Of a DNA stretch of 64,000 nucleotides, positions 1 to 64,000 are shown piece after piece. How positions within the stretch are numbered: position 1 is the first letter of the stretch; every line of letters begins with the position of its first letter. Location of the stretch: positions 1-64,000 of the IMG/VR virus record IMGVR_UViG_3300034198_015569. One strand, 5' to 3'. Source of the DNA: a virus. The notes below the pieces were generated by a model. It made no database searches. It was not told where the DNA came from and saw only the letters and a list, made by a program, of their open reading frames with translations. The position numbers and the translations under genes were made by a program.

Positions 1-16
1 GCTCCTGACCAATCAA

Positions 17-48
17 GCACCAGAGGCGGAAATCTCTGGTGCTTTTTT
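17..48 (+). terminator. Rho-independent terminator
   Basis: AGCACCAGAG/CTCTGGTGCT stem followed by a T-tract. Confidence 0.75.
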
Positions 49-63
49 ATTATGAGGTGTTGA

Positions 64-840
64 ATGCATTGGGTTCTTCAAAATAATTTATACAATGAAG
101 CCAGTTACGTTTCTCTAATTGAAACATTAGATCGAGCCGAGCTTCCATATTCAATTCATAAAATCATTCCCTTTATTGGGGAAATTGAACCGGATATTGA
201 TATTAATAATGTTCCTGTGATTTGCATGGGCGCTTACTCAATGCGTCATGTAGCCAAAAGAAAAGGCTGGTATCCTGGCGTTTTCGATTTAGAACCTTTC
301 TCTTTTGATATTCAGCTTGCCCATTGGGAAGATAATATGCTGAACGCTGATTCCAAAGTAACAAAATTCAAAGACGTTGATTTCTATGCCGATGAAATGT
401 TTATGCGACCAATTCACGATTCTAAAGTCTTTGCTGGTAAGGTCTTTACCCAAGATGAATTTGACTTGTGGCGAAGAAATGTTGTTGTACTTGGCGACGA
501 TTATGGAGATAGTTTGAATGCTGATACTCTTGTTCAAACATGCTCTATTAAAGAGATTTATAAGGAATTCCGTTGTTTTGTAGTGAAAGGTAAGATTGTT
601 ACTGCCTCTCTATATAAAGAAGGGGATCGAGTTAGATATAGTTCTGTGGTTGACGAAGCTGCACTTTCTTATGCTCAAGAAATGGTTGATATGTGGCAAC
701 CTCATGAGGCTTTCGTAATTGATGTATGTGCTACATCAGATGGCTATAAAATTGTTGAAATTAATACTTTAAATTCATCTGGCATGTATGCCATTGATGT
801 TCCCAAGCTTGTCTTTGCATTGGAAGATGCATTTAATTGA
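64..840 (+). CDS. ATP-grasp domain protein (R2K/DUF4343-like)
   Basis: FMRP..DSKVFAGKV, EFRCFVVKGKIVTASLY and FVIDV...YKIVEINTLNSSGMY motifs are typical of phage ATP-grasp ligase-like proteins. Confidence 0.75.
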   Translation: MHWVLQNNLYNEASYVSLIETLDRAELPYSIHKIIPFIGEIEPDIDINNVPVICMGAYSMRHVAKRKGWYPGVFDLEPFSFDIQLAHWEDNMLNADSKVTKFKDVDFYADEMFMRPIHDSKVFAGKVFTQDEFDLWRRNVVVLGDDYGDSLNADTLVQTCSIKEIYKEFRCFVVKGKIVTASLYKEGDRVRYSSVVDEAALSYAQEMVDMWQPHEAFVIDVCATSDGYKIVEINTLNSSGMYAIDVPKLVFALEDAFN

Positions 841-1088
841 AAGAAAAAATTATGAATAAAGTGAAGACAGTTTCAGTTTATATGAAGCATAATGATATGA
901 CCGGAATGCAGCTTTATGATGCAGATGGAAATACTATTGAAGAAATGGATTCTGATTATTTCCCGCATGTCGGTGTGTTTGGTGGAGATGATACGGAACT
1001 AACTATCGATAATGAAACAGGAAAAATTATTGGTTGGGTTCCTATCACCACGTTGTCAAAAGATGATTAAAATAAATTAAAATAAGTG

Positions 1089-1117
1089 TTGACTCCTCTT
1101 TGAAATGGTTTATATTA
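1089..1117 (+). promoter_or_regulatory. sigma70-like early promoter
   Basis: TTGACT...TATATT with an AT-rich UP element upstream of ORF 1131. Confidence 0.6.
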
Positions 1118-1130
1118 AAACCATCAACTG

Positions 1131-1565
1131 ATGGAGAACACACCAATGGCTTACATGTCTCAGGAAAAGAAGAAGTCCCTTGAACCCGCCATCAAGGCCA
1201 TTCTGAAGAAGTATGGCATCAAGGGTCGTGTGGGTGTGAAGCATCATTCCACGCTCGTTCTGAACATCACTGAAGGTGGCATCAATTTCATTGAAAACAC
1301 CAATCGTGTTAATAAGAAGCGCTGCGAATGGAATGGTGAACACTTCATCGAAGAGAAGAACTACATTCAGGTTAATCACTTCTACGTCGATAAGTTCTTC
1401 GACGGTAAGGCCGCTGATTTCCTGAATGAAATCGTGAAGGCCATGAATGTGGGTAATTACGACAATTCCGACATTCAAACCGATTATTTCGATGTCGGCT
1501 TCCATATTGATATCAACATTGGTACTTGGAATAAGCCTTATGTTCTCGTGAAGAAGGAGGGGTGA
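1131..1565 (+). CDS. conserved phage hypothetical protein
   Basis: MAYMSQEKKK...DNSDIQTDYFDVGFHIDINIGTWNKPY pattern is common in large phages; GGAGA SD. Confidence 0.7.
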   Translation: MENTPMAYMSQEKKKSLEPAIKAILKKYGIKGRVGVKHHSTLVLNITEGGINFIENTNRVNKKRCEWNGEHFIEEKNYIQVNHFYVDKFFDGKAADFLNEIVKAMNVGNYDNSDIQTDYFDVGFHIDINIGTWNKPYVLVKKEG

Positions 1566-2699
1566 TAATGACTACCTTTACTTTGAAAGTAAAATCTTTT
1601 CTTAAATGGCACGTTATTCTCAATTCGTGTGATGTGTTAGAGGCCGAAACTCCTTTTGGTTGTTATTATATCCTAGCACACAATAACCAGTATTTCTGGA
1701 AGTTCGGAGGTACGCCAACGGCGCCAGTGTACACAACGAAGGGAAATGATTCGCTTAATGAAGTTTATCGGGAGACACAAGAAGATTACCAAAAGCGTGT
1801 GGATGCGTTGATTTCACAAAGCGAAAGCATCTTTCTTAAGAAGGAAAATTAATATGTCAAACGATTATCAGTTGCCCGAAAATACTGAAACGACTCTCTA
1901 CGTATTGATGAATTATTTTCATTCATACACTATGAATGAACTTTTGATCATTGCCCAAAATAAATGGGGCGAAGATATTGACTTTGATAAGCTCAAGATC
2001 GGTTCTGAATATAAACAAATTGCAAACTTCGGTTATCGCGGATATGATCCTATGGACTACACAACTTTTATTACTTTGGAGTATGAAGGATGAATGAAAC
2101 TCGTTTGAAGCTTGAAGGTTTGGTCGCGATCTTTAATAAGGTTCGCGATGAACGTTTCACTCGTCCTGCGGCTGTTGTGCTTGGTCCAAAGGGATGGCAT
2201 ATCGAGTTTATTGCGGAACGTTCCTGCGATACGCGAAAACATGAATCCAATATCTATCCAAACAATGAACTTGCCATACTTAATTTTGTTGAAAGAATTG
2301 AAAAGCTGGAAAAGCTTCGTGATGAACAGAAGCGCATGGAAGTGTTTCGTGATTGGTGTACCAAGAATTTGTCTAGTAATGAATTGATTATTCTTGGTTT
2401 GAAGGATCGTGATGAACATCTTCCGACCTTCGCGGATACCATCAAAAAGATTCCAAAGGATATTTTACCAAAAGGTTTGGGAGGTATGGGATATGATTAA
2501 GTTCTATGCAGATGATTCAAATTTTGATATGATGCTTGGTCAGTTCTTGTTCTTTAAGGGAATGAAAAAAGTGGCTGACTTTCGGAGGCCGAAGCGATAT
2601 TGCTCCAAGAGTAAATATCAGCCTCATCAGAATCGAAAAGAAAAATATAGACGCCGGAAGCAATTCTATAAAAACAATGAACGACTTTTAAATTCATAA
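1562..2699 (+). other. run of short hypothetical phage genes (1562-1852, 1854-2093, 2090-2500, ~2493-2699)
   Basis: Co-oriented, abutting or overlapping start/stop codons, SD-like motifs. Confidence 0.6.
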
Positions 2700-2801
2700 A
2701 AATAAATTATGAGGTAAAAATGCAAGCAGCTATTTTACATCAAGATGATTGACTTTTGCCTCATATGTTATATTATTAAGTAAATATGAAGGAGAAACCT
2801 T

Positions 2802-3899
2802 ATGATCATCAATAATCACGCACAGCATATTATGAAAGTTATTGAAGACGCTGGCTATCAGGCTCGTGTCTGCGGTGGCGCTGTGCGTGATTATGTCATG
2901 GGAAATGAGCCTAAAGATTGGGACATTGCAACTACCGCTCTCCCTGAAAAGGTGATGAAGCTTTTTCCGCATACAATTCCAACTGGCCTTCAGCACGGTA
3001 CGGTTTCCGTGGTCATTGAAAATGAAGTATTTGAAGTGACCACGCTTCGAAAGGACGTGGAAACGGACGGGCGCCATGCTGTTGTGGAATTCACGGACAA
3101 TTGGAGGACCGATGCCCTTCGCCGGGATTTTACCATGAATGCCATGTACATGGATATTAATCGTAATCTTTATGATTACTTCGGCGGCGTGAATGACATT
3201 ACCAATGGAGTTATTCGCTTCGTTGGAAACGCTGCTGATCGAATCAAGGAAGACTATTTGCGCATCCTGCGGTACTTCCGTTTTATGTCTCGATATGACA
3301 TGGATAATGCAGATATCGAAACCCTAGTTGCCATCAGAGAAAATGTGATGGGATTGGAAAAGATTTCTGTTGAACGTATTTGGAGTGAGATTAAGAAGAT
3401 TTATTCTTATCATCAAAATATCCATAATATTACTCAACTAATGAACATGTGTGAAGTGTGGAAGGGTGTGGGTATGAAAAACCGCATGTTTTCTGCCGCA
3501 TCTTCTTCAAATGATTACAAGTATAATAGTCCTCTAATGAATGCCTTTTTGCCGATTATTTTTGAGCTTGATACGCTCAAGGAACAGTGGAAGCTTTCAA
3601 TTGATGAAAAGAATAAATATGAAATCATCATAGAGATTGCCAAGCAAAAGAGTGTTGAAGATATTATCTATCTTGCCTATCAGAAGGAAGAAAACGTCCG
3701 CTGGTATCTTGGGCATGATTCTGTCTTTGATCCTGGCAAGGTTGGTGAGGCTGCTAGGTGGCTTCGCAATAATCCTGTGCTGCCGTCTTTCCCCTTCAAT
3801 GGTGATACACTGAAGACCGAAGGATTTGCCGGGAAGAAGCTGGGCGATGAACTGAAGCGCCGCAAGCTGGAATATATAAAGACGATGGTTAATGGGTAA
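2802..3899 (+). CDS. cca: CCA tRNA nucleotidyltransferase (class II)
   Basis: GGAVRD, DWDIAT, EVTTLRKD..TDGRHA, DALRRDFTMNA, RIKEDYLRILRYFRF and ERIWSE motifs. Confidence 0.93.
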   Translation: MIINNHAQHIMKVIEDAGYQARVCGGAVRDYVMGNEPKDWDIATTALPEKVMKLFPHTIPTGLQHGTVSVVIENEVFEVTTLRKDVETDGRHAVVEFTDNWRTDALRRDFTMNAMYMDINRNLYDYFGGVNDITNGVIRFVGNAADRIKEDYLRILRYFRFMSRYDMDNADIETLVAIRENVMGLEKISVERIWSEIKKIYSYHQNIHNITQLMNMCEVWKGVGMKNRMFSAASSSNDYKYNSPLMNAFLPIIFELDTLKEQWKLSIDEKNKYEIIIEIAKQKSVEDIIYLAYQKEENVRWYLGHDSVFDPGKVGEAARWLRNNPVLPSFPFNGDTLKTEGFAGKKLGDELKRRKLEYIKTMVNG

Positions 3900-4239
3900 G
3901 TTATTCTATATAAGTATCGTCTTTATTGCTCTTATTTTAACGATTTGTTTAATTAAACCATTAATCTATCTTACGTTTTTACCTCTATTCATTATACTTT
4001 GGGTATTGACAGGACAAATACATATTTTATGAAAATAATACACATTAACCGTAATATAATACAAAGAAATGCAAAGAACGGGACTCGCCTTCCTGTGTGT
4101 CGAGTGCAGGAAGGTAATTCCGTTCGTTATGCGATGGAAGTAGAAATCAAAGGGCCATCACGTATGGTATATAGTCCTGATAAACCGTTAAAGTGCGGCG
4201 CCAAGCTCTGGATTGAGACTGAAGCCGAAATTGAATTGA

Positions 4240-5010
4240 TTGGAGAAACGAGTGAGTAGCGATAAAACAAGCCTTGGTGATTATTGCAAATCTATTGAAG
4301 CCGAACAGTTAGACAAGCTTTATGGTGATGAAAAGTGGATTTATGCTCGCATTGATGGTAGACATTTTCATACTCTCACCAAAGGTATGCCACGTCCTTT
4401 CTGCGAATTATTTACTGAATGCATGAACCTTTTGGCATCTAATTTGATGAAAGAATTTGGTGCATCTTTTGGTTATGTGCAGTCAGATGAAATTTCCCTT
4501 GCTTGGAAGCCTGTAGCTCCTCCTACTGAACGTATGTTTAATGGAAAGGCTTATAAGTGGAATTCTGTTATTCCTGCACATGCTTCCTCATTCTTTTCTG
4601 AATTTGGTTATAAGGGTGCGCATTTTGACGCACGAATTCTTGAACTAAATGAAATTCAGACTATGAAAATGTTCTATTGGCGTCATATGGATGCTCGCAA
4701 AAATGCAGTTGCAATGATTGCGCAGAAGTTCTTTTCGACCAAGGAACTTTTGAAGAAGCATACTGATCAACAGATTGAAATGCTTAGAGAATTCAAGTCT
4801 GTTGAGATTACGGAGTATCCTGAAAGAAATCTATATGGAACGTTCATGCACTTTCATAGTGTGACACGTCCCATGACAGAAGAAGAGAAAATTCGTATTC
4901 CAGCACAGTATCATTTTGATTTAGTAACAAGAAATGATTTGAAAAAGTTCTCTAAGGAATATAATTCCCTTGATTCTTTCGCTGATAAATGGGAAGATAT
5001 TTTTCCATAA
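4240..5010 (+). CDS. thg1: tRNA(His) guanylyltransferase Thg1-like protein
   Basis: ARIDGRHFH, YVQSDEISL, FDAR and WRHMDARKN motifs. Confidence 0.9.
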   Translation: MEKRVSSDKTSLGDYCKSIEAEQLDKLYGDEKWIYARIDGRHFHTLTKGMPRPFCELFTECMNLLASNLMKEFGASFGYVQSDEISLAWKPVAPPTERMFNGKAYKWNSVIPAHASSFFSEFGYKGAHFDARILELNEIQTMKMFYWRHMDARKNAVAMIAQKFFSTKELLKKHTDQQIEMLREFKSVEITEYPERNLYGTFMHFHSVTRPMTEEEKIRIPAQYHFDLVTRNDLKKFSKEYNSLDSFADKWEDIFP

Positions 5011-5015
5011 ACTGC

Positions 5016-5046
5016 TTGACAAAAAGTTCAAGTTGAATTATAAATA
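5016..5046 (+). promoter_or_regulatory. composite sigma70 / T4-type late promoter for tRNA cluster
   Basis: TTGACA-17bp-TATAAATA; same architecture at 36923-36953, 46422-46452 and 63387-63416. Confidence 0.75.
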
Positions 5047-5058
5047 GTAGTTCAATTC

Positions 5059-5133
5059 GCTCTTGAAGCATTAGTGGTGATGCACTATATTGGTAATGTA
5101 GTGAAGAAAGTTCAACTCTTTCCTAGAGCACCA
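5059..5133 (+). tRNA. tRNA-Thr(GGT)
   Basis: Cloverleaf; anticodon arm CTATA-TTGGTAA-TGTAG; encoded CCA. Confidence 0.88.
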
Positions 5134-5429
5134 AAATAAATGAAAGAAAATGCCATTTTTACATAAATTATCATCTCCGGGATGGTCGAAAGAATTCAAT
5201 ACTGAATATGAAGCTGTTCTTGAATTAAGAAAATATATTTGTGAAACTTGTTTGCTTCACAATCCTTTAATTGTAAATGAAAACGGCGAATTAGAGGAAT
5301 TCGAATTAGATGATCCTATAGTAGATGTTATCTATGAAGGAAAACGATTTGAATGTCTTGACAAGAACACCTTATTAAGTACATCATGTGGATGCGAATT
5401 TATGATTGATGATGAAAAAATTTAAATAA

Positions 5430-5512
5430 GCTAGGGTGGCTCAGTGGCGACAGCACTGCCTTTGTAACGCAGTATTCAAACATCGGGGGTTCGAGTCCCC
5501 CTCCTAGCACCA
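5430..5512 (+). tRNA. tRNA-Thr(TGT), extended variable region
   Basis: GCTAGGG/TCCTAGC acceptor, loop TTTGTAA, GGGGG-TTCGAGT-CCCCC T-arm, CCA; C31-C39 mismatch. Confidence 0.78.
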
Positions 5513-5515
5513 ATT

Positions 5516-5590
5516 GCCGCAATAGCCGAGTGGTAAGGCGCCTCTTTCGTAAAGAGTAGATCGGGGGTTCAATTCCCTCTTGCGGCTCCA
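5516..5590 (+). tRNA. tRNA-Thr(CGT)
   Basis: Anticodon arm CTCT-TTCGTAA-AGAG; canonical D and T arms; CCA. Confidence 0.88.
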
Positions 5591-6293
5591 TTACAAGGAC
5601 ATACGATGAATATCGATAATTTTTCATTAAAAGAATTAAATGATATTGTAACTGCTTCTTGGTGTATTAAATCGTTTAAAAAACTAAAACGAACAAAACC
5701 GCATCTTTGTAAATACACAATAGATCAAGAGTTTATTCGTTTAGCTATTGAAAAACTTGATAACAATAGTTGACTTTATCCTGAAATATAGTAGAATTAA
5801 TAACTAAATTCAGGAGATTTGAAATGATAAAGATTTTAAAGTTTGTGTTTGGAACGGCTGTAGCTGTAATCGTGGCGTTCATTTCATCTTTGGCAATTAT
5901 TTATTATGGATTTCCCGGCCCATCTTATCAATTGCAAGTTGCCGGGCTATGGATCGTGCTTATTACATTTTTTGTAATTGGCGAAATTTTAACTTTTATT
6001 TGGATTTTTAGGAAGAAATAAAAAGTATGAAAACAAAAGAGTTTACTGTTCTATGTGAAGCTACTGATTTTTTTGAAAAGGCATCTGCACAAGGCATGCG
6101 TCCTGTTCTTAAAATTAATGGAAATAAATATATTGTTGAATATACAGAGCCTATGAATCCAATTCTATTGGAAGGCTGATGAATTCCCATACGGGAATAT
6201 TTTATATTATGTATTGAAGTGATGTTTTAACGAGGCAGTTAGGAACACGTAGGTTCCACTTAGATAAGTCCTCAAAGTTTAGGAAAAATTAAT

Positions 6294-6989
6294 ATGACTT
6301 TACCAAACCCCTTTCCAGGGAAAGTAAACCCGCATGCATCCGCAAGAGCGGGAAGTAATGGCACCCTTATTGTTATGCTATTGGATAATTCCGGCTCAAT
6401 GAGAAGTGTGCTTTCTGATACAATTGGAGGGTTCAACTCATACGTTGCAACTACCAAAGACGAAACAACAAACATGTCTCTATATACTTTCTGTAGCCAG
6501 AGACAAACTAAGTTTACTAACCGTCCATCCAAGCTTGTATATGATCTAAAAGATTATGGATACAAGGCAGACGGTCCATCAACTGCCCTAGTTGATGCGT
6601 TTGTTGAAACAATTAAAGATACCGATACATATTTAAATTCAATTAATCCAGACGAAAGACCAACCGTTATTTTTGTTGTCTTTACTGATGGACAAGAGAA
6701 TTCTTCATACAAATATACCAAAGAAACCCTTCAAGCAATGGTGCAAGAACGCACTGAACTAGGATGGGATTTCACGTACCTTGGCGCAAATGTGGATGCA
6801 TTTGACGAAGCACGAAAGCTGGGCATCTCTGTCACAAAGGCTGCTGCTTACAACCAAGCACAGAATATGTGTGATGCGTTCGTGGCTGCTGCTAATTATA
6901 CTTCTCGTGTTCGTTCCGCTCGTGATGCTGGACTTGATTCAACTCAAGTAGCATACACCACCGAAGAACGTACTAAAATGGGAGGATGA
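6294..6989 (+). CDS. von Willebrand factor A (vWA) domain protein
   Basis: MIDAS DNSGSM, TALVDA, FTDGQENSS, WDFTYLGAN. Confidence 0.85.
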   Translation: MTLPNPFPGKVNPHASARAGSNGTLIVMLLDNSGSMRSVLSDTIGGFNSYVATTKDETTNMSLYTFCSQRQTKFTNRPSKLVYDLKDYGYKADGPSTALVDAFVETIKDTDTYLNSINPDERPTVIFVVFTDGQENSSYKYTKETLQAMVQERTELGWDFTYLGANVDAFDEARKLGISVTKAAAYNQAQNMCDAFVAAANYTSRVRSARDAGLDSTQVAYTTEERTKMGG

Positions 6990-6992
6990 TTT

Positions 6993-7709
6993 ATGTCAAT
7001 TGCATTAGACATTATTGTAAATGGTCGTCCTATCGATAAATATTATGATAAGTTACAGAACATCTTTGTTGAAGGCCGTAAAGGTACAGAGTATAGTATT
7101 CGCCTAAGTAACCGTTCATATTACTCATATAAAACAGTCGTTTCAGTAGATGGGAAAAACATTCTTACTGGCGATGATGTATGGGAAAAAGGATATGTTG
7201 TTAAAGGAAATTCTTCTATAGATATTCCCGGTTGGAGAATTAATAAAGATAAGGTTGCTAAGTTTATCTTTGCTGATTTGAAGGATGGTTATGGGACCGG
7301 CGATAGTAATAGTGGTGTAATTGGACTTATGTCCTTTAAAGAAATCATAGAACCAAAATATTCTATTTCTAGAAGAATTAATTATGACCATTATATATCT
7401 AAAGGTATTATGCCATCATCTGGCGGGTGGGTAGGTACAACACCCACTCATTGGGATAAGATGGACATGGCAGAAACATTATGTTCAGTCCAAAATGAAC
7501 TATCTACCGGATGGGGTGAAGAAAAGACTTTTAAGACTTCTGAAGTCAACATGAAGTTTGAAACTGAACCAGAATTGTTTCAGGCAATCTATTATGATTC
7601 GACTAAGGGATTGGAAGCAAGAGGAATTATTGTAAAATATAAGACTCCCACACCAAATCCTTTTCCTACTTATAAAAGAGATTTTGGTTGCAGACCACCT
7701 AGAAAATGA
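6993..7709 (+). CDS. hypothetical protein (vWA-neighbouring, beta-sandwich-like)
   Basis: FVEGRKGTEYSIRL...VVSVDGKN...GYVV...IPGWR...GVIG pattern; coupled to the vWA gene. Confidence 0.65.
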   Translation: MSIALDIIVNGRPIDKYYDKLQNIFVEGRKGTEYSIRLSNRSYYSYKTVVSVDGKNILTGDDVWEKGYVVKGNSSIDIPGWRINKDKVAKFIFADLKDGYGTGDSNSGVIGLMSFKEIIEPKYSISRRINYDHYISKGIMPSSGGWVGTTPTHWDKMDMAETLCSVQNELSTGWGEEKTFKTSEVNMKFETEPELFQAIYYDSTKGLEARGIIVKYKTPTPNPFPTYKRDFGCRPPRK

Positions 7710-8464
7710 TAGAATGGTGGGAGTTAAAATGACTCCCGCCATTTTTATTTGGAGAAATGTAATGACGTTTTCAACACAAGATATTGTTAATCATGCCGTT
7801 TCTATCATCACTGAATATTGTGATGAGGGGGAATGGAATAGTTATGTTATGAATTTCTATAATGTAACCTATCGCTGGAAACAGCTAAACAATCCCGAAT
7901 TTTTTCTTCTTCAGCCTTACTTTGTTGTCCCTTCTGTGGATGATTTTGTTACACAAGTTAGTAATGCGGTGTGGCTTTCGGTGTTTTATGAAGGCCAGAA
8001 GCGGTATAACGAATTTCAGAAGCCATTTGGCGGTAAGCGTGATAATAAAGCTTCGAATGATGCTGATAAAGCAGCAAAGGAGTTTCTTACCAAGTGGATG
8101 CCGCTAGTTAATGAATGGCGAGAAAAAGAACATAAATATAATGAACAAATGGGCCTCGCTCCCAAAAAGGGAAGTAAAAATAAATGAATGAAACAAAACT
8201 TGAACCAATTGATGATGAATTGGTTCAAACATACAAAAAAGCATGTGCAATATTCAAAAATGACATGCGAAAAACTTTTCTAGGTTTTAAATGGAAATAT
8301 TACAAGAAAACCTTTACCGCAGAAGATATTACCATTGAAGAAGTTGCTAGGGTAATGAGCGCTCTGAATGGTTATGAATTTGTGGTAAAGGATGGTAAGA
8401 TTTTGGGAGAACCTTTTGTTATGGAAGAAGAATTTGATTTGGATCACGAAATAAGTTTAATAAA

Positions 8465-9007
8465 ATGATATTCTATGCTGGAATCGGCGCAAGAGACACT
8501 CCTCCAGAGATATGTTCCTTTATGCAAAGGATATCCCATACACTTTCTAAAAGAGGCTATATTTTGCGTTCTGGAGGAGCTACAGGGGCCGATACGGCTT
8601 TTGAAGAGGGTGCAAAAAGCGCAAACGGCAGAATGGAAATTTTCCTACCATGGGACGGATTTAATGGTAGGAAAATTGACGATATAGAATATTTTCTTGG
8701 AGATTTTAGTGATATTTCTTTAGAGATCGCTCGAAAATTTCATCCTGCATATCATAAACTCGGATACAAAGGCAGAAAGTTTATGATGCGAAATAATAAT
8801 CAGATGTTTGGAAAGAAAATTGGAAAAAGTCGAATTTCTTCGTTTATTATTTGTTGGACTAAGGATGGAAAAGCATCTGGAGGAACCGGACAAGCTATTC
8901 GTATAGCAGAGTATTCAAAAATCAAAGTCTTCAATTTACAAAGAAAAGAAGACTTTGAGTTTTGGTATAATTTTTGTTGTAGTATTGAGAAAAAAGGGGG
9001 CATTTAG
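8465..9007 (+). CDS. SLOG/DprA-like Rossmann-fold protein
   Basis: YAGIGARDTP, LRSGGATGADTAFE, ICWTKDG..SGGTGQAIRIA. Confidence 0.8.
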   Translation: MIFYAGIGARDTPPEICSFMQRISHTLSKRGYILRSGGATGADTAFEEGAKSANGRMEIFLPWDGFNGRKIDDIEYFLGDFSDISLEIARKFHPAYHKLGYKGRKFMMRNNNQMFGKKIGKSRISSFIICWTKDGKASGGTGQAIRIAEYSKIKVFNLQRKEDFEFWYNFCCSIEKKGGI

Positions 9008-9016
9008 CCCCCTTTC
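8993..9016. terminator. bidirectional terminator between convergent genes
   Basis: AAAGGGGGC-ATTTA-GCCCCCTTT inverted repeat between the stops at 9007(+) and 9017(-). Confidence 0.7.
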
Positions 9017-12000
9017 TTAGCTTATAAGATTTCCTGAAACAACCCAAACAGCATTGTTTCCTGCTGCATTGCTAACAACAAATGCCTCTACGACTGCATC
9101 CGTTCCTGCACTTTTAGTATAGCTATTCAAACTCTTAAGAATTGCCCCGCCAGAAGCCACAAATACAGCAGAACCTGTATTTTGTTGATACAATTTGAAA
9201 CGAGACCCAACTGAACTAGTTCCTGGCAACGTCACATTAGTATTTGCCGCTACATTGAATGGAACAATTCTATCTAAATGCAATCCGCTGCTATATGAAA
9301 ATGTTGCAGTATGAGTATTTGCAATTGTAGCAGATTTTAGAGCATAAACAGCCACACCATTATTATCAGCAATACCTGAATATTGGGCAGTTAATGTTCC
9401 ACCATTTGCAATAAATCTAGAAGGTCCAATATAAGTATCTGTCATGGTATAGCTACTTGCAGTCACACAAACTGTTCTAGTGATATTTGTTCCTGCAACG
9501 TGTAGGTTATTACCAATTATAGAAGATTGTAAAGAGCATGATGCAATAACTATATCAGCATCAACTGTTCCTGCACTTGATGAACTGCTGGTAAATCCAA
9601 ATTGGTTCTTTTCAATTATAGCTTGAATTGTTCTTGAATTTGAGTTTCCGTTTAATTTAATGTTATATGCAACGGACATTCCAGCCACATCACCGAAGAA
9701 ATTGCCAGCAATTTCAATTAACATAGTTGCAGCAGATTGAGTGTTATAAACCTCAATCATTTCATATTTCTTAGTTGTGAAACCGGTATAAGCAGGATAA
9801 AATTCATTGTTTATAATTTTAGTACCGAACGTCTCTTGTAGATACATTCCTTTATGAGTAACATCTGTTACTGCATCTGGTCTTATCCAGTTGCTATCAT
9901 AGACGCTTCCTCTTGAATTAAACGCTCTAATTAACGCACTGCCAGCATAATTTGACTTAATTTTATTATTTCTGAAAATAAAAGAATCATTTCCATAATC
10001 TAATAGAATTGCTGAACCCCAGCTAAATGAGGTTGATGGATATCCTGTATCTGCCGTTCCATCAGCACTATTTACCAAATCACAATTTTCAACAATTAGA
10101 TTTTCGTTATTGTAAGCCACAAGTGCAAACTTGGTTGCTCCAGCAACAGCACAATTGTCTATTCTACAATTTTGTGCTCTTTCCATGTAAAAACCATGAC
10201 CACATTCAGAAATGTAAATATCTCTAAAAACATTCTGAAGAGTATTATAGCATATAATACCAGCAGACATAATAGTGGTAGCTACATCGGTCTGGCGTAT
10301 ATCTTGCCCTTTAAATCCTGTAATACGAAGTCTTTCTATTACAGCCTGTTGGGGCGAAAATGTTCCTCCAGATGATACCGGATCAACAAAGTTAATAGCA
10401 TGTCCATTTCCACTAACTCCTGTTAGTGAATTTCCTAATAAAGTCATATCAGAAATACAAATAAATGTTGTATCAACTTGCGTTTTAAACAAACTGTTTC
10501 CAACAACACCAGACGTAATAAATGTTACGTCTACACCAGAACCTTTAACTTTGGTCTTTGAAGGCAAAGTAATAGAACTGTTAACCAAAAAGTTACCAGC
10601 AGGAATTTTAAATGATTTAAAAAATGTTGCAGCTTGAAATGCGGCCGAACAGTCAGTTGAATTATTTCCAATTGCTCCAAGTTGTGTAACACATGGTTCT
10701 TCAACAAATAATACCCAATATCCGCCATTAGTGCTATCTGTTGAACCGTCTGGCATAAATCTATCGGTTGATCTAAAATATGATAGAGCAGGATATCCGC
10801 CAGAATCTATCACTGATTTAGACATTCGAACATATTTACCTCCACCGACTAAAGTGGTTGCTGTAGTAAATACAGGAGCATAATATTGAGTTTCAATAGT
10901 CTTTACAGTTGCTGCAATCGTTGCAGCCTGTGCTGTTGCTACTGATACATAAGTAGGAATTTTTCCAGAAACAATTTCACTCTGCACAAATGCAGTTGTT
11001 GCTAACTGAGTTGTATTTGTTCCTGTTGTGGCTGTTGGTGCGGTAGGAGTTCCAGTGAATGCCGGATCAACTAGTGGCGCCAATCCTACCCATGAGGTAT
11101 TTGTTAAGCCTATAGACTTATACCATACATTATTAGAAGTGTTTAGACAATATTCTCCAATATAAGCTGGAGTCAATGAGCCAGCAGGACTTCCTGCATT
11201 AGTTCTATATTGATTTCTTCTAATACCATTTTGCTTTCTGACAGCATTTCCAGATATAGTTGCAGTTTGTGCATGAACGGATTGATCGAATATTGTAGTT
11301 CCGCCACCAGCTTCAAAATCCCACCATCCAATGCAACCATCAGTTCCTCCTCCAAAAACAGTTCCCCAATTTTCAGCAATTGATAGTCCTGTTGTTGTTA
11401 GGGCATTTGCAGCACTTTGTGATAGCGCATAGTTAAATAGACCTGCTGCAAAGTAATGTGTTGCTAGAGTGCTAGTTGTCGCAAATCCTTGGAAACCAAT
11501 CATAACAATGTTACCAGCAATTGTATCTGTCCACAATCTTCCGCCAGCCGTAAATGATTGCTCAATCTTAACCTGATAACCATTGATATAAACAATAGGT
11601 GTAGAACCAGTACGAACAATTAATAGCTTAACACGCTTATTTGCAAATTTAGCAACAAATCCACTATCAGAGCATCTAAAGGTATTTTCACCTGCCGAAG
11701 TTGGTCCTAGTGATCTAATATAAAGATTTCCATTAGATACGTAAACAGAGAAAGTATTTGTTCCGCCAAGATTGGTTGTCGCTCCACCTAACCCACAAAC
11801 CATTCTAATATTAGAATCTGTAGTATTTGGGCAAATAAAATCGACATACATGCTGAAATCATTTGTTCCAGGCACGTTTCCTGACAATAGAGTTGCTGTC
11901 ACACCACTATAATTTGAAGTAGTATTTGTTAGAATACCACCTTGATTATATGCAGAAGCCAAAGCCATCTTATCATTTTCAACTAATCTAAATGCATTCA

Positions 12001-13642
12001 ATGAAGGATATGGGGCTTCAATATTCGCAAGTCCAGTTCCAGAAATTTCGTTATTGTAACCTTCCTGTCTAATTCTAATCTTCTGGTTAGTGTTTAGAGT
12101 TACGTTTCCAAGAAGATTTGAAATTTCAATTCGGCTATCATAAAGCTTACCAATGTCGATATGATAAGTTGTATCGATATTTCCACGGAATACCGTAGAC
12201 ATTACTTGCATGTTTGAGACTCTGACGTTATCAGAACCGTAAATTCTAAGCATTCTGCTGCTAATTACTGTAATGTCTCTGTAATCGATATAATCAGTAG
12301 CATCTCCTGAATCATCAGGAGCAAAGTATACAGTATAAGGATCAAACGAACCTTGTGTTTCAGAAAAGATATTTTCCATTGTTCCTGAAGCCGATTTTCT
12401 TAAGAAAATCTGTGCATTCATATGAGATGATACAAAATAACAGCTTGTTAGACGGAAATTCTGTGCATACTCTAGAGCCAATAGAACATCTGTTGCTGAA
12501 GAAGTTGATGCTGACAAGAACAAACAGTTATCAAACTGATTTGCACCATTTCCACCAAGACCCGAACCAAAAGTTCCATATTTAGGAGTTAACGCCCAAT
12601 CGGAATTGTTCATCGCCATAACACAACCGTGTCCGGTTAGTGGGAACATTAAGCAATCAGAGAAATTGTTTACTTCACTTGATAAGAAGAATGCGCCAGC
12701 TTTAGTAAATCTACCTAGAACAAATACATCTCTAAAGATATGATTTCCTGATGAATTATTTCCTGTAGTTCTTCCTCCCATGAAACCATATTGAGGAAGA
12801 GAAGATGTTCTTGTGGAAACAACTGAAAATCCTTTGAAGTACATATAGTTTGAATCAATTAATTCAAAGAATCCATAGCTAATTTCGCCGCCGATAAAGC
12901 GAGTAGAACCAGAACCATCACCAATAATTTTCATTCTTTTACTATATAGAGATGGTAAATTAGCGCCAATACCAGAATTGAATCCATTCATGTTAATTGT
13001 AGTACCAATGACATAATCGCCAGCAGGCACATATAGAGTATCACCATTCAAGAATGCTACGTTTATAGCAATTTGAATAGCAGTACTGTCATCAGTCGTT
13101 CCGTCACCAGTTGCGCCGAACCATCTAGCATTCATGTCTCCTGTGAATACTCTAACCCATGCTCCAGAAGATGACGCAGTAGAATCCGCTTTAATATAAA
13201 TGCCTTCTTGAGTATCGGCTGTTACTTGAGAAGAATAATTTCCAGCTTTCCAAGCAAAAAAGCCTTCTCTTCCAGCTTCGCTCAAATAAACTCTACCGAC
13301 AGAAGTTGCAGCAGCTTTTAATGCAGTTCTTGTTGTATATACTTGTCCTGGAATTGCAGCTTGAACAAATGCAGTTGTTGCTAATTGAGTTGTATTAGCT
13401 CCAACAGAAGCAGTTGGACCTGTTGGAGTTCCAGTAAAATCAGGAGAAGAAAGGTTTGCTTTTAGTAAAAGTGCATCTTCTAATCCTACCACATTGGACA
13501 TTTCTACCGGCCCTGTAAGACCAAAAGAACCATTTGCTGTAACTATACTACCATTTGCTGTAACTGCAATAAGTTTTGCAATACTGTCTAAATCAACAAT
13601 ATTTAAATTATTAATATAAGTATCGAATCTTTGTGTTGCCAT
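9017..13642 (-). CDS. tail fibre/tailspike with two pectate-lyase-like beta-helix modules
   Basis: Two FTGTPT.PTA..G.NTTQLATTAFVQ fibre repeats, each followed by GA.G.(G/N)..D.(T/S).A(I/F)Q.A beta-helix starts; central LamG-like segment. Confidence 0.85.
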   Translation of the reverse strand: MATQRFDTYINNLNIVDLDSIAKLIAVTANGSIVTANGSFGLTGPVEMSNVVGLEDALLLKANLSSPDFTGTPTGPTASVGANTTQLATTAFVQAAIPGQVYTTRTALKAAATSVGRVYLSEAGREGFFAWKAGNYSSQVTADTQEGIYIKADSTASSSGAWVRVFTGDMNARWFGATGDGTTDDSTAIQIAINVAFLNGDTLYVPAGDYVIGTTINMNGFNSGIGANLPSLYSKRMKIIGDGSGSTRFIGGEISYGFFELIDSNYMYFKGFSVVSTRTSSLPQYGFMGGRTTGNNSSGNHIFRDVFVLGRFTKAGAFFLSSEVNNFSDCLMFPLTGHGCVMAMNNSDWALTPKYGTFGSGLGGNGANQFDNCLFLSASTSSATDVLLALEYAQNFRLTSCYFVSSHMNAQIFLRKSASGTMENIFSETQGSFDPYTVYFAPDDSGDATDYIDYRDITVISSRMLRIYGSDNVRVSNMQVMSTVFRGNIDTTYHIDIGKLYDSRIEISNLLGNVTLNTNQKIRIRQEGYNNEISGTGLANIEAPYPSLNAFRLVENDKMALASAYNQGGILTNTTSNYSGVTATLLSGNVPGTNDFSMYVDFICPNTTDSNIRMVCGLGGATTNLGGTNTFSVYVSNGNLYIRSLGPTSAGENTFRCSDSGFVAKFANKRVKLLIVRTGSTPIVYINGYQVKIEQSFTAGGRLWTDTIAGNIVMIGFQGFATTSTLATHYFAAGLFNYALSQSAANALTTTGLSIAENWGTVFGGGTDGCIGWWDFEAGGGTTIFDQSVHAQTATISGNAVRKQNGIRRNQYRTNAGSPAGSLTPAYIGEYCLNTSNNVWYKSIGLTNTSWVGLAPLVDPAFTGTPTAPTATTGTNTTQLATTAFVQSEIVSGKIPTYVSVATAQAATIAATVKTIETQYYAPVFTTATTLVGGGKYVRMSKSVIDSGGYPALSYFRSTDRFMPDGSTDSTNGGYWVLFVEEPCVTQLGAIGNNSTDCSAAFQAATFFKSFKIPAGNFLVNSSITLPSKTKVKGSGVDVTFITSGVVGNSLFKTQVDTTFICISDMTLLGNSLTGVSGNGHAINFVDPVSSGGTFSPQQAVIERLRITGFKGQDIRQTDVATTIMSAGIICYNTLQNVFRDIYISECGHGFYMERAQNCRIDNCAVAGATKFALVAYNNENLIVENCDLVNSADGTADTGYPSTSFSWGSAILLDYGNDSFIFRNNKIKSNYAGSALIRAFNSRGSVYDSNWIRPDAVTDVTHKGMYLQETFGTKIINNEFYPAYTGFTTKKYEMIEVYNTQSAATMLIEIAGNFFGDVAGMSVAYNIKLNGNSNSRTIQAIIEKNQFGFTSSSSSAGTVDADIVIASCSLQSSIIGNNLHVAGTNITRTVCVTASSYTMTDTYIGPSRFIANGGTLTAQYSGIADNNGVAVYALKSATIANTHTATFSYSSGLHLDRIVPFNVAANTNVTLPGTSSVGSRFKLYQQNTGSAVFVASGGAILKSLNSYTKSAGTDAVVEAFVVSNAAGNNAVWVVSGNLIS
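10982..13444 (-). repeat. 84-bp intragenic direct repeat pair (13361-13444 and 10982-11065)
   Basis: Encode PDFTGTPTGPTASVGANTTQLATTAFVQ and PAFTGTPTAPTATTGTNTTQLATTAFVQ. Confidence 0.85.
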
Positions 13643-13645
13643 ATA

Positions 13646-13879
13646 TTATACAATTCCTATTATATTTGATGCTGATGTAGCAGGTAAAATTTTCTTAGCT
13701 CTAATCATTAAATAAAATCCAGATGGGACAGTAAAAGTCAATTCTGTCCCATCTAATGTTTCGAGTACAACATCACCAGAGCCACCGATAAAGAAAAATT
13801 TAGGAATGACTGTTAAAGGTGTATTGCTTGGTGTAATATTAAATCCGTCACGACCGGCGGCTCCAATTGCTGAAAGCAT
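13646..13879 (-). CDS. small virion/tail-associated protein
   Basis: ITPS.T.L..IP..FIGGSGDV...TFTVPSG..L.IRAKKI..TSASNIIGIV, a small beta-rich protein type seen next to phage spikes; GGAGA SD. Confidence 0.6.
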   Translation of the reverse strand: MLSAIGAAGRDGFNITPSNTPLTVIPKFFFIGGSGDVVLETLDGTELTFTVPSGFYLMIRAKKILPATSASNIIGIV

Positions 13880-13894
13880 TATTATTCTCCTTAA

Positions 13895-16800
13895 TTATGT
13901 AATATTATTTATTTGTTTTGCAAAATCTGTAATTTGCTTTCGCATGGCGTCCATAGTCTCATATGGAATATCTCCATTTGCAGCACTATATGGCGAAAAC
14001 TCTAAATCAATTTGTGACAAAATATTTTCTTTTAGAGTACTTGCACCATTTACACCGTTTTGAACTTGTTGATCTAACCACAAACACCATTTGTGATCAG
14101 CGACGCCCATTGCATATTCAGCAAATCGACCTGTGATATCATCAGGGTCATTCTGAAGAGTTCCATCACTAGAAACACGGACGGGCCATGTCATAAAATC
14201 AGCAATACCAGAATATGGATTAAATGGTAATGATGCATATCCGTTGGAAGAAAACATAGTAAAGTTTTCAAATTCAGACGCCCATAGATAAAACCCAACC
14301 AACCATCTCGTAGGTCCAGAGTTATAAATCCATGGAGTTATATCATTTTCTTTAAAGCTATTTATCGTTTCGCTATTGATCCATCCACCAGCACCAAAGT
14401 TACCATTATTTACTTGACCAATATCAATATATCCTCCGAATGCTGCTATAAAGTTCTCCAAACCGCCCATATCACCACCACACGCAGAAACTGTTTTCAT
14501 TTCTGGTATAACATCATGAATGGCATCACATTGAACACGTACAAGGTCTACCGCAGGAGTAGGAATGTAATTAATATTTACGTCTACTTTAACAGGCATT
14601 TCATCAACTAATGCAACATACGGAACCATAGGATATATTGATGTATTAGATTTAATAACATCAATAATATCGGTCTTAATACGCAGCATTGAAGACTTAG
14701 CCTCTTCGGTCATACGATTTAGAAGCCATTTTCTTTGTTGATCAAAATCAATATATGTGGTAGCTCCGGGAGTGCCATCTCCATTACGTATCCAATCATA
14801 ATCATCCATTCGATAAAATAACCAAATTTCATCGCCCGGATTAAATACAGCAGATGGATCAAGATTCATAAGATCATTTTTTTCATTATTCCCCGTTGGA
14901 CCTTCATTACCTATAGTATATGGAATATCTACATATGTAGTTCCGTTAACAGAAGCCCAAAGCATATAATTTCTAAACCAAAGAACAGAATCATCGGTTT
15001 CAGGATCAATAAATTTTAAAGTATCCGTAGGATCAGTAATATTTAATTGTGATCTATAATATTCGTGGACAGCTTCTCTCGAAAAAGTATTTCCAGCACC
15101 AAGCATTGTTGCAGGAAATTTTGCAACAAGAGTACTCATTGAGGGACTAAAAGTATTTCCCATAGCATTAATAAATGACGGTGCACTTGTAAACGCTTGA
15201 GAAGTTATAAATGATGAAAATTGTTGATATAGAAAATATGGTGTATTGCCCATACCAGCAGTTTTATATTCTCTTAATTCAGCCAAGAATTTATCAATAT
15301 AAGTTGCATATGTTGTTTCACCAGATGGCGCTGACGGATATGCCGTATCAAAGAAAGGAGGAACCGTTGGCACTGCTAGCATATTCATTCCTTGTTTAAC
15401 ATGATTTTCTATTTCACGTTGGCGAACCCTAGTGTAGGTACCATATCCTTGTGTTTGTCCAGGCGCACTGATCCACAATGAATATGGATTATCAAATAAG
15501 TATGAACCTACGCCTTTTGTTACAGTAGGTAAGGAAATAGGAATAACTCTAACTTTAAATTCTTTAGTTACTTCTGCACCATTTATATTCACTGTAATTA
15601 TGCCAGTATACAAACCTCCAGGGGCATTTGCAGGAACATCGATTTGTAAAAAGATGCCTCTAGGAACATTTTTCTTTATATTGAATTTATCAATTTCCCC
15701 TCTCCAATAGGAAAGGGTTCTGGTGCCTGCAACACTCTGTTTTATATTCCATTGTCCCCAACGAACAATAGGTGTTATGGAATTTGAACCGGAAGTTAAA
15801 TTGGAGACAGAAAGAGTTGATTCTGGCGCATCTTCGCCCGATAAACAAATAAACTCAATATGTTCAGTTACTCCTCTAGCAACAACATGTTCAATAGGAG
15901 TTATATCGTTATAATGATTTTCAAATGCTTTAGAATCTTTAACTTCACTCTGGAAACTAATTTCTATGATTTTATATTCACCAGTTGTTAACGTTCTCCA
16001 AGGATAATCACCCCAATCAATAATAGTATGGGTAGTATTAAATTGGCTCTTTCTAGAACCAAAGTATTTCACTTTATCTGTCAAATCTTCGATAGGATTG
16101 ATCATTAATCCTACCATTTCAGTGGCCCATTGAGTATCAGCATTATTTACTGTTACTTGTAATAGATTTGTATTTGAAACTACAATATTATTAGCGGTAA
16201 TAGGATTTCCTAAAGTATGACCATATGTATCCCATGGGTTATCATTATCAGAGAAATATTCAACTTCTCTTGATTGCATTTTTCTTTCGTTCATCCAATC
16301 ATGCAGACGATTTTGATAATTCATATCTTCAATCGTTACTCCATTAACAACGGTAGTTCTTCTTAATGTGCGAGACCAATTTCCGTATTCATTAATCCAT
16401 TCATTCCATAATACAATATCATATGTTCCGGGATCGATATTTTTAGCAGTAAATCTTTTAACATATCGCAATGCAATATTATTAAAAGCGTCAGCGGCGA
16501 GCAATTGAGTTGCACCAGATTGTAATGGCACTATCTGAGAACCATTAATGGGAGACGTAGAATATGTATTAAGATACCAAGAATTATTTGCAGAATTCGT
16601 ATCAGAACTCACAACAGTATTGAAACCGGATGCGGCAGGCGCATCTCCAAAATGCCAACCTTGAGCTTTAGCAACTTTAAATTGAAACCCTTGTAATATA
16701 TTAAAATATTTGTATAGTATATTTCCTCCCGAATTAGCAATTATACGAGATATTTTGGTTATATCCATAAATCGGCCTGGATTATAAGCATTTTTATTGC

Positions 16801-19639
16801 TATGTAATCCATCTAACTGAATTTGTTTAACAAATGGACCTGGGGGAACATTTGGGTCTTCAAGATCGTAACGATTATAATACCCATTTCCAGCAGAATA
16901 AGCATCATCTATACGAAGATACCAATTTGTTGTTTTACCAGATAGATTTTCTGCAACTACGTTTACATAAAATCCTTTATTTGCAGGAACATTCAAATAA
17001 TTGAAATTAAATTCCAAACTTTCAGTAGAAGTAACTAAAGTTGGTTGACTTATTAAAGTAAATCTTGCAATTCGAAAATCTAATCTCTCTAAATTTATAG
17101 AAGAGCCAGATAATTGCTCAATTGTGACACTATTAATATTTGCAGAATCAAAAACTTCGCCATTTGATTTAATTAAATCTTTAACATTTATTTCATCTGA
17201 AACAGTGTTATTATTTGCTTGCAAAGTAAATATATCACTGTCAAACACCGCAGACGTGGCAGAACCATCAAAAAACGTAAATCTAAGTTGACCAGTAGTA
17301 GTATTAGCTCCCTCTGGTAAAGACACTCTCCAATAAAGATTAGTTACATCTGGCAATTCAAATGATGGTGCTAATGAATATGTTTGTTCCGTATTTAGGG
17401 ATACAGGTTGATATACTAATACTTTATTTTCTTGTTTAAAATATAGTTGTTTAAGTTTTATAGTGTTTTCAATAGCTCCCTGTGGTTGAATTAATACTTG
17501 ATTTAATTCAATCGGATTTAGGTATCTACCAGCATATGTTCTATCATTATCTAATGTAAACTTAATCTTAAAATCAGTTGACAGCGTTAATGGTTTTTGA
17601 AATGTAAGCTTTCCTCCACCAACTGTGGAAAGAGTATCCCATAATTCAGAATAGATTTTAGGAGTTGCTATGCCTAATCGCATAACATCTCTGTGGTCTC
17701 CATCAACAGCCTGATATATTGCATTTGGTTTGCGTGGGTCTGCTATTTGTTTCCAAGAATATTCAGCTTCAGGAAGAAACCATGCTTGAGCAAGTTTTGC
17801 GGATGCAGTATCTGTTTTAGGATTTCCTGCAACTATTCCTGTAATTTCTTCTTCCGTTAAAGCATCAGAATATAGTCTGAATTCTGGTAATGAAGCATGA
17901 GCTATACGACTAATCGCACCGTAAAACCCATCTGCTCCAAGAATAACCTGGGAAGCGGCTCCAGTGTGAGCCAACCACAACGAATCGTCTCTTTCTCCCA
18001 TATATGGTTGTGTTTGATTTTGCCACTGCGACCACCCTACAAGATATGGACCACCCTCATCTAATATATAAAGTTTAATATCAGCACGCTTAATACCATT
18101 TTCGTCAACGGTTGCTTCAGACGAACTAAAGTTTATTAAGAATTGATATTCTGTATTTGCTTTTAATCTCCAATTTTCACCATATTTTCCATTATCAGGA
18201 GGCGTATCCATAATGGCAATATCTGTAGAATCTACTACTATATTTCCTGTATTGGATACATATACATGTGGAGAATTCCAAGTTTCGAAGTTTGGCTGTT
18301 TAATAGCAATAGAAGGATACCCTCCATTGATTTCTAAAGCGCCATCCCAAGGATATGGATAACCAACAAAAGGACCAGATAAACTTGCTAAAGTAAGATT
18401 TGGAACTTCCGAATAAAAAGCACCATCTAAGAAATGCGGATCATAAATCTTAGCTCTTATATACATAGCAAAAGGATAGTTTAATTTGGAGTTCCATCTA
18501 TTATCAGCATACAAATATTTTAAAGCACTTTCAGTATATACTGTAGCATTTAAAGAATAACCTTCACCAAATTTATCAGTAATAGTTGTAAACTGCCCAT
18601 CTGAACTAATTACACTTCCAACAGGATCATTATAATACCATTTATCTTCAAGATAATATATATCCTTTAAATTTTCATTTTTTACAAATCTAACTGTTTT
18701 TATAGACATTTTGATTTTAGCAGTTGGCTTTTCAGAATTATCAGTAGGAGAGGCAGCTAAAGTAATATTAACTATTTCCCCTGGCTTAAATTCTCCTACT
18801 CTAGTCAAACCACTTTCCGTGTCAAAATTAGGCCATTCGAATGTTGTTAAATCTTCGGGGGGCGTAAATGATGGCGCTTCGGATGGATTAGTAAATTCAT
18901 CCGAATTTGTAGCATCTACATATACATTTTTGCTACGTCTAGTCATAGAACTAAGAGGAATTTTAAAAGAAAATCCTCCTGGCTTCATGTTAGATAATGA
19001 AGTAGTAAAAGCAGTATAGTATTTTCCTGTTAAATTCCAATTTGGAGAAACCCAAATATATCCTTTTTTAGAATGTGTATCCGATACCGTCAAATCAATA
19101 ACACATGTTTGATCAGGTTCGTAAAACCATGAAGTTTCACTTTCTATGTCATCATGTTCAATAGTTCCTTCAATATACAATTCTCCAATTTCATAATCAG
19201 GGAAAAATGTTGAAAAATGCTGAACTACATTATTTCCTGATAATGAAGGAACGGCGGATGTTCTATCTGTAACTATCTTAGTATTAGCATTAACGCTTGA
19301 ATAATTCAAAGCTTCATTATAAGTTTCCCAACGAAGACTTTGTGTCATTTTCATAGTTTCTACATTAGAAAAATATACAGATGTTTGAGTAGGAGTAGTA
19401 TTTTGAGAAGCCCACGGCCATGCCCACATATAATAATTAGTGTCTCTATATTCATCATCAGATTTTATATAAGACATAATAGGAGTCGCATCACGACCTT
19501 GCCATGAGCGAGTATTTTCATAAAAATAACTTCTCAATGGAGGAAATGCCATTTGATAATAGTCTTTAACTAAATAAAGGCCATCATCTTCTTCTTGTAG
19601 TGGACGAAGATTAATAGATTTGGAATAAAATTTTGTCAT
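13895..19639 (-). CDS. large virion protein, 1914 aa, with lectin-like and putative glycoside-hydrolase-like C-terminal region
   Basis: In late structural operon; IDVPANAPGGLYTGIITV..VRVIPISLP Ig-like segment followed by a putative TIM-barrel (DEMP, PWIYN, GFYLW). Confidence 0.55.
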   Translation of the reverse strand: MTKFYSKSINLRPLQEEDDGLYLVKDYYQMAFPPLRSYFYENTRSWQGRDATPIMSYIKSDDEYRDTNYYMWAWPWASQNTTPTQTSVYFSNVETMKMTQSLRWETYNEALNYSSVNANTKIVTDRTSAVPSLSGNNVVQHFSTFFPDYEIGELYIEGTIEHDDIESETSWFYEPDQTCVIDLTVSDTHSKKGYIWVSPNWNLTGKYYTAFTTSLSNMKPGGFSFKIPLSSMTRRSKNVYVDATNSDEFTNPSEAPSFTPPEDLTTFEWPNFDTESGLTRVGEFKPGEIVNITLAASPTDNSEKPTAKIKMSIKTVRFVKNENLKDIYYLEDKWYYNDPVGSVISSDGQFTTITDKFGEGYSLNATVYTESALKYLYADNRWNSKLNYPFAMYIRAKIYDPHFLDGAFYSEVPNLTLASLSGPFVGYPYPWDGALEINGGYPSIAIKQPNFETWNSPHVYVSNTGNIVVDSTDIAIMDTPPDNGKYGENWRLKANTEYQFLINFSSSEATVDENGIKRADIKLYILDEGGPYLVGWSQWQNQTQPYMGERDDSLWLAHTGAASQVILGADGFYGAISRIAHASLPEFRLYSDALTEEEITGIVAGNPKTDTASAKLAQAWFLPEAEYSWKQIADPRKPNAIYQAVDGDHRDVMRLGIATPKIYSELWDTLSTVGGGKLTFQKPLTLSTDFKIKFTLDNDRTYAGRYLNPIELNQVLIQPQGAIENTIKLKQLYFKQENKVLVYQPVSLNTEQTYSLAPSFELPDVTNLYWRVSLPEGANTTTGQLRFTFFDGSATSAVFDSDIFTLQANNNTVSDEINVKDLIKSNGEVFDSANINSVTIEQLSGSSINLERLDFRIARFTLISQPTLVTSTESLEFNFNYLNVPANKGFYVNVVAENLSGKTTNWYLRIDDAYSAGNGYYNRYDLEDPNVPPGPFVKQIQLDGLHSNKNAYNPGRFMDITKISRIIANSGGNILYKYFNILQGFQFKVAKAQGWHFGDAPAASGFNTVVSSDTNSANNSWYLNTYSTSPINGSQIVPLQSGATQLLAADAFNNIALRYVKRFTAKNIDPGTYDIVLWNEWINEYGNWSRTLRRTTVVNGVTIEDMNYQNRLHDWMNERKMQSREVEYFSDNDNPWDTYGHTLGNPITANNIVVSNTNLLQVTVNNADTQWATEMVGLMINPIEDLTDKVKYFGSRKSQFNTTHTIIDWGDYPWRTLTTGEYKIIEISFQSEVKDSKAFENHYNDITPIEHVVARGVTEHIEFICLSGEDAPESTLSVSNLTSGSNSITPIVRWGQWNIKQSVAGTRTLSYWRGEIDKFNIKKNVPRGIFLQIDVPANAPGGLYTGIITVNINGAEVTKEFKVRVIPISLPTVTKGVGSYLFDNPYSLWISAPGQTQGYGTYTRVRQREIENHVKQGMNMLAVPTVPPFFDTAYPSAPSGETTYATYIDKFLAELREYKTAGMGNTPYFLYQQFSSFITSQAFTSAPSFINAMGNTFSPSMSTLVAKFPATMLGAGNTFSREAVHEYYRSQLNITDPTDTLKFIDPETDDSVLWFRNYMLWASVNGTTYVDIPYTIGNEGPTGNNEKNDLMNLDPSAVFNPGDEIWLFYRMDDYDWIRNGDGTPGATTYIDFDQQRKWLLNRMTEEAKSSMLRIKTDIIDVIKSNTSIYPMVPYVALVDEMPVKVDVNINYIPTPAVDLVRVQCDAIHDVIPEMKTVSACGGDMGGLENFIAAFGGYIDIGQVNNGNFGAGGWINSETINSFKENDITPWIYNSGPTRWLVGFYLWASEFENFTMFSSNGYASLPFNPYSGIADFMTWPVRVSSDGTLQNDPDDITGRFAEYAMGVADHKWCLWLDQQVQNGVNGASTLKENILSQIDLEFSPYSAANGDIPYETMDAMRKQITDFAKQINNIT

Positions 19640-20940
19640 TTAATAATCTTAAAGTTAACCGTTGCTGATGTAATAGTAGAAGAAGATACAACTTGAATTC
19701 GTAATATATCATTTTCAGTAAAAGTTGTATTCCATCCTGAAAAATTTGAAATAATTCTAGAATTAGTATTTGCCAATACAACATTTGAAGGAGTAATAGA
19801 TACAGTTGGAGGATATCCACTTTCTGTTGCTTTATAGAATTGAAGAGTTACAGAACCAACCGTATCACAAAAAATTGAAACTCGTTCTAACGTTCCCGAA
19901 GCTGGAATTTGATAATCTCCCCAAAATCCTGTAGCCATAGGTTTAATTAAGGCAGATATTACATATTTATCTGAATCTAGAGGAGAAGGTTCTTCTTTAA
20001 ATCTTAATGCTCCAAAAACATTAGACCCATCATCACACCAAAAATCAATAACATCCGTGCCGTTTACAGATAAAGTAGGAGTAATTCCATTTTCAAATAC
20101 TACATCTCCCCAAGCAAAAGTTGCCTGTCCACCATTAGTTACTTTAAGTGTCCAGTGCGCATCATAACCTTCTTGTTGTCCTACAAAAATAGGAGTAATA
20201 ACAGCACCAGTTCCTGCAATACCTTGTAAAGTAGTAAACTCTCGACAATCAAGAGTTATAGACCCTATCATTGGTCCTACTAAGTTATATACCTTTTCTT
20301 TAAATTGTGCAGCTTTAGGAGAAGTTTTATCAACAAAAAAGATTTCTTTATCGCCAGTACCAGTATTATACTTATATGAAATTTTTCCATCTGTTCCATC
20401 ACCATATCTCCAAAAAATTTCGCCGGGAGTAACAAACGATGGGAGGGTAGAATTTGCACTTGTAATTTCAATTAATTCTCCCCCCAAATATTTAGTTGTG
20501 GAGTTCAGCATAACTGTGCTATGGTCGGCGGATGGGATATTTGTAATATCAGACCAAACAACAACGCTATTAGCATTAAGAGAAAGATATTTGCCCTGAT
20601 TGTTAGAAGCTGAAGGTAACGTGCTATCGATTTGGTCAAAGGTGCGAAGCGGCACTCTTCTGATTTGAGTGTTTGATACTTTTATGTAAATAAAATTGGT
20701 GTCATAGAAAAATTTACCCTTAGTCACTCCAGTTGGATTAGAGTTAGCGGGCGTATACGAATTTGTAATGACTAATCCATTAGAATCAATCCTTAAATTG
20801 TTCACATTTGCAAAAAGATTATTTTTGGTTGTGACAAATAATGTATTAGAAGATACCACAAGAATTTGATCTGTTCCGACCAAACCAGATTTAAGGGGCA
20901 CTTCCGATCTGTCATTTAAATTGATAAAATTGTTAGCCAT
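19636..20940 (-). CDS. virion structural/tail-associated protein
   Basis: First gene after a late promoter; TPANSNPTGVTKGKFFYDTNFIYI and TPTLS..GTDVIDF motifs of phage fibre proteins. Confidence 0.65.
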   Translation of the reverse strand: MANNFINLNDRSEVPLKSGLVGTDQILVVSSNTLFVTTKNNLFANVNNLRIDSNGLVITNSYTPANSNPTGVTKGKFFYDTNFIYIKVSNTQIRRVPLRTFDQIDSTLPSASNNQGKYLSLNANSVVVWSDITNIPSADHSTVMLNSTTKYLGGELIEITSANSTLPSFVTPGEIFWRYGDGTDGKISYKYNTGTGDKEIFFVDKTSPKAAQFKEKVYNLVGPMIGSITLDCREFTTLQGIAGTGAVITPIFVGQQEGYDAHWTLKVTNGGQATFAWGDVVFENGITPTLSVNGTDVIDFWCDDGSNVFGALRFKEEPSPLDSDKYVISALIKPMATGFWGDYQIPASGTLERVSIFCDTVGSVTLQFYKATESGYPPTVSITPSNVVLANTNSRIISNFSGWNTTFTENDILRIQVVSSSTITSATVNFKIIK

Positions 20941-20973
20941 TAGTCTCTCTTATTATTTTTGGAATTCCTCTTT

Positions 20974-21012
20974 TATTTATATGCTTGACAAATGAGTTTC
21001 ATTCCGTATAAT
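20974..21012. promoter_or_regulatory. divergent promoters: late TATAAATA (- strand, 20974-20981) and sigma70-like (+ strand, TTGACA 20985...TATAAT 21007)
   Basis: Sequence motifs at the strand switch. Confidence 0.7.
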
Positions 21013-21052
21013 TGACCAGAGGGAACAAACAAAAAATGAATATAGGCGAAAG

Positions 21053-23498
21053 ATGAAAAAATATCATTATACAGAGATTGAATTAGAAAAGTCTGTGCGT
21101 CATATTATAGATGACAAACTTTATAATTCACTAATGACAACTGGTTCTAGTGGATTATATGCCGCTACAAGGGAAGCTGTAATTCATATTTTTATATTAG
21201 GTTCTGATGCTCATTTGAGATATGATCCTCATTGTATAACTATCATTCGATGGGCAATGAGTGATGTTTTACAAGATGGATATTTTAAATTTACCGAGAA
21301 ACCATGATACACGGATATATTAAAAAAGATAAAGAAGTAATAATCGAATTTGATTGTACCAAATCAAATAATAATATACATCAATTAGTTAATGATTTTA
21401 TTAATTTTCAACAGTTTGTTACAATTATTTTATATAATAAACATTCTTCACAATCCAAAAGAAAGACTTTGACTGAAAGCCTTCCTTACGAAATAGCATA
21501 TAAGGCGTCAAGAATTATTCTTATTAAAGAAAATAACACATATGAATGTTTAAAAGATCGATGGGGAGATTTTAAAGATTGTATTGATTCTACATCCACA
21601 CTCACTCAAAATGTGAATGGAACTGTGTATATCGATGAATACGCCGTTGAACTTAGAGAAGGAGATTTCTTTGTTCTAAAGTTTCTTGGATGGAATGGCA
21701 GACAAACCCTCCTATGGGAAACTCAGGAAGGTAATACCGTCACATGGTTTGAGCCATATTTGGCTCCCGGAACATACAATTTGAAGAAAAACTTCTGTTA
21801 TATCTCAACAATTCGTGACACAAAATATCTCATTGTTGAGAACATCGGCGAAGATGTAAGTAAATTAAAATACTCTGGATACACTAATTATAATGGAGAA
21901 GTTAAATGACAATTTATACACTTATTGCTCATAAGCCTGACGGTGTTGATACCTGTCGTGGTTGCGTCATGGATCGGTGGAGTGGTCAATTTGATCGCGG
22001 GTTCACTGACGATATCGAGGATATTAAGAAGGAAATTCTTCGTTATTACAAAATGAATAAAGATGATCTTGATAGATTTGAACCTTCGTGGGATGTGTAT
22101 ATTTACATTGATGGTATTCCTGTCGCTGAATTAAATGATGGTGATTTTAATAAAGCTTGGGATGCTTGGGATACCATTGAAGAGAAACAAGAATTCTTTA
22201 TGGAATTTATTCGTAAGGCTATTCATCAATTTGATGAAGACCGTACAATAGCTCGTCTAAAAGCAGAAGAAGCTAAAGCTTTTCAGGATGCTATAAAAAA
22301 GAAAGAATTGGAAGCTGCTAATCTTCAGAAGAAGAAAGAACTTTACGAATCTCTAAAGAAGGAATTTGAAAATTGAGAATTTACAATAGAAAACAATTCA
22401 TGGAGCTTCCTGAAGGAACTTTATATTGTAAAGGCTCTTCACATTATTTTACTGAATTATGTGTAAAAGGCTGTACTTTTAAAGATGGTGAAGGGAATGA
22501 TATTGATTGGATTTCACGAGACTTAATGTCTTGTGATAGTATGTCAGATTCATTTGAAGAAATGGGTTTGTTTGGAACTAAAGGGCATCTAAATGATGCA
22601 TATTGTAGAGATGGCTGTTTTGATGATAGTGATGTTTTTCTAGTATATGAACATGAAGATTTGAAACAATTACAGAATGTTATTATTGAAGCAATGGAGA
22701 TTTGATGAAAGTTCGTGGTCATATTTTTACTTCATGGGGTTCTGAAGAGATGCTTTGTCGTGCTTGTGGCTTTGTCACCGGCAATCCGATCACGCCAGAA
22801 TGTGTGGTTGTGATGCTTGAAGATTATTTAGGCGAAAAAAGTTATTGCGGTAAGGCTCATCATGTGTTTATATCCAAAGAGGATTACGAACGCAGATTTG
22901 GAGCTATCGATGAAACTGAGCGAGATGGATTGGCGTGATCTAAAGATTGGAGATAAGGTAATATCTCCTTCTGGTATTCGTGGTCGTATCTTTGGTCTCA
23001 TTGAGGCTCGTAATCGATGCACGGCTTCCATGGATAACTACGGAAAGCCGTGCAATAAGATTTTCATTGAATTTGCAAATGAGATGGCTTCTTCCTTAGC
23101 TCATGAGGATCACGGAATGTTTGAATGGATAGAACATGACAACATCAGATTTTGAAATTATTAAAGACGCTTTGGAAACTGCCGAGCGTTATATTTCACA
23201 TATCGGCGCCAATTATACAGAAGCCGGTAAGCCTCATCCTCAACAGCTTCTTTTGGATAAGCTCAATGAAGCTCTTCGAATTTTGAAAGATTAATATAAA
23301 ATGAATGTATATATTATTGGATGTATATTTCTTGTGTATTTTATTGGATTTGGTGGGTATCTTGGATTTATATCTAAAGATATTTACAGTCCAGAGGATT
23401 CAGCAAGTGCAATCATGATGGCCTTAGTTTGGCCTATATCTATAATTATTCATACATCGTTTATACTTGGCGAAAAGTTAAATCGTAAGAAAGATTAA
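21053..23498 (+). other. run of short hypothetical phage genes
   Basis: Abutting ORFs 21053-21307, 21304-21909, 21906-22376, 22373-22705, 22702-22938 and others. Confidence 0.6.
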
Positions 23499-23669
23499 AA
23501 TGGCACACTATAGAAAAATTACTGTTGACAACATTATATATGATTGTGTAATTAACAATAGCGTTGTAACGATTGTTAATGTAGGGCAGTATTACCACAA
23601 AAAACAAATTAAATTTACTGTAAAAAATATGGATATTGTGAATTTTATTAGAAATAGAAATGAATCTTA

Positions 23670-24155
23670 ATGAATATTTTTTGGCTTGACAATGATCCTG
23701 TGAAGTGTGCCCAATATCATAATAATAAGCACGTTGTTAAAATGATATTGGAACTGGCGCAGCTTATGTCCACGGCTCATAGAATGCTGGATGGAAATGA
23801 TTTTGCCGATACAAATCATTTGTATAAGAAAACTCATTATAATCATCCTTGCGCGATTTGGGTAAGAGAAAATTCAGCTAATTATCAATTGACGTTTAAT
23901 CTTTTTGTTGAACTATGTAATGAATATTCGTATAGATATAATAAAGTGCATAAGACAGCTAGTCTTACAAAAGCTTTATCTATATTGCCTATGAATATTA
24001 CTCAGTCGGAAACCGCAACTCAAATTCCCTGTGTAATGCCTGATAACTGTAAGGTTGATAAAGATCATATCAAATCTTATAGAAATTGTTATATGGTCGA
24101 TAAAAGAGATATTGCCGAATGGAAAAATAGACCAATTCCAGATTGGTGGATTTAA
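23670..24155 (+). CDS. pyrimidine dimer DNA glycosylase-like (DenV-related family)
   Basis: MNIFWLD.DP..CAQYH..KHVVKMILE.AQL, YKKTH.NHPCAIWVREN..NY, SYR..Y..DK...AEWKNR.IPDW. Confidence 0.8.
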   Translation: MNIFWLDNDPVKCAQYHNNKHVVKMILELAQLMSTAHRMLDGNDFADTNHLYKKTHYNHPCAIWVRENSANYQLTFNLFVELCNEYSYRYNKVHKTASLTKALSILPMNITQSETATQIPCVMPDNCKVDKDHIKSYRNCYMVDKRDIAEWKNRPIPDWWI

Positions 24156-25440
24156 GGAGAATAAAATATGTCAAATTATTGGGTCTATAATCAATATAAA
24201 GGAATTTTTGATTCTGAAAGACTTGGTTGGATTGATGGAATTCGTTTTGTAATAAACGATATCGATGCATCTCATGATCGGGGATACAATGACGATTCTC
24301 CTTACGCTCATGGCTTTGATAGAGCTATTGAAGCATTCGACGGAAAGATTAATTCTTTGTGGTTGTTCGGTCATTATCACAAATCTTTTAAGATGAACAT
24401 TTATGGTACTGAATTCATCTGTCTCGCCGAATTGGAGTATCTAGATATTGAATTGTGAGGAATAATGAAGGTTTATCGAGTTGAATTGCCATGTGGAGGC
24501 GGGCCTTTTCGATCCGCCACCTGCGCATTTGTTGGTGTTGGAAAAAATAATCATCCATATCCTGATGATGAAGGAATAGATTTTGAATATAAACATGTTT
24601 TTGGATGCCAGTCATTAAGGGATATTTATGGATGGTTCGGTCATCGAATACCACACCTTATGGATAATGGATTTGCTATTTCTGTTTATGATGTAAAGAA
24701 AGCACGAGTGGGAGGAACACAAGTTGCTTTTGATCGTAAACATGCCAAATTGAAGAAAAGAATTTCTCTCTCTAAAATGGCTAAAGTAAAATATATTAGA
24801 GAATATCTAGATAGAGGAATTGTGAAAAATGTCGCCTGATGAAAAATATAAAAAAGAATATGCAAAGGATGACTACAAACGTCTAGTTGAATTGTTTAGA
24901 AGAATTCATTCCGAAACGATGGTTTGGGAACTTTCAAATCAAAAGCAAGTGGATTCTTTTAAGGCTATTCAGAAGTGGTCAACAGAAGCCATTTCTCTTC
25001 TTCGCCCGCATGACAATCCTTCAGATGAAGAAAAGAAGATTGCATACGATCTTCTTAAGATTGCTTTGTTAGATATTGAAGAAACAAAACATAACGGTTT
25101 TAGAACTGAATATTGGACCTCTGAAGCAAAGAGATTGTATAATGTCAAAGAAAAATAAACACCATAAGTTGGAAATATGCAATTATAATGGAGAAATTAG
25201 TTCATTATATTTGAATGATTATAGAATTTCTGGCCCGAAGCCTTACGGTGGTGGAATTATTGTTAAGAATTTCAAAGTTACAAATAAAGATTTACTTAGT
25301 TCAATTCCTGAATACCAAAAAGTTTTAGATGTTTTAAAAATGGCCTTGAAGGAACACGATTATAAGTGTACAATGCAAGTCACTTTTACAGAACCTCAAT
25401 GGGTTCATGAAGCACGGGCCATTATTAAAGAAATCGAGGA

Positions 25441-26541
25441 TTGAATATGGGCAAAGAAAAGATTAAGTCCTACGAAGATGCAGTAATGGCTTATGTGATC
25501 AAGAATCATGGTGAAGCTCTGGCTAGCTGCATCCAAGACCCTGTGTATCATGCTGAAGGTAGCGTGTGGACGCATACGGTTCGTGTTTTGGAAGAAGTAA
25601 AGAAAATCTCTTCTCCTTCTGAAATGGAAACAATGGCTGTTGCTGCAATTCTTCATGATATTGCTAAGCCCGGCACTCGTGAAGAATACTTTGACGAATC
25701 TATGGGTAGGGTTCGTGTGAGCCACAAGCATCATGCCAAGCTTGGTGCCATCGATGCATGGAACATCATGTGGAAGCTCGGCCTGCCTCTCCAGATGCGT
25801 CTTGACGTGTACGCAATTATCCTCTGGCATCAAAAGGTTTTCCATACTTTCTATAAGAAGAAAGAAAAGATGGAAGAGGAGTTTGTTCGCTTCTCCATCA
25901 TTGGTAATTGGGATCAACTGATTCGCTTTGCGCTGGCTGACACTCGTGGTCGAGACAATGTGAATAATGATGATACTGAAGATACCCTTGCGGCTTTGAC
26001 TGAAGCTGTGAAGGAATTTGGTGTGTTTGATTATTCATATCCTTTCGAAACGCCAAATCATCGAATCACGGCTCTTGAAAGCAAGAATCGCTTTTATGTG
26101 CCCATCGATCCTCCTGGCGGTGTGATGCATATCATGAGCGGTCCTCCCGGTTCTGGTAAGGATACTTTTATCGAAAAGAATCTTCCTTATCCTGTTGTGT
26201 CTTTGGATTCTGTTCGTGGCGAGCTTGGTATTAAGCCTGATGGAAATCAGGGAAGGGTTATTCAGGAAGCACAAAAGCGTGTGAAGGAATATCTCGCCGC
26301 AAAGGAAACCTTTGTTCTTAATATCACTGGCCTGCGTAAGGAGACCCGTGACAAGTGGACAACCCTTGCTCGTGATTATCATGCGTTCATTTCTTTTCAT
26401 TGTATGAATACACCTTATGACAAGGCTGTAATTCAGAATACAAATCGAAAAGATTCTGTACCGCAGAATGCATGGGATAAGATGGTTTCTAAGTGGGAGC
26501 CTGTCACTCTGGAGGAAGGACATTTTGTTGAGTGGGTGTAA
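25441..26541 (+). CDS. HD-domain phosphohydrolase fused to a P-loop polynucleotide-kinase-like domain
   Basis: YHAEGSVWTHT, LHDIAK, ADTRGR, then GPPGSGKDT Walker A and SLDSVR. Confidence 0.85.
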   Translation: MNMGKEKIKSYEDAVMAYVIKNHGEALASCIQDPVYHAEGSVWTHTVRVLEEVKKISSPSEMETMAVAAILHDIAKPGTREEYFDESMGRVRVSHKHHAKLGAIDAWNIMWKLGLPLQMRLDVYAIILWHQKVFHTFYKKKEKMEEEFVRFSIIGNWDQLIRFALADTRGRDNVNNDDTEDTLAALTEAVKEFGVFDYSYPFETPNHRITALESKNRFYVPIDPPGGVMHIMSGPPGSGKDTFIEKNLPYPVVSLDSVRGELGIKPDGNQGRVIQEAQKRVKEYLAAKETFVLNITGLRKETRDKWTTLARDYHAFISFHCMNTPYDKAVIQNTNRKDSVPQNAWDKMVSKWEPVTLEEGHFVEWV

Positions 26542-27157
26542 AAACCCACTTGACAGTTTAATTTAAAATATATAATCTCTAATCATCGAAGTTCAATCCA
26601 AATAGGAGAATTTAAAAATGGCTGGTGAGAACGTTATCGAAGTCCTGAACGGTCCTCGTATGTCGGTGCGGATTATCAAGAACATCGTGGGAAAGTTCAT
26701 CGTTCAGTATGAATATCGCAAGGCCAAGCCGGGAATTCCGGCGCAGTGGAAGGCTCATTGGCGTGATCGTGAACATTGCTATACGTACGACGACATGAAG
26801 CCTGCCAAGGCTATGATGAAGGCCATTCACAAGCGAAATAACTGATAATGAAAATCAGTTCAAGAATTCCTATTCAGTTTCTTCATGGTGAGAAACTGAT
26901 TTCCACCAATCTCAATCATTCTTTCGCCATCTCGTGTAAGATGATTGAGATTGAGGAGGAAGTAATTACGGATGGAAAGAAGAAGAAATCTAAGGTTTCG
27001 CAACCTGCATTTACTTTGTATTTCTATTCACACGTTCCCGGTAACTTTGAAATTGTAACGTCAACCAAGACCCATCAAATCGAAGTTCTCGCTTGACTTT
27101 AGGGCAGCAATGCCCTATTGTCGGTTTTTGTTTTTGTAGTTTTAATGAAAGTGAGTT

Positions 27158-28177
27158 ATGAGTACATCACAAATCGAAAAAATAATTAATCTAGATTATG
27201 ATGAAAGCTTCTTTATTGAAGCATTTAATGATTATAACGGTGACGTATATATTATTAAATTCAATGAAACTATTGACTTCCCTCCATATCTAATTACTGA
27301 TTTCATCAAATCAAAATATCCAAGTACCAAAGTAAAATTCTTTTCAGATAGTCAAGCAAATATCATCATATCTGATGATCTAAAGGCTTATATGTCTATT
27401 TCCAGCGGCGAATCTTATTTTGAAGAAAGTGATAATGCTACCACCGTTTATATTTCCGCTGGTGGCTCGCTCGAAAAAACTAAAGAATTTAATTCTTTAA
27501 TTAAAAACTTTTTTGATAATATTGAAAATAAGGCTCATTACGGTGAGTGGTGGTTTCTTTCAAAGAAAGGCGGAATCACAAATATCAGCCTTAAAGTAAA
27601 GCCTATGAAAAAGTTCAATCAGCTTTGCTATCCTTATATTGAAAATATTGAAGAGTTCATCAACGGTTTCTATGCGTCAGATGCTCCGGTTATGATTTTC
27701 CTTGGTCCTCCTGGCCTTGGTAAAACTTCAATTCTAAAATATATGATCAATCGTGATAATCTAAAAGTTGTCACTACTTATGACGAAAAAGTCATGGAAG
27801 ATGATTCTTTTTACATGTCTTTTATTCGTTCAAAAAATGATCTTTTGATCCTTGAAGATGCTGATCGTATCCTTCGTGAACGCAAGCTTGAAAATTCTGT
27901 AATGTCTAAGCTTCTTAATGTGTCTGATGGTATCTTCAGTCTCGATAAGAAAAAGATTATCTTTACAACTAATGCTGAAAAGCGTGAAATTGATGAGGCA
28001 ATCCTTCGCCCTGGACGTTGCTACAAATTGGTTGAATTCAGACCTTTGACACGATTGGAAGCCGAAGCATTGGCAGAATCTCTTGGTAAAGAGCTTACTG
28101 TTAACAAATCTGAATACACTCTGGCCGAAATTTTTAGCGGTCAAAACCAATCAAAAAATAAATTTGGATTTCGCTAA
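27158..28177 (+). CDS. AAA+ ATPase
   Basis: GPPGLGKT, LILEDAD, IIFTTN, DEAILRPGR. Confidence 0.88.
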   Translation: MSTSQIEKIINLDYDESFFIEAFNDYNGDVYIIKFNETIDFPPYLITDFIKSKYPSTKVKFFSDSQANIIISDDLKAYMSISSGESYFEESDNATTVYISAGGSLEKTKEFNSLIKNFFDNIENKAHYGEWWFLSKKGGITNISLKVKPMKKFNQLCYPYIENIEEFINGFYASDAPVMIFLGPPGLGKTSILKYMINRDNLKVVTTYDEKVMEDDSFYMSFIRSKNDLLILEDADRILRERKLENSVMSKLLNVSDGIFSLDKKKIIFTTNAEKREIDEAILRPGRCYKLVEFRPLTRLEAEALAESLGKELTVNKSEYTLAEIFSGQNQSKNKFGFR

Positions 28178-28347
28178 AAAAGCTATTGACGGCATGTAGG
28201 GAATATCATAGTCTGTATGTGTTGAAGATGCTTAGAGAAAAGAGAAATGAGACATAGGAGGCACCAATGCTCTGATAATTAAAAAAATATCTTGATTATA
28301 GATTTGTGATTTGATATAGATTGGATAGAAACCTTAAGGAGATTAAA

Positions 28348-28377
28348 ATGAATAGCTCCCGAGATTCCCCGATTTAA
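28348..28377 (+). CDS. 9-aa minigene MNSSRDSPI
   Basis: AAGGAG SD 7 nt upstream; part of a tandem unit with the next minigene. Confidence 0.5.
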   Translation: MNSSRDSPI

Positions 28378-28436
28378 TACAAAATTGATAGTTAGATATA
28401 GATTGTGATTATTAGAGAAACTTTAGGAGATTAACT

Positions 28437-28466
28437 ATGGTAAGCAGCACTGGTCCCCCGAGGTAA
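28437..28466 (+). CDS. 9-aa minigene MVSSTGPPR (GPP arrest-like motif)
   Basis: AGGAG SD 7 nt upstream; same length and unit architecture as 28348-28377. Confidence 0.5.
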   Translation: MVSSTGPPR

Positions 28467-28539
28467 AACTTAAAATGCGCCCCAAAACGGCGCTTATTAG
28501 ATTGATAGATATAGATAAATTGTAGGTTGTAAGTGGTGT

Positions 28540-28572
28540 GGTCCTGGGCATGACCTTAACAAAAACTGCCCA
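28540..28572 (+). promoter_or_regulatory. predicted H-type RNA pseudoknot
   Basis: S1 GGTC/GACC; loop TGGGCA pairs with TGCCCA (28567-28572) across an A-rich linker. Confidence 0.5.
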
Positions 28573-29090
28573 TTAGTTTTGTTGGGAGGTTGAATGATTT
28601 TTGTATATACATTACAAAACATTATAGGATTATTGATTTTTACAATTTTCTTTATTGGTATAATATTTTATGGTATTGTAAAGGGAGTCAAATCTCTTAA
28701 TCGATGGCGCAAATCTGGATTTTGCCGACACGATTGGAAATTTAATAAATCAAATTCTTTTAGTCAAAAGCACTGGTATAAGTGTAATAAATGCAATGAA
28801 GAAAGGCTCATGTAATGCCTTTTGTATATTCTGTTTCCGACGATAACCCAAATAGCAGTTATGGAAAAACTTACTTTTCTTCATTAAAATCTGCTAAGAT
28901 ACATGCACAAGAATGTGCAGATTTTGACGGATTGACAAAAGAAGTCATAAAGAATAAACTTAATAAAATTAAAGCAAGTGAGCTTTATGTATCACTTCTT
29001 AATGGACATACATGGTGTTCCGAAACAGAAATTGTCTTTGTAGCCAAGCCTTCGCCTGATACGTCTCCCGAATGGAAGGAATAATATAAA

Positions 29091-29447
29091 ATGAATTATG
29101 TAATTTTTTTGGACGATGAGCGCCTTCCTCCTGTAAATTTCGGGGCCAACATTTCAAGCCCATGGATTCTTGTTTGTCGCAGCGCAGAAATGGCTATTGT
29201 GGCAATCCAGAATATGCCAAAGAACGCCAATCTAGCTTATATTTCTTTTGACCATGATCTTGGCGAAGACCGGAAGACCGGCATGGATTTCGCCAAGTGG
29301 CTTGTTGATGCTGATGCGGGATATATTGAGGGACAGAGAGCAAACTTTATTCCTGATTATTTCCAATTTTATGTTCATTCTCAGAATCCGGTTGGTGCAC
29401 AGAATATCCAGAGTTATATGGATAATTATCTTAAAACCAAAAAGTGA
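29091..29447 (+). CDS. cyclic-phosphate-processing receiver-like domain protein
   Basis: IFLDDER.P, ISFDHDLGE..TG.DFAKWL, VHSQNPVGA.NI. Confidence 0.75.
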   Translation: MNYVIFLDDERLPPVNFGANISSPWILVCRSAEMAIVAIQNMPKNANLAYISFDHDLGEDRKTGMDFAKWLVDADAGYIEGQRANFIPDYFQFYVHSQNPVGAQNIQSYMDNYLKTKK

Positions 29448-29502
29448 AAAATTTTCAAAAAGGTAGTTGACGAAAAAATAAAATCTGCTACATTACGAAT
29501 AT

Positions 29503-29901
29503 AGAGTGGTTGCCGGGAAGACCGGATTAAATGAAGGAAACTTCGGCCACGGCTATCAAAAACATCCTGTGGTCGTCTAATTGCGCAAGGACACCTCTGC
29601 GGAGTCGGAGGAAATGGCGGTTCGCGACCGTCACACAGGTAGCTGTTTGATAAATGAATATAACAAAATCTAAAGTTTAGTCGAGTGCTTCTTGCGCCTA
29701 AAGCAGAAATGCCATGGGGAAGCCAAAAGAAATCCGGCTTGGGATTCGACTAATTCAATTGGTGAAATGAAGGTGAGCGGAACCTATAAGTCTCATAAAT
29801 CTGGCCAGATGCCTTCATGTAGCCAAGTAAAGGGAAGCGCCTCTCCCTTGAAAATCATAAAGCGATAGAGTCCAGAATCGTAAGAAACTGGCAACTACTT
29901 T
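29503..29901 (+). ncRNA. large (~400 nt) structured ncRNA with embedded tRNA-like domain
   Basis: ORF-free and GC-richer; TTGACG promoter at 29467; 14-bp terminal helix AGAGTGGTTGCCGG/CTGGCAACTACTTT; tRNA-like fold at 29566-29639. Confidence 0.6.
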
Positions 29902-30074
29902 GCCACCGTTTAGACGGTTGGGGGAAGATTAAAAAATGCCCTTAAAAATGGTGGAGCTATTTTACAATGATACGAAATTGGCCGGGCCTGAAGTGCTTCA
30001 TTCTAGATTAAGGTTTGAATAGTTCTAGACTGGTTATTAACAGGTTCGATTCCTGTTACAGGGATTAATTCTTG

Positions 30075-30216
30075 AAACTATTTAAGTGGGCGGTTTGTTT
30101 ATTATAGGAAAAATAAGCTCATATACAGCGGTAACTGTCATACATGAGCAAATATTTCGCCTTTACCGAGGAAACAGGGATAATACCCTGGAATGAACCG
30201 CCCACTTAAATAGTTT
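30075..30216 (+). ncRNA. structured ncRNA closed by a 22-bp helix
   Basis: AAACTATTTAAGTGGGCGGTTT/GAACCGCCCACTTAAATAGTTT enclosing inner hairpins. Confidence 0.55.
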
Positions 30217-30221
30217 ATATG

Positions 30222-30398
30222 AATTGGGTAGTGATAAACGAAGAACAAGTAAAGGGATAGGCCATTTCTTGAACGAGGCTTCGGGCAGTAATTTAAGTAA
30301 AATTATGAAACCATGGATAACATAATTTGAAAGAATTATTGGGTTAACACGACTGGTCTGCCGACCGGAGAAATGTAGGTATAAGTCCTACCCCAATA
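30222..30398 (+). ncRNA. tRNA-like RNA (Gly GCC-like loop) with ~110-nt insertion in the D-loop
   Basis: ATTGGG/CCCAAT acceptor, GTG/CAC D-stem, CTGGT-CTGCCG-ACCGG arm, GTAGG-TATAAGT-CCTAC T-arm; no CCA. Confidence 0.45.
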
Positions 30399-30444
30399 CG
30401 ATTTTTATAAAGTTCGATACATCTCAATTAATAAAGGAAAATAT

Positions 30445-30699
30445 ATGTCGCTTAAACCATTAAATGATCGTGTAATTGTTGAACGAATTGATACGGTTAC
30501 AAGAACTCCTGGCGGGCTTTTAATTCCAGAGACTGCACAAGAAAAGCCTGTATTGGGAAATGTTGTTGCAACTTCAAATTCTTCTGTTAACATCAATGAT
30601 ATTGTTTTATTTGGTCGCCATGCAGGTATTGAAGTTAAAGATGATGGAAAGACTTTGTTAATTCTTAAAGTTGAAGAACTCTTAGCAATTAAGAATTAA
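30445..30699 (+). CDS. groES: co-chaperonin GroES (Cpn10)
   Basis: LKPLNDRVIVER...TPGGLLIPETAQEKP..G.VVA...VLFG..AG.EVK.DG..LLILK.EELLAI. Confidence 0.93.
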   Translation: MSLKPLNDRVIVERIDTVTRTPGGLLIPETAQEKPVLGNVVATSNSSVNINDIVLFGRHAGIEVKDDGKTLLILKVEELLAIKN

Positions 30700-31230
30700 T
30701 TTAAATGGTTAATATTTTATCTCGGAGAAAATAAAAATTTTGAGCTTATTTCAATATCAGACTGAAGAAAGTTGGTAAGGGCGCACCCTGTCTTTATGAT
30801 ATGTTAGACTCCCTATATTATTTTTATTATGAAAGGAAATATTATGCCTTGTTCTGATGCCGGTTTTGAACACTATGATAATATGGTTTTAAATGAAAAG
30901 ATTAATACTTTGACTGAATTGCTTTGTGAAGCATCACACATTCTTTCAGAGAATGAACTTATGAATATTGCCAGCAATGATCTGAATAATTGGTGGAAAC
31001 ACCATGAAGCGGAAGATCGCAAGAGACGGCAGAAGGAATCTGAACAGCGAGAACTTCGTCGCATCGCTGAAGAAGCCATGCGAAATCTGTCCCCTGCACA
31101 GAAGGAAGCGCTTGGTCAATTTTATGGCTTGAAGGCCAAGCTAATTCGTTAAATAAAGCTTAGGAGGGGGTTTAATCGGCAGTCTATTATCTTTGGATAA
31201 TCAGCAACGGATTCCCCTCCTTTCGATAAT

Positions 31231-31403
31231 GTCTCTATGGCGGAATGGTAGACGCACCTTCTATACAAGGAGGCGGTGGGTAATAGAACAAGGATACTTG
31301 TTTGAACCAAGAGTAATGGATATATTGGTTAGTGGCGCCACTAGTCCAATTGAAGACGACTCAAGACCCATCATCCGTGGTTCAAAACCCGGTAGAGACA
31401 CCA
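31231..31403 (+). ncRNA. tRNA-like RNA with ~100-nt expanded variable arm
   Basis: GTCTCTA/TAGAGAC-A-CCA acceptor, Leu-type D-arm GGCGGAATGGTAGACGC, CCTTC-TATACAA-GGAGG arm, TTCAAAA T-loop. Confidence 0.65.
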
Positions 31404-32231
31404 CCAAAAATTAAATAGGAAATATCATGGATTATATGTTAGCTCATGAATTTGAGAAACTGTCTAAAAATAAACTATCTAATGAAAAGTCTAAAGAATT
31501 AATTTGGAATAACAAAGATATTGATATTGATTATCTTTATCCTAAGATAGTTTGTTGTGTCAATCGTCTTATTTCCAAAAAAACTCTAAACACTGAAGAT
31601 TTGCGTTATTGGCACAGATTACTTTTGGATATCGCTGCTTATAAGAAAGATACGCCGTATTCTGAAAGATTTTTAGGTATAGCAGATTTGATCAGAACCC
31701 AAGTGTATTTTCGTGAAATTAAATACGAAAATAAAATGGATAATTTTTCAAAATAATAAGATTTATGTATGAATGATTTTAATCTTCAAGTCTTACGCAC
31801 TATAGATAAGTACGATAAGATTGGGGCTGATGGAGTGTTTAGACTTCTTACGGATGGAATGAAAGATAAAGAATCCGGTGCTTATATTCCTGGGGTTGGA
31901 TTAGATAAAGTAAATGCTACTTTACTTGTTGAGTTTATACAAACCACTGGTAATTCTAATGAAGAAACATTAGAAAACATGGAAAAGTGGTTTTCAAAAG
32001 CCGCTAAGATAAAAAATCGAATTGATTTAATGATCCTTATGGAAGAAACTGTAATAGACTCTAAGGGAACCACTTTGTGGGATATTTTAATTCATATGTC
32101 TCAAAATGAAAATGAAACTTGGGAAAACGGTGGTAGACCTAAAAATATTGCTTGGGCATTAGATGACATTTTAGAATCTGACATGAACTATATACAGTTT
32201 TTAAATAAACCCCCATCCATAGGCATAGAAA

Positions 32232-32786
32232 ATGATTGATTATAAACTCCTTCACGAATCTATTCTTCACTATGAAGAAGCCGGGTTTCGACGTATTGAA
32301 GCTCCCTGGCTTGTATCAGAAGCTATCAATGATATTACTTGTCCTGCATGGGCAGGAAAATATCATGTCATTAAAGGCGACAAGAAAAAGACCTTTGTGG
32401 CGAGTGGAGAACAGTCATTTCTTTATTTAATTAATAAGGGATTTCTACCAACTTCCGGTAAATACCAGACGATTACTCCTTGTATGCGTAATGATGATTT
32501 TGATACAACGCATACTAAATATTTTATTAAAAATGAATTGATTTCATATGGACCATATGTATCCGAAAAGCATGTTGAGCCTATCATGACAGATGCTCTT
32601 GAATTCTTTTCAAAATATGTGATTAAGAATTTTATTAAGATAGTAAAGACAGCCGAAGGGTTCGATCTTGAATACCGAGGGGTGGAGATTGGTTCCTATG
32701 GATATAGAGAATGCTTATTCACCAAATGGATTTACGCAACCGGCTTGGCAGAACCAAGATTTTCTCGTATGATATATGGAAATTGA
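32232..32786 (+). CDS. truncated class II aminoacyl-tRNA-synthetase-like catalytic domain
   Basis: GFRRIEAPW (motif 1-like), ASGEQSF, TPCMRND..YFIKNEL (motif 2-like), EIGSYG..TGLAEPRF (motif 3-like). Confidence 0.65.
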   Translation: MIDYKLLHESILHYEEAGFRRIEAPWLVSEAINDITCPAWAGKYHVIKGDKKKTFVASGEQSFLYLINKGFLPTSGKYQTITPCMRNDDFDTTHTKYFIKNELISYGPYVSEKHVEPIMTDALEFFSKYVIKNFIKIVKTAEGFDLEYRGVEIGSYGYRECLFTKWIYATGLAEPRFSRMIYGN

Positions 32787-33029
32787 ATGAGTTATCATTT
32801 AACTAAAATACCAAAAGGAATATATGGAAAAGCGTCCAAAATAAAAGAGGAATATCTTGAATTTGAAGATGCCATTTATCAAGATAATCCTTTGATGGCT
32901 CTTCAAGAACTATCTGATATACTTGGTGCTATTGAGGCTTATTCCGCCGCCTATAATATGTCATTGAATGATCTTATTAAAATGAAGGAAGCAACTAAGC
33001 GAGCCTTCGAATCAGGACACCGAACATGA
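32787..33029 (+). CDS. MazG-like all-alpha NTP pyrophosphohydrolase domain
   Basis: KIKEEYLEFEDA...ELSDILGAI motif. Confidence 0.55.
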   Translation: MSYHLTKIPKGIYGKASKIKEEYLEFEDAIYQDNPLMALQELSDILGAIEAYSAAYNMSLNDLIKMKEATKRAFESGHRT

Positions 33030-33398
33030 AAATTTGGTTTGTTATATTTCTTGTTATGATACTTTTAGCGATAGCAGTATTTTACACTACTGTCATTTTT
33101 AATATAGAAAAAACAAATTGGTGTAGTGAAAACAATTTCAACTCAATCTATATTGATAAAAGAGCATTTTGTGTTAATGAGCAAGGATTTGTATTTGTGC
33201 CAAACATTAAGGGATAATAGTGCAGTTAAAAATATTTATTTTCTTATTTCGAGATGATAAATCACTTCAATATCAAATTGCTGAAATTACAGCATATTCT
33301 AGACAAGAAGCGATTCGATATTTTGTCGAAACCCATCCTTTAACAGAGTATGAAATCATAACTTGAATAAATAGAGTCGAACAACTAGGAGGAAAGAT

Positions 33399-33746
33399 AT
33401 GTTCGACTTTGGATTAGGTAAGGTATGGTCTACACTAATAGTAATAGCATTAGCAATTGCTCTCTCTGGTGCCGCATTTTGGTATGTGTATAGTTGGGGA
33501 TATAATGACGCACAGGCAAAATGTCAGGTTGCAGCATTAGAAGAAATAATTAAATCTAAAGAACGTGATTTGGCAGTTATTCAAAAGAAAGCTAACGAAG
33601 AGACGGTGACGAAAATTGAGCTTGACAAGAAGCTTAAAGCAAGAGAAGATGAACTAGAAGAATATAAGAGCAAACTTTCCGAAAACAATTCATGTATTGC
33701 AACTGATGCTGATGTGGAATACTTTAACGGAAAGAAAAAGAAATGA
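33399..33746 (+). CDS. putative inner-membrane spanin (Rz-like)
   Basis: N-terminal TM helix, coiled coil, C-terminal Cys; overlaps a lipoprotein gene. Confidence 0.7.
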   Translation: MFDFGLGKVWSTLIVIALAIALSGAAFWYVYSWGYNDAQAKCQVAALEEIIKSKERDLAVIQKKANEETVTKIELDKKLKAREDELEEYKSKLSENNSCIATDADVEYFNGKKKK

Positions 33747-33997
33747 AGAAAGTATTAATTGTATTTTTATTGGGTATTGTATTAGCCGGATGTGAACAAA
33801 CAGTTCCAAAACCCGAGCTTAAAATTACACTCCCTCCACCACCTTCCTTTTGTGATAAGGTGGACCTTCCAAAATTAAAGAAAGGTGAAGATATTCGTGT
33901 ATTTGCTGGACGATTAAAAGTGTTTGCAGAATCACGAAATGATGATCTATCATCATGTCGTAAATGGATTGAAGACTTAGCTAAAGAATATCAGTAA
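33743..33997 (+). CDS. putative outer-membrane spanin (Rz1-like lipoprotein)
   Basis: LAGC lipobox, Pro-rich LPPPPS, short Cys-containing tail. Confidence 0.72.
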   Translation: MKKVLIVFLLGIVLAGCEQTVPKPELKITLPPPPSFCDKVDLPKLKKGEDIRVFAGRLKVFAESRNDDLSSCRKWIEDLAKEYQ

Positions 33998-34638
33998 AGG
34001 AAATTTTTATTATGGATAAAGTGGTTATTACTCTTACCGTTTCAGATATTGATCCTAAAATCCCTTCAATTTCAATTCCAATCCTATTGGTTGAAAGTGA
34101 GGAAATCGCACAAGATTTGGTTAATCGTATTCGAACTACTTTTAATGATATTAATGCCAAATCCCGCCAAAGATATGAACCCCTTCTTATTAAAGCTATG
34201 GAAGACCAAGATAAAGATACACAGAGACTCCTTGTAAGTCAGATTTGTAAAGAATATGATGATGCTTTAAAGCAATATAATGTTCCTACTAATTATTTCT
34301 CTTGGATACATACTGTTGATATTAAATTCATGGCATTTTATGTGAAGAATTGGGAAAATTGAATTGAAAATTTATAATATTGTAAGACGATTGATTGGCT
34401 GGAAGGATAGTTATTCTGAAACAATTATTCTAAGAGCCTTTACCAATAAGGAGTCTGCCGAAACATGGCAGACTCGTAGAATCGAGCTTTACGATGCTGG
34501 AACTGTTGCGCTTAGCACTAATGATGATGAAAAAATTCAATTGGCCTTTCTTGACATTGAAGCCCATGGTATTCCCCCGGTAAGTCTCGATATTTACATG
34601 GCTGAACGTTTTTATATTTGCGAAACGGAATTATATAA

Positions 34639-35088
34639 ATGAAATTATATTTTGCTGGACCTTCAGTTTTCCTTAAAAACGGACAATCAGAAATTACAGG
34701 TAATTTTTTAAAGAATCTTGCGTTGCGTTATGGAGCCACTGGTTTTTATCCCGGTGATTTCTCTTCAACTGATCCTGGAAAAATTTACGATAACTGTGTT
34801 TCAAACCTATTTGATTCTAATGCTATTATTGCCGATATTGGTAGTTGGCGTGGTGCCGAGATGGATGTTGGAACAGCCGTCGAAATCGGAATTGCAATTG
34901 GAAAAAATATCCCAATTTATGGATATGCAGAAGATTGGGATATTCCGCTTGTTGACAAACTTCCTCCTTCAGTTGATTATGATACAGAAAATTTTGGATT
35001 TCCACAAAATCTAATGGTTATTTTTTCTTGTGTTGAAATCTTTGAAACAGCAGAAGAAGCCGTAAAAGCTGCCACTAAAAGAAGATAA
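34639..35088 (+). CDS. nucleoside 2-deoxyribosyltransferase family protein
   Basis: LYFAGPSVF, MDVGTAVEIG.A, NLMV. Confidence 0.85.
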   Translation: MKLYFAGPSVFLKNGQSEITGNFLKNLALRYGATGFYPGDFSSTDPGKIYDNCVSNLFDSNAIIADIGSWRGAEMDVGTAVEIGIAIGKNIPIYGYAEDWDIPLVDKLPPSVDYDTENFGFPQNLMVIFSCVEIFETAEEAVKAATKRR

Positions 35089-35089
35089 T

Positions 35090-35422
35090 ATGAGCAAACG
35101 TCATAGTTTACTTTCAAGAATTAAAAAAAGAAAATGGGGAAATGAATTAATAGAAACGAATAAAAACTGTTTCTATTGTGATACTCCATTTAACGATTTT
35201 AATGAATATGATCGAATGACGGGAGACCATATTATTCCAAAGTGTCGTGGAGGAAAAATTGTAGAACATAATATTGTTCTTGCGTGTAATATGTGTAATG
35301 CGGTAAAAGACAACACAGATTTTATTAAATTCTATATGTTTGCACAATTATATATCAAGCATAATAGAATGAATAGTATTTCAAAATTAAATCATGAATA
35401 TAGGAGAATACGAAATGGATAA
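35090..35422 (+). CDS. HNH endonuclease (McrA-like)
   Basis: CFYC...TGDHIIPKCRGG....NIVLAC..CN..K. Confidence 0.85.
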   Translation: MSKRHSLLSRIKKRKWGNELIETNKNCFYCDTPFNDFNEYDRMTGDHIIPKCRGGKIVEHNIVLACNMCNAVKDNTDFIKFYMFAQLYIKHNRMNSISKLNHEYRRIRNG

Positions 35423-36124
35423 GTTGGTTACTGTACTTGGTGGAATTCTATTGGTTGGTCTGATTCTTACTCTAGGTGCTTTAGTTGGACCTTTGGTAGG
35501 AGCTTTCGTAGGTTGGGTTCTTTCATGGGCCATGCCAACGTGGATTTCCGGTGGATTTGCTGCTTTTGGATTAAATGTCAATCCTGATCAGTTTGTGGCA
35601 GTTGGCGCCATGCTTGGATTTGTTGGTGCATTTCTCAGAAGTACCGGACAATCAAATAAGTCTTGACCCTAAAATAAATTAGTATATTATGTAATAACAA
35701 TTTGGGGGGAGAATCGTATGGACATTATTCTTAATGTTGAATATATTTCTGCTTCCAAATTGTGGCATGGTTATACACAAGAAACTGATGGGATTGAATT
35801 TATTTTTGCAGTGGCAGGTTGCCAAACTCTGGATGAACTGATAGAATGTATGAACTATTTGGCTAATGAAAAAGGTAAAATTGTTTCGTTTATTATAAAT
35901 AGGATTAAGTAATGATTACGGAACGTGATGTATATAAAGTAATTAAAGAACTTATAGAATTTCCTTTTCCACAAGTTTGTGTACATCATGCCGCAGGAAA
36001 GCTCATTACAATGCTTGAAAATTGTGGATATGAGATTGACAATGATTTGGTACACTCTATAGTGTTTGCTGAAGATGAAAAATCATTAGCAATGTTGGAA
36101 GATAAAATTAAATGAAATTTTGAT

Positions 36125-36217
36125 GGCTGCGGGTGTAGGACACGGGAGGTGCTTATAACACCTTATAGTCCGCAGATAACGGATTCCAACTAGGATCGAT
36201 ACCTAGCGCAGTCACCA
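36125..36217 (+). tRNA. tRNA-Ile(TAT), non-canonical (short D-arm, long variable arm)
   Basis: GGCTGCG/CGCAGTC acceptor, AGGTG-CTTATAA-CACCT, CTAGG-ATCGATA-CCTAG, CCA. Confidence 0.7.
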
Positions 36218-36222
36218 TGATT

Positions 36223-36906
36223 TCATTTTATTGAAAGTTTCCAGCCATATTTTGAATATTGAGGAAATTGATTTTGTTTAATTTCTTTTATAATATCATT
36301 TTTTTCTATTCGAATTAATTTATAGTTTCGTTTCTTTTTTATTTTAATAGGCGGATTAGGATTGTTTTTATACTTATAAATTCTATCTGATGTATGTGCT
36401 GATTTTCCGTTATTTTTAGCAATTTGCTTCCATTCATCACTTTGAAAGTATGATTTATCTCTATTTTGATTGACAATCTTCATTGTATTTGAAATTTTTT
36501 GGCGTCTATCAATATCAGCCTCTCTATCATATGTGGCTTTACGATATGTAGATATATCCTTACGAATAGTTTCATATAAACGAGAACATATTACTCTTTG
36601 AGATTGATGTTTATTATTTCGTCGGAATGCTGTAACTGCCCAAGCTAACTTAAACCAAATATCAGTATTCTTCTCTACCATCTTGGTTAAAAGAATATGA
36701 CAAATAAAGTGTTCTTTAGCGGAGAGTAAAACTAAATTGTTTTTGGTATTGTTTCCACCCAAACATTTAGGTATGATATGATGCTTTTCAAAATAATCGA
36801 TAGAATTTTTAACTCTATTTTGTGATATTGCATTAGAGATAATTTTATAATACCAAATGTAATATTTGTTGTTTAAAAACATATTTATCCTTTGTATCTG
36901 TTGCAA
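36223..36906 (-). CDS. HNH homing endonuclease
   Basis: EKHHIIPKCLGG.N...NLVLLSAKEHFICHILL; antisense inside the tRNA cluster with its own TATAAATA (36910-36917, - strand); likely start ~36882. Confidence 0.85.
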   Translation of the reverse strand: MQQIQRINMFLNNKYYIWYYKIISNAISQNRVKNSIDYFEKHHIIPKCLGGNNTKNNLVLLSAKEHFICHILLTKMVEKNTDIWFKLAWAVTAFRRNNKHQSQRVICSRLYETIRKDISTYRKATYDREADIDRRQKISNTMKIVNQNRDKSYFQSDEWKQIAKNNGKSAHTSDRIYKYKNNPNPPIKIKKKRNYKLIRIEKNDIIKEIKQNQFPQYSKYGWKLSIK

Positions 36907-36960
36907 AATTATTTATAAGCAGTTGACAGAAAATCGATAGTGATCTATAAATAAATTCAA

Positions 36961-37038
36961 GCCTCTGTAGTCCAATTGGCAGGAGACAGCACCCTCAAAA
37001 CGTGTACAGTATCGGTTCGAATCCGATTGGAGGCACCA
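36961..37038 (+). tRNA. tRNA-Leu(CAA), short variable loop
   Basis: Loop CTCAAAA, ATCGG-TTCGAAT-CCGAT, CCA. Confidence 0.82.
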
Positions 37039-37043
37039 AATTA

Positions 37044-37120
37044 GCGCATATAGTCCAACGGCAGGAGACAAGGCACTTAAAATGCCTACAGTGTTGGTTC
37101 GAATCCAACTATGCGCACCA
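37044..37120 (+). tRNA. tRNA-Leu(TAA), short variable loop
   Basis: AGGCA-CTTAAAA-TGCCT; canonical T-arm; CCA. Confidence 0.88.
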
Positions 37121-37145
37121 TTAAATTAATGATCCTGTGAATAAT

Positions 37146-37232
37146 GAGATTGTGGGTTCATGCGAATTCAGGCACAGCACGAATACTTAAAATATTCGAC
37201 CTTTGTGGGTTCGATTCCCACCAATCTCACCA
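37146..37232 (+). tRNA. tRNA-Leu(TAA), atypical D-arm
   Basis: GAGATTG/CAATCTC acceptor, CGAATA-CTTAAAA-TATTCG, GTGGG-TTCGATT-CCCAC, CCA. Confidence 0.7.
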
Positions 37233-37243
37233 ATTTCCCTTTT

Positions 37244-37318
37244 GCGGTTGTAGCTCAATGGTAGAGCAGGGCCTTCTAAACGCCATGGTAGTGGGTTCGA
37301 ATCCCACCTACCGCACCA
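37244..37318 (+). tRNA. tRNA with CTA anticodon (putative amber suppressor)
   Basis: Canonical D and T arms; best register GGGCC-TTCTAAA-CGCCA (3 central pairs); an Arg(TCT) register pairs worse. Confidence 0.6.
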
Positions 37319-37536
37319 TTCTTACAAAGGATACTTATATTATGAATTCTTTTCTAAAAGGTTTTTTCAATGGCATTCTTGACTCCTGTGTTATTTTTTG
37401 CCCTCTAATTTGTAGTATAAATCTAGTTTTCGTTCCATCGCTATCTATTGTATGGATGCCTGCTGCTATTTTAGGTGGACTAATTCTAGCCAATGAAATT
37501 CGCAAAGGTTCGTTTGATTATATTGTAAATAAATAA

Positions 37537-37613
37537 GTCCCTGTAGCTCAATTGGTTAGAGCCATCCGCTCATAACGGATCGGTTGTAGGTTCAAGTCCT
37601 ACCGGGGACACCA
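37537..37613 (+). tRNA. tRNA-Met/Ile2(CAT)
   Basis: ATCCG-CTCATAA-CGGAT; canonical cloverleaf; CCA. Confidence 0.88.
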
Positions 37614-37900
37614 ATTCCTTTTCCTTAATATTCATCTCTTCTTCAACCAAGATATCCATCGTTTAAATCTTCGGTTTGATGTTTGCCAATATAAATTTTT
37701 CCATTTGCACGACAGGTGGTTTTGTATATGGTATAAAACACAGACGCTTCCTAATTGTTGTTTGTCTGTGTATTTAGCACAGAGTGCTAATTTAAGCCGA
37801 TAAGCTGGCCCTAGGGTCGCAAGACTTAGCTTATCGAAATTCACATAGGGCACAATTTAAAACAAAAAGCCCGTGCCCTAAAAGACACGGAAACTTAAAA

Positions 37901-38254
37901 ATGAAAAAGTATCTAATCATCTTCACCGCCGTTTTTCTTGGCGGTTGCCAGACAACGGAATCTGGAGTTCTTAAAAAGTATACCGCAACATCTTCTTATT
38001 ATTGGCAGGGAAGCAAAACAGCAAGCGGCGAAAGATTTAATCCTCATGGATTGACGGCGGCGCATAAAAGGTATAGTTTTGGAACTAGATTGAGATTGAC
38101 AAATCCAAAGAATAATCAATCGGTTGTCGTCAGAGTGAATGACCGTGGTCCTTTTATTAAGGGTCGTGATTTAGATGTTTCACTTGGTGCAGCTAATGCG
38201 CTTGGATTTCGTCAAGCTGGCGTAACTAATTTACATGTAGAGGTTTTAAAATAA
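37901..38254 (+). CDS. rlpA: RlpA-like lytic transglycosylase (DPBB) lipoprotein
   Basis: LGGC lipobox; TASGERFNPHGLTAAH, VVVRVNDRGPF..GRDLDVS..AA..LG. Confidence 0.9.
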   Translation: MKKYLIIFTAVFLGGCQTTESGVLKKYTATSSYYWQGSKTASGERFNPHGLTAAHKRYSFGTRLRLTNPKNNQSVVVRVNDRGPFIKGRDLDVSLGAANALGFRQAGVTNLHVEVLK

Positions 38255-38260
38255 GAATTC

Positions 38261-38716
38261 ATGGGCGTCCGTAATTATCCAGAAACACCAAGAGTATACT
38301 TTGATATGGATGGAGTTCTAGCCGATTTCGAGAAAGCGGCAGGACATGAGGGAATCCATCCAAAACAATTTAAAGGTATACATGGAGCATATGCTATGTT
38401 GCCGGTTATTACGGGCGCCCAAGAGGCAGTAGAACGGGTTATTAAAATGGGATACGAAAGTTTCGTTTGCACGAAAATTCCTGATGAAAACCCTTCTGCT
38501 GCAACAGATAAAATTTGGTGGATTAAGAAAAAATTTCCCATGCTACATGGTAGGGTGTTCATCGTTCCCGATAAAGGAGCCATAGGAAGACCATGTGATT
38601 TTCTTATTGATGATCATTTAGAATGGGCTAATGCTCATAATTTTCCTGGCACTAAAATTCCATTTAATGGAGATTGGGATACAATCTTCAACGTCCTTCC
38701 AAATTATAAAGGATAA
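38261..38716 (+). CDS. 5'(3')-deoxyribonucleotidase-like HAD hydrolase
   Basis: YFDMDGVLADF, K..W, LIDD. Confidence 0.8.
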   Translation: MGVRNYPETPRVYFDMDGVLADFEKAAGHEGIHPKQFKGIHGAYAMLPVITGAQEAVERVIKMGYESFVCTKIPDENPSAATDKIWWIKKKFPMLHGRVFIVPDKGAIGRPCDFLIDDHLEWANAHNFPGTKIPFNGDWDTIFNVLPNYKG

Positions 38717-39184
38717 TATTATGAATGAACTTTCTTTTCTTCTTTATCTAGCTCACGTTTCCGATAATATCGGAGGTGTTCTTGGGGTTCTTGGTGTTCT
38801 AACTTGCATCGGGGCAATAGTAATGGCGTTGTATTACACCATTACAAAATTTTTTGTTATACCAAGTATTGAAGTTGCTGGTGAATCTTGGAAGTCTTGG
38901 AGCACTGATGAATTTGACCGTTTGCTTGCCAGCGTAAAAGTTGCTGGTAAAGCTTTTGTTATTCTTTGTACCATTTCAATAACGGCAGGATTGATTAAAA
39001 GTTTTGTTCCCGACCGTAAGACTGTCACATTGATTGCAGCTTCTCAGATTGGTGAAAAGATTATCAAGAGTCCGCAGGTTCAGTCTATTGTTGATCCGTC
39101 TATCACGCTTCTAAAGTCATGGATGGAACAGCAAACACAGAGCATTGAAAAGGAAATGCTTAAGTCTAAACTGGATAACATGAA

Positions 39185-39655
39185 GTGAACATAGGTAGTG
39201 GAAATCCATATCCTTCTAACGCATTGAGCAACTTTGCGCCCCATCCCTTTGTTTTCAGAGGGGTGGAGTGCAATTCCATGGAAGGCTTGGTACAGAGCTT
39301 CAAATTCGACAAACCGCATATTCAGGTTGAAGTGTGTAAGCTTGTCGGATTGGCAGCAAAGAAGCGTGGTTCCGCTCGCAATAAGCAGTGGAAATCAAAG
39401 CAAATTCTTTGGTGGAATGGCAGTCCATATCCTCGTGACAGCCAAGCATATCAAGACTTGCTGGACGAAGCTTATATCTGTCTTTCTTTTAATTCATCCT
39501 TTAAGAAAGCTCTTTTAGCGACTGGTGATGCGGTATTGACACACTCCATTGGACGTAATAAGATCAATGAGACCGTGTTGACGGAAAAAGAATTTGTTTC
39601 CCGTCTAATGCTCATTCGTCAGATATTAAAAGGAAAAGAAAAGGATAATAAATGA
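39185..39655 (+). CDS. NADAR/YbiA-like protein (T4 30.3-like)
   Basis: LSNFAPHPFVFRGVECNSMEGLVQSFK, ALLATGDAVLTHSIG. Confidence 0.72.
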   Translation: MNIGSGNPYPSNALSNFAPHPFVFRGVECNSMEGLVQSFKFDKPHIQVEVCKLVGLAAKKRGSARNKQWKSKQILWWNGSPYPRDSQAYQDLLDEAYICLSFNSSFKKALLATGDAVLTHSIGRNKINETVLTEKEFVSRLMLIRQILKGKEKDNK

Positions 39656-39844
39656 CGTGGACACTTATTCTTTACATATTTGTAATTTCTTCGCCGTCCC
39701 GGTCTATGATGGATATGCAGACAGGATACACTTCATATGATACTTGTATGAAGGCTGGTGAACAAGCGAGTCCCGGTACAGTTAAATCTTCTAATTATGC
39801 GGTGCAAACACATTTCGTATATCGCTGCATTGAGGTAAAATAAT

Positions 39845-40243
39845 ATGCTTTCCCTTTACACAATTCTTATTCTTATTTTTGCTCATTGGTATGCCGATTT
39901 TGTTGAACAGACACAAGAAATGGCAACCAATAAAAGCAAGAGTTGGGAGCATCTTAGCTGGCATGTAGTGAGCTATACCGTGAGCCTGTCTCTATTCGGG
40001 TTGGTTCTTGCCGCCGATATGATTGATCGTGGACAGGCAACCCTGTGGGTTCTTGTTCCGTTGCTCGGTTGGCTTTTGCTCAACGGCGCATTGCATTTCA
40101 TTACCGATGCTTGCACCAGTCGTTTGACTGGATATTTTTACAAAAAGGGCGATTACCATAATTTCTTTGTGGTGATTGGATTTGAACAATTTATTCATTA
40201 TACCTGTCTCTTTGTGACATGGTATTATATGATTGGAGTATAA
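39845..40243 (+). CDS. DUF3307-like membrane protein
   Basis: AHWYADF..QT..MATNK, HFITD, IGFEQFIH with hydrophobic helices. Confidence 0.7.
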   Translation: MLSLYTILILIFAHWYADFVEQTQEMATNKSKSWEHLSWHVVSYTVSLSLFGLVLAADMIDRGQATLWVLVPLLGWLLLNGALHFITDACTSRLTGYFYKKGDYHNFFVVIGFEQFIHYTCLFVTWYYMIGV

Positions 40244-40396
40244 TGTGCTTACTGAAGAAGAAATCGAAGATATAATCATTGCCGGCATCGAATATCATGG
40301 TTATTATGAACAAATTGACAATACGATTTCTTGGTTTGAACAAGAGTATACTGGTAAATATGATCCTGAAGTTCTATTGAGAATTGCAGAAAAACA

Positions 40397-40867
40397 TTGT
40401 TATTATTAATTGGAGTGGACATGACTATTATTCAAAAACTAAACACTGATCTTCTTACCGCCCGCAAAGCTCGTAATTCTGAAAACATTACCATCCTTTC
40501 AACTGTTATTGGTGAGCTTAATGCAAACGCAAAGCTCGTGGATGGTGTAAAGACGGTAACTGATGAGGAGGCAACTGCCCTTCTAAAGAAGCATATCAAG
40601 GGCATTGATGAGGTGTTGAAGTATCAGCCTGATAATACCAAGTCACAACATGAAAAGACAATTCTTTCAATTTATCTTCCTCAAATGATGAGCGAAGATG
40701 ATTTGCGAAATACAATTCATAACTTTATTAAATTTTATGCTGGCGCTGGCGAGCGGGCAGATTCGCTGCCAACTATGGGAATTGTCATGAAGTGGCTCAA
40801 GGACAATCATGCTGGACAATATGATGGCGCCCTTGCATCCAAGATCGTCAAGGAAACCCTGGCGTGA
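40397..40867 (+). CDS. GatB/YqeY domain protein
   Basis: E..IL..YLPQMMSEDDL...MGIVMKWLK...GQYDG..ASKIVK; likely start 40421. Confidence 0.82.
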   Translation: MLLLIGVDMTIIQKLNTDLLTARKARNSENITILSTVIGELNANAKLVDGVKTVTDEEATALLKKHIKGIDEVLKYQPDNTKSQHEKTILSIYLPQMMSEDDLRNTIHNFIKFYAGAGERADSLPTMGIVMKWLKDNHAGQYDGALASKIVKETLA

Positions 40868-41467
40868 GTAAATATTTAGGGGAGACGCCTGTAACTGATT
40901 TTACAGGCACTCCATACGAAGGATTTACTCCTACCGATTGGGCTATGTTGTTTATTACAAAATATGGTCAAATTAGTGGTGAACATCATAAAGCATGGGT
41001 ATTAGATCAAGTATCCAGAATCCTCAAAGGAACGCCCGTTGAAGTAACTCTTGCAACTTGGGATACTGGAGAGAAAGAATATCGAATTAATACTGGAACA
41101 CCATCTCAATCTTATTTGGGCTGGGTTTCCTATATGCTTGGTGAATATAATGAAGAAAACGAAGAATATGAATATGAATACGATGAAGGCAATGCTCCAT
41201 GATTAATATTAATTTATATATTGGAAACCCATTTTCCAAACAAGTATATAATGAAATTTTAGAAGAACTTTATTATAAGAACTGGCGTCTGTGCTCACAT
41301 AAAGTGTTTGAAGTACAAATATTTAAATTTAATAAAAAAGATATTTTTGACTTCTCTTTTGAAATTCGCCCAAAGACGGTTGATCATGCTGGTTGGAGTT
41401 TTGAATTAAGACTCTTCGGGTTTGGTCCGTCATTTGCATTCTATGACACCCGACATTCTGATCAGCG

Positions 41468-42346
41468 ATGAAAAAAACTATAAATTACGAATATTTGGAA
41501 GAAAAAGTTCATTATAATATTCCCGCACTTGATACCAAATTGTATAAAGGAATAATTATTGATACTGAAACCGTCGATAAAAACGAAGATTCTGATATAA
41601 TTGAATTGGCAGCACTTTTATTTACATTTGATCTTAATGGTACGGTATATGAAGTAATCGACCAATATCATTCATACAACGATACAGATCAGGAAATATC
41701 TTCTGGTGCGTTTGCTAAACATGGTCTTACAAAAGACGATATTAAGGGACATTCTATAGATATAGAATTACTAAAAGATTGGCGAAAGCAATCTGTAATA
41801 GTAATTGCCCATAATGCTGTATTTGATCGCGGAAAGCTTTTGAGAAAAATACCAGAATTTAGAAAAAGTTATTGGGCATGCACATGTTATGACATTGATT
41901 GGGAAGCGCAAGGCTATACCCATAAAACCTTAGAATATCTTACTCTCAAAAATAGAATTCATTATGAAAATGGACACAGAGCCACAACGGATTGTCATTA
42001 TCTTTTAGAGTTAGTTTCAAGAGAACTTCCTTCGACCGGAATTCCCATACTTCGTCATCTCATGGATGCCGCAAGTAAAGAGGTTTATATTATTGGGATT
42101 AAACTCGATCCATATTCAGAAGACTTAAAGAATTATCTTAAAGATTGGCGATATGATTATCATAAAGAAAATAAAGCTTGGACGAATAGTAAATTGAGCC
42201 AAAAAGAATTTATCGATCAATGTAAAATTATTTCTGAATATGGAAATAAAGATAATATTAGATGGAGTAAAATTTCTAGACGTGATCCCGAATATTTTGA
42301 CTTGACAAAGGAATATACATACAATATGTTGTTCTCTCCAAAATAG
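41468..42346 (+). CDS. DEDDh 3'-5' exonuclease (DnaQ/epsilon-like)
   Basis: IIDTET, IAHNAVFDR, HRATTD. Confidence 0.85.
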   Translation: MKKTINYEYLEEKVHYNIPALDTKLYKGIIIDTETVDKNEDSDIIELAALLFTFDLNGTVYEVIDQYHSYNDTDQEISSGAFAKHGLTKDDIKGHSIDIELLKDWRKQSVIVIAHNAVFDRGKLLRKIPEFRKSYWACTCYDIDWEAQGYTHKTLEYLTLKNRIHYENGHRATTDCHYLLELVSRELPSTGIPILRHLMDAASKEVYIIGIKLDPYSEDLKNYLKDWRYDYHKENKAWTNSKLSQKEFIDQCKIISEYGNKDNIRWSKISRRDPEYFDLTKEYTYNMLFSPK

Positions 42347-42355
42347 GAGGAAACT

Positions 42356-42748
42356 GTGTTTCTTTTAGATTATATTATGTACATTTATATAGGTAATGAA
42401 TTTCATTTTGTTGAATATGATTCCGATATTGAAAAAGAATATGACCAGAAGACACTACGTTTTCTTGGTTGTATGGAAGACCTATTCTCAGAATTAACTC
42501 TTCTAGATGCTTATGGCGCAGCAAATGAAGAAAACATTAAGTGGCTCATTTATGATGTTGGAAAGCGTCACATGGGCTCTAATAAGAAGCAACTATTAAA
42601 TGATTACTTTCGAGTAATGTATATGATTTGGGGCGGACGAGAAGAAGGTCCGCGTTGGGATACTTTCATCTGTATGTTTGGTGTTCAGAGATTTATTGAT
42701 GTTATGAAAGCCAGAATCGATGATCCATGGAGAATTGGATATGAGTGA
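42356..42748 (+). CDS. protein resembling the class I LysRS C-terminal anticodon-binding domain
   Basis: YDVGK...LNDYFRVMY....GREEGPRW..FI..FG resembles the FKALY..L.G..QGPR.G.F pattern of LysRS-I; AGGAGG SD with GTG start. Confidence 0.55.
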   Translation: MFLLDYIMYIYIGNEFHFVEYDSDIEKEYDQKTLRFLGCMEDLFSELTLLDAYGAANEENIKWLIYDVGKRHMGSNKKQLLNDYFRVMYMIWGGREEGPRWDTFICMFGVQRFIDVMKARIDDPWRIGYE

Positions 42749-42957
42749 ATGGTATAAAGTTGATGAAGAATTAGACCCATTATTTCAGGCGAAACGTAAA
42801 GCTATTTGTAACGCAACAGAGAATCTTTTAAGGTTTTATAAATGTGACTTTATTTCGTTTGAAGAATTTACATTCTTAACTAAAGAAAGATTAAAATTCA
42901 TACGAGAACATGATTTCTGCTATAGTGCAGAAAGAGGATATTATTGGAGAGTGAAAA

Positions 42958-43437
42958 ATGAAAATTAACTATATCAAGGGAAACCTTCTAGAAGCTCCTG
43001 ATTTTCTCATTGGACATGGTTGTAATGCACAGGGCGTTATGGGCTCTGGTGTTGCTAAGTATGTGCGTGAAAAGTGGCCCAATGCCTATGAAATCTATCA
43101 TAATGTATGTATAGAAGAGCCGAATAATTTGGGAGGAAGAGTCATTCCAGTTAACGTTGGTAATGATAAGTATGTTCTAAATATGATTACTCAGAATTTG
43201 TATGGTACAGATAGCCGTAAGGCTAATTATGAATATATCTATTCTGCATTCGAATCTATTAAAGAAGAAGTAAAAGCAGAAGGTTCTCTTGCTATTCCAT
43301 TCATTGGTTGCGGCCTCGCTGGTGGCTCTTGGCATATTATCAAGGCTATCATTGAGAAGGTCTTTGACGATACAGACATTTCTATCAACGTCTATTATGT
43401 GGACGATGTAGAATTTAAAAGAATTATGGAGAGTTGA
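42958..43437 (+). CDS. macro domain protein (ADP-ribose processing)
   Basis: GNLL...HGCNAQGVMGSGVA, IPFIGCGLAGGSW. Confidence 0.88.
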   Translation: MKINYIKGNLLEAPDFLIGHGCNAQGVMGSGVAKYVREKWPNAYEIYHNVCIEEPNNLGGRVIPVNVGNDKYVLNMITQNLYGTDSRKANYEYIYSAFESIKEEVKAEGSLAIPFIGCGLAGGSWHIIKAIIEKVFDDTDISINVYYVDDVEFKRIMES

Positions 43438-44513
43438 TTCGTGGAAAAGTTTCTTGATTATTTCACAACCATAGGAGTAGCTGGTTTCTTTATCGTTATG
43501 GGCGGGGTTGTCGGAACCCTAATTGGTGCAATTTTAACCTTCTATCCTATTACCTCTGCAATAGTAGTTGGTATTTTTGTTGTTTTTTCATTTATTTGGA
43601 GATTAAAAAAATATGGCAAACTTTTCTAATCAGATTTTTGTGAGTTCTGTAGATCAAAATAAACCTAAAACTTTATTTTTTGTACAAGTAAAGAATTCTG
43701 AAGATTTTCGCAAAACCCAAAGCCAACATCCTCATGGTGTAATTTTCGATAATATTCCTACAAAGGGGTTCAAGATTAACGGGGTTGAATCAACTTATTC
43801 TAATAAAAATAAATGGTTTCAAGTTATTGATCCTCGTGGTTTCATTGAACAAGTATCTGCTGATAATCTCGTGGATATCATGAAACATACGGGCGTTGAT
43901 AAAGGCGAGCTTACTGGTGAATATGTATGGGGAAAACAAGGCGGTTGGGCATTTCTTGCACGTCTTGACCATCCTGAACTTGTAAAGTATCTCAATCCTG
44001 TAGCAGACCCTATTGTAAATCCTGGCGATTATGTCAAATCTAATTATGTAGATGGCGTATATTGCGGAACGTTTTATGTCATGGAATATACTGAGAGATT
44101 GCAATATCCTCCCGGTTACTCTTATTGGAACAGTCGCAATAATGGTGTGCAACCAAAACAAATTCCATCTGTAAAAATGAGTAAAGATCGAAGTAAACTT
44201 GTATATAGAGATACAAATAAACATAAGTATTATGACTTCGTAAAATCATTTGGTAAAGATCATGTTGTTGCTTCAACTAATAATAATTTTCCTAAATTTG
44301 AAAATGGTTATGTGATTTACGAATATAGCAATATGAAGTTGTTGTTTGTTACAAAACAGGCTATGCTTAATTTTGATCAAACAAAACTTGCTGATTTGTA
44401 TAAACAACGTCCTAAGTGATAATTTTACAACAGTAAAAAAATATTTTCAAAATTGATCTTTTTTCTTGACCCCAAGCATAAATAAAATTATACTTGAGGA
44501 ATGAACAAAAGAT

Positions 44514-44589
44514 GGCTGTAGGGGGGTAGTGGAATCCCACCGTCCTCATAAGACGGACCAAGCTGGATCGAAGCCAGCTACAGCCACCA
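44514..44589 (+). tRNA. tRNA-Met(CAT)
   Basis: GGCTGTA/TACAGCC acceptor, CCGTC-CTCATAA-GACGG, T-loop ATCGAAG, CCA. Confidence 0.8.
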
Positions 44590-44602
44590 AATTCCTTAAT
44601 AT

Positions 44603-44678
44603 TCGCCTTTAGTTTAAATGGTAAAACACTTGATTCTGATTCAGGCAGATGTAGGTTCGAATCCTACAGGGCGATCCA
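44603..44678 (+). tRNA. tRNA-Gln(CTG)
   Basis: CTTGA-TTCTGAT-TCAGG; canonical T-arm; CCA. Confidence 0.85.
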
Positions 44679-45129
44679 ATATTATGAACCTGTGAAAATT
44701 ATATTCTAATACTTTTCCAATAAAAATTATTTACATAAAATCTCATTTTAGGGATTGACAATTTTATGATTTACGGTAAAATCATCAGTGCACACGATGC
44801 AATAACCTTTGAATACATTGGAGCAAACGGAAAGAACACTCCAATTCTATATGAAGATATTGATGGCAACCTATTCTATGTATTGAAATACAAATATCTT
44901 ATTAGTGAAGATTCTCCTATAGAAAATACATTAGCACATTTTGAAGTATTCTATGATAGAGCCCTTAATGTCATATTAATAGATAGTAGAGATTTATTAC
45001 ATTCGTTCAAATATGATGAGATATACGTAGTATATGTTGCAGATAATTCACGTATAAAAGATGGCACTATGAGATTTAAAATTTCTCCCATTACAATATT
45101 AGATATACATTCTTTAAAAGATTTATGAG

Positions 45130-45915
45130 GTGACAGTGAGTATTTTTGAAGCAAAACGTTTTCTTACACCAAGATTTAAAACTATTGTGGATGCATTAGC
45201 AGATTATAATAAAGAACATGATGCTACTTATTATTTCTCTGGTACATGTCTTACAAATGCTTATCATGGTTTTAAACAAACAGATATAGATTTTTTTATT
45301 AATCCTAAAGATACATCTAAGTATGCAGATGATATGGGAGCTTATTTAGAAAAATTATTTCAAGATGGGCAAATCGAAAACTATAGTATTTCAGAAGATT
45401 TCTTATATTCTTTGACTTACATTGATATTAATGACGTAAAGTTTAATCTTGTGGTTTCAGGTAATAATCCTTTAGAACAGATTGATTCTCACGATTTACA
45501 ACATACTCAATGGTTTACAAAGAATATTGAAGAAAACTTCTGGTTTGGTGAAGAGGAGAAGCAAGACTTCTTTTTCTACAGCTATCCAACAACTCGAATG
45601 GCAATTGAGAATAAATGGCTCTTGCCTACATTTGAATTTAGAAATTTGATCAATAAGGTAATGGCAAATATTGCTGAAGAAGATGAAATACATAGAGTGT
45701 GCAAAATGCTCCTACGTATTAAGAAATTCAAAGCAAGAGGAATGATTATTCCTGAACAGTCGGATTTTAAAAAGACAGTACGTTCTCTAACAACCAAGCT
45801 TAAAGATAGATATGAATTTGAAAAAGATACTAATATGTCATTTGATGTCGAATCGATGGGATTAGGTATTGCCCCTAAAGATGGTATTTTTGACGAAGAG
45901 GATATTTTAATATGA
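45130..45915 (+). CDS. putative nucleotidyltransferase-fold protein
   Basis: YFSGTCL...TDIDFF (G-x-DxD pattern) and R..KFKARG tail. Confidence 0.45.
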   Translation: MTVSIFEAKRFLTPRFKTIVDALADYNKEHDATYYFSGTCLTNAYHGFKQTDIDFFINPKDTSKYADDMGAYLEKLFQDGQIENYSISEDFLYSLTYIDINDVKFNLVVSGNNPLEQIDSHDLQHTQWFTKNIEENFWFGEEEKQDFFFYSYPTTRMAIENKWLLPTFEFRNLINKVMANIAEEDEIHRVCKMLLRIKKFKARGMIIPEQSDFKKTVRSLTTKLKDRYEFEKDTNMSFDVESMGLGIAPKDGIFDEEDILI

Positions 45916-46406
45916 CTGCATACAAAGCTCCTCAAGATTATCCTATGGGAAATAATGAAGAATACGTATTTCTTGCAGGTTCAATTGAAATGGGTAAAGC
46001 TGTAGAGTGGCAAACTCTTATTGAAAAAGAATTTGAAGGTTCGGGTATTAATACTCTAAACCCAAGACGTGATGATTGGGATAGTTCTTGGGTTCAAGAC
46101 CCAACTCCCGGAACTAAATTTCACGAACAGGTTACTTGGGAGTTGACGGGATTAGAAAATTCAGATATGATTGTTTTCTATTTTGATCCAAAGACACAAA
46201 GTCCGGTCACTCTTTTGGAATTGGGTAAGTGTTTAGAAAATAATGAAGATAAATTAATTTTTGTATGTTGCTCACCCGAATATTTTCGATACGGCAATGT
46301 AAAAATTATGTGTGATCGAGAGTTTGAGCGAAAAAGTTTAATTTTATTTTCTGAAAACTTTGATGATCTGGTTTCAGATATTCGACTGGCATTAGCATTT
46401 ATGTAA
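45912..46406 (+). CDS. nucleoside 2-deoxyribosyltransferase-like protein (second family)
   Basis: VFLAGSIEMGKA.EWQ, NPRRDDWDSSW, QVTWEL..LE, SPVTLLELG, YFRYGNV. Confidence 0.85.
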   Translation: MTAYKAPQDYPMGNNEEYVFLAGSIEMGKAVEWQTLIEKEFEGSGINTLNPRRDDWDSSWVQDPTPGTKFHEQVTWELTGLENSDMIVFYFDPKTQSPVTLLELGKCLENNEDKLIFVCCSPEYFRYGNVKIMCDREFERKSLILFSENFDDLVSDIRLALAFM

Positions 46407-46463
46407 AAAATAAATTAGTAGTTGACACAAAAATCAACTTAGTGTATAAATAGATAATCAAAG

Positions 46464-46556
46464 AAGCGCTTTGCTCTGGTGTACTCAACTGGTAAGAGAG
46501 CAAGCTGTTAACTTGTCATATGTTCGTTCGAATCGAACCATCAGAGCAAAGCGCTT
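46464..46556 (+). tRNA. tRNA-Asn(GTT)-like, no CCA, acceptor helix extended to 18 bp
   Basis: GCAAG-CTGTTAA-CTTGT; AAGCGCTTTGCTCTGGTG/CATCAGAGCAAAGCGCTT. Confidence 0.65.
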
Positions 46557-46561
46557 TTTAT

Positions 46562-46640
46562 TCCCGATAACCCGAGCTTGGCGCATGGGCTGTGCTGTTA
46601 ACACATGATTAGGCTGGTTCGATCCCAGCATCGGGAGCCA
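46562..46640 (+). tRNA. tRNA-Asn(GTT)
   Basis: TCCCGAT/ATCGGGA acceptor, TGTG-CTGTTAA-CACA, GCCA end. Confidence 0.82.
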
Positions 46641-46810
46641 ATTTTTGGAGATTGACAAATGGATGAAGAAAATCTTATTGTCGGTTTCCTTTTCGGACTA
46701 CTTATAATAACTATTATATTTAGTGCTGAATTAATAACATTATCTAATGAAAAACAACCTTCTATTGTAGATTATATTCGTCAAATAGAAAGTAAACGAA
46801 TTAAATAAAT

Positions 46811-46884
46811 GCGGGTATGGTATATAGATTGTGCCTTAGCCTTCCAAGCTAATGAAAAGGGTTTGAGTCCCTTTATCCGCTCCA
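46811..46884 (+). tRNA. tRNA-Gly(TCC)
   Basis: TTAGC-CTTCCAA-GCTAA; GCGGGT start; TCCA end. Confidence 0.88.
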
Positions 46885-46928
46885 ATACTAGTTTGTAGGT
46901 ATTCTGTGTTTACTTGAAACCTTCGAAT

Positions 46929-47006
46929 GCTCCTGGCGAATGGCTGGTGCCTGTTCGCTAGACTGAAAATCTAGAGGTAGTAGTTCGATTCTACTCGGGA
47001 GCACCA
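46929..47006 (+). tRNA. tRNA-Phe(GAA)
   Basis: CTAGA-CTGAAAA-TCTAG; T-arm; CCA. Confidence 0.85.
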
Positions 47007-47151
47007 TTTAAGTTGAGGAATCTGGACGCTCCCTTATCCTACTTTAAAATGGATAAAAAACCAGAAAGAATTTAGTTTGGGGGTTACATGTAGTGAGAGA
47101 GAAAGGTATCTTTCTTTTGTAGGTGAAAGCCCTACCCCTTAAGCCTTCAAT

Positions 47152-47226
47152 GCTCCTGTCGTCTACTGGCTAAGGCATTCAGTTGATACCTGAAAAAAGG
47201 ATGATCGAAACATCCCTGGAGCACCA
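47152..47226 (+). tRNA. tRNA-Ile(GAT)
   Basis: TTCAG-TTGATAC-CTGAA; T-loop ATCGAAA; CCA. Confidence 0.75.
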
Positions 47227-48386
47227 TATTTTATACAATAGATGAGGTTTGATGTACAATCTTTCAATTCCTGTTCCTGCGCCAGATTGTTCAAGTTTTA
47301 CTCCAATTTCATATGAATTTTTACATCCTTACAAAGCTATTTTGACTGACAAGGATGGAAATAAAGTTTTGACTGGTTATGGTATTGGTGAACTTATCCA
47401 TATTATGGAACCAAGCGTTCAACTTCTCGTTTGCGCATACGATTACTATAAAGAACTTCCTTTAGAAGGTGGTTATAAGTTGGAAGTGAATGATGATCTT
47501 CATCTTAAGAAAGTGTGGGTGCGATGATCGATGACAAAGGAGTTTTGGGTTTCAATTGCCATTTAAGTAAAAAGACTTGGAATGGAGTTGATTATTTTGT
47601 TCGTATCTATGCATGTCGTGGAATTGGAACAAAATATGACGAATTTTATAAGTGGTTAAACACTGTAAAGCATGTGACAACTTCATGTGATTGGCCCTGG
47701 CATTATTTTTATTTTGAAGATATGCGTGAAGAACAAATATTCTTGAGTAAATATGCTTCTAAATTTATTTATTTTGATGCACGGGAAGATGAATAATGGC
47801 TAAACTATCTGATTCTGATATTAGTGTATTAAAATTAATCCTTCGTTCTCCTAATCATGGGGCAGGATGGCGCCATGTGTCTGAACAGCTTTGGTTTATT
47901 ATTGAAGAATTTGAACGAAAAGAATTGCTTGAAATTAAGCCTTTAATGGTTCGATTTAGTGAACGTGGATTGGTCGTGATAGATTACATATGAAGACATG
48001 GTATTTTGCTAAGTGTAATAAATGTATGGAAGTTAAATATTTCTTTATAAATGATCCAATTTATACTCACGTTATGTTTGGTGATCAAGACAAATCTACT
48101 GAAATTAAACAATGGTTTATTAAACATTATGGTTGTGAATTAACTCTTGGATGGCGAGATGATCATTTAGATGAGCTTTGGGATGAAGGTTACGAGAATA
48201 AAGATTTATATTAATTAAAGTTTTGGGTTCGTGTTCCCATCACAATTTGATGCGGGCTATTCGCAAGATAGCTGCTAGTCTGGTTCGATTCCAGCCTTCT
48301 TTAAGCAACGCATCAATCTATTTTAAGAAAATGTAATTACAATGTAAATAGAAATGCTCGTAAGGCGAGTGATATTTGAAATAAAT

Positions 48387-48462
48387 GCGTGTGTAGTATA
48401 AAGGATAATTATTCCTGATTGCCAATCAGAAGACGAGGGTTCGAATCCCTCCACCCGCACCA
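48387..48462 (+). tRNA. tRNA-Gly(GCC)
   Basis: CTGA-TTGCCAA-TCAG; GAGGG-TTCGAAT-CCCTC; CCA. Confidence 0.82.
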
Positions 48463-48807
48463 GTTAAGGAACTTTGATATGAGTTTACTTGATGAAGTTT
48501 GGAAAGAATTCTTTGATCATGGTTTTGATAATGAAACCTATAATCGAATTCAAACCAACTGCCTAAAAATAGCTCAAGAGATTGATCCACGAACAACACA
48601 TGTTCATGTTGATATCGTCCCTGGTGCCAAAGAAGAAGATATTTACAAGGCTTATAAAGAGGCGATGAAACAGATTGCTTCCGGTGATTATGAAATAGTT
48701 GAAAGTTTTCATGAGGACTTTGACAATCCTCCTTTCACTGGTTCGAAAAAAATGACTGTCGAGGAATTTATAAAATCTCTTGACAAAGATAAAGAATCAG
48801 AGTAAGA

Positions 48808-49467
48808 TTATCTAGTGTGTGCGAAATACAATATATGTTGAATTATATTTTTAGATTTTAGTTCTTCGCTCATAATTAGAAGTAAATTTGGACAGGATGC
48901 TTGTCTGATATTATCATTATTTCTAATGTATCTTTTACCTTTAATTTCTATCCAAATTTGATAATCTGGTAAATAAAAATCGGGTACATAATACTTATTT
49001 ACATTGTTAATATCGTAATGAAATCTTATATTTGTATTTTTAAACCATCTAATATTAAATTTATCTAATAATTGACAAAAATATAATTCGGCACCGGAAT
49101 CTAATTGAAATCCTTTATAAATAGTTCGATGTACTCGTGTTGAATTTGGATGATAAGAATGTTTGTTCGAACAAGTTCTAGAACAATATTTTCTAGTTCT
49201 TGTGGCACAACTGTCATCAATAAATTGTTCATTGCACTCTTGACAAGTTAGAAGCGGTCTATTACAAATACGTTCAGATGGTTTCCAACGATTTTTTCCA
49301 CCTTTGCTCATATCGGCTTTGGATGGAAGAACATAATTCTCTTTAACTTTAGTTCTAATCTTTTCTCTTGTTTCTAGAGAATGATTACGTGAACTAGAAC
49401 AACTTCTGGAACAAAAAATTCCAGGTTTTTCATGAGATGAATTACATTTTGGGCAAGTTTTAGTCAT
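48808..49467 (-). CDS. Zn-ribbon + PD-(D/E)XK endonuclease (putative homing endonuclease)
   Basis: Two CxxC...FCSRSC/YCSRTC repeats; YVPDFYLPD..IWIEIKG; late promoter on the - strand at 49550-49557. Confidence 0.78.
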   Translation of the reverse strand: MTKTCPKCNSSHEKPGIFCSRSCSSSRNHSLETREKIRTKVKENYVLPSKADMSKGGKNRWKPSERICNRPLLTCQECNEQFIDDSCATRTRKYCSRTCSNKHSYHPNSTRVHRTIYKGFQLDSGAELYFCQLLDKFNIRWFKNTNIRFHYDINNVNKYYVPDFYLPDYQIWIEIKGKRYIRNNDNIRQASCPNLLLIMSEELKSKNIIQHILYFAHTR

Positions 49468-49470
49468 AAT

Positions 49471-49545
49471 GGTCCTATAGTATATGGTTTAACATTCTTA
49501 TCTGTCTAATAAGAGAATCGGGTTAGAGTCCCGATAGGATCGCCA
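49471..49545 (+). tRNA. tRNA-Asp(GTC)
   Basis: CTTAT-CTGTCTA-ATAAG; GCCA end. Confidence 0.8.
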
Positions 49546-49587
49546 TAATTATTTATAACAATGAGATTAAGTGAGTTTGATTATAAT

Positions 49588-49661
49588 GGGGTATGGGCTA
49601 GGACCCGGAAAATCCTTGCAAGATTTTAGCCTGATCGGGGCGGAACCGATATACTCCACCA
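49588..49661 (+). tRNA. tRNA-Ala(TGC), non-canonical D/T loops
   Basis: G3:U70 in GGGGTAT/ATACTCC; AAATC-CTTGCAA-GATTT; CCA. Confidence 0.75.
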
Positions 49662-49678
49662 TTTATTTTACCATTAAT

Positions 49679-49753
49679 GGGCTTTTAGTGCTAATGGGAA
49701 CACACTGCTTTTGCAAAGCAGAATCGACGGATCGTAACCGTCAAGGTCCACCA
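49679..49753 (+). tRNA. tRNA-Ala(TGC)
   Basis: G3:U70; CTGCT-TTTGCAA-AGCAG; CCA. Confidence 0.82.
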
Positions 49754-49805
49754 ATTTTCTTATTGTGCGGCAATTGCCGAAAGTAGAGTCGTTCTCTACA
49801 ATCCT

Positions 49806-49974
49806 AGAACGGATACTGCAATCTATCCCTAATAAGGAGGATTTCTTGAGCTTCGGCAAGACAGATATCTAGGGTGAGTTTTTGATATTTGAGCAATAAA
49901 GACTTGTTCTTGCGCTGCAAAAATCAATTGTTTCTCTCCTCATTGAATGAATAAAAAACAAGAAAGCCGTTCTG
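49806..49974 (+). ncRNA. distal member of the stem-RNA family found at 61-63 kb, with ~140-nt insert
   Basis: AGAACGG-ATACTGCAA...AAAG-CCGTTCT-GTTAAA matches the family 5' and 3' arms. Confidence 0.6.
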
Positions 49975-50525
49975 TTAAATTAAATTATGAACTTGTGAGG
50001 AAAAATGATTCTTAAAGATTTCCTAGAAGCGATTGAATTTCAAGTAAGAGAATGTGTACCTTATCATTGGTCATGTTATGGTGAACGTTGTATGATCATG
50101 GATGGATATAATGAATATGGTGAAGCATCTTGCGTTTATTCGCTAGAAACTTCACAAGTATTTGAAGTTTCTATCTCTGATAAGCTTGCTGATCGATATC
50201 AATACACATGGGTTGATCCTGATTATAAGGATGAATACGAAGCTGAAGCTAAGTCTCGTCATATTGAACCATATATGTGGCTTGATGGAGAAAAGTATTC
50301 TGTCACGGATTCTGAAGAAGATATTCTTGACAAGGTGACTGCAATTCTTAATAATAGAAGTTTCGATGAGACGGTAGTTATTACTTTAATAATGACACCA
50401 GAAGAAAAAATTCTTATTGAAACTGCGGCTGCAAATCTTGGTATCACGATTGATAAGTTTGTCGAGCGTGCTATTATGGAAGTTGCATACGAATTGGTAA
50501 ATTAATTTTATAAATAAAAATATAT

Positions 50526-50605
50526 TCCGGTTGGGGCTGCTAGGCGTGGCCGCATGGCTTTGAACCATGACAAACAGCCTCGTTCGAATCGAGGAACCGG
50601 AACCA
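50526..50605 (+). tRNA. tRNA-Gln(TTG)
   Basis: CATGG-CTTTGAA-CCATG; CCA; TATAAATA at 50509. Confidence 0.8.
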
Positions 50606-50609
50606 AAAT

Positions 50610-50686
50610 GCTCTACGACCCAGCTAGTGAAGGGGCTGTCCTGATAAGACAGTAGCCGCAAGGGGCGGAACCTTGGTGGAGCACCA
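50610..50686 (+). tRNA. tRNA-Ile(GAT), non-canonical T-loop
   Basis: CTGTC-CTGATAA-GACAG; T-loop GGCGGAA; CCA. Confidence 0.75.
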
Positions 50687-50749
50687 TATATCATGATCCT
50701 GTGAATTATAATTTCTTAGATACAATCCTTAAATTGTGAGGTTTATATA

Positions 50750-51316
50750 ATGGAATTTTTTGTATTGGCTGGAATCACACTTTTTAATGTGTGGGGAGCC
50801 TTGATTTTACTTGCAGCTATTACAATCGCTTGTATACTTAGTTCCAATGAATATACATTGGCATCACTAGGAGTACTTTTAGTGGCCGCGACGGTTACGG
50901 CATTTTTCGGTCTAGCTCCTGTTTTTTCTTTTATCGTAAACAACCCATTGACTTTTGCGATTTGGGCTGTAATATATTTGGTAGTTGGAATCGTTTGGTC
51001 CATCTATAACTGGTGGGTTTTTGTAAAGAAAGTAAGAAATTACTATAATGAACAAAAAGCATCCTTAAGTAACAATCCTACGGAAAAAGATATTAAATTT
51101 GCTAGGGACCGAGTTGTAAATTATTTTGATTTGCTTTCTTTGCCTCCTAAGGCAATGGACCATAAATCACATATCATTTCCAGCATGGTATACTGGCCGA
51201 TGTCGATGATTTGGTATTTACTTGCTGATTTCCTAAAAGAAATTTTCACCAAGATTTTCAACTACTTCCGTAACCTTTATCAGAGTATTTCTGATAGTGT
51301 TTTTAAAGATATGTGA
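50750..51316 (+). CDS. multi-pass membrane protein
   Basis: Three to four hydrophobic helices. Confidence 0.7.
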   Translation: MEFFVLAGITLFNVWGALILLAAITIACILSSNEYTLASLGVLLVAATVTAFFGLAPVFSFIVNNPLTFAIWAVIYLVVGIVWSIYNWWVFVKKVRNYYNEQKASLSNNPTEKDIKFARDRVVNYFDLLSLPPKAMDHKSHIISSMVYWPMSMIWYLLADFLKEIFTKIFNYFRNLYQSISDSVFKDM

Positions 51317-51334
51317 TAGGAGAATTTTAATATT

Positions 51335-53011
51335 ATGACTAACACTGGCGCCGCCAAGCTTCGTGAAACCCGAGCCGTTGACACGGTTCTGACTGAAGCT
51401 GTTCGCAATCGTACCCGCACTGCTACTCGTGAAACTGCAAATGAGGCTGATAGTCGATTTGCTAGTATTCAGACGAATACATTTCATCAAATTATGTTTG
51501 CTCGCGATCTGTCTCCCGAGGCAAAGAAGGATGCCATGACACAGGCAATTTCCTTCATTGGAACCAAAGAAGAAACCCGCACCCGAATCGCTGAATATGA
51601 ACTGTTTAAGGAATTTCTACAGTCCAAGCGTGAGGAGATGGAAGTTCAAATTATGAAGCTTACGGACACTGAAGCTTATAGCGAGCTTAAGTCCGTGATC
51701 GAAGGTCTCAATGGTGGAATGCTCGATTTCGAAGAGCGTATGACTCCTTTGATTGAAATTATTGACGCCATTTATGTTCTTCGTACCAATGGTCTTACTT
51801 ATGACGCATTTAAGGAAATTCGTGACGAACGAAATCTTGAAGATGAGTATAATGAAAAGCGTTCTGATATTACTACTCGTTTCAATACTTTGAATAATGA
51901 TATTACAAATCTTCAGAATGAAATTGCTACTCTTGGCGAACAAAAGAGTTTCTTCGGATTTGGTGGGGTGACACAGGAAGCTCGTGAGGCAATTTCACGC
52001 AAGAATCTAGAGCTTACTACGGCGCAGAATAACCTCGCCACACTTCAGTCTGAATTGATTGCTCTTAATGTTGAACGTGCGGAACGTCAGTCTAAGAATG
52101 GCGAATTCGCTGCGGAAAAAGCAAAGCTTCGTGAACTTCTGGATATTTCTTCGGATGACCATAAGGAACGTCAGAAGGGACTTGTAAGCTCCGCTCTTAA
52201 CTTCGTGACTGTGTCCAAGGAACGAATTGGTTCCATTCGTGACCATTTCGGTAAGATGGATAGCCAGATTGAAAATCTTGTGGATGCAAATTCCACCATG
52301 CTTAAGATTTACGCAATTATGGGCGAGGCTACCAAGGAAGCCGAACAGAAGAATCAGGAAATCCGTGCTTCTCTTGAAGCTCCCGAAGGCGATGAAAACA
52401 TGATCGCTAAGATTACTCGTGAAGAAAAGAAGATGGCTGTTGAGGAGCATATTGAGCTTCTTAATACCTCTACTGCTGATACCACGATGACCTTTGCGGA
52501 CCTGTCTTCCAAGGCCATTCGTATCAAGGGTATGAAGGATGCAAATTCTTCGCAGATGGCGAAGGTTCGCACCATGCATTCACAAGGTGTAGCTGGTATT
52601 GCTGATCGGCTGAACGTGGTGCTCCAGGCGGTTTCTGCCGCTGCGCTTGGCGAATCTTCTTCCATCGCCAAGGATACGCTCACTCGTATGACTGATAGCA
52701 CAAATAAGATTTCTCAAAAGGAATCTATCCGTCAGGCTATGTCTGGTGCAGAAATCAATGCCGACCTTGAGAAGGCTCTTGATGACCTTGACGCCTATGG
52801 TGAAGTCGTCCGTGCCGCCACTGACATTACCCGTGAAAATGTCACGGAAATGCGCAGCAAGCTTGATGAGCTTCAGAATCTTGCAAAGTCTGTGCAGGGT
52901 GATGTCAAGGAAGCCTATGCGGTGCACGCCGATGTTGGTATGGGCGAACAGAAGAAGGAAAAGGCTTCAACCAATTCTTCTTCCAATGATCCTTTCAACT
53001 TCGCGGCGTGA
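51335..53011 (+). CDS. long coiled-coil protein, unknown function
   Basis: 558 aa, helical heptad-rich, AGGAGA SD. Confidence 0.7.
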   Translation: MTNTGAAKLRETRAVDTVLTEAVRNRTRTATRETANEADSRFASIQTNTFHQIMFARDLSPEAKKDAMTQAISFIGTKEETRTRIAEYELFKEFLQSKREEMEVQIMKLTDTEAYSELKSVIEGLNGGMLDFEERMTPLIEIIDAIYVLRTNGLTYDAFKEIRDERNLEDEYNEKRSDITTRFNTLNNDITNLQNEIATLGEQKSFFGFGGVTQEAREAISRKNLELTTAQNNLATLQSELIALNVERAERQSKNGEFAAEKAKLRELLDISSDDHKERQKGLVSSALNFVTVSKERIGSIRDHFGKMDSQIENLVDANSTMLKIYAIMGEATKEAEQKNQEIRASLEAPEGDENMIAKITREEKKMAVEEHIELLNTSTADTTMTFADLSSKAIRIKGMKDANSSQMAKVRTMHSQGVAGIADRLNVVLQAVSAAALGESSSIAKDTLTRMTDSTNKISQKESIRQAMSGAEINADLEKALDDLDAYGEVVRAATDITRENVTEMRSKLDELQNLAKSVQGDVKEAYAVHADVGMGEQKKEKASTNSSSNDPFNFAA

Positions 53012-53275
53012 TTAAATGAAAACTATTATTAAAGCAAGTGAGGCGCCTTTGGCGCCTTACTATGCAATCTGTTTCGAAGAACAATATGTAGAAAAAAATG
53101 ATTACTATTATGACAATAGTATTAATCATAAGATCAAATTCAATTATCAAGCCTATTTTGATAAAAAGGAATGGGAACATGATATTGAAATTTACACTAT
53201 TAAAAATATGAAATTCTTCGCATTCCAAGCAAATCCTGCAAAAGTAACAACTACTGTTAATGTGGAGATTACACT

Positions 53276-55423
53276 ATGAAATATATGACAACTGGAACAG
53301 AATATCTTGCCGAAAAGCCAGATTTTAAATTGGTTGGTCGTGATGCGGAGCTTCAAGAACTTGCTTCAATTCTCATGCGAAATCGTGCTAATTCTGTTCT
53401 ATTGGTTGGTGCCGGTGGAGTTGGTTGCACGGCTCTTTGCCTTGGTCTCCAGGCTCTTAAGAATCAGCCAAATGTACCGTTCGATATCGTGTCTAAGCGT
53501 TTGTTTTGGCTGAACGTGGATGATCTTTTCTCTTCTGAAAATGCTGCGGCGGAATTCCAGAAGGTTTTGAACACACTTCGCAAGACTCCTGATTCTGTTC
53601 TTATTATCGAGGATACGAAGGATTTCATTGAAGCCGCTCGTAACAATGGTTCAACCAACTTTATCAACCCGCTTAATGCAGCGGTAAAGGATGGTTATAT
53701 ACAGGTTATCCTTGAAACCCGAGATGAGGATTTGGACCTGATTCTTAAATCACATTCCGATATGCGAGAATGCTACACGATGATGGACCTTGGGGAACCT
53801 ACTGGTGCTGCCCTTGAGGAAATCGTAAAGGTTTCTGCCGAATCGCTTTCTCGTTTCCATGGTATTAAGCTTGATCCGGCTGTTATTAAGGCTTCAATTG
53901 ATTTAACAAATAAGTATCGTACACAGGATTTGGGCCTTAATCGTGCTCAACCTGAACGCACTGTTACTTTGATTGATCGTGCTTTTGCTACTTATCGTTT
54001 GAATGCGCACAAGGCACCTCCTGGATTTAAGGAGCTTGAAGCAAAGTATAATGCAACAAATGATTCTTCCATTTATGAAGAATTGAGGTCTCGGTTTATG
54101 GTTTGGGAAGCGTCTCAGACAAAACTAAAGAATCTATTCCGTCTTCAGAGGCAGGCTGAAACTGCTATTGTGGAATTCGAAGAACAGATTGAAACTATTA
54201 AGAAGGAAGAGGAAGATCGCCGAAAGCGTGGTGATAATGTCACTGAAGGAAAGTTTAATGCGCTGAACCAACTTTCTTCAAATAATGGATTTGAAAGTGC
54301 TGCGGTAACAGAAATTCGCCAAAAGATTGAAGAATTGAATAAGGCTGCGGCTGCAAACAAGGCTGAATTTGAATCTGAAACGGCGAAGATCAATGAGCAT
54401 TTGATTTTGACGAATGATTTGATTGTTGCTGAATTTAGCAGCATTTCTGGAATTGATGTTTCCAAGCTGAACGAAGATGATCGTATTAAGCTGAAGAATT
54501 TGGCCGAAACTCTTAATCAAAGAATCTTTGGTCAACATGAAGCTGTGCGTCGTCTGTCTGACGCTGTGAAGGTGGCCCGCACGGGTAAGAAGATGAACAA
54601 TCGCCCGCAAGCTTCATTCATGTTCCTTGGCCCGTCTGGTGTGGGTAAGACTGAAATCGCCAAGGCTCTTGCTGTATCCTTGTTCGGAGATGAAGGCGCA
54701 TTGATGCGTTTTGATATGTCTGAATATATGGAAAAGCATGCTGTTGCTAAGATGATTGGTGCACCTCCTGGCTATGAAGGCTTTGAAGCTGGAGGTATTC
54801 TTACCAATGCAGCACGTAAGTTTCCTAATCGAATTTATCTATTTGATGAAATCGAGAAGGCACACCCTGACGTGTTCAATATCTTTCTTCAAATCCTTTC
54901 GGATGGTCGTTTGACTGATAACGTTGGCCGTACCGTGTCTTTTGCAGATGCGATTATTATTATGACTACCAATATTGGACAGCCGATTGCACTTGATCCC
55001 GATTTGACTTGGGAAGAGATTGAAGCGGGAATGAAGGAAGAACTTGATAAAACCTATCGTTCTGAATTCTTGAATCGTTTTGCTGGGCGACAGAATATTG
55101 TTTGTTTCAAGAAATTGGAACTTGAACATATTGAAAATATCGTTCGTAGGGAAATTAAGAATCTTAATATTACCTATGGTGAAATGGGTGTAGAGATTGA
55201 GATTTCTGATAAGAGCCTTAAAGCTTTTTGTCGTGATCATTATGACCCAAAAATTGGTGCCCGTGGTCTACCCGGTTACATCCAAGCTAATTTGGAGCCA
55301 ACCATTGTAAATACAATCCTTGACACGCCTGATGCTTCAGGTACAATGATTGTTGAATATAATGAAGCGACAAAAGCTTTTGATATTTCAATGAATATAA
55401 AAGAAAGTTTGGCTGCGGCCTGA
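53276..55423 (+). CDS. clpB: ClpB/Hsp100-like AAA+ protein lacking the N-domain, with degenerate NBD1
   Basis: LVGRD.EL; NBD1 GAGGVGCT; coiled-coil M-domain; NBD2 GPSGVGKT, RFDMSEYMEKH, FDEIEKAHPDVFN, GARGL. Confidence 0.85.
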   Translation: MKYMTTGTEYLAEKPDFKLVGRDAELQELASILMRNRANSVLLVGAGGVGCTALCLGLQALKNQPNVPFDIVSKRLFWLNVDDLFSSENAAAEFQKVLNTLRKTPDSVLIIEDTKDFIEAARNNGSTNFINPLNAAVKDGYIQVILETRDEDLDLILKSHSDMRECYTMMDLGEPTGAALEEIVKVSAESLSRFHGIKLDPAVIKASIDLTNKYRTQDLGLNRAQPERTVTLIDRAFATYRLNAHKAPPGFKELEAKYNATNDSSIYEELRSRFMVWEASQTKLKNLFRLQRQAETAIVEFEEQIETIKKEEEDRRKRGDNVTEGKFNALNQLSSNNGFESAAVTEIRQKIEELNKAAAANKAEFESETAKINEHLILTNDLIVAEFSSISGIDVSKLNEDDRIKLKNLAETLNQRIFGQHEAVRRLSDAVKVARTGKKMNNRPQASFMFLGPSGVGKTEIAKALAVSLFGDEGALMRFDMSEYMEKHAVAKMIGAPPGYEGFEAGGILTNAARKFPNRIYLFDEIEKAHPDVFNIFLQILSDGRLTDNVGRTVSFADAIIIMTTNIGQPIALDPDLTWEEIEAGMKEELDKTYRSEFLNRFAGRQNIVCFKKLELEHIENIVRREIKNLNITYGEMGVEIEISDKSLKAFCRDHYDPKIGARGLPGYIQANLEPTIVNTILDTPDASGTMIVEYNEATKAFDISMNIKESLAAA

Positions 55424-55433
55424 AAGGCAATGA

Positions 55434-56171
55434 ATGTCTGATTCTTTACTTGATAAGATGAAGCGATTGAATGATTCGGTTAATTCCAATTCATTCAATC
55501 GCCAGAAAACACACGATCAATCACGTATTGGTCGAATGCAAGATGATGTAACCAAGCTTCATCGCTTTTGGCTACAATTTACTTTTGCATGTTGGTGGGT
55601 TTGGACACGAATTCTTTTTCCTATTTTCAGATTTATGTCTAAACCAATGAGATGGGCATTTTATGCCTATCGTCATCTCTGGAGTATTGTAGTTTATACA
55701 CAGGATAAATATGGAGCACTTGTTTTTTCGAAGATGCGTGCTGGTATGTTTCTGACAGCAACTGTCATTATTCTTTATATGATGCCAGTTATTGCAAACC
55801 TGACATATGACACTACAATGTTTGCAGCCACGGTTGATTATGACGAAGAGGTTTATCTAACCAATTCTCAGGAAATCATTCCAGAATCAGACATTCATTC
55901 TGTCCAAGGTTGTAATAAACTTCCTTGCACTGATGATAATAGTATTTACTATCGTGTGAACCCGTCTTTGTTCAATCATATCTGGAGTTTTATTACCAAT
56001 AAGAATTGGTTTTTTCCAGATTATGTTGCGGCGGCTGTTCCTCCTGGCGTGAGTAAGTGTAAGATCACGTCATATGGAATTCGTATTAAGCTTCTGATTC
56101 GAAATGCGGATATATATCCCGACCTTCTGCAAGCGAGTTGTCAACCTATAAATACTGAAATTGGAAAATGA
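55434..56171 (+). CDS. membrane-anchored hypothetical protein
   Basis: Hydrophobic segments and a Cys-containing C-terminal domain. Confidence 0.65.
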   Translation: MSDSLLDKMKRLNDSVNSNSFNRQKTHDQSRIGRMQDDVTKLHRFWLQFTFACWWVWTRILFPIFRFMSKPMRWAFYAYRHLWSIVVYTQDKYGALVFSKMRAGMFLTATVIILYMMPVIANLTYDTTMFAATVDYDEEVYLTNSQEIIPESDIHSVQGCNKLPCTDDNSIYYRVNPSLFNHIWSFITNKNWFFPDYVAAAVPPGVSKCKITSYGIRIKLLIRNADIYPDLLQASCQPINTEIGK

Positions 56172-56550
56172 AATGAAATATGCTATAATTACAACGTTCT
56201 GTTTACTTTTTCTTGCTGCATGTGATTCGGATGCTAATGTTGCTTCCTATAATTTATCTAAAGCAGCGGACCAATTTGAAATCAATCGCAGAATTGTTTT
56301 CTATAATGGTATTACTGATAGTTATATGTTAACTATCGAGGGACTATGCTCATTGGGTAATGATGACAAGCCGGGACAACGCACAGTAACTTGTAAAGTT
56401 GGCCCCAATGCTTATAAAAAACATTATTTGGGTCTTTCCGATAATGTGACGTATTTTGCAGAACAACTTGAATCGGCACAGGTAAGTAAATACCATTATA
56501 AGGTTATTTTCAAACCTTCTGTCATTCTTCCCGATGTAGATTTAAAATGA
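56161..56550 (+). CDS. conserved phage lipoprotein
   Basis: LAAC lipobox; ASYNLSKAADQFEINRRIVFYNGITD...KHYLGLSDNVTYF; likely start 56173. Confidence 0.75.
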   Translation: MENEMKYAIITTFCLLFLAACDSDANVASYNLSKAADQFEINRRIVFYNGITDSYMLTIEGLCSLGNDDKPGQRTVTCKVGPNAYKKHYLGLSDNVTYFAEQLESAQVSKYHYKVIFKPSVILPDVDLK

Positions 56551-56615
56551 TCCTAGAAAATAATTTTCATTGACACCACAAAAAAGTTGATATAAAATTA
56601 TAAATCATTAAGTAT

Positions 56616-56691
56616 GATCCATTAGTTTAAGGGTAAAACACCGGGCTCTAATCCCGGAGATGACAGATACCAGCACTGTCATGGGTTGCCA
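56616..56691 (+). tRNA. amber-suppressor-type tRNA (CTA anticodon), atypical T-loop
   Basis: Perfect arm CCGGG-CTCTAAT-CCCGG; GATCCAT/ATGGGTT acceptor; GCCA end; TTGACA promoter at 56570. Confidence 0.75.
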
Positions 56692-56712
56692 ATGAAAATA
56701 AAAGGAAAGAAA

Positions 56713-56763
56713 ATGACCCTCTAGATTAAAAAGTATTAGATTCGTGGTCCCCCGTGTACCTAA
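56713..56763 (+). CDS. leader minigene with two in-frame TAG codons: MTL*IKKY*IRGPPCT
   Basis: ATG ACC CTC TAG ATT AAA AAG TAT TAG ATT CGT GGT CCC CCG TGT ACC TAA; AAAGGA SD. Confidence 0.55.
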
Positions 56764-56797
56764 TTGAACCAAATAAACAAAATTTAATTCAATTAGG
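56759..56797 (+). promoter_or_regulatory. SD-sequestering hairpin
   Basis: CCTAATTGAA (covers the leader stop) is the exact reverse complement of TTCAATTAGG (covers AGG of the AGGAGA SD of ORF 56809). Confidence 0.65.
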
Positions 56798-56808
56798 AGA
56801 ATACACAA

Positions 56809-57180
56809 ATGATTAACAACATCGAAAAGTACATTAATTCTAACCATCTTTACACTCAATATAACCTTGTGAGAAAGCAAGGCCAGCGTCTTATAGATGC
56901 AGCTACGGTAAATTCTAAAGAGGAATACCTAGCTTGGGTAAAGGATTGGAAAGAATCTATTAAGAACCTCGAATCTCATATTCGTTATTGTAAGTTTATG
57001 CGCAGTCCAGTACGTCAAGAAAATGATCCAAATAAGCCAGAAGGCTTCATAATTGATGCTGATCAATATTGTCGGTTTGCAAACGCATATGGACTTCTCG
57101 CTCATGAACTTTACAATAAGCGTGTTGAAATGAAAGAGGCTTCAATTGAAGCAAAGAAAAAGCTTCTAGAAGTAGCATAA
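56809..57180 (+). CDS. helical hypothetical protein (YL.WV..WK family), paralog A
   Basis: EEYLAWVKDWK...LYNKRVEMK. Confidence 0.75.
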   Translation: MINNIEKYINSNHLYTQYNLVRKQGQRLIDAATVNSKEEYLAWVKDWKESIKNLESHIRYCKFMRSPVRQENDPNKPEGFIIDADQYCRFANAYGLLAHELYNKRVEMKEASIEAKKKLLEVA

Positions 57181-57189
57181 GTAAAATTA

Positions 57190-57215
57190 GGAGGCTGGAA
57201 ATTAATCCAGCCTCC
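57190..57215 (+). terminator. hairpin / probable terminator
   Basis: GGAGGCTGGA/TCCAGCCTCC. Confidence 0.55.
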
Positions 57216-57261
57216 CTATTGAAATCTCATTTAGAATCATATATTGTGAAGGAGAAATTAA

Positions 57262-57609
57262 ATGCAGAAGTTTAATACGCAGCGTCAGCTTTCCAATTAT
57301 AAGAATAAGCATACTCATGAAGTAAATATCAATGAGTTGCGGAATAATATTCTTTATACAATTGCTCTAGCTGATGTTGATACTCGTGAGAAGTATCTAG
57401 AATGGGTTGAGGCATGGAAGAAGACGAACGTTGATCTTGTGAAGCTGATCAAGGCTTATAAGAAGAAGCGTCAGAATCTTTCGAATGATTCGGCTTCTAC
57501 CGAAGGAATTCTTGCTGAAGCTCGCTATCTCGCACAGTCTTTTTATGCGCAGCGTTATCGTATGAAGATTATGTCAATTCTTAATCAGGCTGATGATTTG
57601 GAAGTTTGA
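57262..57609 (+). CDS. helical hypothetical protein (YL.WV..WK family), paralog B
   Basis: EKYLEWVEAWK...FYAQRYRMK; AAGGAG SD. Confidence 0.75.
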   Translation: MQKFNTQRQLSNYKNKHTHEVNINELRNNILYTIALADVDTREKYLEWVEAWKKTNVDLVKLIKAYKKKRQNLSNDSASTEGILAEARYLAQSFYAQRYRMKIMSILNQADDLEV

Positions 57610-58016
57610 ATATAAATAAATTAGGATATTTGTTGAGTTTATTAAATTTATCGTCGGTTTCACAGGGAACAGTAGGTCTTGGATTTGCAATTGCTCATTA
57701 TGTAGCAGAAGGCAAAATAGTTTCCATTCCATTAAACGACAATCAAGATTATGATTTAGTTGTTGAAGAAAATGGGAAACTTAAAAAAGTTCAAGTCAAA
57801 ACATCTCGTGTGAAAGAGAACGGTAATTTTAGAGTCGAAATACGAAAAATTCGATCAAATAAAACAATAAATAAAGTAATAGAATTTAATAATACAACTT
57901 GTGATATTGTATTTGTATATTGTGATGATGGAACAAAATATTCAATACCATCTGATAAAATACATACAAAAACTACAATTGTATTAAATCAAAAGTTTAA
58001 TGAATTTAAACTTTAA
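57606..58016 (+). CDS. PD-(D/E)XK endonuclease (group I intron-associated-like family)
   Basis: VSIPLND.QDYDLVVE...KKVQVKT. Confidence 0.78.
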   Translation: MNINKLGYLLSLLNLSSVSQGTVGLGFAIAHYVAEGKIVSIPLNDNQDYDLVVEENGKLKKVQVKTSRVKENGNFRVEIRKIRSNKTINKVIEFNNTTCDIVFVYCDDGTKYSIPSDKIHTKTTIVLNQKFNEFKL

Positions 58017-58017
58017 T

Positions 58018-58110
58018 GGATACTGAACTTCACCAGCGTGGAGCCCGATCTTGAAAATCGGTGGAACCCCTAGTAAGGGTTTGGAGGGCAGCACTACCCG
58101 GTATCCGCCA
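58018..58110 (+). tRNA. tRNA-Ser(TGA), non-canonical D/T loops
   Basis: CCGAT-CTTGAAA-ATCGG; long variable arm; GCCA end. Confidence 0.72.
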
Positions 58111-58116
58111 ATTCTT

Positions 58117-58207
58117 GGAAAGTAAACCATACGGGGTATGGCACTGTTTGGAAAACAGTTGGAACCTTGAAAAAGTGTTTGCGGATCGAGACCGCTGCTT
58201 TCCTCCA
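58117..58207 (+). tRNA. tRNA-Ser(GGA)
   Basis: ACTGT-TTGGAAA-ACAGT; long variable arm; CCA. Confidence 0.75.
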
Positions 58208-58685
58208 TTTTTAAAATAATGAATAGGTGAAAATATGACTCTTACTGAACTTCACATTGAATGGGATAATCTATCTAAGTCTCGTCGTGAGACTGCTATT
58301 CGCTCATTGTTTGATGAGCTTCAGCGTGATCCAGAGCAATATGAAGATTTTATTTATGATATCCTGTCTCAAGCTGTTGATCTTGAGACCGATGATTATT
58401 TTGGAACTGAAGGCTTGAAAGTTTAATTTTTCTCTGTATAATTAACTCCTCATTAACTTAAAGGAGTTAAGAAAATGAATAATTTTTGGTTGGCATTTTT
58501 TCTCGCTGCGGGAATGACCTTTTGGTCAATCATCACATATATAGTTGTATATTTTCTAGTTGGATTGCTTGGAGTTGTACTCGCAATTATCATAATTTTT
58601 GGTATGTTTTTGCTGGTGTTGTGGCTATTGGCACATCTCATTATGGAGAGACCGATTCCCACTGAACCGTAAAAGTGGTCTAAAT

Positions 58686-58760
58686 GCTCCCTTAGCTCAG
58701 TGGTAGAGCGCTTCTATGACACGGAAGAAGTCGTATGTTCGATTCATACAGGGAGCACCA
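58686..58760 (+). tRNA. tRNA-Val(GAC)
   Basis: CTTCT-ATGACAC-GGAAG; canonical D and T arms; CCA. Confidence 0.85.
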
Positions 58761-59100
58761 TTAAGTTTTCTTTAACCATATACTATCGCACTGCAATAAC
58801 ATCATTGACAGCGAAGATAGCCATTGATACCTTCTCCTTACATTCAATCAAGGGGAGGCTTTAATGACCCATCTCTTTAAGAAGCTGTTTCGTAATGTGA
58901 TCAAGGGTTCGGTTGTGTTCGTTGGCTCTGGTATAATCGGAGCGGTTCTAATGTACACAATGTGGCTGATGCCCCTGGCGTATGCTGCTTTTTGGGGTTT
59001 CGTGGCTGTTCTCTATATCGGGTATCTCGTCTATGAAGTGAGAGAATGGCGGCATGGATGCTGCACACGGTACTGGAGTTAAAAAAATAATTGGAGGGTA

Positions 59101-59490
59101 ATGAACGTTAATCAAAAAGGAGTTAAGGGTTTAATCAAAATTATAGACCATTTAACAGATAAAAGCTGGTATTGTTTTCCAGCTTTTGATGATCATTCTC
59201 CAGTTGACTTGATAATTATGAATGAAGCTGGTAAGCTTATGAAACTCCAGATAAAATATAGGAGTCGCATACAAAGGTTCGTATCAGAAAGATATGAACT
59301 ACAAGCATCTTCCGTTGTCAACGGAAAACGAGTAGATATCAACAGGATTTTAATAGATGGTTGGGGTGTGTATCTTGAGGAAGCACAAAAAGTAGTTTTC
59401 ATCCATAAAAATTATTTAATTAATAAAAAAAGTTTTATTATTAATCCTAATATAAATTACTTATCTTTGGAAGAATGGCCGAGTGGTTGA
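59101..59490 (+). CDS. PD-(D/E)XK endonuclease-like protein
   Basis: KG..G...F...DDHSPVDLI.....KLQIKY; 3' end runs into tRNA-Ser. Confidence 0.65.
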   Translation: MNVNQKGVKGLIKIIDHLTDKSWYCFPAFDDHSPVDLIIMNEAGKLMKLQIKYRSRIQRFVSERYELQASSVVNGKRVDINRILIDGWGVYLEEAQKVVFIHKNYLINKKSFIINPNINYLSLEEWPSG

Positions 59491-59556
59491 TGGCGCTCCT
59501 TTGCTAAAGGAGTGTACGTAACAGTACCATGGGTTCGAATCCCATTTCTTCCGCCA
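59469..59556 (+). tRNA. tRNA-Ser(GCT)
   Basis: CTCCT-TTGCTAA-AGGAG; long variable arm; canonical T-arm; GCCA end. Confidence 0.9.
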
Positions 59557-59630
59557 AAATTCAAGTATAAAACCTGTTGACAACTCACTTCTTCGTGATA
59601 TACTTAGATAATGAACAATAAGAGAGATTA

Positions 59631-60167
59631 ATGACAGTATTTGTAACATCCGATACGCATTTTGGACATAAACGCATAATTGAACTTTGTAATCGTCCAT
59701 TTCCTTTAGAAGATAAAACTTTCGAAATGGATGAAGTTCTAATCAAAAACTGGAATGCTAAAGTCCGACCCAATGACACAATTTATCATTTGGGCGATTA
59801 TACCTATCATTATGATTCTGATTATCTCAGAGAACAGTTTGATAGGTTGAACGGACACAAATTCCTAATTGAAGGCAACCATGATCCCGCATACGTGAAG
59901 AATCTTCCGTGGGATGGTGTCTTTAAATACCAAGAAATTAAATACAATAAGAAAGTTTTTGTTCTTTTCCACTATCCGATTCTGGAATGGAATGGGTTTC
60001 ACAGAAACAAAGATGAATTGGTCTATATTCATTTACATGGACACATTCATTCGACTCCTTTAGACTCTAAATACCCGAAAATTCGGGGACGAATGGATGT
60101 AGGTGTTGATGCCAATGGTTTCACACCACTATCATTGGATGAAGTTATTCGATCCGTCGAATACTAA
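59631..60167 (+). CDS. calcineurin-like metallophosphoesterase
   Basis: SDTHFGH, HLGD, GNHD, HYP, HGHIH, DVGVD. Confidence 0.9.
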   Translation: MTVFVTSDTHFGHKRIIELCNRPFPLEDKTFEMDEVLIKNWNAKVRPNDTIYHLGDYTYHYDSDYLREQFDRLNGHKFLIEGNHDPAYVKNLPWDGVFKYQEIKYNKKVFVLFHYPILEWNGFHRNKDELVYIHLHGHIHSTPLDSKYPKIRGRMDVGVDANGFTPLSLDEVIRSVEY

Positions 60168-60285
60168 TTTGATGAAAGTAAAAAAGTTCAAATTAGTAGT
60201 TGACTTAAGGAGTTAACTCGAATAGACTACAGAACATAGGGGGAGTCAATACCGGAGGGGAATAACCTAACCGAAGGAGACTCAA

Positions 60286-60522
60286 ATGAACCGTGGTAAT
60301 ATCAGTGTGCAGGAAACGATGAAGGCTCTTCCGATGGGTGGTCGTATGACCGTCACGGGCGTGCCTCGCCAGCAGGCAGCACGAAATGATTTGATTAAAA
60401 AGATCGATCGTATCGGCAAGCTTGCGGCGGCCAACCATCAGGGAAAGGTTCCGGTGAAGTTCATTCAGCGGAATTCCCGAGGTGGTGGTATCGAAGTTTT
60501 CAAGGTCCGTGCTGGGGAATGA
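60286..60522 (+). CDS. small basic protein in a stand-alone early cassette
   Basis: TTGACT promoter at ~60200, AAGGAG SD, terminator downstream. Confidence 0.65.
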   Translation: MNRGNISVQETMKALPMGGRMTVTGVPRQQAARNDLIKKIDRIGKLAAANHQGKVPVKFIQRNSRGGGIEVFKVRAGE

Positions 60523-60562
60523 GCACAAATCGATTGATTTGATCGATTTGCAGGACACCTGA

Positions 60563-60593
60563 TAAGCCCGGCGAATAAAATCGCCGGGCTTTT
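60563..60593 (+). terminator. Rho-independent terminator
   Basis: AAGCCCGGCGA/TCGCCGGGCTT followed by Ts. Confidence 0.8.
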
Positions 60594-61052
60594 CTAACCA
60601 CAAAAAAAGGAAAAAATTCCTATACATTAAATATATGTTGGGGGAAAAATGTGTATTACGGAAATACCCACCAAATCAGAAAAGTTTGTAAAGGCACAAA
60701 TCATAAAGGCTGAAGAACTGGAAGATAGTTTGGACTCGGATGTTCCGGTGTATTTTGTAAATCCTCGATATAACAACACTGGCTTGTATATTTGTATCGG
60801 GGATAATGGAGAGTATGAAGTTTGGCGAGCAATTTTCTCGGAAGCAACCGAAGAAACTATAGAAGCAAATCTTATAGCTTCATTTCAAACCTTTACAGGA
60901 ATTCTCGAATCAGTCAATATGGAAATCAATCGTGGGTGGTTGTATTTCCATTAAATAATTAAAAGAGAAGATATAATAATCTTCTCTTTTAATGAAAAAT
61001 TGGATTTTGTATATAAATACACGTCCATGATTATAATTAAGTTAATTGAATT

Positions 61053-61100
61053 AGAACGATTTCAGCACTTAAACGCTTGGTATGCAAAAAAGTCGTTCTG
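61053..61100 (+). ncRNA. stem-RNA unit 1 (cargo: GC-TTGGTAT-GC mini-loop)
   Basis: AGAACGATTTCAGCA...AAGTCGTTCTG; late promoter TATAAATA at 61012. Confidence 0.65.
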
Positions 61101-61121
61101 TTAAACAAAAGGAATATTTAA

Positions 61122-62537
61122 ATGAATACTTTCGCACGTAATGTAGCATCAAACGTTGGTGCCTCTTCTCCTAAGATTGCTAAGACCCGCACTGAAAATG
61201 GTGCAGTTGCTTACACTTCATCCGGCAAGGCCAATCTTGATTTGTTTGCTGCAATTGGCGCAGCCCGCTCCCGTGATCTAACCAATGATTTCAAGGCGGC
61301 TCTTAATGAGAATCCTGAATTGGCAACACGTATCCTTCTATGGGCTCGTGATTGTCGTGGTGGTGCTGGTGAACGTTCAACCCCTCGCAAGCTTCTAGCT
61401 GTGCTTGAGACTGTAGACGTTGAACTAGCAGAGAAGGTGCTTCGTAAGCTACCAGAACTTGGCCGTTGGGATGACCTTCTAGATAGCGTTAAGACCCCTC
61501 GCCTTCGTGAGATTGGTTTCGGCCTAATCCGTGACGCTTTGGCGGCTGGTAACGGTCTGTGCGCAAAGTGGATGCCACGTAAGGGTGATGAGGCTATCCA
61601 GCTTCGTTCATTCCTTGGTTGGTCTCCTAAGCGTTACCGTAAGACCCTGGTTTCACTAACCAAGGTTGTAGAACAGCAAATGTCTGCTAAGCAGTGGAGT
61701 GAGATTAAGTATCAATCCGTTCCTTCTGTTGCCATGGCACGCTCGATGAAGGCTTTCAGCCGTAACGATACTGTTCGTTTTGGCGAATACTTAAATAGAG
61801 TAAAAAAGGGCGAAACAAAGATTAATGCCTCTGTGGTATTCCCACATGACATTATTCGCTCTCTAAAGAGCGGACAAACTGCCGGTGCGGATGCTCAATG
61901 GAATGCATTGCCTGATTTTGTTGCATCGGACGAAAACTTTCTTCCAATTTGTGACGTATCAGGATCAATGAGTGTAGCTGTATCGGGTACGGTTTCTGCA
62001 CTAGACGTTTGTCTTGGTCTTGGTCTGTATCTTTCAGAACGTGGTAAAGGTGCCTTTAAGGATATCTTTATGACTTTCTCTGCCCGCCCAACTCTTCAGA
62101 AGGTAAGTGGTTCACTAAGTGAACGTATGAACCAAATGAATCGTGGTGCTTGGGATATGAACACGGACATGGAAGCTGCATTTAATGCTGTACTAGATCA
62201 CGGTATTAAGTACAAAGTTCCGCAGGCAGATATGCCAACCACACTTATTGTCTTCTCCGATATGGAGTTTGATCAGTGTATTCGTAATGGAAATGATACC
62301 ATCTATCGCAATATGCGTAAGCGTTTTGCTGATGCTGGTTACAATGTTCCTAAGGTTGTGTTTTGGAATCTTAATTCCAGAAATAAGCAGTTCCCTGTAA
62401 CTGCAAAAGACCCAAACACTGCACTAGTGTCAGGCTTCAACCCAATTCTTGTTAAGAATCTTCTTGGCAAGGCGAATATCACTCCAGAACAAGTAATGCT
62501 TGACACTGTCATGGTAGAGCGTTATAATCTAGATTGA
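61122..62537 (+). CDS. Ro60/TROVE-like protein with C-terminal vWA (DUF2828-like)
   Basis: TENGAVAY..SG..LDLF, WARDCRGGAGER, GRWDDL, AKWMPR, Y.SVPSVAM, MIDAS DVSGSM, FSDMEFD, VVFWNL, LVSGF. Confidence 0.85.
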   Translation: MNTFARNVASNVGASSPKIAKTRTENGAVAYTSSGKANLDLFAAIGAARSRDLTNDFKAALNENPELATRILLWARDCRGGAGERSTPRKLLAVLETVDVELAEKVLRKLPELGRWDDLLDSVKTPRLREIGFGLIRDALAAGNGLCAKWMPRKGDEAIQLRSFLGWSPKRYRKTLVSLTKVVEQQMSAKQWSEIKYQSVPSVAMARSMKAFSRNDTVRFGEYLNRVKKGETKINASVVFPHDIIRSLKSGQTAGADAQWNALPDFVASDENFLPICDVSGSMSVAVSGTVSALDVCLGLGLYLSERGKGAFKDIFMTFSARPTLQKVSGSLSERMNQMNRGAWDMNTDMEAAFNAVLDHGIKYKVPQADMPTTLIVFSDMEFDQCIRNGNDTIYRNMRKRFADAGYNVPKVVFWNLNSRNKQFPVTAKDPNTALVSGFNPILVKNLLGKANITPEQVMLDTVMVERYNLD

Positions 62538-62538
62538 G

Positions 62539-62563
62539 AGTAGGGGATTCGTTCCCTACTTTC
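62539..62563 (+). terminator. hairpin after the Ro60-like gene
   Basis: AGTAGGGGA-TTCG-TTCCCTACT followed by TT. Confidence 0.65.
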
Positions 62564-62572
62564 CTTAAGTTT

Positions 62573-62632
62573 AGGGCAATTTCAGCAAACATTTTAAATT
62601 TTTCTTTGTACGAAAAACTAAAAGTTGCCCTG
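62573..62632 (+). ncRNA. stem-RNA unit 2 (cargo: anticodon-like stem-loop, TGT)
   Basis: AGGGCAATTTCAGCAA...TTTTTC-TTTGTAC-GAAAAA...AAGTTGCCCTG. Confidence 0.7.
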
Positions 62633-62638
62633 TAATTA

Positions 62639-62702
62639 AGAACAATTTCAGCAAGTATTTAATACTTTTCCGCCAACAATTGGAAAATAAAACGTTGTTC
62701 TG
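62639..62702 (+). ncRNA. stem-RNA unit 3 (cargo: permuted acceptor minihelix with GCCA)
   Basis: AGAACAATTTCAGCAA...TTTTCC-GCCA-ACAATT-GGAAAA...GTTGTTCTG. Confidence 0.65.
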
Positions 62703-62720
62703 TTAAAATAAAGGATTATT

Positions 62721-62975
62721 ATGAATTTAGATGATGTTACTGCTGGTAATATGCGAACACTTTCCGAAAGATCGCTTCTTACTTTAAAAGAGGATGAATT
62801 TAGGAAAATTCGAAATCTTATTCATAATGCGGCAAATTCTGGTGCATATTATATTCAATGTGATATAAAGTATCCAGAAACAGAGAATATGTTAAAAGAT
62901 TTAGGTTTTAAGTTTAAAATTATGACCTTTAATAAAGATGTTACCACGTATAAAATTACATGGTGGATTGATTAA
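62721..62975 (+). CDS. small hypothetical protein embedded in the RNA array
   Basis: 84 aa with AAGGA SD. Confidence 0.7.
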   Translation: MNLDDVTAGNMRTLSERSLLTLKEDEFRKIRNLIHNAANSGAYYIQCDIKYPETENMLKDLGFKFKIMTFNKDVTTYKITWWID

Positions 62976-62981
62976 GAATTG

Positions 62982-63105
62982 AGAACCATTTCAGCAAATT
63001 TACTTTTATTTGCCTACGAAGCAAAAGGTGTCGGTTCGAGCCCGGCCCACCACACCAACTATGTGGTGGTAGTTTAATTGGATAGAACTTTATAAGGTGG
63101 TTCTG
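62982..63105 (+). ncRNA. stem-RNA unit 4 carrying a circularly permuted tRNA-Arg(ACG)
   Basis: AGAACCATTTCAGCAA...anticodon arm, T-arm, 3' acceptor + ACCA, linker, 5' acceptor, D-arm...GTGGTTCTG. Confidence 0.8.
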
Positions 63106-63122
63106 ATAAAAGATTAGAATTA

Positions 63123-63178
63123 AGAACGATTTCAGCAACTTAAAAATTTCACTGTTAATGAAAACCAAAGTCGTTCTG
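63123..63178 (+). ncRNA. stem-RNA unit 5 (cargo: anticodon stem-loop, GTT)
   Basis: AGAACGATTTCAGCAA...TTTCA-CTGTTAA-TGAAA...AAGTCGTTCTG. Confidence 0.75.
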
Positions 63179-63187
63179 ATAAAATTT

Positions 63188-63297
63188 AGGATATTTTCAG
63201 CAATCTAAATTTCAAACAATGTAACATGGGTTCGAATCCCATACATTCGAAAGAATGTTAGCCAAGTGGTAAGGCAATTGTCAAAAAAGTTATCCTG
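63188..63297 (+). ncRNA. stem-RNA unit 6, YrlA-like tRNA mimic
   Basis: T-arm ATGGG-TTCGAAT-CCCAT, closed acceptor ACATTC-GAAA-GAATGT, D-arm GCC-AAGTGGTAA-GGC, all inside the AGGATA/TATCCT stem. Confidence 0.8.
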
Positions 63298-63425
63298 TTA
63301 AAATTATGGGCAAGACCCGAAATTCTTATGCGTCGGGAGATATTACAAGCGTGTTAATGGGGGCTATGTAATAATTAAATTTCCGGTTGACAAAAAATTA
63401 ACTTGGTGTATAAATAATAGAATAT

Positions 63426-63500
63426 TGCTGGCGGGAGGTTTAGAATCTCATTGGTCTCATAAACCAAAGAACTGGTGCAAATCCATGGCTTCAGCAACCA
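63426..63500 (+). tRNA. tRNA-Met(CAT), atypical
   Basis: TTGGT-CTCATAA-ACCAA; ends CAGCAACCA; T-arm irregular. Confidence 0.62.
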
Positions 63501-63506
63501 ATTTAA

Positions 63507-63592
63507 TGCGGGGACAAGCCGGAGTGGCTAACTAGCCTCATAAGCTAGAGATTAATTTCTAATGGAATGTGCAACTCATTCCCCCGCAACCA
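63507..63592 (+). tRNA. tRNA-Met(CAT), fMet-like acceptor, long variable arm
   Basis: TGCGGG.../CCCGCAACCA; CTAGC-CTCATAA-GCTAG; T-loop TGCAACT. Confidence 0.65.
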
Positions 63593-63763
63593 ACACGGTA
63601 AGGTTTACTATTCTTATCCCATATAATGGTGTGATATTAATGGGTAAATCATATTGACGGCGAGGGCAAAGATCAAAGCGGGAAACCGGCACATTCGTTG
63701 TTCTATTTGAGGATAGACTTTGTGGGGGCCAGTCAATAATTATTTTAAAAGGTTAAACATTGA

Positions 63764-64000
63764 GTGTTTTGTTTAAATTGTAATAAAGAAACAAAGAATC
63801 CAAAATATTGTTGTAGATCATGTTCTGTATCTAAAAATAATTTAGGCGTACAAAGAAATAAACCAGTTGACAAAATATGTTTAAACTGTAGTAATAAAGT
63901 AAAACGAAATAAATCGAAATTTTGTTCTATGGAATGTTCCTTAAATTATAAGGCTATAGAAAAGAGAAGAGAAGTTTTAAGTAATCTTGAAAATGGAAAA
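63764..64000 (+). CDS. partial Zn-ribbon protein, probable tRNA-adjacent endonuclease (runs off the window)
   Basis: GTG start; CLNC...YCCRSCS and CLNC...FCSMECS repeats like the N-terminus of 48808-49467. Confidence 0.55.
   Translation, partial: MFCLNCNKETKNPKYCCRSCSVSKNNLGVQRNKPVDKICLNCSNKVKRNKSKFCSMECSLNYKAIEKRREVLSNLENGK

Follow-up and report, generated by a model that had tools for sequence, protein, structure and literature searches.

The DNA analysed here, from a large phage, carries, upstream of a gene of the phrog_22342 family, a compact element that is probably a translational switch controlled by readthrough of amber (UAG) codons. A short SD-led leader is interrupted by two in-frame UAG codons and encodes Arg-Gly-Pro-Pro a few codons before its final stop, and a hairpin at the end of this leader hides the SD of the next gene. 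The sequence analysed, called the window below, is a 64,000-nt stretch (positions 1-64,000) of the 88-kb IMG/VR record IMGVR_UViG_3300034198_015569, whose completeness is 36% according to CheckV. The features discussed are as follows.

37244..37318, + strand, canonical amber-suppressor-type tRNA(CUA) (Rfam 60.6 bits; ARAGORN anticodon cta)
56570..56598, + strand, sigma-70-type promoter-like site (TTGACA at 56570-56575, 17-nt spacer, TAAAAT at 56593-56598; 11/12 consensus matches)
56616..56691, + strand, tRNA-like gene with a CUA anticodon (Rfam RF00005, 35.8 bits; gathering score 29)
56703..56709, + strand, SD-like AGGAAAG for the leader; spacing to the ATG 3 nt, or 6 nt from the AGGA core
56713..56763, + strand, SD-led leader mini-ORF of 16 codons, MTL-UAG-IKKY-UAG-IRGPPCT-stop
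56754..56807, + strand, SD-hiding hairpin with an outer 5-bp helix, a main 10-bp stem and an inner 4-bp stem
56809..57180, + strand, ORF123, the proposed regulated gene, a member of the phrog_22342 family
57262..57609, + strand, ORF115, tandem paralogue of ORF123 with its own SD (33% identity, E 3e-9)

The leader, its hairpin and the phage tRNA genes

The leader begins at ATG 56713, has UAG codons at 56722-56724 and 56737-56739, encodes RGPP at 56743-56754 and ends with TAA at 56761-56763. An earlier note on this DNA had described an SD-led leader with two UAGs and an RGPP motif, and the leader was found just so when the strings were checked. Two consecutive UAG readthroughs would be inefficient. 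No other SD-led mini-ORF is present in this untranslated region, and there is no in-frame ATG, GTG or TTG after the second UAG. A search for R[AG]PP in the six frames of the 88 kb gave a single site, which is the leader. As the simulation mean was 0.7, chance accounts for the existence of an RGPP but not for its location, 5 nt ahead of the SD-hiding hairpin.

In the main stem of the hairpin, CCTAATTGAA (56759-56768) pairs perfectly with TTCAATTAGG (56788-56797). The 10-bp pairing that had been claimed over the SD of ORF123 is thus real, and it can be extended to the outer helix, in which 56754-56758 pairs with 56803-56807 over 5 bp. The arms extend to 16 nt at 88% pairing. The SD of ORF123, AGGAG, occupies 56795-56799, with its AGG inside the main stem, and the start codon is at 56809. 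The z-score of the fold is -2.47. The genome is rich in perfect inverted repeats of 10 bp or longer (28, versus 5.1 +/- 2.0 in 30 simulations).

The promoter-like site sits in the gap after a lipoprotein gene that ends at 56550. A TTGACA promoter had been proposed upstream of the tRNA and the leader, and a near-consensus site (11 of 12 positions) is indeed found at 56570. Four sites of this quality, this one among them, occur in 5.5 kb, and the total of promoter-like sites in the same 5.5 kb is not above that of shuffled sequences (24 vs 19.7 +/- 4.9).

The tRNA with a CTA anticodon that had been placed at 56616-56691 was borne out in part. It scores above the Rfam cut-off, and its anticodon loop CUCUAAU gives the anticodon CUA. 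The acceptor stem has 7 bp, including two G-U pairs, the discriminator is G, CCA is encoded, and the phage's tRNA-Gln(CUG) has exactly the same D-arm. ARAGORN, however, made no tRNA call at these positions, and the T-loop, of 9 nt and without the usual TTC, is not canonical. Energy-only folding gave no cloverleaf. The gene is dissimilar to the CUA tRNAs of relatives; a search for its anticodon arm gave 0 matches, and a looser pattern gave 30 matches in IMG/VR, none of which is a tRNA. The phage has two genes with a CUA anticodon, the atypical tRNA-like one 21 nt upstream of the leader and the canonical one 19 kb upstream. The latter is similar to the CUA tRNAs that adjoin Pth2 in relatives.

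These parts suggest the following mechanism. Transcription from the 56570 promoter would produce an RNA with the CUA tRNA-like gene, the 16-codon leader and ORF123, and ORF115 may be on the same transcript. The SD of ORF123 would be locked by the hairpin. Ribosomes would initiate at ATG 56713 and would normally terminate at the fourth codon, UAG; because this first UAG lies 35 nt before the hairpin, such termination would leave ORF123 shut. When a CUA tRNA of the phage is active, some ribosomes would read both UAGs. To judge from the tRNA sequences, the canonical tRNA at 37244 is more likely to be the decoder than the atypical neighbour, which is a possible one. Ribosomes that have read through would stall at Arg-Gly-Pro-Pro, their A site occupied by the second Pro codon (56752-56754), and by geometry they would reach about 56764. 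Since a ribosome stalled there would occupy roughly 12-16 nt downstream, it would melt the outer helix together with about six main-stem pairs, and the freed SD would allow other ribosomes to translate ORF123. The purpose that we infer, along with UAG decoding by a phage tRNA, the stall and the hairpin opening, is likely to report working stop-codon suppression or to time expression by suppression.

Outside the leader and a few genes, the genome reads as standard code. This agrees with the earlier note, though a second UAG-interrupted gene is present in the phage, a conserved gene of 91 codons (genome positions 79479-79757) with UAG as codon 3. The homologues of this gene have a sense residue at the UAG position. 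Greedy ORF coverage was 0.893 under code 11 versus 0.917 with UAG read through, and 9 of the 149 greedy ORFs terminate with UAG. The hallmark of code 15, namely many UAG-interrupted genes and a coding density restored only when UAG is sense, was not found. Two pairs of neighbouring genes in the same frame, the first gene ending in UAG (24887/25076 and 41468/42356), were considered as readthrough fusions and rejected. The 41468/42356 pair corresponds to two separate genes in the closest complete relative, G001, in which the exonuclease gene is separate from the one that follows it; no relatives of the 24887/25076 pair were found.

Related loci in other phages

Close relatives of the locus are scarce. 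Megablast of 55400-58400 against GenBank phages gave no match, blastn of the locus matched only the lipoprotein gene, and tblastn of ORF123 against phages gave no match. Pattern searches in IMG/VR found no relatives of the locus beyond one distant locus and G001, and metagenome scans for relatives of the locus found no match. A word-indexed protein search returned nothing except the protein itself, and a full HMMER search returned P0002, P0005 and P0006, which are on ENA or Logan contigs of 615-1320 bp. Two DNA contig sets from one study, possibly the source sample, contain the locus stretch without any difference.

G001 has a genome of 247 kb, and its ClpB is 61% identical; beside ClpB, only a 245-aa protein is shared in synteny. 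Its one phrog_22342 homologue has a 93-nt upstream region with an SD-led mini-ORF, MS-UAG-LAQPP-stop. The stop codon of this leader is 3 nt before a 10-bp stem, TCTCTTTTGA with TCAAAGGAGA, which covers the SD and differs in sequence from the stem in the window. Conservation of the element was therefore seen in part: the in-frame UAG, the Pro-Pro end and the SD-hiding hairpin are shared, but the leader ends with QPP-stop and not with an RxPP arrest core. The fold of the 131-nt stretch of G001 is not unusual (z -0.91). The earlier note had held that homologues keeping TAGATT out of frame would point to a nucleic-acid binding motif; in G001 the UAG is in frame and the word TAGATT is absent. All three in-frame interruptions in the two leaders are UAG, which makes up 17% and 11% of the stop trinucleotides of the two genomes.

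The combination is rare among hairpins. In 1.05 Mb of related phage DNA, counted after removal of the duplicate or overlapping L082 and L083, there are 1230 hairpins with a 10-bp stem, and in 33 of them an ATG..UAG..stop leader runs up to the 5' arm. Pro-Pro follows the UAG in only two of these 33, the window locus and the homologous G001 locus. SD-hiding hairpins number 39 (L082, L083, L093-L095, L098 and L099 having been removed before counting), and again only the window and G001 have a UAG-interrupted leader. Tandem phrog_22342 pairs are also present in relatives. Among 10 phrog_22342 homologues inspected, the one in G001 has a leader, eight have none and abut or overlap the upstream ORF, and the tenth has an ambiguous start call and was put in neither group. 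A family match in G008 was dropped, being weak (E 0.007) and having three internal stops.

A second set of leaders was found near Pth2. Peptides of the form M-x(1-12)-stop-x(0-10)-RxPP in 360 kb of related loci have UAG as the stop in 14 cases, TAA in two and TGA in three. Ten of the 14 UAG peptides are leaders about 0.6-0.95 kb upstream of Pth2, with the form M-x(4-8)-UAG-x(2-8)-R[AGSD]PP; a pattern that requires the stop within 4 codons of Pro-Pro misses them. They include MKK[IV]LT[HQ]H-UAG-APR[AG]PP, MKTNIHV-UAG-APRAPP and MNTNKHH-UAG-VQRGPP, as well as forms with RSPP and RDPP. In all eight inspected of these ten, a hairpin judged from single-sequence folds starts at or just after the Pro codons, and RNAalifold on an alignment of the eight leaders gave no consensus structure. 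The phages with these leaders form one fairly tight clade, and thus the ten loci represent few independent events. The earlier note had proposed that only ribosomes that read UAG reach RGPP and unmask the next gene, and the comparisons with G001 and with the ten loci support this proposal.

Pth2 itself also appears to be preceded by UAG. Going upstream from the Pth2 core, the first in-frame stop met is UAG in 29 of 35 loci, compared with 53 of 284 other ORFs in the same loci (Fisher p 5e-14). A CUA tRNA is found on the same strand within 3.5 kb in 20 of the 35 loci, and UAG precedes the Pth2 core in all 20 of them, versus 9 of the 15 loci without such a tRNA (p 0.003). Since L151/L152 and L154/L155 are identical pairs, and L140-L146 and L161 form one clade, these 35-locus counts overstate independence. 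The phrog_22342 family is downstream of Pth2 in 28 of 35 Pth2 gene runs. Putative UAG gating of Pth2 and its linkage to a CUA tRNA are thus widespread in this phage group. Pth2 (PF01981) had no match in the 88-kb record, which is 36% complete by CheckV, and the rest of the phage genome may hold a copy.

Other explanations for the element

The hairpin might be an ordinary SD-hiding hairpin that is opened by temperature, by a protein or by processing of the tRNA-mRNA transcript, with the mini-ORF ending as MTL-stop and RGPP left untranslated. Perfect inverted repeats are enriched in the genome, and this hairpin is just one among 28. Of the 39 SD-hiding hairpins in about 1 Mb of related DNA, 37 have no UAG leader, and a single R[AG]PP in 88 kb agrees with the chance expectation. 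We consider this explanation unlikely, because it accounts neither for the SD-led, UAG-interrupted frame of G001 that ends with Pro-Pro at the foot of the hairpin nor for the UAG specificity of RxPP-after-stop in relatives. It is highly improbable that TAGATT and GGTCCCCCG are nucleic-acid signals, such as a promoter or operator word or an RNA motif, and that the UAG and Gly-Pro-Pro readings are incidental. GGTCCCCCG does occur exactly twice in the window, once in the leader and once in the 28452 minigene. At 28.3 kb both TAGATT and GGTCCCCCG are found again outside UAG-containing frames, and TAGAT-rich tracts precede the two minigenes there, also outside their frames. However, TAGATT is not enriched (35 on the + strand versus 48.6 expected), TAGAT clusters number 7 per strand versus 6.5 in simulations, the G001 leader has its in-frame UAG without TAGATT and uses different Pro codons, and in relatives R[AGSD]PP is kept as a peptide with varied codons.

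Two further explanations would make the element a relic or an accident. A once-uninterrupted RGPP arrest leader might have been lost to nonsense mutations, leaving ORF123 constitutively repressed or otherwise expressed. Two stops within a frame of 16 codons and the degenerate look of the adjoining tRNA would suit such decay. Yet all three stops at the two homologous loci are UAG despite its share of 11-17% of stop trinucleotides, a single UAG stands at a set position ahead of RxPP in ten other loci, and no variant was seen in the contigs from two runs of one study, possibly the source sample. We therefore give decay very little credence. The features might also be unrelated and have been picked by eye, as the promoter-like site, a single RGPP, the hairpin and a short ORF are each common or at chance level. 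This is scarcely credible, since the combination recurs at the homologous locus and nowhere else among the 1230 hairpins, and a class of UAG-specific RxPP leaders is present in relatives. A switch gated by UAG readthrough remains the probable reading of the element.

Relation to known systems and significance

Regulatory arrest peptides of the RAPP/RGPP type include ApdA, ApdP and ApcA, SecM with RAGP, and those encoded by Streptomyces RAPP/RGPP upstream ORFs. In one report (PMC12992588), RGPP is described as the most robust arrest core, refractory to EF-P and found near the C-terminus of small upstream ORFs, and the SD of the downstream gene is reported to be locked in a hairpin. The phage leader resembles these ORFs. 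It is small, co-oriented and directly upstream of a gene with a hairpin-sequestered SD, which by geometry a stalled ribosome would unmask, and its Arg-Gly-Pro-Pro is a few codons before the stop (IRGPPCT-stop, 56740-56763). Unlike them, it is encoded by a phage and has no uninterrupted frame from the start to the arrest motif, as two UAGs lie between RGPP and its only SD-led ATG (56713). With only 16 residues, the peptide has no room for a signal or membrane segment, and therefore force-based release as in RAPP peptides cannot apply and the leader is not a secretion-force-released 'monitoring substrate'. The input would be stop-codon suppression, whereas in RAPP/RGPP peptides it is protein localisation.

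In ErmCL, MifM and SecM, a ribosome paused in the leader opens the SD-hiding hairpin of the next gene, and the trigger is an antibiotic or secretion or insertion activity. The phage leader differs from these in that its stall site would itself be gated by UAG readthrough. The RF2 gene (prfB) has an early in-frame UGA and senses RF2 through a +1 frameshift within the gene. As in prfB, an early in-frame stop would make expression depend on the efficiency of stop recognition; in contrast to prfB, the leader is separate from the gene, readthrough by a tRNA would be sensed and a hairpin would transmit the signal. Synthetic suppressor-tRNA gates (PMC7969014, PMC6412442) make expression of a target conditional on amber suppression. 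The phage element, unlike these gates, would be a natural one that also involves an arrest motif and an SD hairpin.

For code 15 (TAG to Gln) phages, one study (Borges et al., bioRxiv 10.1101/2021.08.26.457843) proposes that genes with in-frame stops are held back until the suppressor has been produced. The present phage is similar to them in its low GC, few UAG stops and phage-encoded CUA tRNA. It differs in that its UAGs sit in a regulatory leader and among the opening codons of a few genes, and are not spread throughout late genes. We found no published description of a natural UAG-gated arrest leader in the literature searched; the supplementary tables of RAPP/RGPP upstream ORFs (PMC12992588) and of code-change modules (Borges et al.) might list some.

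Standard-code phages often carry amber-suppressor tRNAs without known targets, and a UAG-gated leader would supply a natural target. If the switch is true, stop-codon readthrough would be a new input for switches made of an arrest peptide and an SD hairpin. The switch would also show a regulatory use of in-frame stops before a phage recodes its late genes. As all the parts are within 250 nt, it can be tested directly with a small reporter, and the element is a compact natural part that could be used to sense suppression or release-factor activity.

More tentatively, and with rather less confidence than we have in the switch itself, large standard-code phages may possess a checkpoint devoted to their own stop-codon suppression. 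UAGs in arrest leaders and among the opening codons of a few genes (Pth2, the 79479 gene and the phrog_22342 family) would then ensure that a small translation-related module is made only once the CUA tRNA is charged and outcompetes release factor 1. The two UAGs in such a gate would make the response roughly the square of the suppression efficiency, and the atypical CUA tRNA in cis may have a regulatory role and not that of a general decoder. If this checkpoint is true, the element would be a natural readthrough sensor, 'orphan' suppressor tRNAs would have a purpose, and the arrangement would be a plausible first step towards full UAG reassignment.

The interrupted leader and its hairpin

The earlier note had proposed a switch in which a suppressor tRNA lets ribosomes read through UAG codons in a short leader and so unmask the next gene. 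All of its parts were found where they had been placed, including a promoter-like site matching 11 of 12 consensus positions.

Features of the locus, and tRNA genes and tRNA-like matches elsewhere
56616–56691, tRNA-like gene (Rfam, 35.8 bits; threshold, 29)
56713–56763, leader, an SD-led mini-ORF
56754–56807, hairpin covering the SD of ORF123
56809–57180, ORF123, the gene with the hidden SD
57262–57609, ORF115, its tandem paralogue
37244–37318, canonical tRNA with anticodon CUA (60.6 bits)
46947–47003 (window), weak or truncated tRNA-like match (32.8 bits), no ARAGORN call
62962–63052 (genome), weak or truncated tRNA-like match (25.2 bits), no ARAGORN call
64249–64319 (genome), weak or truncated tRNA-like match (42.1 bits), no ARAGORN call

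The tRNA-like gene at 56616–56691 has the anticodon CUA, a discriminator G and an encoded CCA. It shares an identical D-arm with the phage tRNA-Gln(CUG), as a supE-type derivative would. The T-loop is nine bases long and lacks TTC, and ARAGORN called no tRNA there. No SD-led mini-ORF other than the leader occurs between this gene and ORF123; the leader reads MTL, UAG, IKKY, UAG, IRGPPCT, stop. Its TAA falls in the 5' arm of a stem of 10 perfect pairs, to which the hairpin adds an outer helix of 5 bp and an inner one of 4 bp. Another hairpin, GC-rich and with 15-nt arms, lies directly after the ORF123 stop (57185–57220); its 5' arm opens with AATTAGGAG, a word of the ORF123 SD region that occurs in the genome only at these two places.

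Ribosome positions on the window hairpin, and on that of the relative described below, are predictions based on how much mRNA a bacterial ribosome usually covers. Without suppression, a ribosome starting at 56713 would end at 56722–56724, 35 nt short of the main stem, and with suppression it would get to RGPP. PMC12992588 describes RGPP as the strongest and least context-dependent arrest core, to which EF-P gives no relief. A ribosome stalled with the second Pro codon in its A site would have its leading edge at about 56762–56765 and would disrupt the outer helix and some six of the ten pairs of the main stem.

At 28292–28516, two units of about 90 nt follow each other in tandem, each combining a strong SD and a minigene of nine codons (MNSSRDSPI in the first, MVSSTGPPR in the second) with a TAGAT-rich tract. 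The second minigene shares GGTCCCCCG with the 56713 leader. A GC-rich hairpin with a T-rich tail behind it lies 10 nt past the end of this minigene, which may therefore act as a leader-peptide attenuator of the ORF at 28594.

A homologous leader in a relative, and null models

ORF123 and ORF115 belong to phrog_22342, a small family with no assigned function. Direct searches for relatives found almost none, and when the whole records behind ClpB-anchored loci were searched, 11 of 75 large phages had family members. The closest complete relative, a 247-kb phage (G001), has one ORF123 homologue with its own 93-nt upstream region. In it, an SD-led ATG is followed by a single sense codon, UAG, LAQPP and TAA. 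The 10-bp stem that covers the SD of the homologue begins three bases after this TAA and is unrelated in sequence to the stem in the window. A ribosome paused at Pro-Pro-stop would cover nine of its ten pairs. A canonical CUA tRNA lies 2.4 kb upstream on the same strand. The earlier note had looked to homologues to tell a translated UAG from a nucleic-acid word, TAGATT; in G001 the UAG is kept in frame and TAGATT is absent from the upstream region, which by that measure favours the translated UAG.

Most of the probability not given to a switch goes to a plain hairpin over the SD, with the RGPP frame untranslated. The genome has 28 perfect inverted repeats of such size, about five times the 5.1 found in simulations, and a six-frame search of it gave a single R[AG]PP, the one in the leader, against about 0.7 expected anywhere in it. 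We also examined 1.05 Mb of related phage DNA on both strands. There were 1230 hairpins with 10-bp stems; in 33 the 5' arm marked the end of an ATG..UAG..stop frame, and only two of these, the window locus and its G001 homologue, had Pro-Pro after the UAG. Likewise, among 39 SD-hiding hairpins before ORFs, a UAG-interrupted leader was found only in these two, and an ordinary uninterrupted one in seven. All three interrupting stops in the two leaders are UAG, which accounts for 17% of stop trinucleotides in one of the two genomes and 11% in the other.

Amber codons at Pth2 loci and in a second gene

In relatives, the phrog_22342 gene lies downstream of a peptidyl-tRNA hydrolase-like gene, Pth2 (PF01981, 31 bits), and a Pth2 alignment was therefore used as a probe to fetch 35 IMG/VR loci from large phages (L130–L164). 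Of these, 28 have the family downstream of Pth2. A CUA tRNA occurs within 3.5 kb on the same strand in 20 of the 35, in most of them as the sole tRNA there. Of the two candidate decoders in the window phage, the canonical tRNA at 37244 resembles these, whereas the 56616–56691 gene does not. The run of tRNA(CUA), Pth2 and phrog_22342 is conserved, and Pth2 begins M-x(1-7)-UAG in most loci.

The first in-frame stop upstream of the Pth2 core is UAG in 29 of the 35 loci, compared with 53 of 284 other ORFs of the same loci (Fisher p 5e-14). Every one of the 20 loci that have a CUA tRNA close by shows UAG there, as do 9 of the 15 lacking one (p 0.003). In 25 of the 29, the UAG is preceded at a distance of one to seven codons by an ATG, in some cases with a clear SD. 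Since the residues after the UAG, including the first Pth2 strand, are conserved as protein and no start codon separates them from it, the sequences imply that the UAG must be translated in these loci.

RxPP leaders occur 0.6–0.95 kb upstream of Pth2 in 10 of the 35 loci.

Forms of the RxPP leaders
Form 1, MKK[IV]LT[HQ]H-UAG-APR[AG]PP, with the variant MKTNIHV-UAG-APRAPP
Form 2, MNTNKHH-UAG-VQRGPP
Form 3, MNKKLHHL-UAG-LHRSRSPP
Form 4, MNTHY-UAG-HHPSQARDPP

In all eight leaders inspected of these ten, a hairpin runs from within or just after the Pro codons to the start of the next gene. In the same 360 kb, RxPP follows an in-frame UAG 14 times, TAA twice and TGA three times. Two small protein families, one ending in ...MMFKLRWR (the clade L140–L146 and L161, about 2930–3300) and the other in ...LFKLTFGG (L088–L092, about 1190–1500), are positioned between the amber leader, Pth2 and phrog_22342 genes and seem to be distant paralogues, with no function assigned.

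We scanned the window phage genome for an SD-led ATG followed by one to eight codons, a stop and at least 50 open codons, and found one real case, outside the window.

79479–79757 (genome G000, the whole record; 680–958 of its locus L165), 91-codon gene with UAG as third codon, MN-UAG-VQIHWIEGNCPVQAEG..., 89 codons after the UAG

For this 89-codon stretch there are 23 homologues, about 90 aa long (E down to 6e-22). All 11 aligned homologues have sense residues across the UAG position, and the three with N-termini of like length have Leu, Ile or Glu there. The frame offers no alternative start close to its 5' end, and its next Met comes about 60 codons on.

Genetic code of the phage and nature of the element

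The record is linear, 88,427 bp long (the window being its first 64 kb), with 36% GC and about 20 tRNA genes; CheckV puts the whole record at about 36% completeness, so that it covers only part of a large phage. Two PD-(D/E)XK (PDDEXK_5) nuclease genes among the tRNA genes (57606–58016 and 59101–59490) may be mobile or homing-type. ORFs chosen greedily with the standard code, 149 in all, cover 89% of the record, and reading through UAG raises this only to 92%. Nine of the 149 end in UAG. At 24887–25444 and 41468–42748, a UAG-ended ORF is in frame with the next ORF with no further stop between, so suppression would fuse each pair; the counterparts of the 41468/42356 pair in G001 are separate genes, 94 kb apart. 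Coverage, UAG ends and this split pair indicate a standard-code genome, which is how it had looked to the earlier note, in which UAG is a rare stop.

The G001 homologue, the null models and the Pth2 loci all support an amber-gated mechanism, and on this comparative sequence evidence the window element is probably, though not securely, such a switch. It is somewhat unusual in having a second UAG, in carrying an atypical CUA tRNA of its own in cis and in lacking Pth2 nearby. A natural UAG-gated arrest leader was not found in the literature searched. We propose that the element works like RAPP/RGPP arrest leaders and ErmCL- or MifM-type attenuators. Two features that define RAPP/RGPP arrest leaders are missing from the window leader: a reading frame free of interruptions, and a localisation signal through which release occurs. 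With the recoded phages of Borges et al. (bioRxiv 10.1101/2021.08.26.457843), the window phage would share a suppressor tRNA and the regulatory idea, in a genome that, unlike theirs, is not recoded.

What the first reader, a model, noticed from the sequence alone, without database searches (positions are those of the whole stretch)
61053..63297. Ro60/TROVE-like gene flanked by an array of modular stem RNAs carrying interchangeable tRNA parts
Seen: six units (61053, 62573, 62639, 62982, 63123, 63188) share a 5' arm AG(A/G)nnnnTTTCAGCA and a complementary 3' arm ending in CTG(T/A)TAA-like sequence. The stems covary (AGAACGAT/GTCGTTCT, AGGGCAAT/GTTGCCCT, AGAACAAT/GTTGTTCT, AGAACCAT/GTGGTTCT, AGGATA/TATCCT), indicating selection on RNA structure. 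Each encloses a different tRNA-derived cargo. Known: bacterial Ro60 (Rsr) binds Y RNAs encoded next to it, and YrlA RNAs are tRNA mimics. Inference: the constant stem plus CAGCA is the handle for this divergent DUF2828-type Ro60, and the cargos form a library of tRNA decoys or adaptors. They could act as baits for host anticodon nucleases or tether repair/decay enzymes. The shared motif differs from the classical Y RNA Ro-binding motif, and I do not know of a described multi-cargo array like this.
Basis: partly seen in the sequence, partly recalled or inferred. Interest (0 to 1): 0.93.

Follow-up and report, generated by a model that had tools for sequence, protein, structure and literature searches.

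The report
Phage Ro60-like protein's partner RNAs
A large uncultured phage encodes a ring-shaped relative of the RNA-binding protein Ro60, flanked by seven small RNA genes that share one conserved "handle" and carry tRNA look-alike parts; the same pairing sits in very different phages and is probably an undescribed branch of the Ro60/Y-RNA particle.

Summary
Six units lie at the stated coordinates, and a seventh lies 2.4 kb past the window. Each has a covarying 7-8 bp closing stem, an unpaired UUUCAGCA(A) next to the 5' arm and a CUG(U/A) end. The 61122 protein has no TROVE sequence signature (Pfam DUF2828+DUF7788) but folds as full-length Ro60 (Z 21.6 to 1yvr).

A covariance model of the handle found 132 of 132 matches on the gene's strand in 877 kb of homologous loci. 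It hit 66 of 80 IMG/VR loci, and also Felix O1-type, Listeria and mycobacterial phages. It hit 0 of 5 phage genomes that lack the gene.

Cargo varies. Unit 4 is a complete circularly permuted tRNA-Arg(ACG), units 6 and 7 are YrlA-like, and units 2 and 5 are anticodon-arm mimics. Units 1 and 3 are not clearly tRNA-like.

Rfam 15 and my ten literature searches hold no description of this family. A preprint shows that a Ro60-like protein of a Felix O1-type phage counters the Ppl defence. The handle also resembles Dictyostelium Class I RNAs.

Binding, expression and function are inferred, not shown. This scan has already reported the same system on other DNA.

The parts
61011..61018 (+). TATAAATA, a possible late promoter about 35 nt upstream of unit 1. 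The match to the T4-type late promoter is recalled knowledge, not tested.
   Evidence: Sequence. A second copy at 63408-63415 precedes two tRNA-like elements.
61052..61101 (+). Unit 1. Handle RNA with a minimal 22-nt cargo (loop UUGGUAU on a 2-bp stem). It ends 21 nt before the ATG of the Ro60-like gene, so it may also serve as a leader or operator.
   Evidence: R1 score 44.4 bits, E 2e-7. Fold -11.6 kcal/mol, z -2.17.
61122..62537 (+). Ro60-fold protein of 471 aa: helical-repeat ring plus a vWA domain with an intact MIDAS motif. Pfam DUF2828 + DUF7788; phrog_850.
   Evidence: Pfam 9.6e-33 and 2.3e-50. phrog_850 2.8e-147. AF2 pLDDT 82.1. The Foldseek top 13 are all Ro60/TROVE. VIA-align Z 21.6, rmsd 3.8 A over 402 residues to 1yvr. 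D278, S280, S282, T348 and D380 are invariant in 29 sequences.
62500..62528 (+). Sigma-70 consensus promoter (TTGACA, 17 nt, TATAAT; 12 of 12) inside the 3' end of the gene. It could drive units 2-6.
   Evidence: Promoter-like sites as a class are not enriched in the region (18 found, 19.2 expected), so this is a lead only.
62536..62563 (+). G+C-rich hairpin just after the stop codon. It looks like a terminator or processing hairpin. A similar hairpin precedes unit 7.
   Evidence: terminator-like, 12 pairs; sequence.
62573..62633 (+). Unit 2. Handle RNA whose cargo is a 6-bp stem with the 7-nt loop UUUGUAC (anticodon-type, UGU).
   Evidence: R1 41.2 bits. RF01414 19.7 bits.
62639..62703 (+). 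Unit 3. Handle RNA whose cargo is two hairpins with 3-nt and 8-nt loops, not tRNA-like. It ends 18 nt before the ATG of an 84-aa ORF.
   Evidence: R1 53.3 bits.
62721..62975 (+). 84-aa ORF of unknown function between units 3 and 4. It is listed because it lies inside the array.
   Evidence: No Pfam or PHROGs match.
62982..63106 (+). Unit 4. Handle RNA carrying a complete circularly permuted tRNA-Arg(ACG). The 3' half (anticodon arm, variable loop, T arm, acceptor 3' strand, A73, CCA) is at 63009-63057. A 5-nt linker follows, then the 5' half (acceptor 5' strand, D arm) at 63063-63089. The handle joins at the tRNA 26/27 junction.
   Evidence: ARAGORN calls the in-silico un-permuted 76 nt tRNA-Arg(acg). 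Rfam YrlA 28.7 bits, E 0.0025, and tRNA 25.2 bits. Fold z -2.04.
63123..63179 (+). Unit 5. Handle RNA whose cargo is a 5-bp stem with the loop CUGUUAA (anticodon-type, GUU). This loop is identical to the loops of the phage's two tRNA-Asn genes.
   Evidence: R1 63.7 bits, E 3e-12. RF01414 24.3 bits. The MFE of the whole unit pairs the motif instead.
63187..63298 (+). Unit 6. YrlA-type handle RNA with a T arm (63226-63242), a 6-bp acceptor-like hairpin closed by GAAA (63243-63258) and a D arm (63261-63275).
   Evidence: Rfam YrlA 25.2 bits, E 0.026. Fold z -2.52 with these three hairpins.

Best explanation
The 61122 gene encodes a Ro60-type RNA-binding ring of the DUF2828/DUF7788 family (phrog_850). 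The seven units are its cognate small RNAs, functional analogues of Y RNAs.

Each RNA has a constant protein-binding 'handle'. The handle is a 7-8 bp closing stem with an invariant G-C pair, an unpaired U-N-C-A-G-C-A-A next to the 5' arm, and a CUG(U/A) 3' end. Each RNA also has a variable, exposed cargo that mimics tRNA parts: anticodon arms (units 2, 5), the tRNA elbow plus acceptor stem (units 6, 7), or a whole permuted tRNA-Arg (unit 4).

Proposed working (inferred). The array is transcribed with the gene. One candidate promoter is the TATAAATA before unit 1, and another is the sigma-70 consensus before unit 2. The transcript is cut into RNAs of about 50-125 nt. RNase P probably cuts at the 7-bp acceptor stems of units 4 and 7, which encode N73-CCA, as happens to M. 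smegmatis YrlA. The ring holds the handle, and the cargo engages proteins that recognise tRNA.

My odds are as follows:
- About 0.9 that these are real structured RNAs linked to this gene family.
- About 0.7 that the protein binds the handle.
- About 0.25 that the cargos are decoys for host tRNA-cleaving defence nucleases.
- About 0.25 that the cargos are adaptors bringing tRNA repair or decay enzymes to the ring. An RNA ligase gene lies 3.8 kb past unit 7.

Units 1, 3 and 7 end 18-21 nt before ORF starts, so they may also act as leaders or operators.
For: Protein. AF2 model pLDDT 82.1, pTM 0.81. The Foldseek top 13 PDB hits are all Ro60/TROVE, E 7e-9 to 1.5e-5 over about 500 columns. The VIA-align top 10 are all Ro60, Z 12.2-21.6, and the next rows are vWA-only at Z 9.9 or less. 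The MIDAS residues are invariant.

RNA.
- In 28 short units from 25 sources, 6 of 8 stem pairs change on both sides. 94.2% of cells pair against 65.7% in shuffles (0 of 500) and 34-48% when the partner is slid.
- In a motif-first test without stem selection, T-N-C-[AC]-G-C-A-A occurs 243 times on the gene strand and 115 times opposite. 152 of the 243 adjoin a stem of 7 bp or more, against 24 of the 115.

Linkage.
- Model R1 gave 132 of 132 matches (E<=1) on the gene strand in 876,933 bases.
- 66 of 80 IMG/VR loci have a hit at E<0.01, and 51 of 104 hits lie within 200 nt upstream of the gene.
- There are also hits in Felixounavirus garuso, Listeria phage cka15 and Mycobacterium phage Lolly9.
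- In whole records, 5 of 5 with the gene have hits, and 10 of 10 hits are on the gene strand. 0 of 5 without the gene (T4, T5, Bxz1, CcrColossus, G; 1.22 Mb) have any.
- In the window's own 88-kb contig nothing outside the array scores better than E 0.3.

Cargo.
- ARAGORN reads un-permuted unit 4 as tRNA-Arg(acg).
- YrlA is the top Rfam hit for units 4 and 6.
- 38 of 86 distinct units have a 7-nt loop on a stem of 4 bp or more with the Y-U-NNN-R signature, against 2.6 per shuffled set.

Precedent. Ro60 binds adjacent Y RNAs, and M. smegmatis YrlA is cut by RNase P and gains CCA (Chen 2014, PMC4201824, passages). Thermus phage phiLo Ro60 binds two upstream Yrl RNAs (PMC12135203, passages).
Against: - No experiment or RNA data here show transcription, processing or binding.
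- In the PhageMaP preprint (PMC11482910, passages), the Ro60-like gp130 of the Felixounavirus Bas63 restored T7 plaquing on a Ppl host when expressed alone from a plasmid or from the T7 genome. The phage's own RNAs are therefore not needed for that phenotype. I did not verify that gp130 is the phrog_850 homologue; I infer it from its position upstream of the tRNA block.
- The Rfam YrlA scores (28.7 and 25.2 bits) are far below the gathering score of 69.
- Units 1 and 3 have no clear tRNA-like cargo.
- 14 of 80 loci had no R1 hit at E<0.01.
- Some units lie far from the gene: 8.4-13.6 kb away in DLP_6 and about 168 kb away in one IMG/VR contig.
- Three of the seven units sit just upstream of ORFs, which would also suit a purely cis-acting role.
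- The A2 units were picked with a stem requirement, so their percentage paired is partly by construction.
- The loci are related phages, so counts are not independent events.
Confidence: 0.72

Rival explanations
1. The units are purely cis-acting elements of the operon's mRNAs. They would be leaders, translational operators or RNase processing sites that set the ends and stability of neighbouring messages, and not free partner RNAs. If the Ro60-like protein binds them at all, it would do so only to regulate its own synthesis.
For: 51 of 104 R1 hits lie within 200 nt upstream of the gene. In this contig, units 1, 3 and 7 end 18-21 nt before the ATGs at 61122, 62721 and contig 65818, each with a ribosome-binding site. 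Unit 1 has almost no cargo.
Against: Units 2, 4, 5 and 6 are not followed by ORFs. In Felixounavirus the units sit between tRNA genes. Other units lie kilobases from the gene. Cargos include complete tRNA bodies with an encoded CCA and YrlA-type domains, which a leader would not need. The two readings do not exclude each other.
Confidence: 0.13
2. The handle is recognised by some other factor, such as a host RNase, a tRNA-processing enzyme or another phage protein. Its linkage to the DUF2828-type gene would then only reflect that both live in phage tRNA operons.
For: The gene and the units usually lie in or beside tRNA clusters. No binding data exist. gp130 works without phage RNAs in T7.
Against: T4 and T5 are tRNA-rich phages without the gene, and they have no R1 match at E<=0.1. 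Neither do three phages that the literature says carry canonical Ro60 homologues with Y-like RNAs (Bxz1 as a mycobacteriophage, CcrColossus and G). By contrast, 5 of 5 records with the gene have matches. The pairing persists across phages of Proteobacteria, Firmicutes and Actinobacteria. The control sample is small, at 5 against 5.
Confidence: 0.1
3. The units are decaying tRNA genes or repeated mobile cassettes (PeSL- or MITE-like) with no function of their own.
For: The cargos hold tRNA fragments. A promoter plus hairpin (62500-62563) resembles promoter/stem-loop cassettes of T4-type phages (recalled).
Against: The handle motif and the closing G-C pair are invariant while the stems covary. 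All matches are strand-specific. The units are confined to one 4.7-kb region of the contig. The cargos are not recent copies of the phage's own tRNAs: best local scores are 8-21 against a null 95% of 11-15, and only unit 6 exceeds the null maximum.
Confidence: 0.03

Closest known systems
Ro60 (Rsr, TROVE+vWA) with Y RNAs. This covers bacterial and mycobacteriophage YrlA/YrlB (Rfam RF02553; Chen et al. 2014, PMC4201824, passages read) and Thermus phage phiLo Ro60 with Yrl1/Yrl2 (PMC12135203, passages read; PDB 9KOP, 9L5Y).
   Same: The protein has the same fold of a helical ring plus a vWA domain. Several small RNAs are encoded beside the gene on its strand. The 5' and 3' ends pair into a closing stem next to a conserved unpaired motif. 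At least one RNA per locus has a tRNA-like domain in T arm, acceptor, D arm order. Some acceptor stems have 7 bp with CCA, like the RNase P-cleaved M. smegmatis YrlA.
   Different: The protein has no TROVE sequence signature: Pfam gives DUF2828/DUF7788, and a profile against PDB TROVE chains gives E 0.08. The motif is U-N-C-A-G-C-A-A, not GNCGAAN0-1G/CGAA. YrlA scores are 25-29 bits against a gathering score of 69. Many units are about 50-65 nt long and carry only an anticodon-arm-like hairpin. There are up to seven units per locus here. R1 finds nothing in Bxz1, CcrColossus or phage G.
Class I RNAs of dictyostelid social amoebae (Rfam RF01414; Kjellin et al. 2021, PMC7919456, passages read)
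   Same: - Both are about 42-65 nt long and have a short closing stem with compensatory changes.
- Both start with AAG with an invariant G, and end with CUGU whose C pairs with that G.
- Both have a conserved unpaired motif next to the 5' arm (CCUUACAGCAA against UU(U/A)CAGCAA). C6, C9, A10 and A11 are invariant in both, and the interior is variable.
- RF01414's best matches in whole phage genomes fall on handle units. 7 of 8 matches with E<0.1 coincide with R1 hits, and a ninth (E 0.37) is a long unit by eye.
   Different: All RF01414 scores (15.7-28.2 bits) are below the gathering score of 41.5. The same search at E<=10 also rings in 8 of 14 control genomes. The near-invariant U is at motif position 4 here (99%; position 3 is 54% U), against position 3 in Dictyostelia. 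The known Class I partner is the RRM protein Rnp1A. I did not show that dictyostelids have a DUF2828-type protein.
Bas63 gp130, a Ro60-like counter of the Ppl defence system (PhageMaP preprint, PMC11482910, passages read)
   Same: It is a Ro60-like protein of a Felixounavirus, encoded directly upstream of the tRNA block. This is the position of the phrog_850 homologue in Felixounavirus garuso, which is 40.5% identical to the window protein. The authors guessed that some neighbouring 'tRNAs' might be Y RNAs.
   Different: The preprint names no RNA partner. The handle units I find lie between the annotated tRNAs. gp130 alone sufficed in T7. I inferred, but did not check, that gp130 is the same gene.
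Phage tRNAs that neutralise tRNA-cleaving defences, for example T5 tRNA variants against PARIS AriB (PMC12409363, abstract and passages read)
   Same: AriB's targets are tRNA-Lys(UUU), Thr(UGU), Asn(GUU) and Thr(CGU), with U36-A-A-U-C|A41. Among the 38 anticodon-type cargos, 16 carry these four anticodons (4.9% in shuffles) and 14 carry U36-A-A-U-C. In this window unit 5 is GUU and unit 2 is UGU.
   Different: The cargos are bare anticodon arms on a handle, not functional tRNAs. No cleavage or competition was tested. Window unit 2 lacks the U-A-A-U context.
Circularly permuted tRNA genes of the red alga Cyanidioschyzon merolae (recalled, not read here)
   Same: In unit 4 the 3' half precedes the 5' half and a short linker closes the acceptor stem.
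   Different: The break is at the 26/27 junction and is occupied by the handle stem. I have no evidence that the RNA is circularised or matured into a working tRNA.

Membership tests
Ro60 / TROVE (Rsr) proteins | A ring of helical (HEAT-like) repeats followed by a vWA domain, aligned over the full length | tested here: met
   Foldseek top 13 are all Ro60, E 7e-9 to 1.5e-5. VIA-align Z 21.6, rmsd 3.8 A, 402 residues aligned, residues 18-453 against 1yvr. Model pLDDT 82.1.
Ro60 / TROVE (Rsr) proteins | TROVE sequence signature (Pfam TROVE, or significant sequence similarity to solved Ro60) | tested here: not met
   Pfam at E<=0.01 gives only DUF7788 and DUF2828. A profile of 29 sequences against PDB sequences gives phiLo TROVE at E 0.082 over 40 residues.
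Ro60 / TROVE (Rsr) proteins | MIDAS motif (DxSxS...T...D; definition recalled) in the vWA domain | tested here: met
   D278, S280, S282, T348 and D380 are invariant in 29 sequences.
Ro60 / TROVE (Rsr) proteins | Binds Y RNA stems and misfolded RNA ends | not testable with these tools
   No RNA-protein tool and no RNA data were available.
YrlA Y RNA (Rfam RF02553) | The 5' and 3' ends pair into a stem, and the RNA is encoded near the Ro60 gene on the same strand | tested here: met
YrlA Y RNA (Rfam RF02553) | tRNA-like domain in the order T arm, acceptor-like stem, D arm | tested here: met
   Met by units 4, 6 and 7. Not met by units 1, 2, 3 and 5.
YrlA Y RNA (Rfam RF02553) | Ro-binding motif GNCGAAN0-1G / CGAA in the 5' strand (Chen 2014; phiLo paper) | tested here: not met
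   The conserved motif is U-N-C-A-G-C-A-A. In 84 anchored units, A is 99% and 93% at the last two positions and U is 99% two bases before the C.
YrlA Y RNA (Rfam RF02553) | Rfam gathering score (69 bits) | tested here: not met
   28.7 and 25.2 bits.
Dictyostelium Class I RNA (Rfam RF01414) | About 42-65 nt long, with a short closing stem showing compensatory changes and a variable interior | tested here: met
   The short units are 50-65 nt. 6 of 8 stem pairs change on both sides.
Dictyostelium Class I RNA (Rfam RF01414) | Start AAG with an invariant G, and end CUGU whose C pairs with that G | tested here: met
   G is 100%, preceded by A in 74%, in 84 units. The G-C pair is invariant in 28 of 28. 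In this contig 5 of 7 units end CUGU and 2 of 7 end CUGA.
Dictyostelium Class I RNA (Rfam RF01414) | 11-nt motif CCUUACAGCAA next to the 5' arm, with T3, C6, C9, A10 and A11 nearly invariant | tested here: inconclusive
   C6, C9, A10 and A11 match. However, C6 and C9 were fixed by my anchoring. The invariant U is at position 4, not position 3.
Dictyostelium Class I RNA (Rfam RF01414) | Rfam gathering score (41.5 bits) | tested here: not met
   24.3 and 19.7 bits in the window, and at most 28.2 bits elsewhere.
Dictyostelium Class I RNA (Rfam RF01414) | DUSE promoter about 60 nt upstream; occurrence in dictyostelids | not tested
   This is a eukaryotic promoter element and was not looked for in the phage.
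Promoter/stem-loop cassettes of T4-type phages (PeSL; recalled) | An early promoter plus a stem-loop, repeated between genes across the genome | tested here: not met
   The units are confined to contig 61.0-65.8 kb. Only one consensus promoter was found.

The most novel reading that the evidence does not exclude
The handle RNAs and the DUF2828-type ring form an ancient ribonucleoprotein class shared by phages, bacteria and eukaryotes, and the long-unexplained Class I RNAs of dictyostelid amoebae are its eukaryotic members. Class I RNAs would then be Y-RNA-like partners of a Ro60-fold DUF2828-type protein, rather than a dictyostelid invention tied to multicellularity. In phages, the same scaffold would display tRNA parts as baits or adaptors in the conflict over tRNA cleavage.
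Probability: 0.2. Interest if true: 0.9.

Novelty: new variant of a known kind. Interest (0 to 1): 0.8.

Why it matters
DUF2828/DUF7788 is a very large family without a known function. A profile of 29 sequences finds 8,656 cluster representatives at 50% identity. tblastn finds 711 of 50,697 phage records, among them Felix O1-type, P100-type Listeria, Campylobacter, Staphylococcus and mycobacterial phages. Homologues also occur in fungi.

Giving this family a likely RNA partner with a defined, mutable handle makes it directly testable in model phages. It would extend the Ro60/Y-RNA principle to a second protein-RNA lineage. It also links that lineage to phage counter-defence, because the presumed Bas63 homologue defeats Ppl.

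The modular cargos suggest a general way for phages to present tRNA surfaces. The cargos include bare anticodon arms enriched for the tRNAs that PARIS AriB cuts, tRNA elbows, and a complete permuted tRNA.

The resemblance to Class I RNAs offers a concrete hypothesis for RNAs that have lacked a mechanism since 2004.

Tried and rejected
Expression. The look-up of sequencing runs on window 60900-63400 listed 5 runs (4 hold the stretch or part of it), all on record as DNA, and no RNA holder was listed. I did not use read laying because DNA contigs cannot show an RNA.

Close relatives. None were available for per-unit covariation. The best phage record is 48% identical in protein and the best IMG/VR locus 49%. 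blastn of the region found only short pieces of the gene.

Reverse-complement control. I used it for the anticodon-loop signature but it was uninformative. The Y-U-NNN-R pattern is nearly self-complementary, giving 35 against 38. I rely on the shuffles instead.

Detection of long units. R1 was built from short units and detects long ones poorly: unit 4 scores 15.8 bits, unit 6 is not listed, and unit 7 scores 12.5-30.1 bits. I placed those units by eye and with my own scan.

Dictyostelid DUF2828-type protein.
- The protein atlas gave only viral and bacterial clusters.
- The search for homologous proteins with 'longer' lengths gave 5 proteins, of which the 3 that carry names are fungal.
- A fungal query gave 750 proteins at E<=1e-5; every organism named among the 120 listed is a fungus, and many rows carry no name.
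- Avesson et al. 2011, which lists the four Class I-associated proteins, is not held.

Bas63. I guessed an accession, but the record was Bas27. I did not pursue it, so the identity of gp130 with phrog_850 is an inference.

Literature for a description of the RNA family.
- 'DUF2828' found 5 papers, none relevant.
- 'YrlA' + 'phage' was searched.
- 'Ro60' + 'bacteriophage' + 'Y RNA' was searched.
- 'Ro-like/Ro60-like/TROVE-like/Rsr-like' was searched.
- Pfam and InterPro accessions found 3 papers, none relevant.

Complex prediction was not used because it does not take RNA.

Full report
WHAT IS THERE.

The window is part of an 88,427-base viral contig. G+C is 36%, and CheckV completeness is given as 36. 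It carries 20 ARAGORN tRNA genes.

A seventh lies outside the window at contig 65671-65797.

Each unit has four parts:
- a 5' arm of 7-8 nt that begins (A)AG or UAG;
- the word UUUCAGCA(A/C);
- a variable interior, mostly ending in an A-rich run;
- the complementary 3' arm followed by G(U/A).

Five of the seven units end CUGU and two end CUGA.

The word TTTCAGCA occurs 11 times in the window against 4.56 expected. Six of those are clustered + strand copies. The closing stem is in the minimum-free-energy fold of 7 of 7 units, with z from -1.8 to -3.25.

THE PROTEIN.

ORF 61122-62537 (471 aa) matches Pfam DUF7788 (2.3e-50) and DUF2828 (9.6e-33), but no TROVE model at E<=0.01. It also matches phrog_850 'RNA-binding protein' at 2.8e-147.

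By sequence, a 29-member profile barely touches the solved phage TROVE protein (E 0.082). By fold it is a full-length Ro60:
- The AlphaFold2 model has pLDDT 82.1.
- The 13 best Foldseek matches in the PDB are all Ro60 or TROVE proteins.
- VIA-align gives Z 21.6, rmsd 3.8 A over 402 residues to Xenopus Ro60. The ten best rows are all Ro60, and vWA-only proteins begin at Z 9.9.
- The vWA MIDAS residues are invariant in the family alignment.

The family is large. It has 711 of 50,697 phage records by tblastn and 8,656 representatives at 50% identity. It also has fungal members of 800-1,000 aa.

THE HANDLE IS A CONSERVED RNA ELEMENT TIED TO THIS GENE.

No close relative of the phage is available; the best is 49% protein identity. 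I therefore compared 80 IMG/VR loci that encode homologues.

A simple descriptor (motif with at most one mismatch, an adjacent stem of 7 bp or more, and a G after it) found 55 sites on the gene strand and 18 on the other.

I aligned 28 short units from the window and 21 loci. On that alignment:
- 6 of 8 stem pairs show changes on both sides.
- The second pair is G-C in 28 of 28.
- 94.2% of cells pair, against 65.7% in shuffles (0 of 500 reach it) and 34-48% when the partner is slid.

These units were chosen with a stem requirement, so I also ran a motif-first test. T-N-C-[AC]-G-C-A-A occurs 243 times on the gene strand and 115 times opposite. Of these, 152 of 243 against 24 of 115 adjoin a stem of 7 bp or more.

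A covariance model of the short units (R1) gave 132 matches at E<=1 in 876,933 bases, all 132 on the gene strand. The list counts the window's four short units twice, because L004 overlaps the window, and it includes near-identical loci.

I then took the 104 hits at E<0.01, leaving out the L004 duplicates:
- 72 lie upstream of the gene, 51 of them within 200 nt.
- 29 lie downstream.
- 3 overlap my tblastn gene limits.
- 66 of 80 loci have at least one hit, and 14 have none.

With filters off, R1 also finds units beside the gene in three named phages, all on the gene strand:
- Felixounavirus garuso has three units between tRNA genes.
- Listeria phage cka15 has two units upstream.
- Mycobacterium phage Lolly9 has two units downstream.

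Stenotrophomonas phage DLP_6 has a short unit just upstream that R1 scores only at E 0.98.

In five whole records that carry the gene, 10 of 10 matches at E<=0.01 are on the gene strand. Six lie within 1 kb of the gene, three lie 8.4-13.6 kb away, and one lies about 168 kb away.

Five phage genomes in which the protein profile finds no homologue have no R1 match at E<=0.1 in 1.22 Mb. They are T4, T5, Bxz1, CcrColossus and G. The literature says that mycobacteriophages, CcrColossus and phage G carry canonical Ro60 homologues and Y-like RNAs.

In the window's own contig, nothing outside the array scores better than E 0.3.

THE CARGOS.

Unit 4 holds every part of a tRNA in permuted order. After I joined its two halves in silico, ARAGORN calls a 76-nt tRNA-Arg(acg) with a 7-bp acceptor stem, A73 and an encoded CCA. 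The handle is attached at the 26/27 junction.

Units 6 and 7 have the YrlA order of T arm, acceptor hairpin and D arm. Unit 7 again has a 7-bp acceptor stem followed by N73-CCA and a 2-nt linker.

Rfam's YrlA model is the best hit for units 4 and 6, but far below threshold: 28.7 and 25.2 bits against 69.

Unit 5 carries a 5-bp stem with the loop CUGUUAA. That loop is identical to the loops of the phage's two tRNA-Asn genes. Unit 2 carries a 6-bp stem with UUUGUAC, matching 6 of 7 bases of the phage tRNA-Thr(UGU) loop. The stems are unrelated, and overall the cargos are not recent copies of the phage's tRNAs. Units 1 and 3 are not tRNA-like.

Across the family, 38 of 86 distinct units have an anticodon-type loop (7 nt, Y-U-NNN-R, stem of 4 bp or more, T loops excluded), against 2.6 per shuffled set. 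Of these 38:
- 16 carry the anticodons UGU, UUU, GUU or CGU (13 of 264 in shuffles);
- 14 carry U36-A-A-U-C.

These are the tRNAs and the sequence context that the PARIS nuclease AriB cuts (PMC12409363, abstract and passages). The loci are related, so these are not independent counts.

Other family members carry a whole tRNA body, in D, anticodon, T order, with the handle in place of the acceptor stem.

CONTEXT.

- A TATAAATA lies 35 nt before unit 1.
- A perfect sigma-70 consensus (62500-62528) and a hairpin lie between the gene's end and unit 2.
- An HNH endonuclease ORF and a methyltransferase-like ORF separate units 6 and 7.
- Downstream come an NMNAT-Nudix protein, a NAMPT and an RNA ligase at contig 69575-70759.
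- In the Listeria phage an annotated tRNA-splicing ligase lies 1.3 kb downstream.

HOW IT MOST LIKELY WORKS.

Shown:
- a Ro60-fold protein;
- a conserved, covarying, strand-specific RNA handle that co-occurs with its gene;
- tRNA-like cargos.

Inferred:
- The RNAs are cut out of operon transcripts.
- The ring binds the handle.
- The cargos present tRNA surfaces to other proteins.

Precedents come from passages read. Ro60 binds adjacent Y RNAs. YrlA mimics tRNA, and in M. smegmatis it is cut by RNase P and gains CCA. phiLo Ro60 binds two upstream Yrl RNAs and host PNPase.

The only functional datum for this protein type is the PhageMaP preprint. The Ro60-like gp130 of Felixounavirus Bas63 is encoded just upstream of the tRNA block, counters the Ppl defence system, and does so even when expressed alone with T7. 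That argues for a counter-defence role. It also shows that the phage RNAs are not required for that phenotype. I infer, but did not check, that gp130 is the phrog_850 homologue. The gene-tRNA-unit block of garuso is conserved over 80% or more of its length in 245 records, including Felix O1.

COMPARISON WITH WHAT IS KNOWN.

The system works like a Ro60/Y-RNA particle but fails two membership tests for YrlA: the binding motif and the Rfam score. The protein fails the TROVE sequence test while meeting the fold test.

The handle resembles dictyostelid Class I RNAs in length, closing stem with compensatory changes, AAG start, CUGU end whose C pairs with an invariant G, and the adjoining motif. Rfam's Class I model picks the handle units as its best matches in whole phage genomes. 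All its scores are below threshold, however, and the invariant U is shifted by one position. Kjellin et al. state that they found no Class I RNAs outside Dictyostelia.

I found no Rfam family and no paper describing this RNA family.

EARLIER NOTES OF THIS SCAN.

After I had reached this reading, look-ups showed that the scan has reported the same protein-RNA pairing on many other genomes. The notes include the Class I resemblance, permuted tRNA cargos and anticodon-loop mimics. One note adds that a social amoeba has the protein. I could confirm only fungal homologues.

VERDICT.

It is a new variant of a known kind, the Ro60/Y-RNA particle, with high interest.

Noticed in passing
window 63426-63499 and 63508-63594: Two tRNA-like sequences with CAU anticodon-type loops lie just after a second TATAAATA (63408-63415). 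ARAGORN does not call them. The second folds as a cloverleaf with a long variable arm and an odd T loop (z -1.98). The first scores 18.4 bits with Rfam tRNA and ends in ...CUUCAGCAACCA.
   Followed up: partly
window 37244-37318: A tRNA with anticodon CUA, which ARAGORN labels 'tRNA-Pyl'. It is a possible amber-suppressor tRNA in the phage's tRNA cluster.
   Followed up: no
window 36125-36217: The tRNA-Ile(UAU) call is 93 nt long, which is unusually long. It may hold an intron or an insertion.
   Followed up: no
L043 3846-4062 (IMGVR_UViG_3300047160_000980): A 217-nt match to bacterial RNase P RNA class A, covering model positions 1-367 with large deletions, lies about 1 kb upstream of the DUF2828-type gene. 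It scores 67.2 bits (E 2.7e-18) but is below the gathering score of 100. This may be a miniature phage-encoded RNase P RNA beside the tRNA-like units.
   Followed up: no
L004 6134-10759 (contig 66134-70759, beyond the window): A run of likely counter-defence and repair genes follows unit 7: NMN adenylyltransferase-Nudix, NAMPT (NAD salvage) and an RNA ligase with a PHA02142 OB domain.
   Followed up: partly
window 63764-64000, continuing to contig 64258, and contig 64378-64950: An HNH endonuclease ORF and a methyltransferase-like ORF sit between units 6 and 7. They may be an insertion that split the RNA array.
   Followed up: no
window 57606-58016 and 59101-59490: Two PD-(D/E)XK_5 endonuclease-like ORFs are interleaved with tRNA-Val and tRNA-Ser just upstream of the locus.
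   Followed up: no
proteins P0151-P0273: Fungi (Fusarium, Trichoderma, Tolypocladium and others) encode proteins of 800-1,000 aa with the same DUF2828+DUF7788 architecture. They are about 30% identical to the phage protein over 47-65% of it. Whether they have handle-type RNAs is unknown.
   Followed up: no

Follow-up and report, generated by a model that had tools for sequence, protein, structure and literature searches.

Y-RNA-like units with tRNA-part heads beside a Ro60-fold phage gene: probable Ro partners and possible baits for defence nucleases

A 64,000-nt stretch of the viral record IMGVR_UViG_3300034198_015569 (positions 1 to 64,000; hereafter the window) encodes a protein with a predicted Ro60 fold. 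Its gene is flanked on the same strand by six small repeated units, each of which combines a shared scaffold with a variable head built from tRNA parts. By analogy with the Y RNAs of Ro60, the units are very probably RNA partners of the Ro-like protein. We favour, with moderate confidence, a combined reading in which Y-RNA-like partners of a phage Ro60 carry tRNA-part heads as bait for defence nucleases; taken by itself, the proposal that the heads act as anti-nuclease decoys is a tentative one.

The scaffold has three elements, namely a closing stem of 7 bp, a core with the sequence UUUCAGCAA and a 3′ strand rich in A, and six copies are present in the window (Table 1). In each copy a 7-nt arm lies 5′ of the core, and the complement of the arm closes the unit. 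A seventh copy (unit 7) is located at 65667-65801 of the contig, 1.7 kb past the end of the window, and its head is a T-arm/closed-acceptor/D-arm module. The window contains TTTCAGCAA 8 times, where 1.48 occurrences would be expected, and five of the eight are on the plus strand between 62580 and 63203. Unit 1 is situated in the leader of the Ro-like gene, where it ends 22 nt ahead of the ATG, beside a Shine-Dalgarno-like AAGGA. The P100 units are preceded by TTGACA/TATCAT hexamers, and a promoter-like site is also found just upstream of the downstream array here. Units 3 and 4 are separated by an 84-aa ORF that lacks homologues in the 80 related loci and is not a conserved component of the system. 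Single-sequence folding energies of the units are modestly below those of shuffles (z −1.8 to −2.8). A megablast of 61100-63400 against phage records returned zero matches. A listing of public sequencing runs gave four DNA runs, from two studies, that contain the stretch, and no RNA run.

A preliminary description of this region, made from the letters alone, had placed four tRNA-like hairpins on one scaffold at 62573 to 63178. Direct reading of the sequence confirms all four, and the arms and core of the common scaffold are recovered in all six window units. Units 2, 3 and 5 lie inside that interval, but the hairpin of unit 1 lies outside it, upstream of the ORF; its stem is, as had been said, weak (2 bp only). 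The Ro60-fold gene neighbour, the membership in a Y-RNA-like family and the recognition of units 4 and 6 as YrlA-like tRNA mimics go beyond that description.

Table 1. Features of the Ro-like locus (window coordinates).
Feature	Position	Strand	Description	Match to model R1
Unit 1	61053..61099	+	arms AGAACGA/TCGTTCT; core TTTCAGCAC; head GC-TTGGTAT-GC at 61075-61085	52.9 bits, E 4.7e-9
Ro60-fold protein gene, 471 aa	61122..62537	+	predicted helical-repeat ring and vWA domain with conserved D-x-S-x-S; flanked by units	
Promoter-like site	62500..62528	+	sigma-70-type consensus TTGACA-17-TATAAT; 12/12 consensus matches, assigned from the consensus match only	
Terminator-like hairpin	62536..62563	+	between ORF stop and unit 2	
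Unit 2	62573..62631	+	arms AGGGCAA/TTGCCCT; core TTTCAGCAA	54.2 bits
Unit 2 head	62599-62617	+	TTTTTC (62599-62604), loop TTTGTAC (62605-62611), GAAAAA (62612-62617); 6-bp stem, 7-nt loop, Thr-UGU-like	
Unit 3	62639..62701	+	arms AGAACAA/TTGTTCT; closed acceptor-stem mimic, NCCA in loop	64.3 bits
Unit 3 head	62666-62687	+	TTTTCC (62666-62671), GCCA (62672-62675), linker ACAATT, GGAAAA (62682-62687)	
84-aa ORF	62721..62975	+	between units 3 and 4; weak Pfam match to Translat_reg, E 0.036	
Unit 4	62982..63104	+	arms AGAACCA/TGGTTCT; head a circularly permuted whole-tRNA mimic	18.5 bits, E 0.18, confined to 5′ part
Unit 4 anticodon-type hairpin	63009-63025	+	first element of head; TTTGC-CTACGAA-GCAAA, ACG, Arg-type	
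Unit 4 T arm	63030-63046	+	second element of head	
Unit 4 acceptor 3′ strand + A + CCA	63047-63057	+	followed by 5-nt linker	
Unit 4 acceptor 5′ strand	63063-63069	+	after 5-nt linker	
Unit 4 D arm	63072-63088	+	last element of head	
Unit 5	63123..63177	+	arms AGAACGA/TCGTTCT	68.3 bits, E 1.8e-12
Unit 5 head	63147-63163	+	TTTCA (63147-63151), loop CTGTTAA (63152-63158), TGAAA (63159-63163); 5-bp stem	
Unit 6	63187..63297	+	arms TAGGATA/TATCCTG; assigned from exact core and complementary arms	not reported at E<=10
Unit 6 head		+	YrlA order: T arm (63226-63242), GAAA-closed acceptor stem (63243-63258), D arm (63261-63275), on 5-bp stem ACAAT/ATTGT	

The 471-aa protein is, judged from its predicted structure, a divergent phage Ro60 with the overall ring and vWA fold. 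The AF2 model (pLDDT 80.9, pTM 0.79) was compared with the PDB using Foldseek, and the best 13 matches are all Ro60/TROVE structures, aligned over the full length (459-568 aligned columns, TM 0.37-0.65). The best structural match is the protein of Thermus phage phiLo (E 1.2e-8, TM 0.59). In the MIDAS motif D-x-S-x-S, residues D278, S280, G281 and S282 are invariant among 30 aligned homologues. At the sequence level the protein belongs to DUF7788 (E 2.3e-50), DUF2828 (E 9.6e-33) and PHROG 850 (E 2.8e-147). The two DUF domains are its only Pfam matches, and Pfam TROVE gave no match even at E<=10. A phmmer search of the PDB sequences gave no relevant match, and a protein profile found the phiLo TROVE protein only at E 0.028, over 42 residues. 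By tblastn, the protein is present in 711 of 50,697 phage records. Its homologue in Listeria phage CKA15 was detected in purified virions with 20 peptides and 57.1% coverage (PMC12282133, accessible sections).

The units form an RNA family that is linked to this gene. A covariance model, R1, with units of the window itself as its seed, was used to search the window and 80 distant viral loci in which the partner protein is 45-49% identical. The search yielded 102 matches at E<=1, with 63 of the 81 sources positive, and all 102 are on the plus (gene) strand. Among the 98 matches in the loci, 73 are upstream of the gene, 25 are downstream and none is within it. In 41/80 loci a unit has its end no more than 150 nt from the gene, often about 18 nt ahead of it, and arrays in the related loci reach five units. 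In the complete genomes of wV8, P100, CPX, SEP9 and LeBron (518 kb), 10/10 matches are within about 1.2 kb of the gene and on its strand. A cargo-blind scaffold pattern gave 125 matches on the plus strand vs 2 on the minus strand; it was used in place of an earlier, looser pattern that was noisy (247 vs 112). In alignment A4, 99.8% of 455 closing-stem cells are paired, against 31-45% in slid controls, compensatory changes occur at 7/7 pairs, and there are 149 double-change cells vs 36.7±5.8 (the observed score was reached in 0/500 shuffles), although A4 was fitted to the model and its pair counts are thus biased towards structure. The scaffold, with its compensatory changes, is kept across phages whose partner proteins are 31-49% identical, and the conserved core of the handle is (U/A)U(U/A)C(A/C)GCAA.

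Several traits of Y RNAs are present. The 5′ and 3′ ends of the units pair, and the units lie on the same strand as the Ro gene and less than 4 kb from it, as Y RNAs do under the criterion of PMC4201824. The available text of that paper also gives the definition of their conserved Rsr-binding motif, GNCGAAN0-1G, near the 5′ end. The canonical Ro-binding motif (GNCGAA or CGAA; GNCGAAN0-1G near the 5′ end) is absent from the units. The Rfam YrlA model (RF02553; gathering score 69) matched unit 4 with 28.7 bits (E 0.0043) and unit 6 with 25.2 bits (E 0.044), and did not match units 1, 2, 3 and 5. Units 2 and 5 also drew "Dictyostelium class I RNA" in Rfam (19.7 and 24.3 bits; gathering score 41.5), which we take as chance. 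We did not find a family for, or a description of, these RNAs in Rfam 15 or in the literature searched, and to both of these the family is new. The CKA15 transcriptome was considered, and set aside, as direct evidence for expression of the units, since three highly transcribed non-coding regions are reported for this phage (PMC12282133, accessible sections). The most prominent of these, CKA15_059-061, proved to be a ROOL RNA (RF03087, 90.1 bits, E 2e-18, just under the gathering score of 99.1), and the CKA15 units are located elsewhere, at 25,282-25,556 of the record.

The variable heads are isolated tRNA parts, so that the structural claim of the preliminary description generalises from the window to the family. 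The loop of unit 5 is present in both tRNA-Asn genes of the phage (CTGTTAA), as had been claimed, and that of unit 2 is Thr-like, TTTGTAC vs TTTGTAA in tRNA-Thr(UGU). The head of unit 3 had been likened to the end of tRNA-Ser, which indeed terminates in TTCCGCCA (59549-59556). In tRNA-Thr(GGU) the loop is TTGGTAA, beside TTGGTAT in unit 1. All three window loops (units 1, 2 and 5) match loops of the phage's own tRNA-Thr and tRNA-Asn. The GC/GC pair of unit 1 may be the counterpart of the outer stem of homologues and not an anticodon stem. It had also been argued that three such loops with U33 and A37 on one scaffold were unlikely to arise by chance, and enrichment among homologous units was the proposed check. 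Minimum-energy folds of the 62 short heads of R1-found units gave 20 seven-nt loops vs 3.1±1.7 in 300 shuffles (max 10) and 16 Y-U-N-N-N-R-N loops vs 0.19±0.42 (max 2), and the cargo-blind pattern gave 15 anticodon-loop-like heads among 53 short heads vs 1.07±0.99 (max 4, 1000 shuffles); these counts are of non-independent events, as units are related from phage to phage. Loop length and composition among the homologues are clearly not random. The loop frame is kept across units while the anticodon triplet varies, and the common triplets are those of Thr-UGU, Lys-UUU/CUU and Asn-GUU. The units of coliphage wV8 have 7-nt loops without U33. The commonest anticodon-type unit is located in the leader of the gene, a position that fits a cis-regulatory role too.

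Other heads copy other parts. Of 83 distinct units, 42 have a head of neither the anticodon-like nor the T-arm kind, and besides anticodon loops the heads across the family include YrlA-like T-arm/closed-acceptor/D-arm modules and whole cloverleaves. In the array described here, a T arm, a closed acceptor stem and a D arm occur together in units 4, 6 and 7, and not in units 1, 2, 3 and 5. The closing loop begins with (N)CCA in 7/13 of the closed acceptor stems of the larger units, and unit 3 is a stand-alone version of this closed acceptor stem.

The explanation that we favour is a two-module RNA, in which a conserved handle carries a variable head that copies one tRNA part. The handle is made of the 7-bp end stem, then the UUUCAGCAA strand opposite the A-rich strand, with a stem ending in ...CCU/G-U. 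It is a likely docking site for the Ro-like ring, if Ro60 and Y RNA are taken as the model. Units 2 and 5, and weakly unit 1, have an anticodon stem-loop alone as head, unit 3 has an NCCA closed acceptor stem, and units 4, 6 and 7 have a T-arm/closed-acceptor/D-arm module, to which unit 4 adds an Arg-type anticodon hairpin. Transcription of the array may start at a strong promoter of its own or may run through from the gene, and the transcript would be cut into single units. The putative ribonucleoprotein would then present tRNA parts as baits for tRNA-recognising proteins. Its most likely role would be to tie up or divert the host's tRNA-directed defence nucleases, beside the phage's replacement tRNAs.

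The choice of anticodons bears on this role, and on the hypothesis of the preliminary description that the hairpins may be decoys or minimal substrates for toxins that cleave anticodons or modify tRNA ends. The PARIS nuclease AriB targets tRNA-Lys(UUU), Thr(UGU) and Asn(GUU) at U36AAUC|A41 (PMC12409363, available sections). U36-A-A-U-C is carried by 8/23 distinct hairpins, and this, together with the frequent Thr, Lys and Asn anticodons of the heads, fits a possible decoy role; 42/83 units have other heads. Cleavage by AriB also requires D-loop contacts, according to the same sections of PMC12409363, so AriB could at most bind a bare hairpin and would not cut it. A bolder version, in which a possibly virion-borne Ro60-like ring and interchangeable tRNA-part RNAs (Thr, Lys, Asn, Arg and other hairpins, acceptor ends and elbows) act as a sponge that neutralises several tRNA-cleaving or tRNA-modifying effectors at once, is speculative and rather unlikely.

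The heads could also serve in a canonical Y-RNA role with no decoy function, which we judge a rather improbable but substantial alternative. The handle would dock the ring, and the heads would tether the ring to host enzymes that bind tRNA or to exoribonucleases (RNase P, modification enzymes, PNPase); the complex would thereby steer the degradation, quality control or repair of RNAs, the phage's many tRNAs included. The Ro60 fold, the Y-RNA-like architecture and the linkage fit this role equally well, and the evidence suits tethering and sequestration alike. In the accessible text of PMC4201824, enzymes that recognise tRNA are reported to act on YrlA, and Ro60 is tethered to PNPase by Y RNA; in that of PMC12135203 the Thermus phage Ro60 and its Yrl RNAs are in complexes with host PNPase. 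tRNA genes are present in 32/80 loci, every one on the same strand. An RtcB and a phosphohydrolase are encoded about 1-3 kb downstream in P100 and CKA15, and an RNA ligase is found 7 kb downstream on the window's contig. Such repair genes are, however, not conserved neighbours: across the 80 loci, a phosphoesterase is near the gene in 10, an RNA ligase in 2 and RtcB in none, and a search for conserved RNA-repair neighbours among these loci found none. Enzymes that read the tRNA elbow would, moreover, be poorly served by bare anticodon hairpins or a bare acceptor stem.

A cis-acting function is improbable. As a leader or operator, the gene-proximal unit would let the Ro-like protein regulate its own translation, and the other copies would be processing or punctuation signals in tRNA-cluster transcripts. 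The frequent placement of a unit shortly before the gene, exemplified by unit 1 near its Shine-Dalgarno-like sequence, is as expected, and the wV8 units are interspersed among tRNA genes. The matches downstream of the gene, the multi-unit arrays and the promoter-like sites that units have of their own are not. An operator or cleavage signal also has no need of elaborate tRNA-part heads kept across distant phages.

It is very improbable that the units are permuted or split tRNA genes. Permuted tRNA genes are known from the red alga Cyanidioschyzon, and units like unit 4 would likewise mature into decoding tRNAs, with the scaffold removed, the ends ligated and the acceptor loop opened at NCCA. 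Unit 4 has the full set of four arms together with A-CCA and a 7-nt loop of Arg type, (N)CCA recurs in about half of the closed acceptor stems, and RNA ligase genes are present on the contig. The units nevertheless do not qualify as decoding tRNA genes, which have a continuous cloverleaf and a free acceptor end: the arm order is permuted in unit 4. ARAGORN called no tRNA at 60.9-64 kb, the Rfam tRNA model gave unit 4 25.2 bits, under 29, and only 1/78 ARAGORN calls in the related loci overlaps a unit. Most units lack at least one arm, the acceptor stem is closed by GAAA or other loops without CCA in unit 6 and several others, and the short units could give tiny hairpins only. The tight linkage to the Ro-fold gene would be left unexplained. 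Least probable of all is that the units are remnants of tRNA genes in decay, or a small selfish repeat, and serve no function themselves: the heads do appear derived from tRNA genes, some with an encoded CCA, in a region rich in such genes, but the scaffold is conserved with compensatory changes between distant phages, strand and position are fixed relative to one gene, and loop frames are maintained as the triplet varies.

If the sponge reading holds, the ring and its RNAs would constitute a modular RNA-based anti-defence system in hundreds of phages, among them Felix O1-like, P100/A511-like, Campylobacter, staphylococcal and mycobacterial phages. The units provide a function-linked partner for a large protein family that is annotated only as DUF2828/DUF7788 or "RNA-binding protein", much-used phages included. 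The handle is unlike that of canonical Y RNAs, and thus Ro-type rings would recognise more than one RNA code. The heads split the tRNA into separate parts, each of which predicts one class of tRNA-binding partner, and there is overlap between their anticodons and the tRNAs that phage defences are known to cleave.

The closest known RNAs are YrlA and YrlB with Rsr (RF02553). In the accessible sections of PMC4201824, these are small RNAs that adjoin a Ro60-type gene on the same strand, with paired ends, a T-arm/closed-acceptor/D-arm module and several copies per locus, all as in the units described here. The handles differ, being GNCGAA in YrlA and UUUCAGCAA in the units; the Rfam scores of the units are 25-29 bits, where the gathering score is 69; and their partner is a DUF2828/DUF7788 protein without a Pfam TROVE match. 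Bare anticodon hairpins, a bare acceptor stem and whole cloverleaves occur among the units, and those sections of PMC4201824 do not describe them for YrlA. Among phages, Thermus phage phiLo likewise has a Ro60 ring with adjacent small RNAs, Yrl1 and Yrl2 (PDB 9KOP, 9L5Y), which the accessible sections of PMC12135203 define by a CGAA motif that is absent from the units. CcrColossus and the cluster C mycobacteriophages are listed with phage YrlA in Table S2 of PMC4201824 (accessible sections) and also pair a phage Ro60 with adjacent small RNAs. CcrColossus gp139 has no significant similarity to the 471-aa protein (BLASTP E 0.24), and R1 gave 0 matches beside the CcrColossus Ro gene, where the repeats start with GGTGGCGTAG. 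A final comparison is with the tRNA-Lys, -Thr and -Asn that T5 brings against PARIS AriB, since the same identities recur in the heads (Thr-UGU, Lys-UUU, Asn-GUU) and both would be RNA-based responses of a phage to tRNA-directed immunity. According to the available sections of PMC12409363, the T5 variants are full decoding tRNAs that replace the cleaved host tRNAs, whereas the units are non-decoding fragments on a putative protein-binding handle.

Apart from a single 84-aa ORF, the region 62573-63178 is non-coding and holds repeats of a short scaffold. These belong to seven repeated putative small RNA genes (units 1-7, the first six on the + strand; table below) that flank a gene for a Ro-like protein (ORF 61122-62537). 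Read directly, a unit opens with a 7-nt arm and a core; the variable head follows, then an A-rich run, a strand exactly complementary to the arm, a G and a T/A. The core is TTTCAGCAA (TTTCAGCAC in unit 1) and was counted eight times in the window versus 1.48 expected. Promoter-like sites are found upstream of the arrays, both in the window and in the P100 sequence. The four hairpins reported earlier in units 1, 2, 3 and 5 are all present in the sequence where they had been placed, that of unit 1 with a stem of just 2 bp. The 84-aa ORF has no homolog in 80 related viral loci.

Positions and features of the repeated units and the ORF between them
Feature	Position	Content or context	Model match
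Unit 1	61053-61099		
Unit 2	62573-62631		
Unit 3	62639-62701		
84-aa ORF	62721-62975	between units 3 and 4	Pfam Translat_reg (phage translational regulator family), weak, E 0.036
Unit 4	62982-63104		
Unit 5	63123-63177		
Unit 6	63187-63297		
Unit 7	contig 65667-65801, outside the window	T arm, acceptor stem closed by CCCAAT, D arm	R1 42.4 bits

Unit 4 is a circularly permuted tRNA mimic. Its head carries, in order, a 5-bp hairpin with the 7-nt loop CTACGAA (ACG), a T arm, a 3′ acceptor strand with A-CCA, a 5-nt linker, a 5′ acceptor strand and a D arm. The head of unit 6 runs from a T arm through a GAAA-closed acceptor stem to a D arm. The Rfam model of YrlA, a bacterial Y RNA, scores units 4 and 6 at 28.7 bits (E 0.0043) and 25.2 bits (E 0.044), both far below its gathering score of 69. 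ARAGORN called no tRNA in the unit region.

Two cloverleaf-like genes (63424-63500 and 63508-63592) have CUCAUAA anticodon loops (CAU), ends in GCAACCA and odd T loops (UGCAAAU, GUGCAAC). ARAGORN called neither, the Rfam tRNA score of the first is only 18.4 bits, and a TTGACA-16-TATAAA sequence lies directly upstream (~63386-63413). They could be atypical tRNAs of the initiator or Ile2 type, or more mimics. The tRNA at 37244-37318 has the anticodon CUA (amber suppressor type; labeled 'Pyl' by ARAGORN), and tRNA calls close to the Ro-like gene of related loci are most often of this type (12/78 calls; loci L009-L088).

The scaffold is a family linked to the Ro-like gene. The 80 viral loci retrieved encode Ro-like relatives that are 45-49% identical. 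A covariance model of the scaffold (R1) was seeded with short units, four of them from the window and seven from these loci, the outer stem being the only structure supplied. Run on the window and the 80 loci in both orientations, R1 gave 102 matches at E≤1, all on the gene strand, in 63/81 sources; 18 of the loci had no match. Of the 98 matches in the loci, 73 are upstream of the gene, 25 downstream and none within it, and in 41/80 loci a match ends ≤150 nt from the gene. Of the window units, R1 overlooked unit 6 and recognized unit 4 only in its 5′ part. A pattern blind to the cargo (arm, core, complementary arm, G) matched 125 times on the gene strand versus twice on the opposite strand. 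Five complete named genomes (518 kb) contain 10 R1 matches at E≤0.1, each no more than ~1.2 kb from the gene and on the same strand. The unit stem is paired in 99.8% of cells, with compensatory changes at 7/7 pairs, in an alignment fitted to R1 itself, whose seeds include the window's own units; slid controls gave 31-45% pairing.

We sorted the 83 distinct units found by R1 by head type. The head is a 7-nt-loop hairpin alone, of the form Y-U-NNN-R-N, in 19. Another 22 have a T arm, 11 in the permuted YrlA order and 11 in other orders, including whole D-anticodon-T cloverleaves, and 42 have heads of other kinds. Minimum-energy folds of the 62 short heads contain 20 seven-nt loops (3.1±1.7 when shuffled) and 16 anticodon-loop patterns (0.19±0.42 when shuffled); in the cargo-blind set the pattern occurs in 15/53 short heads versus 1.07±0.99. 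The loop frame is constant and the triplet at the anticodon position varies (among 23 distinct hairpins, TGT 5, TTT 3, TGA 3, TCC 2 and ten others once each). In closed acceptor stems of permuted units, the loop starts with (N)CCA in 7/13; unit 3 is this element, free-standing. Loop length and composition are thus not random among homologous units, and the enriched loops, fixed frame and (N)CCA acceptor stems bear out the preliminary description's view that the heads are tRNA parts.

The ORF 61122-62537 product falls into PHROG 850 ('RNA-binding protein') and hits two Pfam families, DUF7788 and DUF2828, with no match to TROVE, the Pfam family of canonical Ro60, even at E≤10. An AlphaFold2 model built with 30 homologs (pLDDT 80.9, pTM 0.79) was compared with the PDB by Foldseek. 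The best 13 matches are all Ro60, aligned over the full length (Thermus phage phiLo, Xenopus, Deinococcus, human), and the vWA D-x-S-x-S residues are invariant across the 30 homologs. The model thus predicts a Ro60-fold ring recognizable by structure only. By tblastn the protein occurs in 711 phage records, at <60% identity in all, including Felix O1-like coliphages, T4-like Aeromonas and Vibrio phages, Listeria P100/A511-like phages, and Campylobacter, staphylococcal, enterococcal, Bacillus and mycobacterial phages. The CKA15 homolog was detected in purified virions (PMC12282133), and overexpression of LeBron gp53 was moderately toxic (PMC13148394).

In Listeria phage cka15, CKA15_059-061 (record ~26,195-26,746) matches the Rfam ROOL RNA (90.1 bits, E 2e−18; gathering score 99.1). 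It is the most abundant phage transcript and was proposed as a possible Y RNA (PMC12282133); the Ro-type units lie ~700 nt closer to the Ro-like gene. In the window, the region 59101-60167 holds a PD-(D/E)XK endonuclease-like ORF overlapping the tRNA-Ser start and, upstream of the Ro-like gene, a calcineurin-like phosphoesterase with relatives in 10/80 related loci. NAD-salvage genes (an NMN adenylyltransferase-Nudix fusion and a nicotinamide phosphoribosyltransferase) and then an RNA ligase (PF09414) follow at contig ~66.1-70.8 kb, with a second, weak ligase-like match at 75889-76296.

By analogy, the unit RNAs would have the Ro60/Y RNA architecture with a different handle, and the heads could be baits for tRNA-recognizing proteins. 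Several observations fit such decoys. The window heads share identities with full tRNAs encoded by the same phage, and heads of the Thr-UGU, Lys-UUU/CUU and Asn-GUU types are frequent. AriB, the nuclease of PARIS defense, targets tRNA-Lys(UUU), Thr(UGU) and Asn(GUU) at a site carrying U36-A-A-U-C (PMC12409363), which is present in 8/23 distinct hairpins. PrrC, a tRNA-Lys nuclease, is another candidate target. However, AriB also requires the D loop (PMC12409363), the criteria used leave half of the heads outside the tRNA-like class, and wV8 unit loops lack U33. Also counting against decoys, the commonest anticodon-type unit is located in the leader of the Ro-like gene, and repair genes were not found as its conserved neighbors in related loci.

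We found no family for the scaffold in Rfam 15, nor a description of it in literature on DUF2828, phage Y RNA/YrlA, Ro-like proteins and anticodon decoys, a search covering only a minority of subscription journals. The closest known system is Ro60 and its Y RNAs, whose paired ends dock on the ring, leaving another module to engage other proteins; in bacterial YrlA this module is a tRNA mimic (PMC4201824, PMC12135203). The 22 phages of a 2014 survey (PMC4201824, Table S2) comprise 20 mycobacteriophages, whose Ro proteins have 552 aa, Bacillus phage G and CcrColossus, the last of which was compared with the unit family. Three YrlA genes are listed for this Caulobacter phage (PMC4201824). Upstream of its TROVE gene we observed seven tandem repeats beginning GGTGGCG(T/C)AG (locus positions 1960-3340, minus strand), several with T-arm modules. 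Its TROVE system shows no protein similarity to the Ro-like protein (E 0.24) and does not share the scaffold, giving no R1 matches; the repeats there start with GGTGGCGTAG instead. Thus the unit handle is a second type, distinct from that of the canonical TROVE system.
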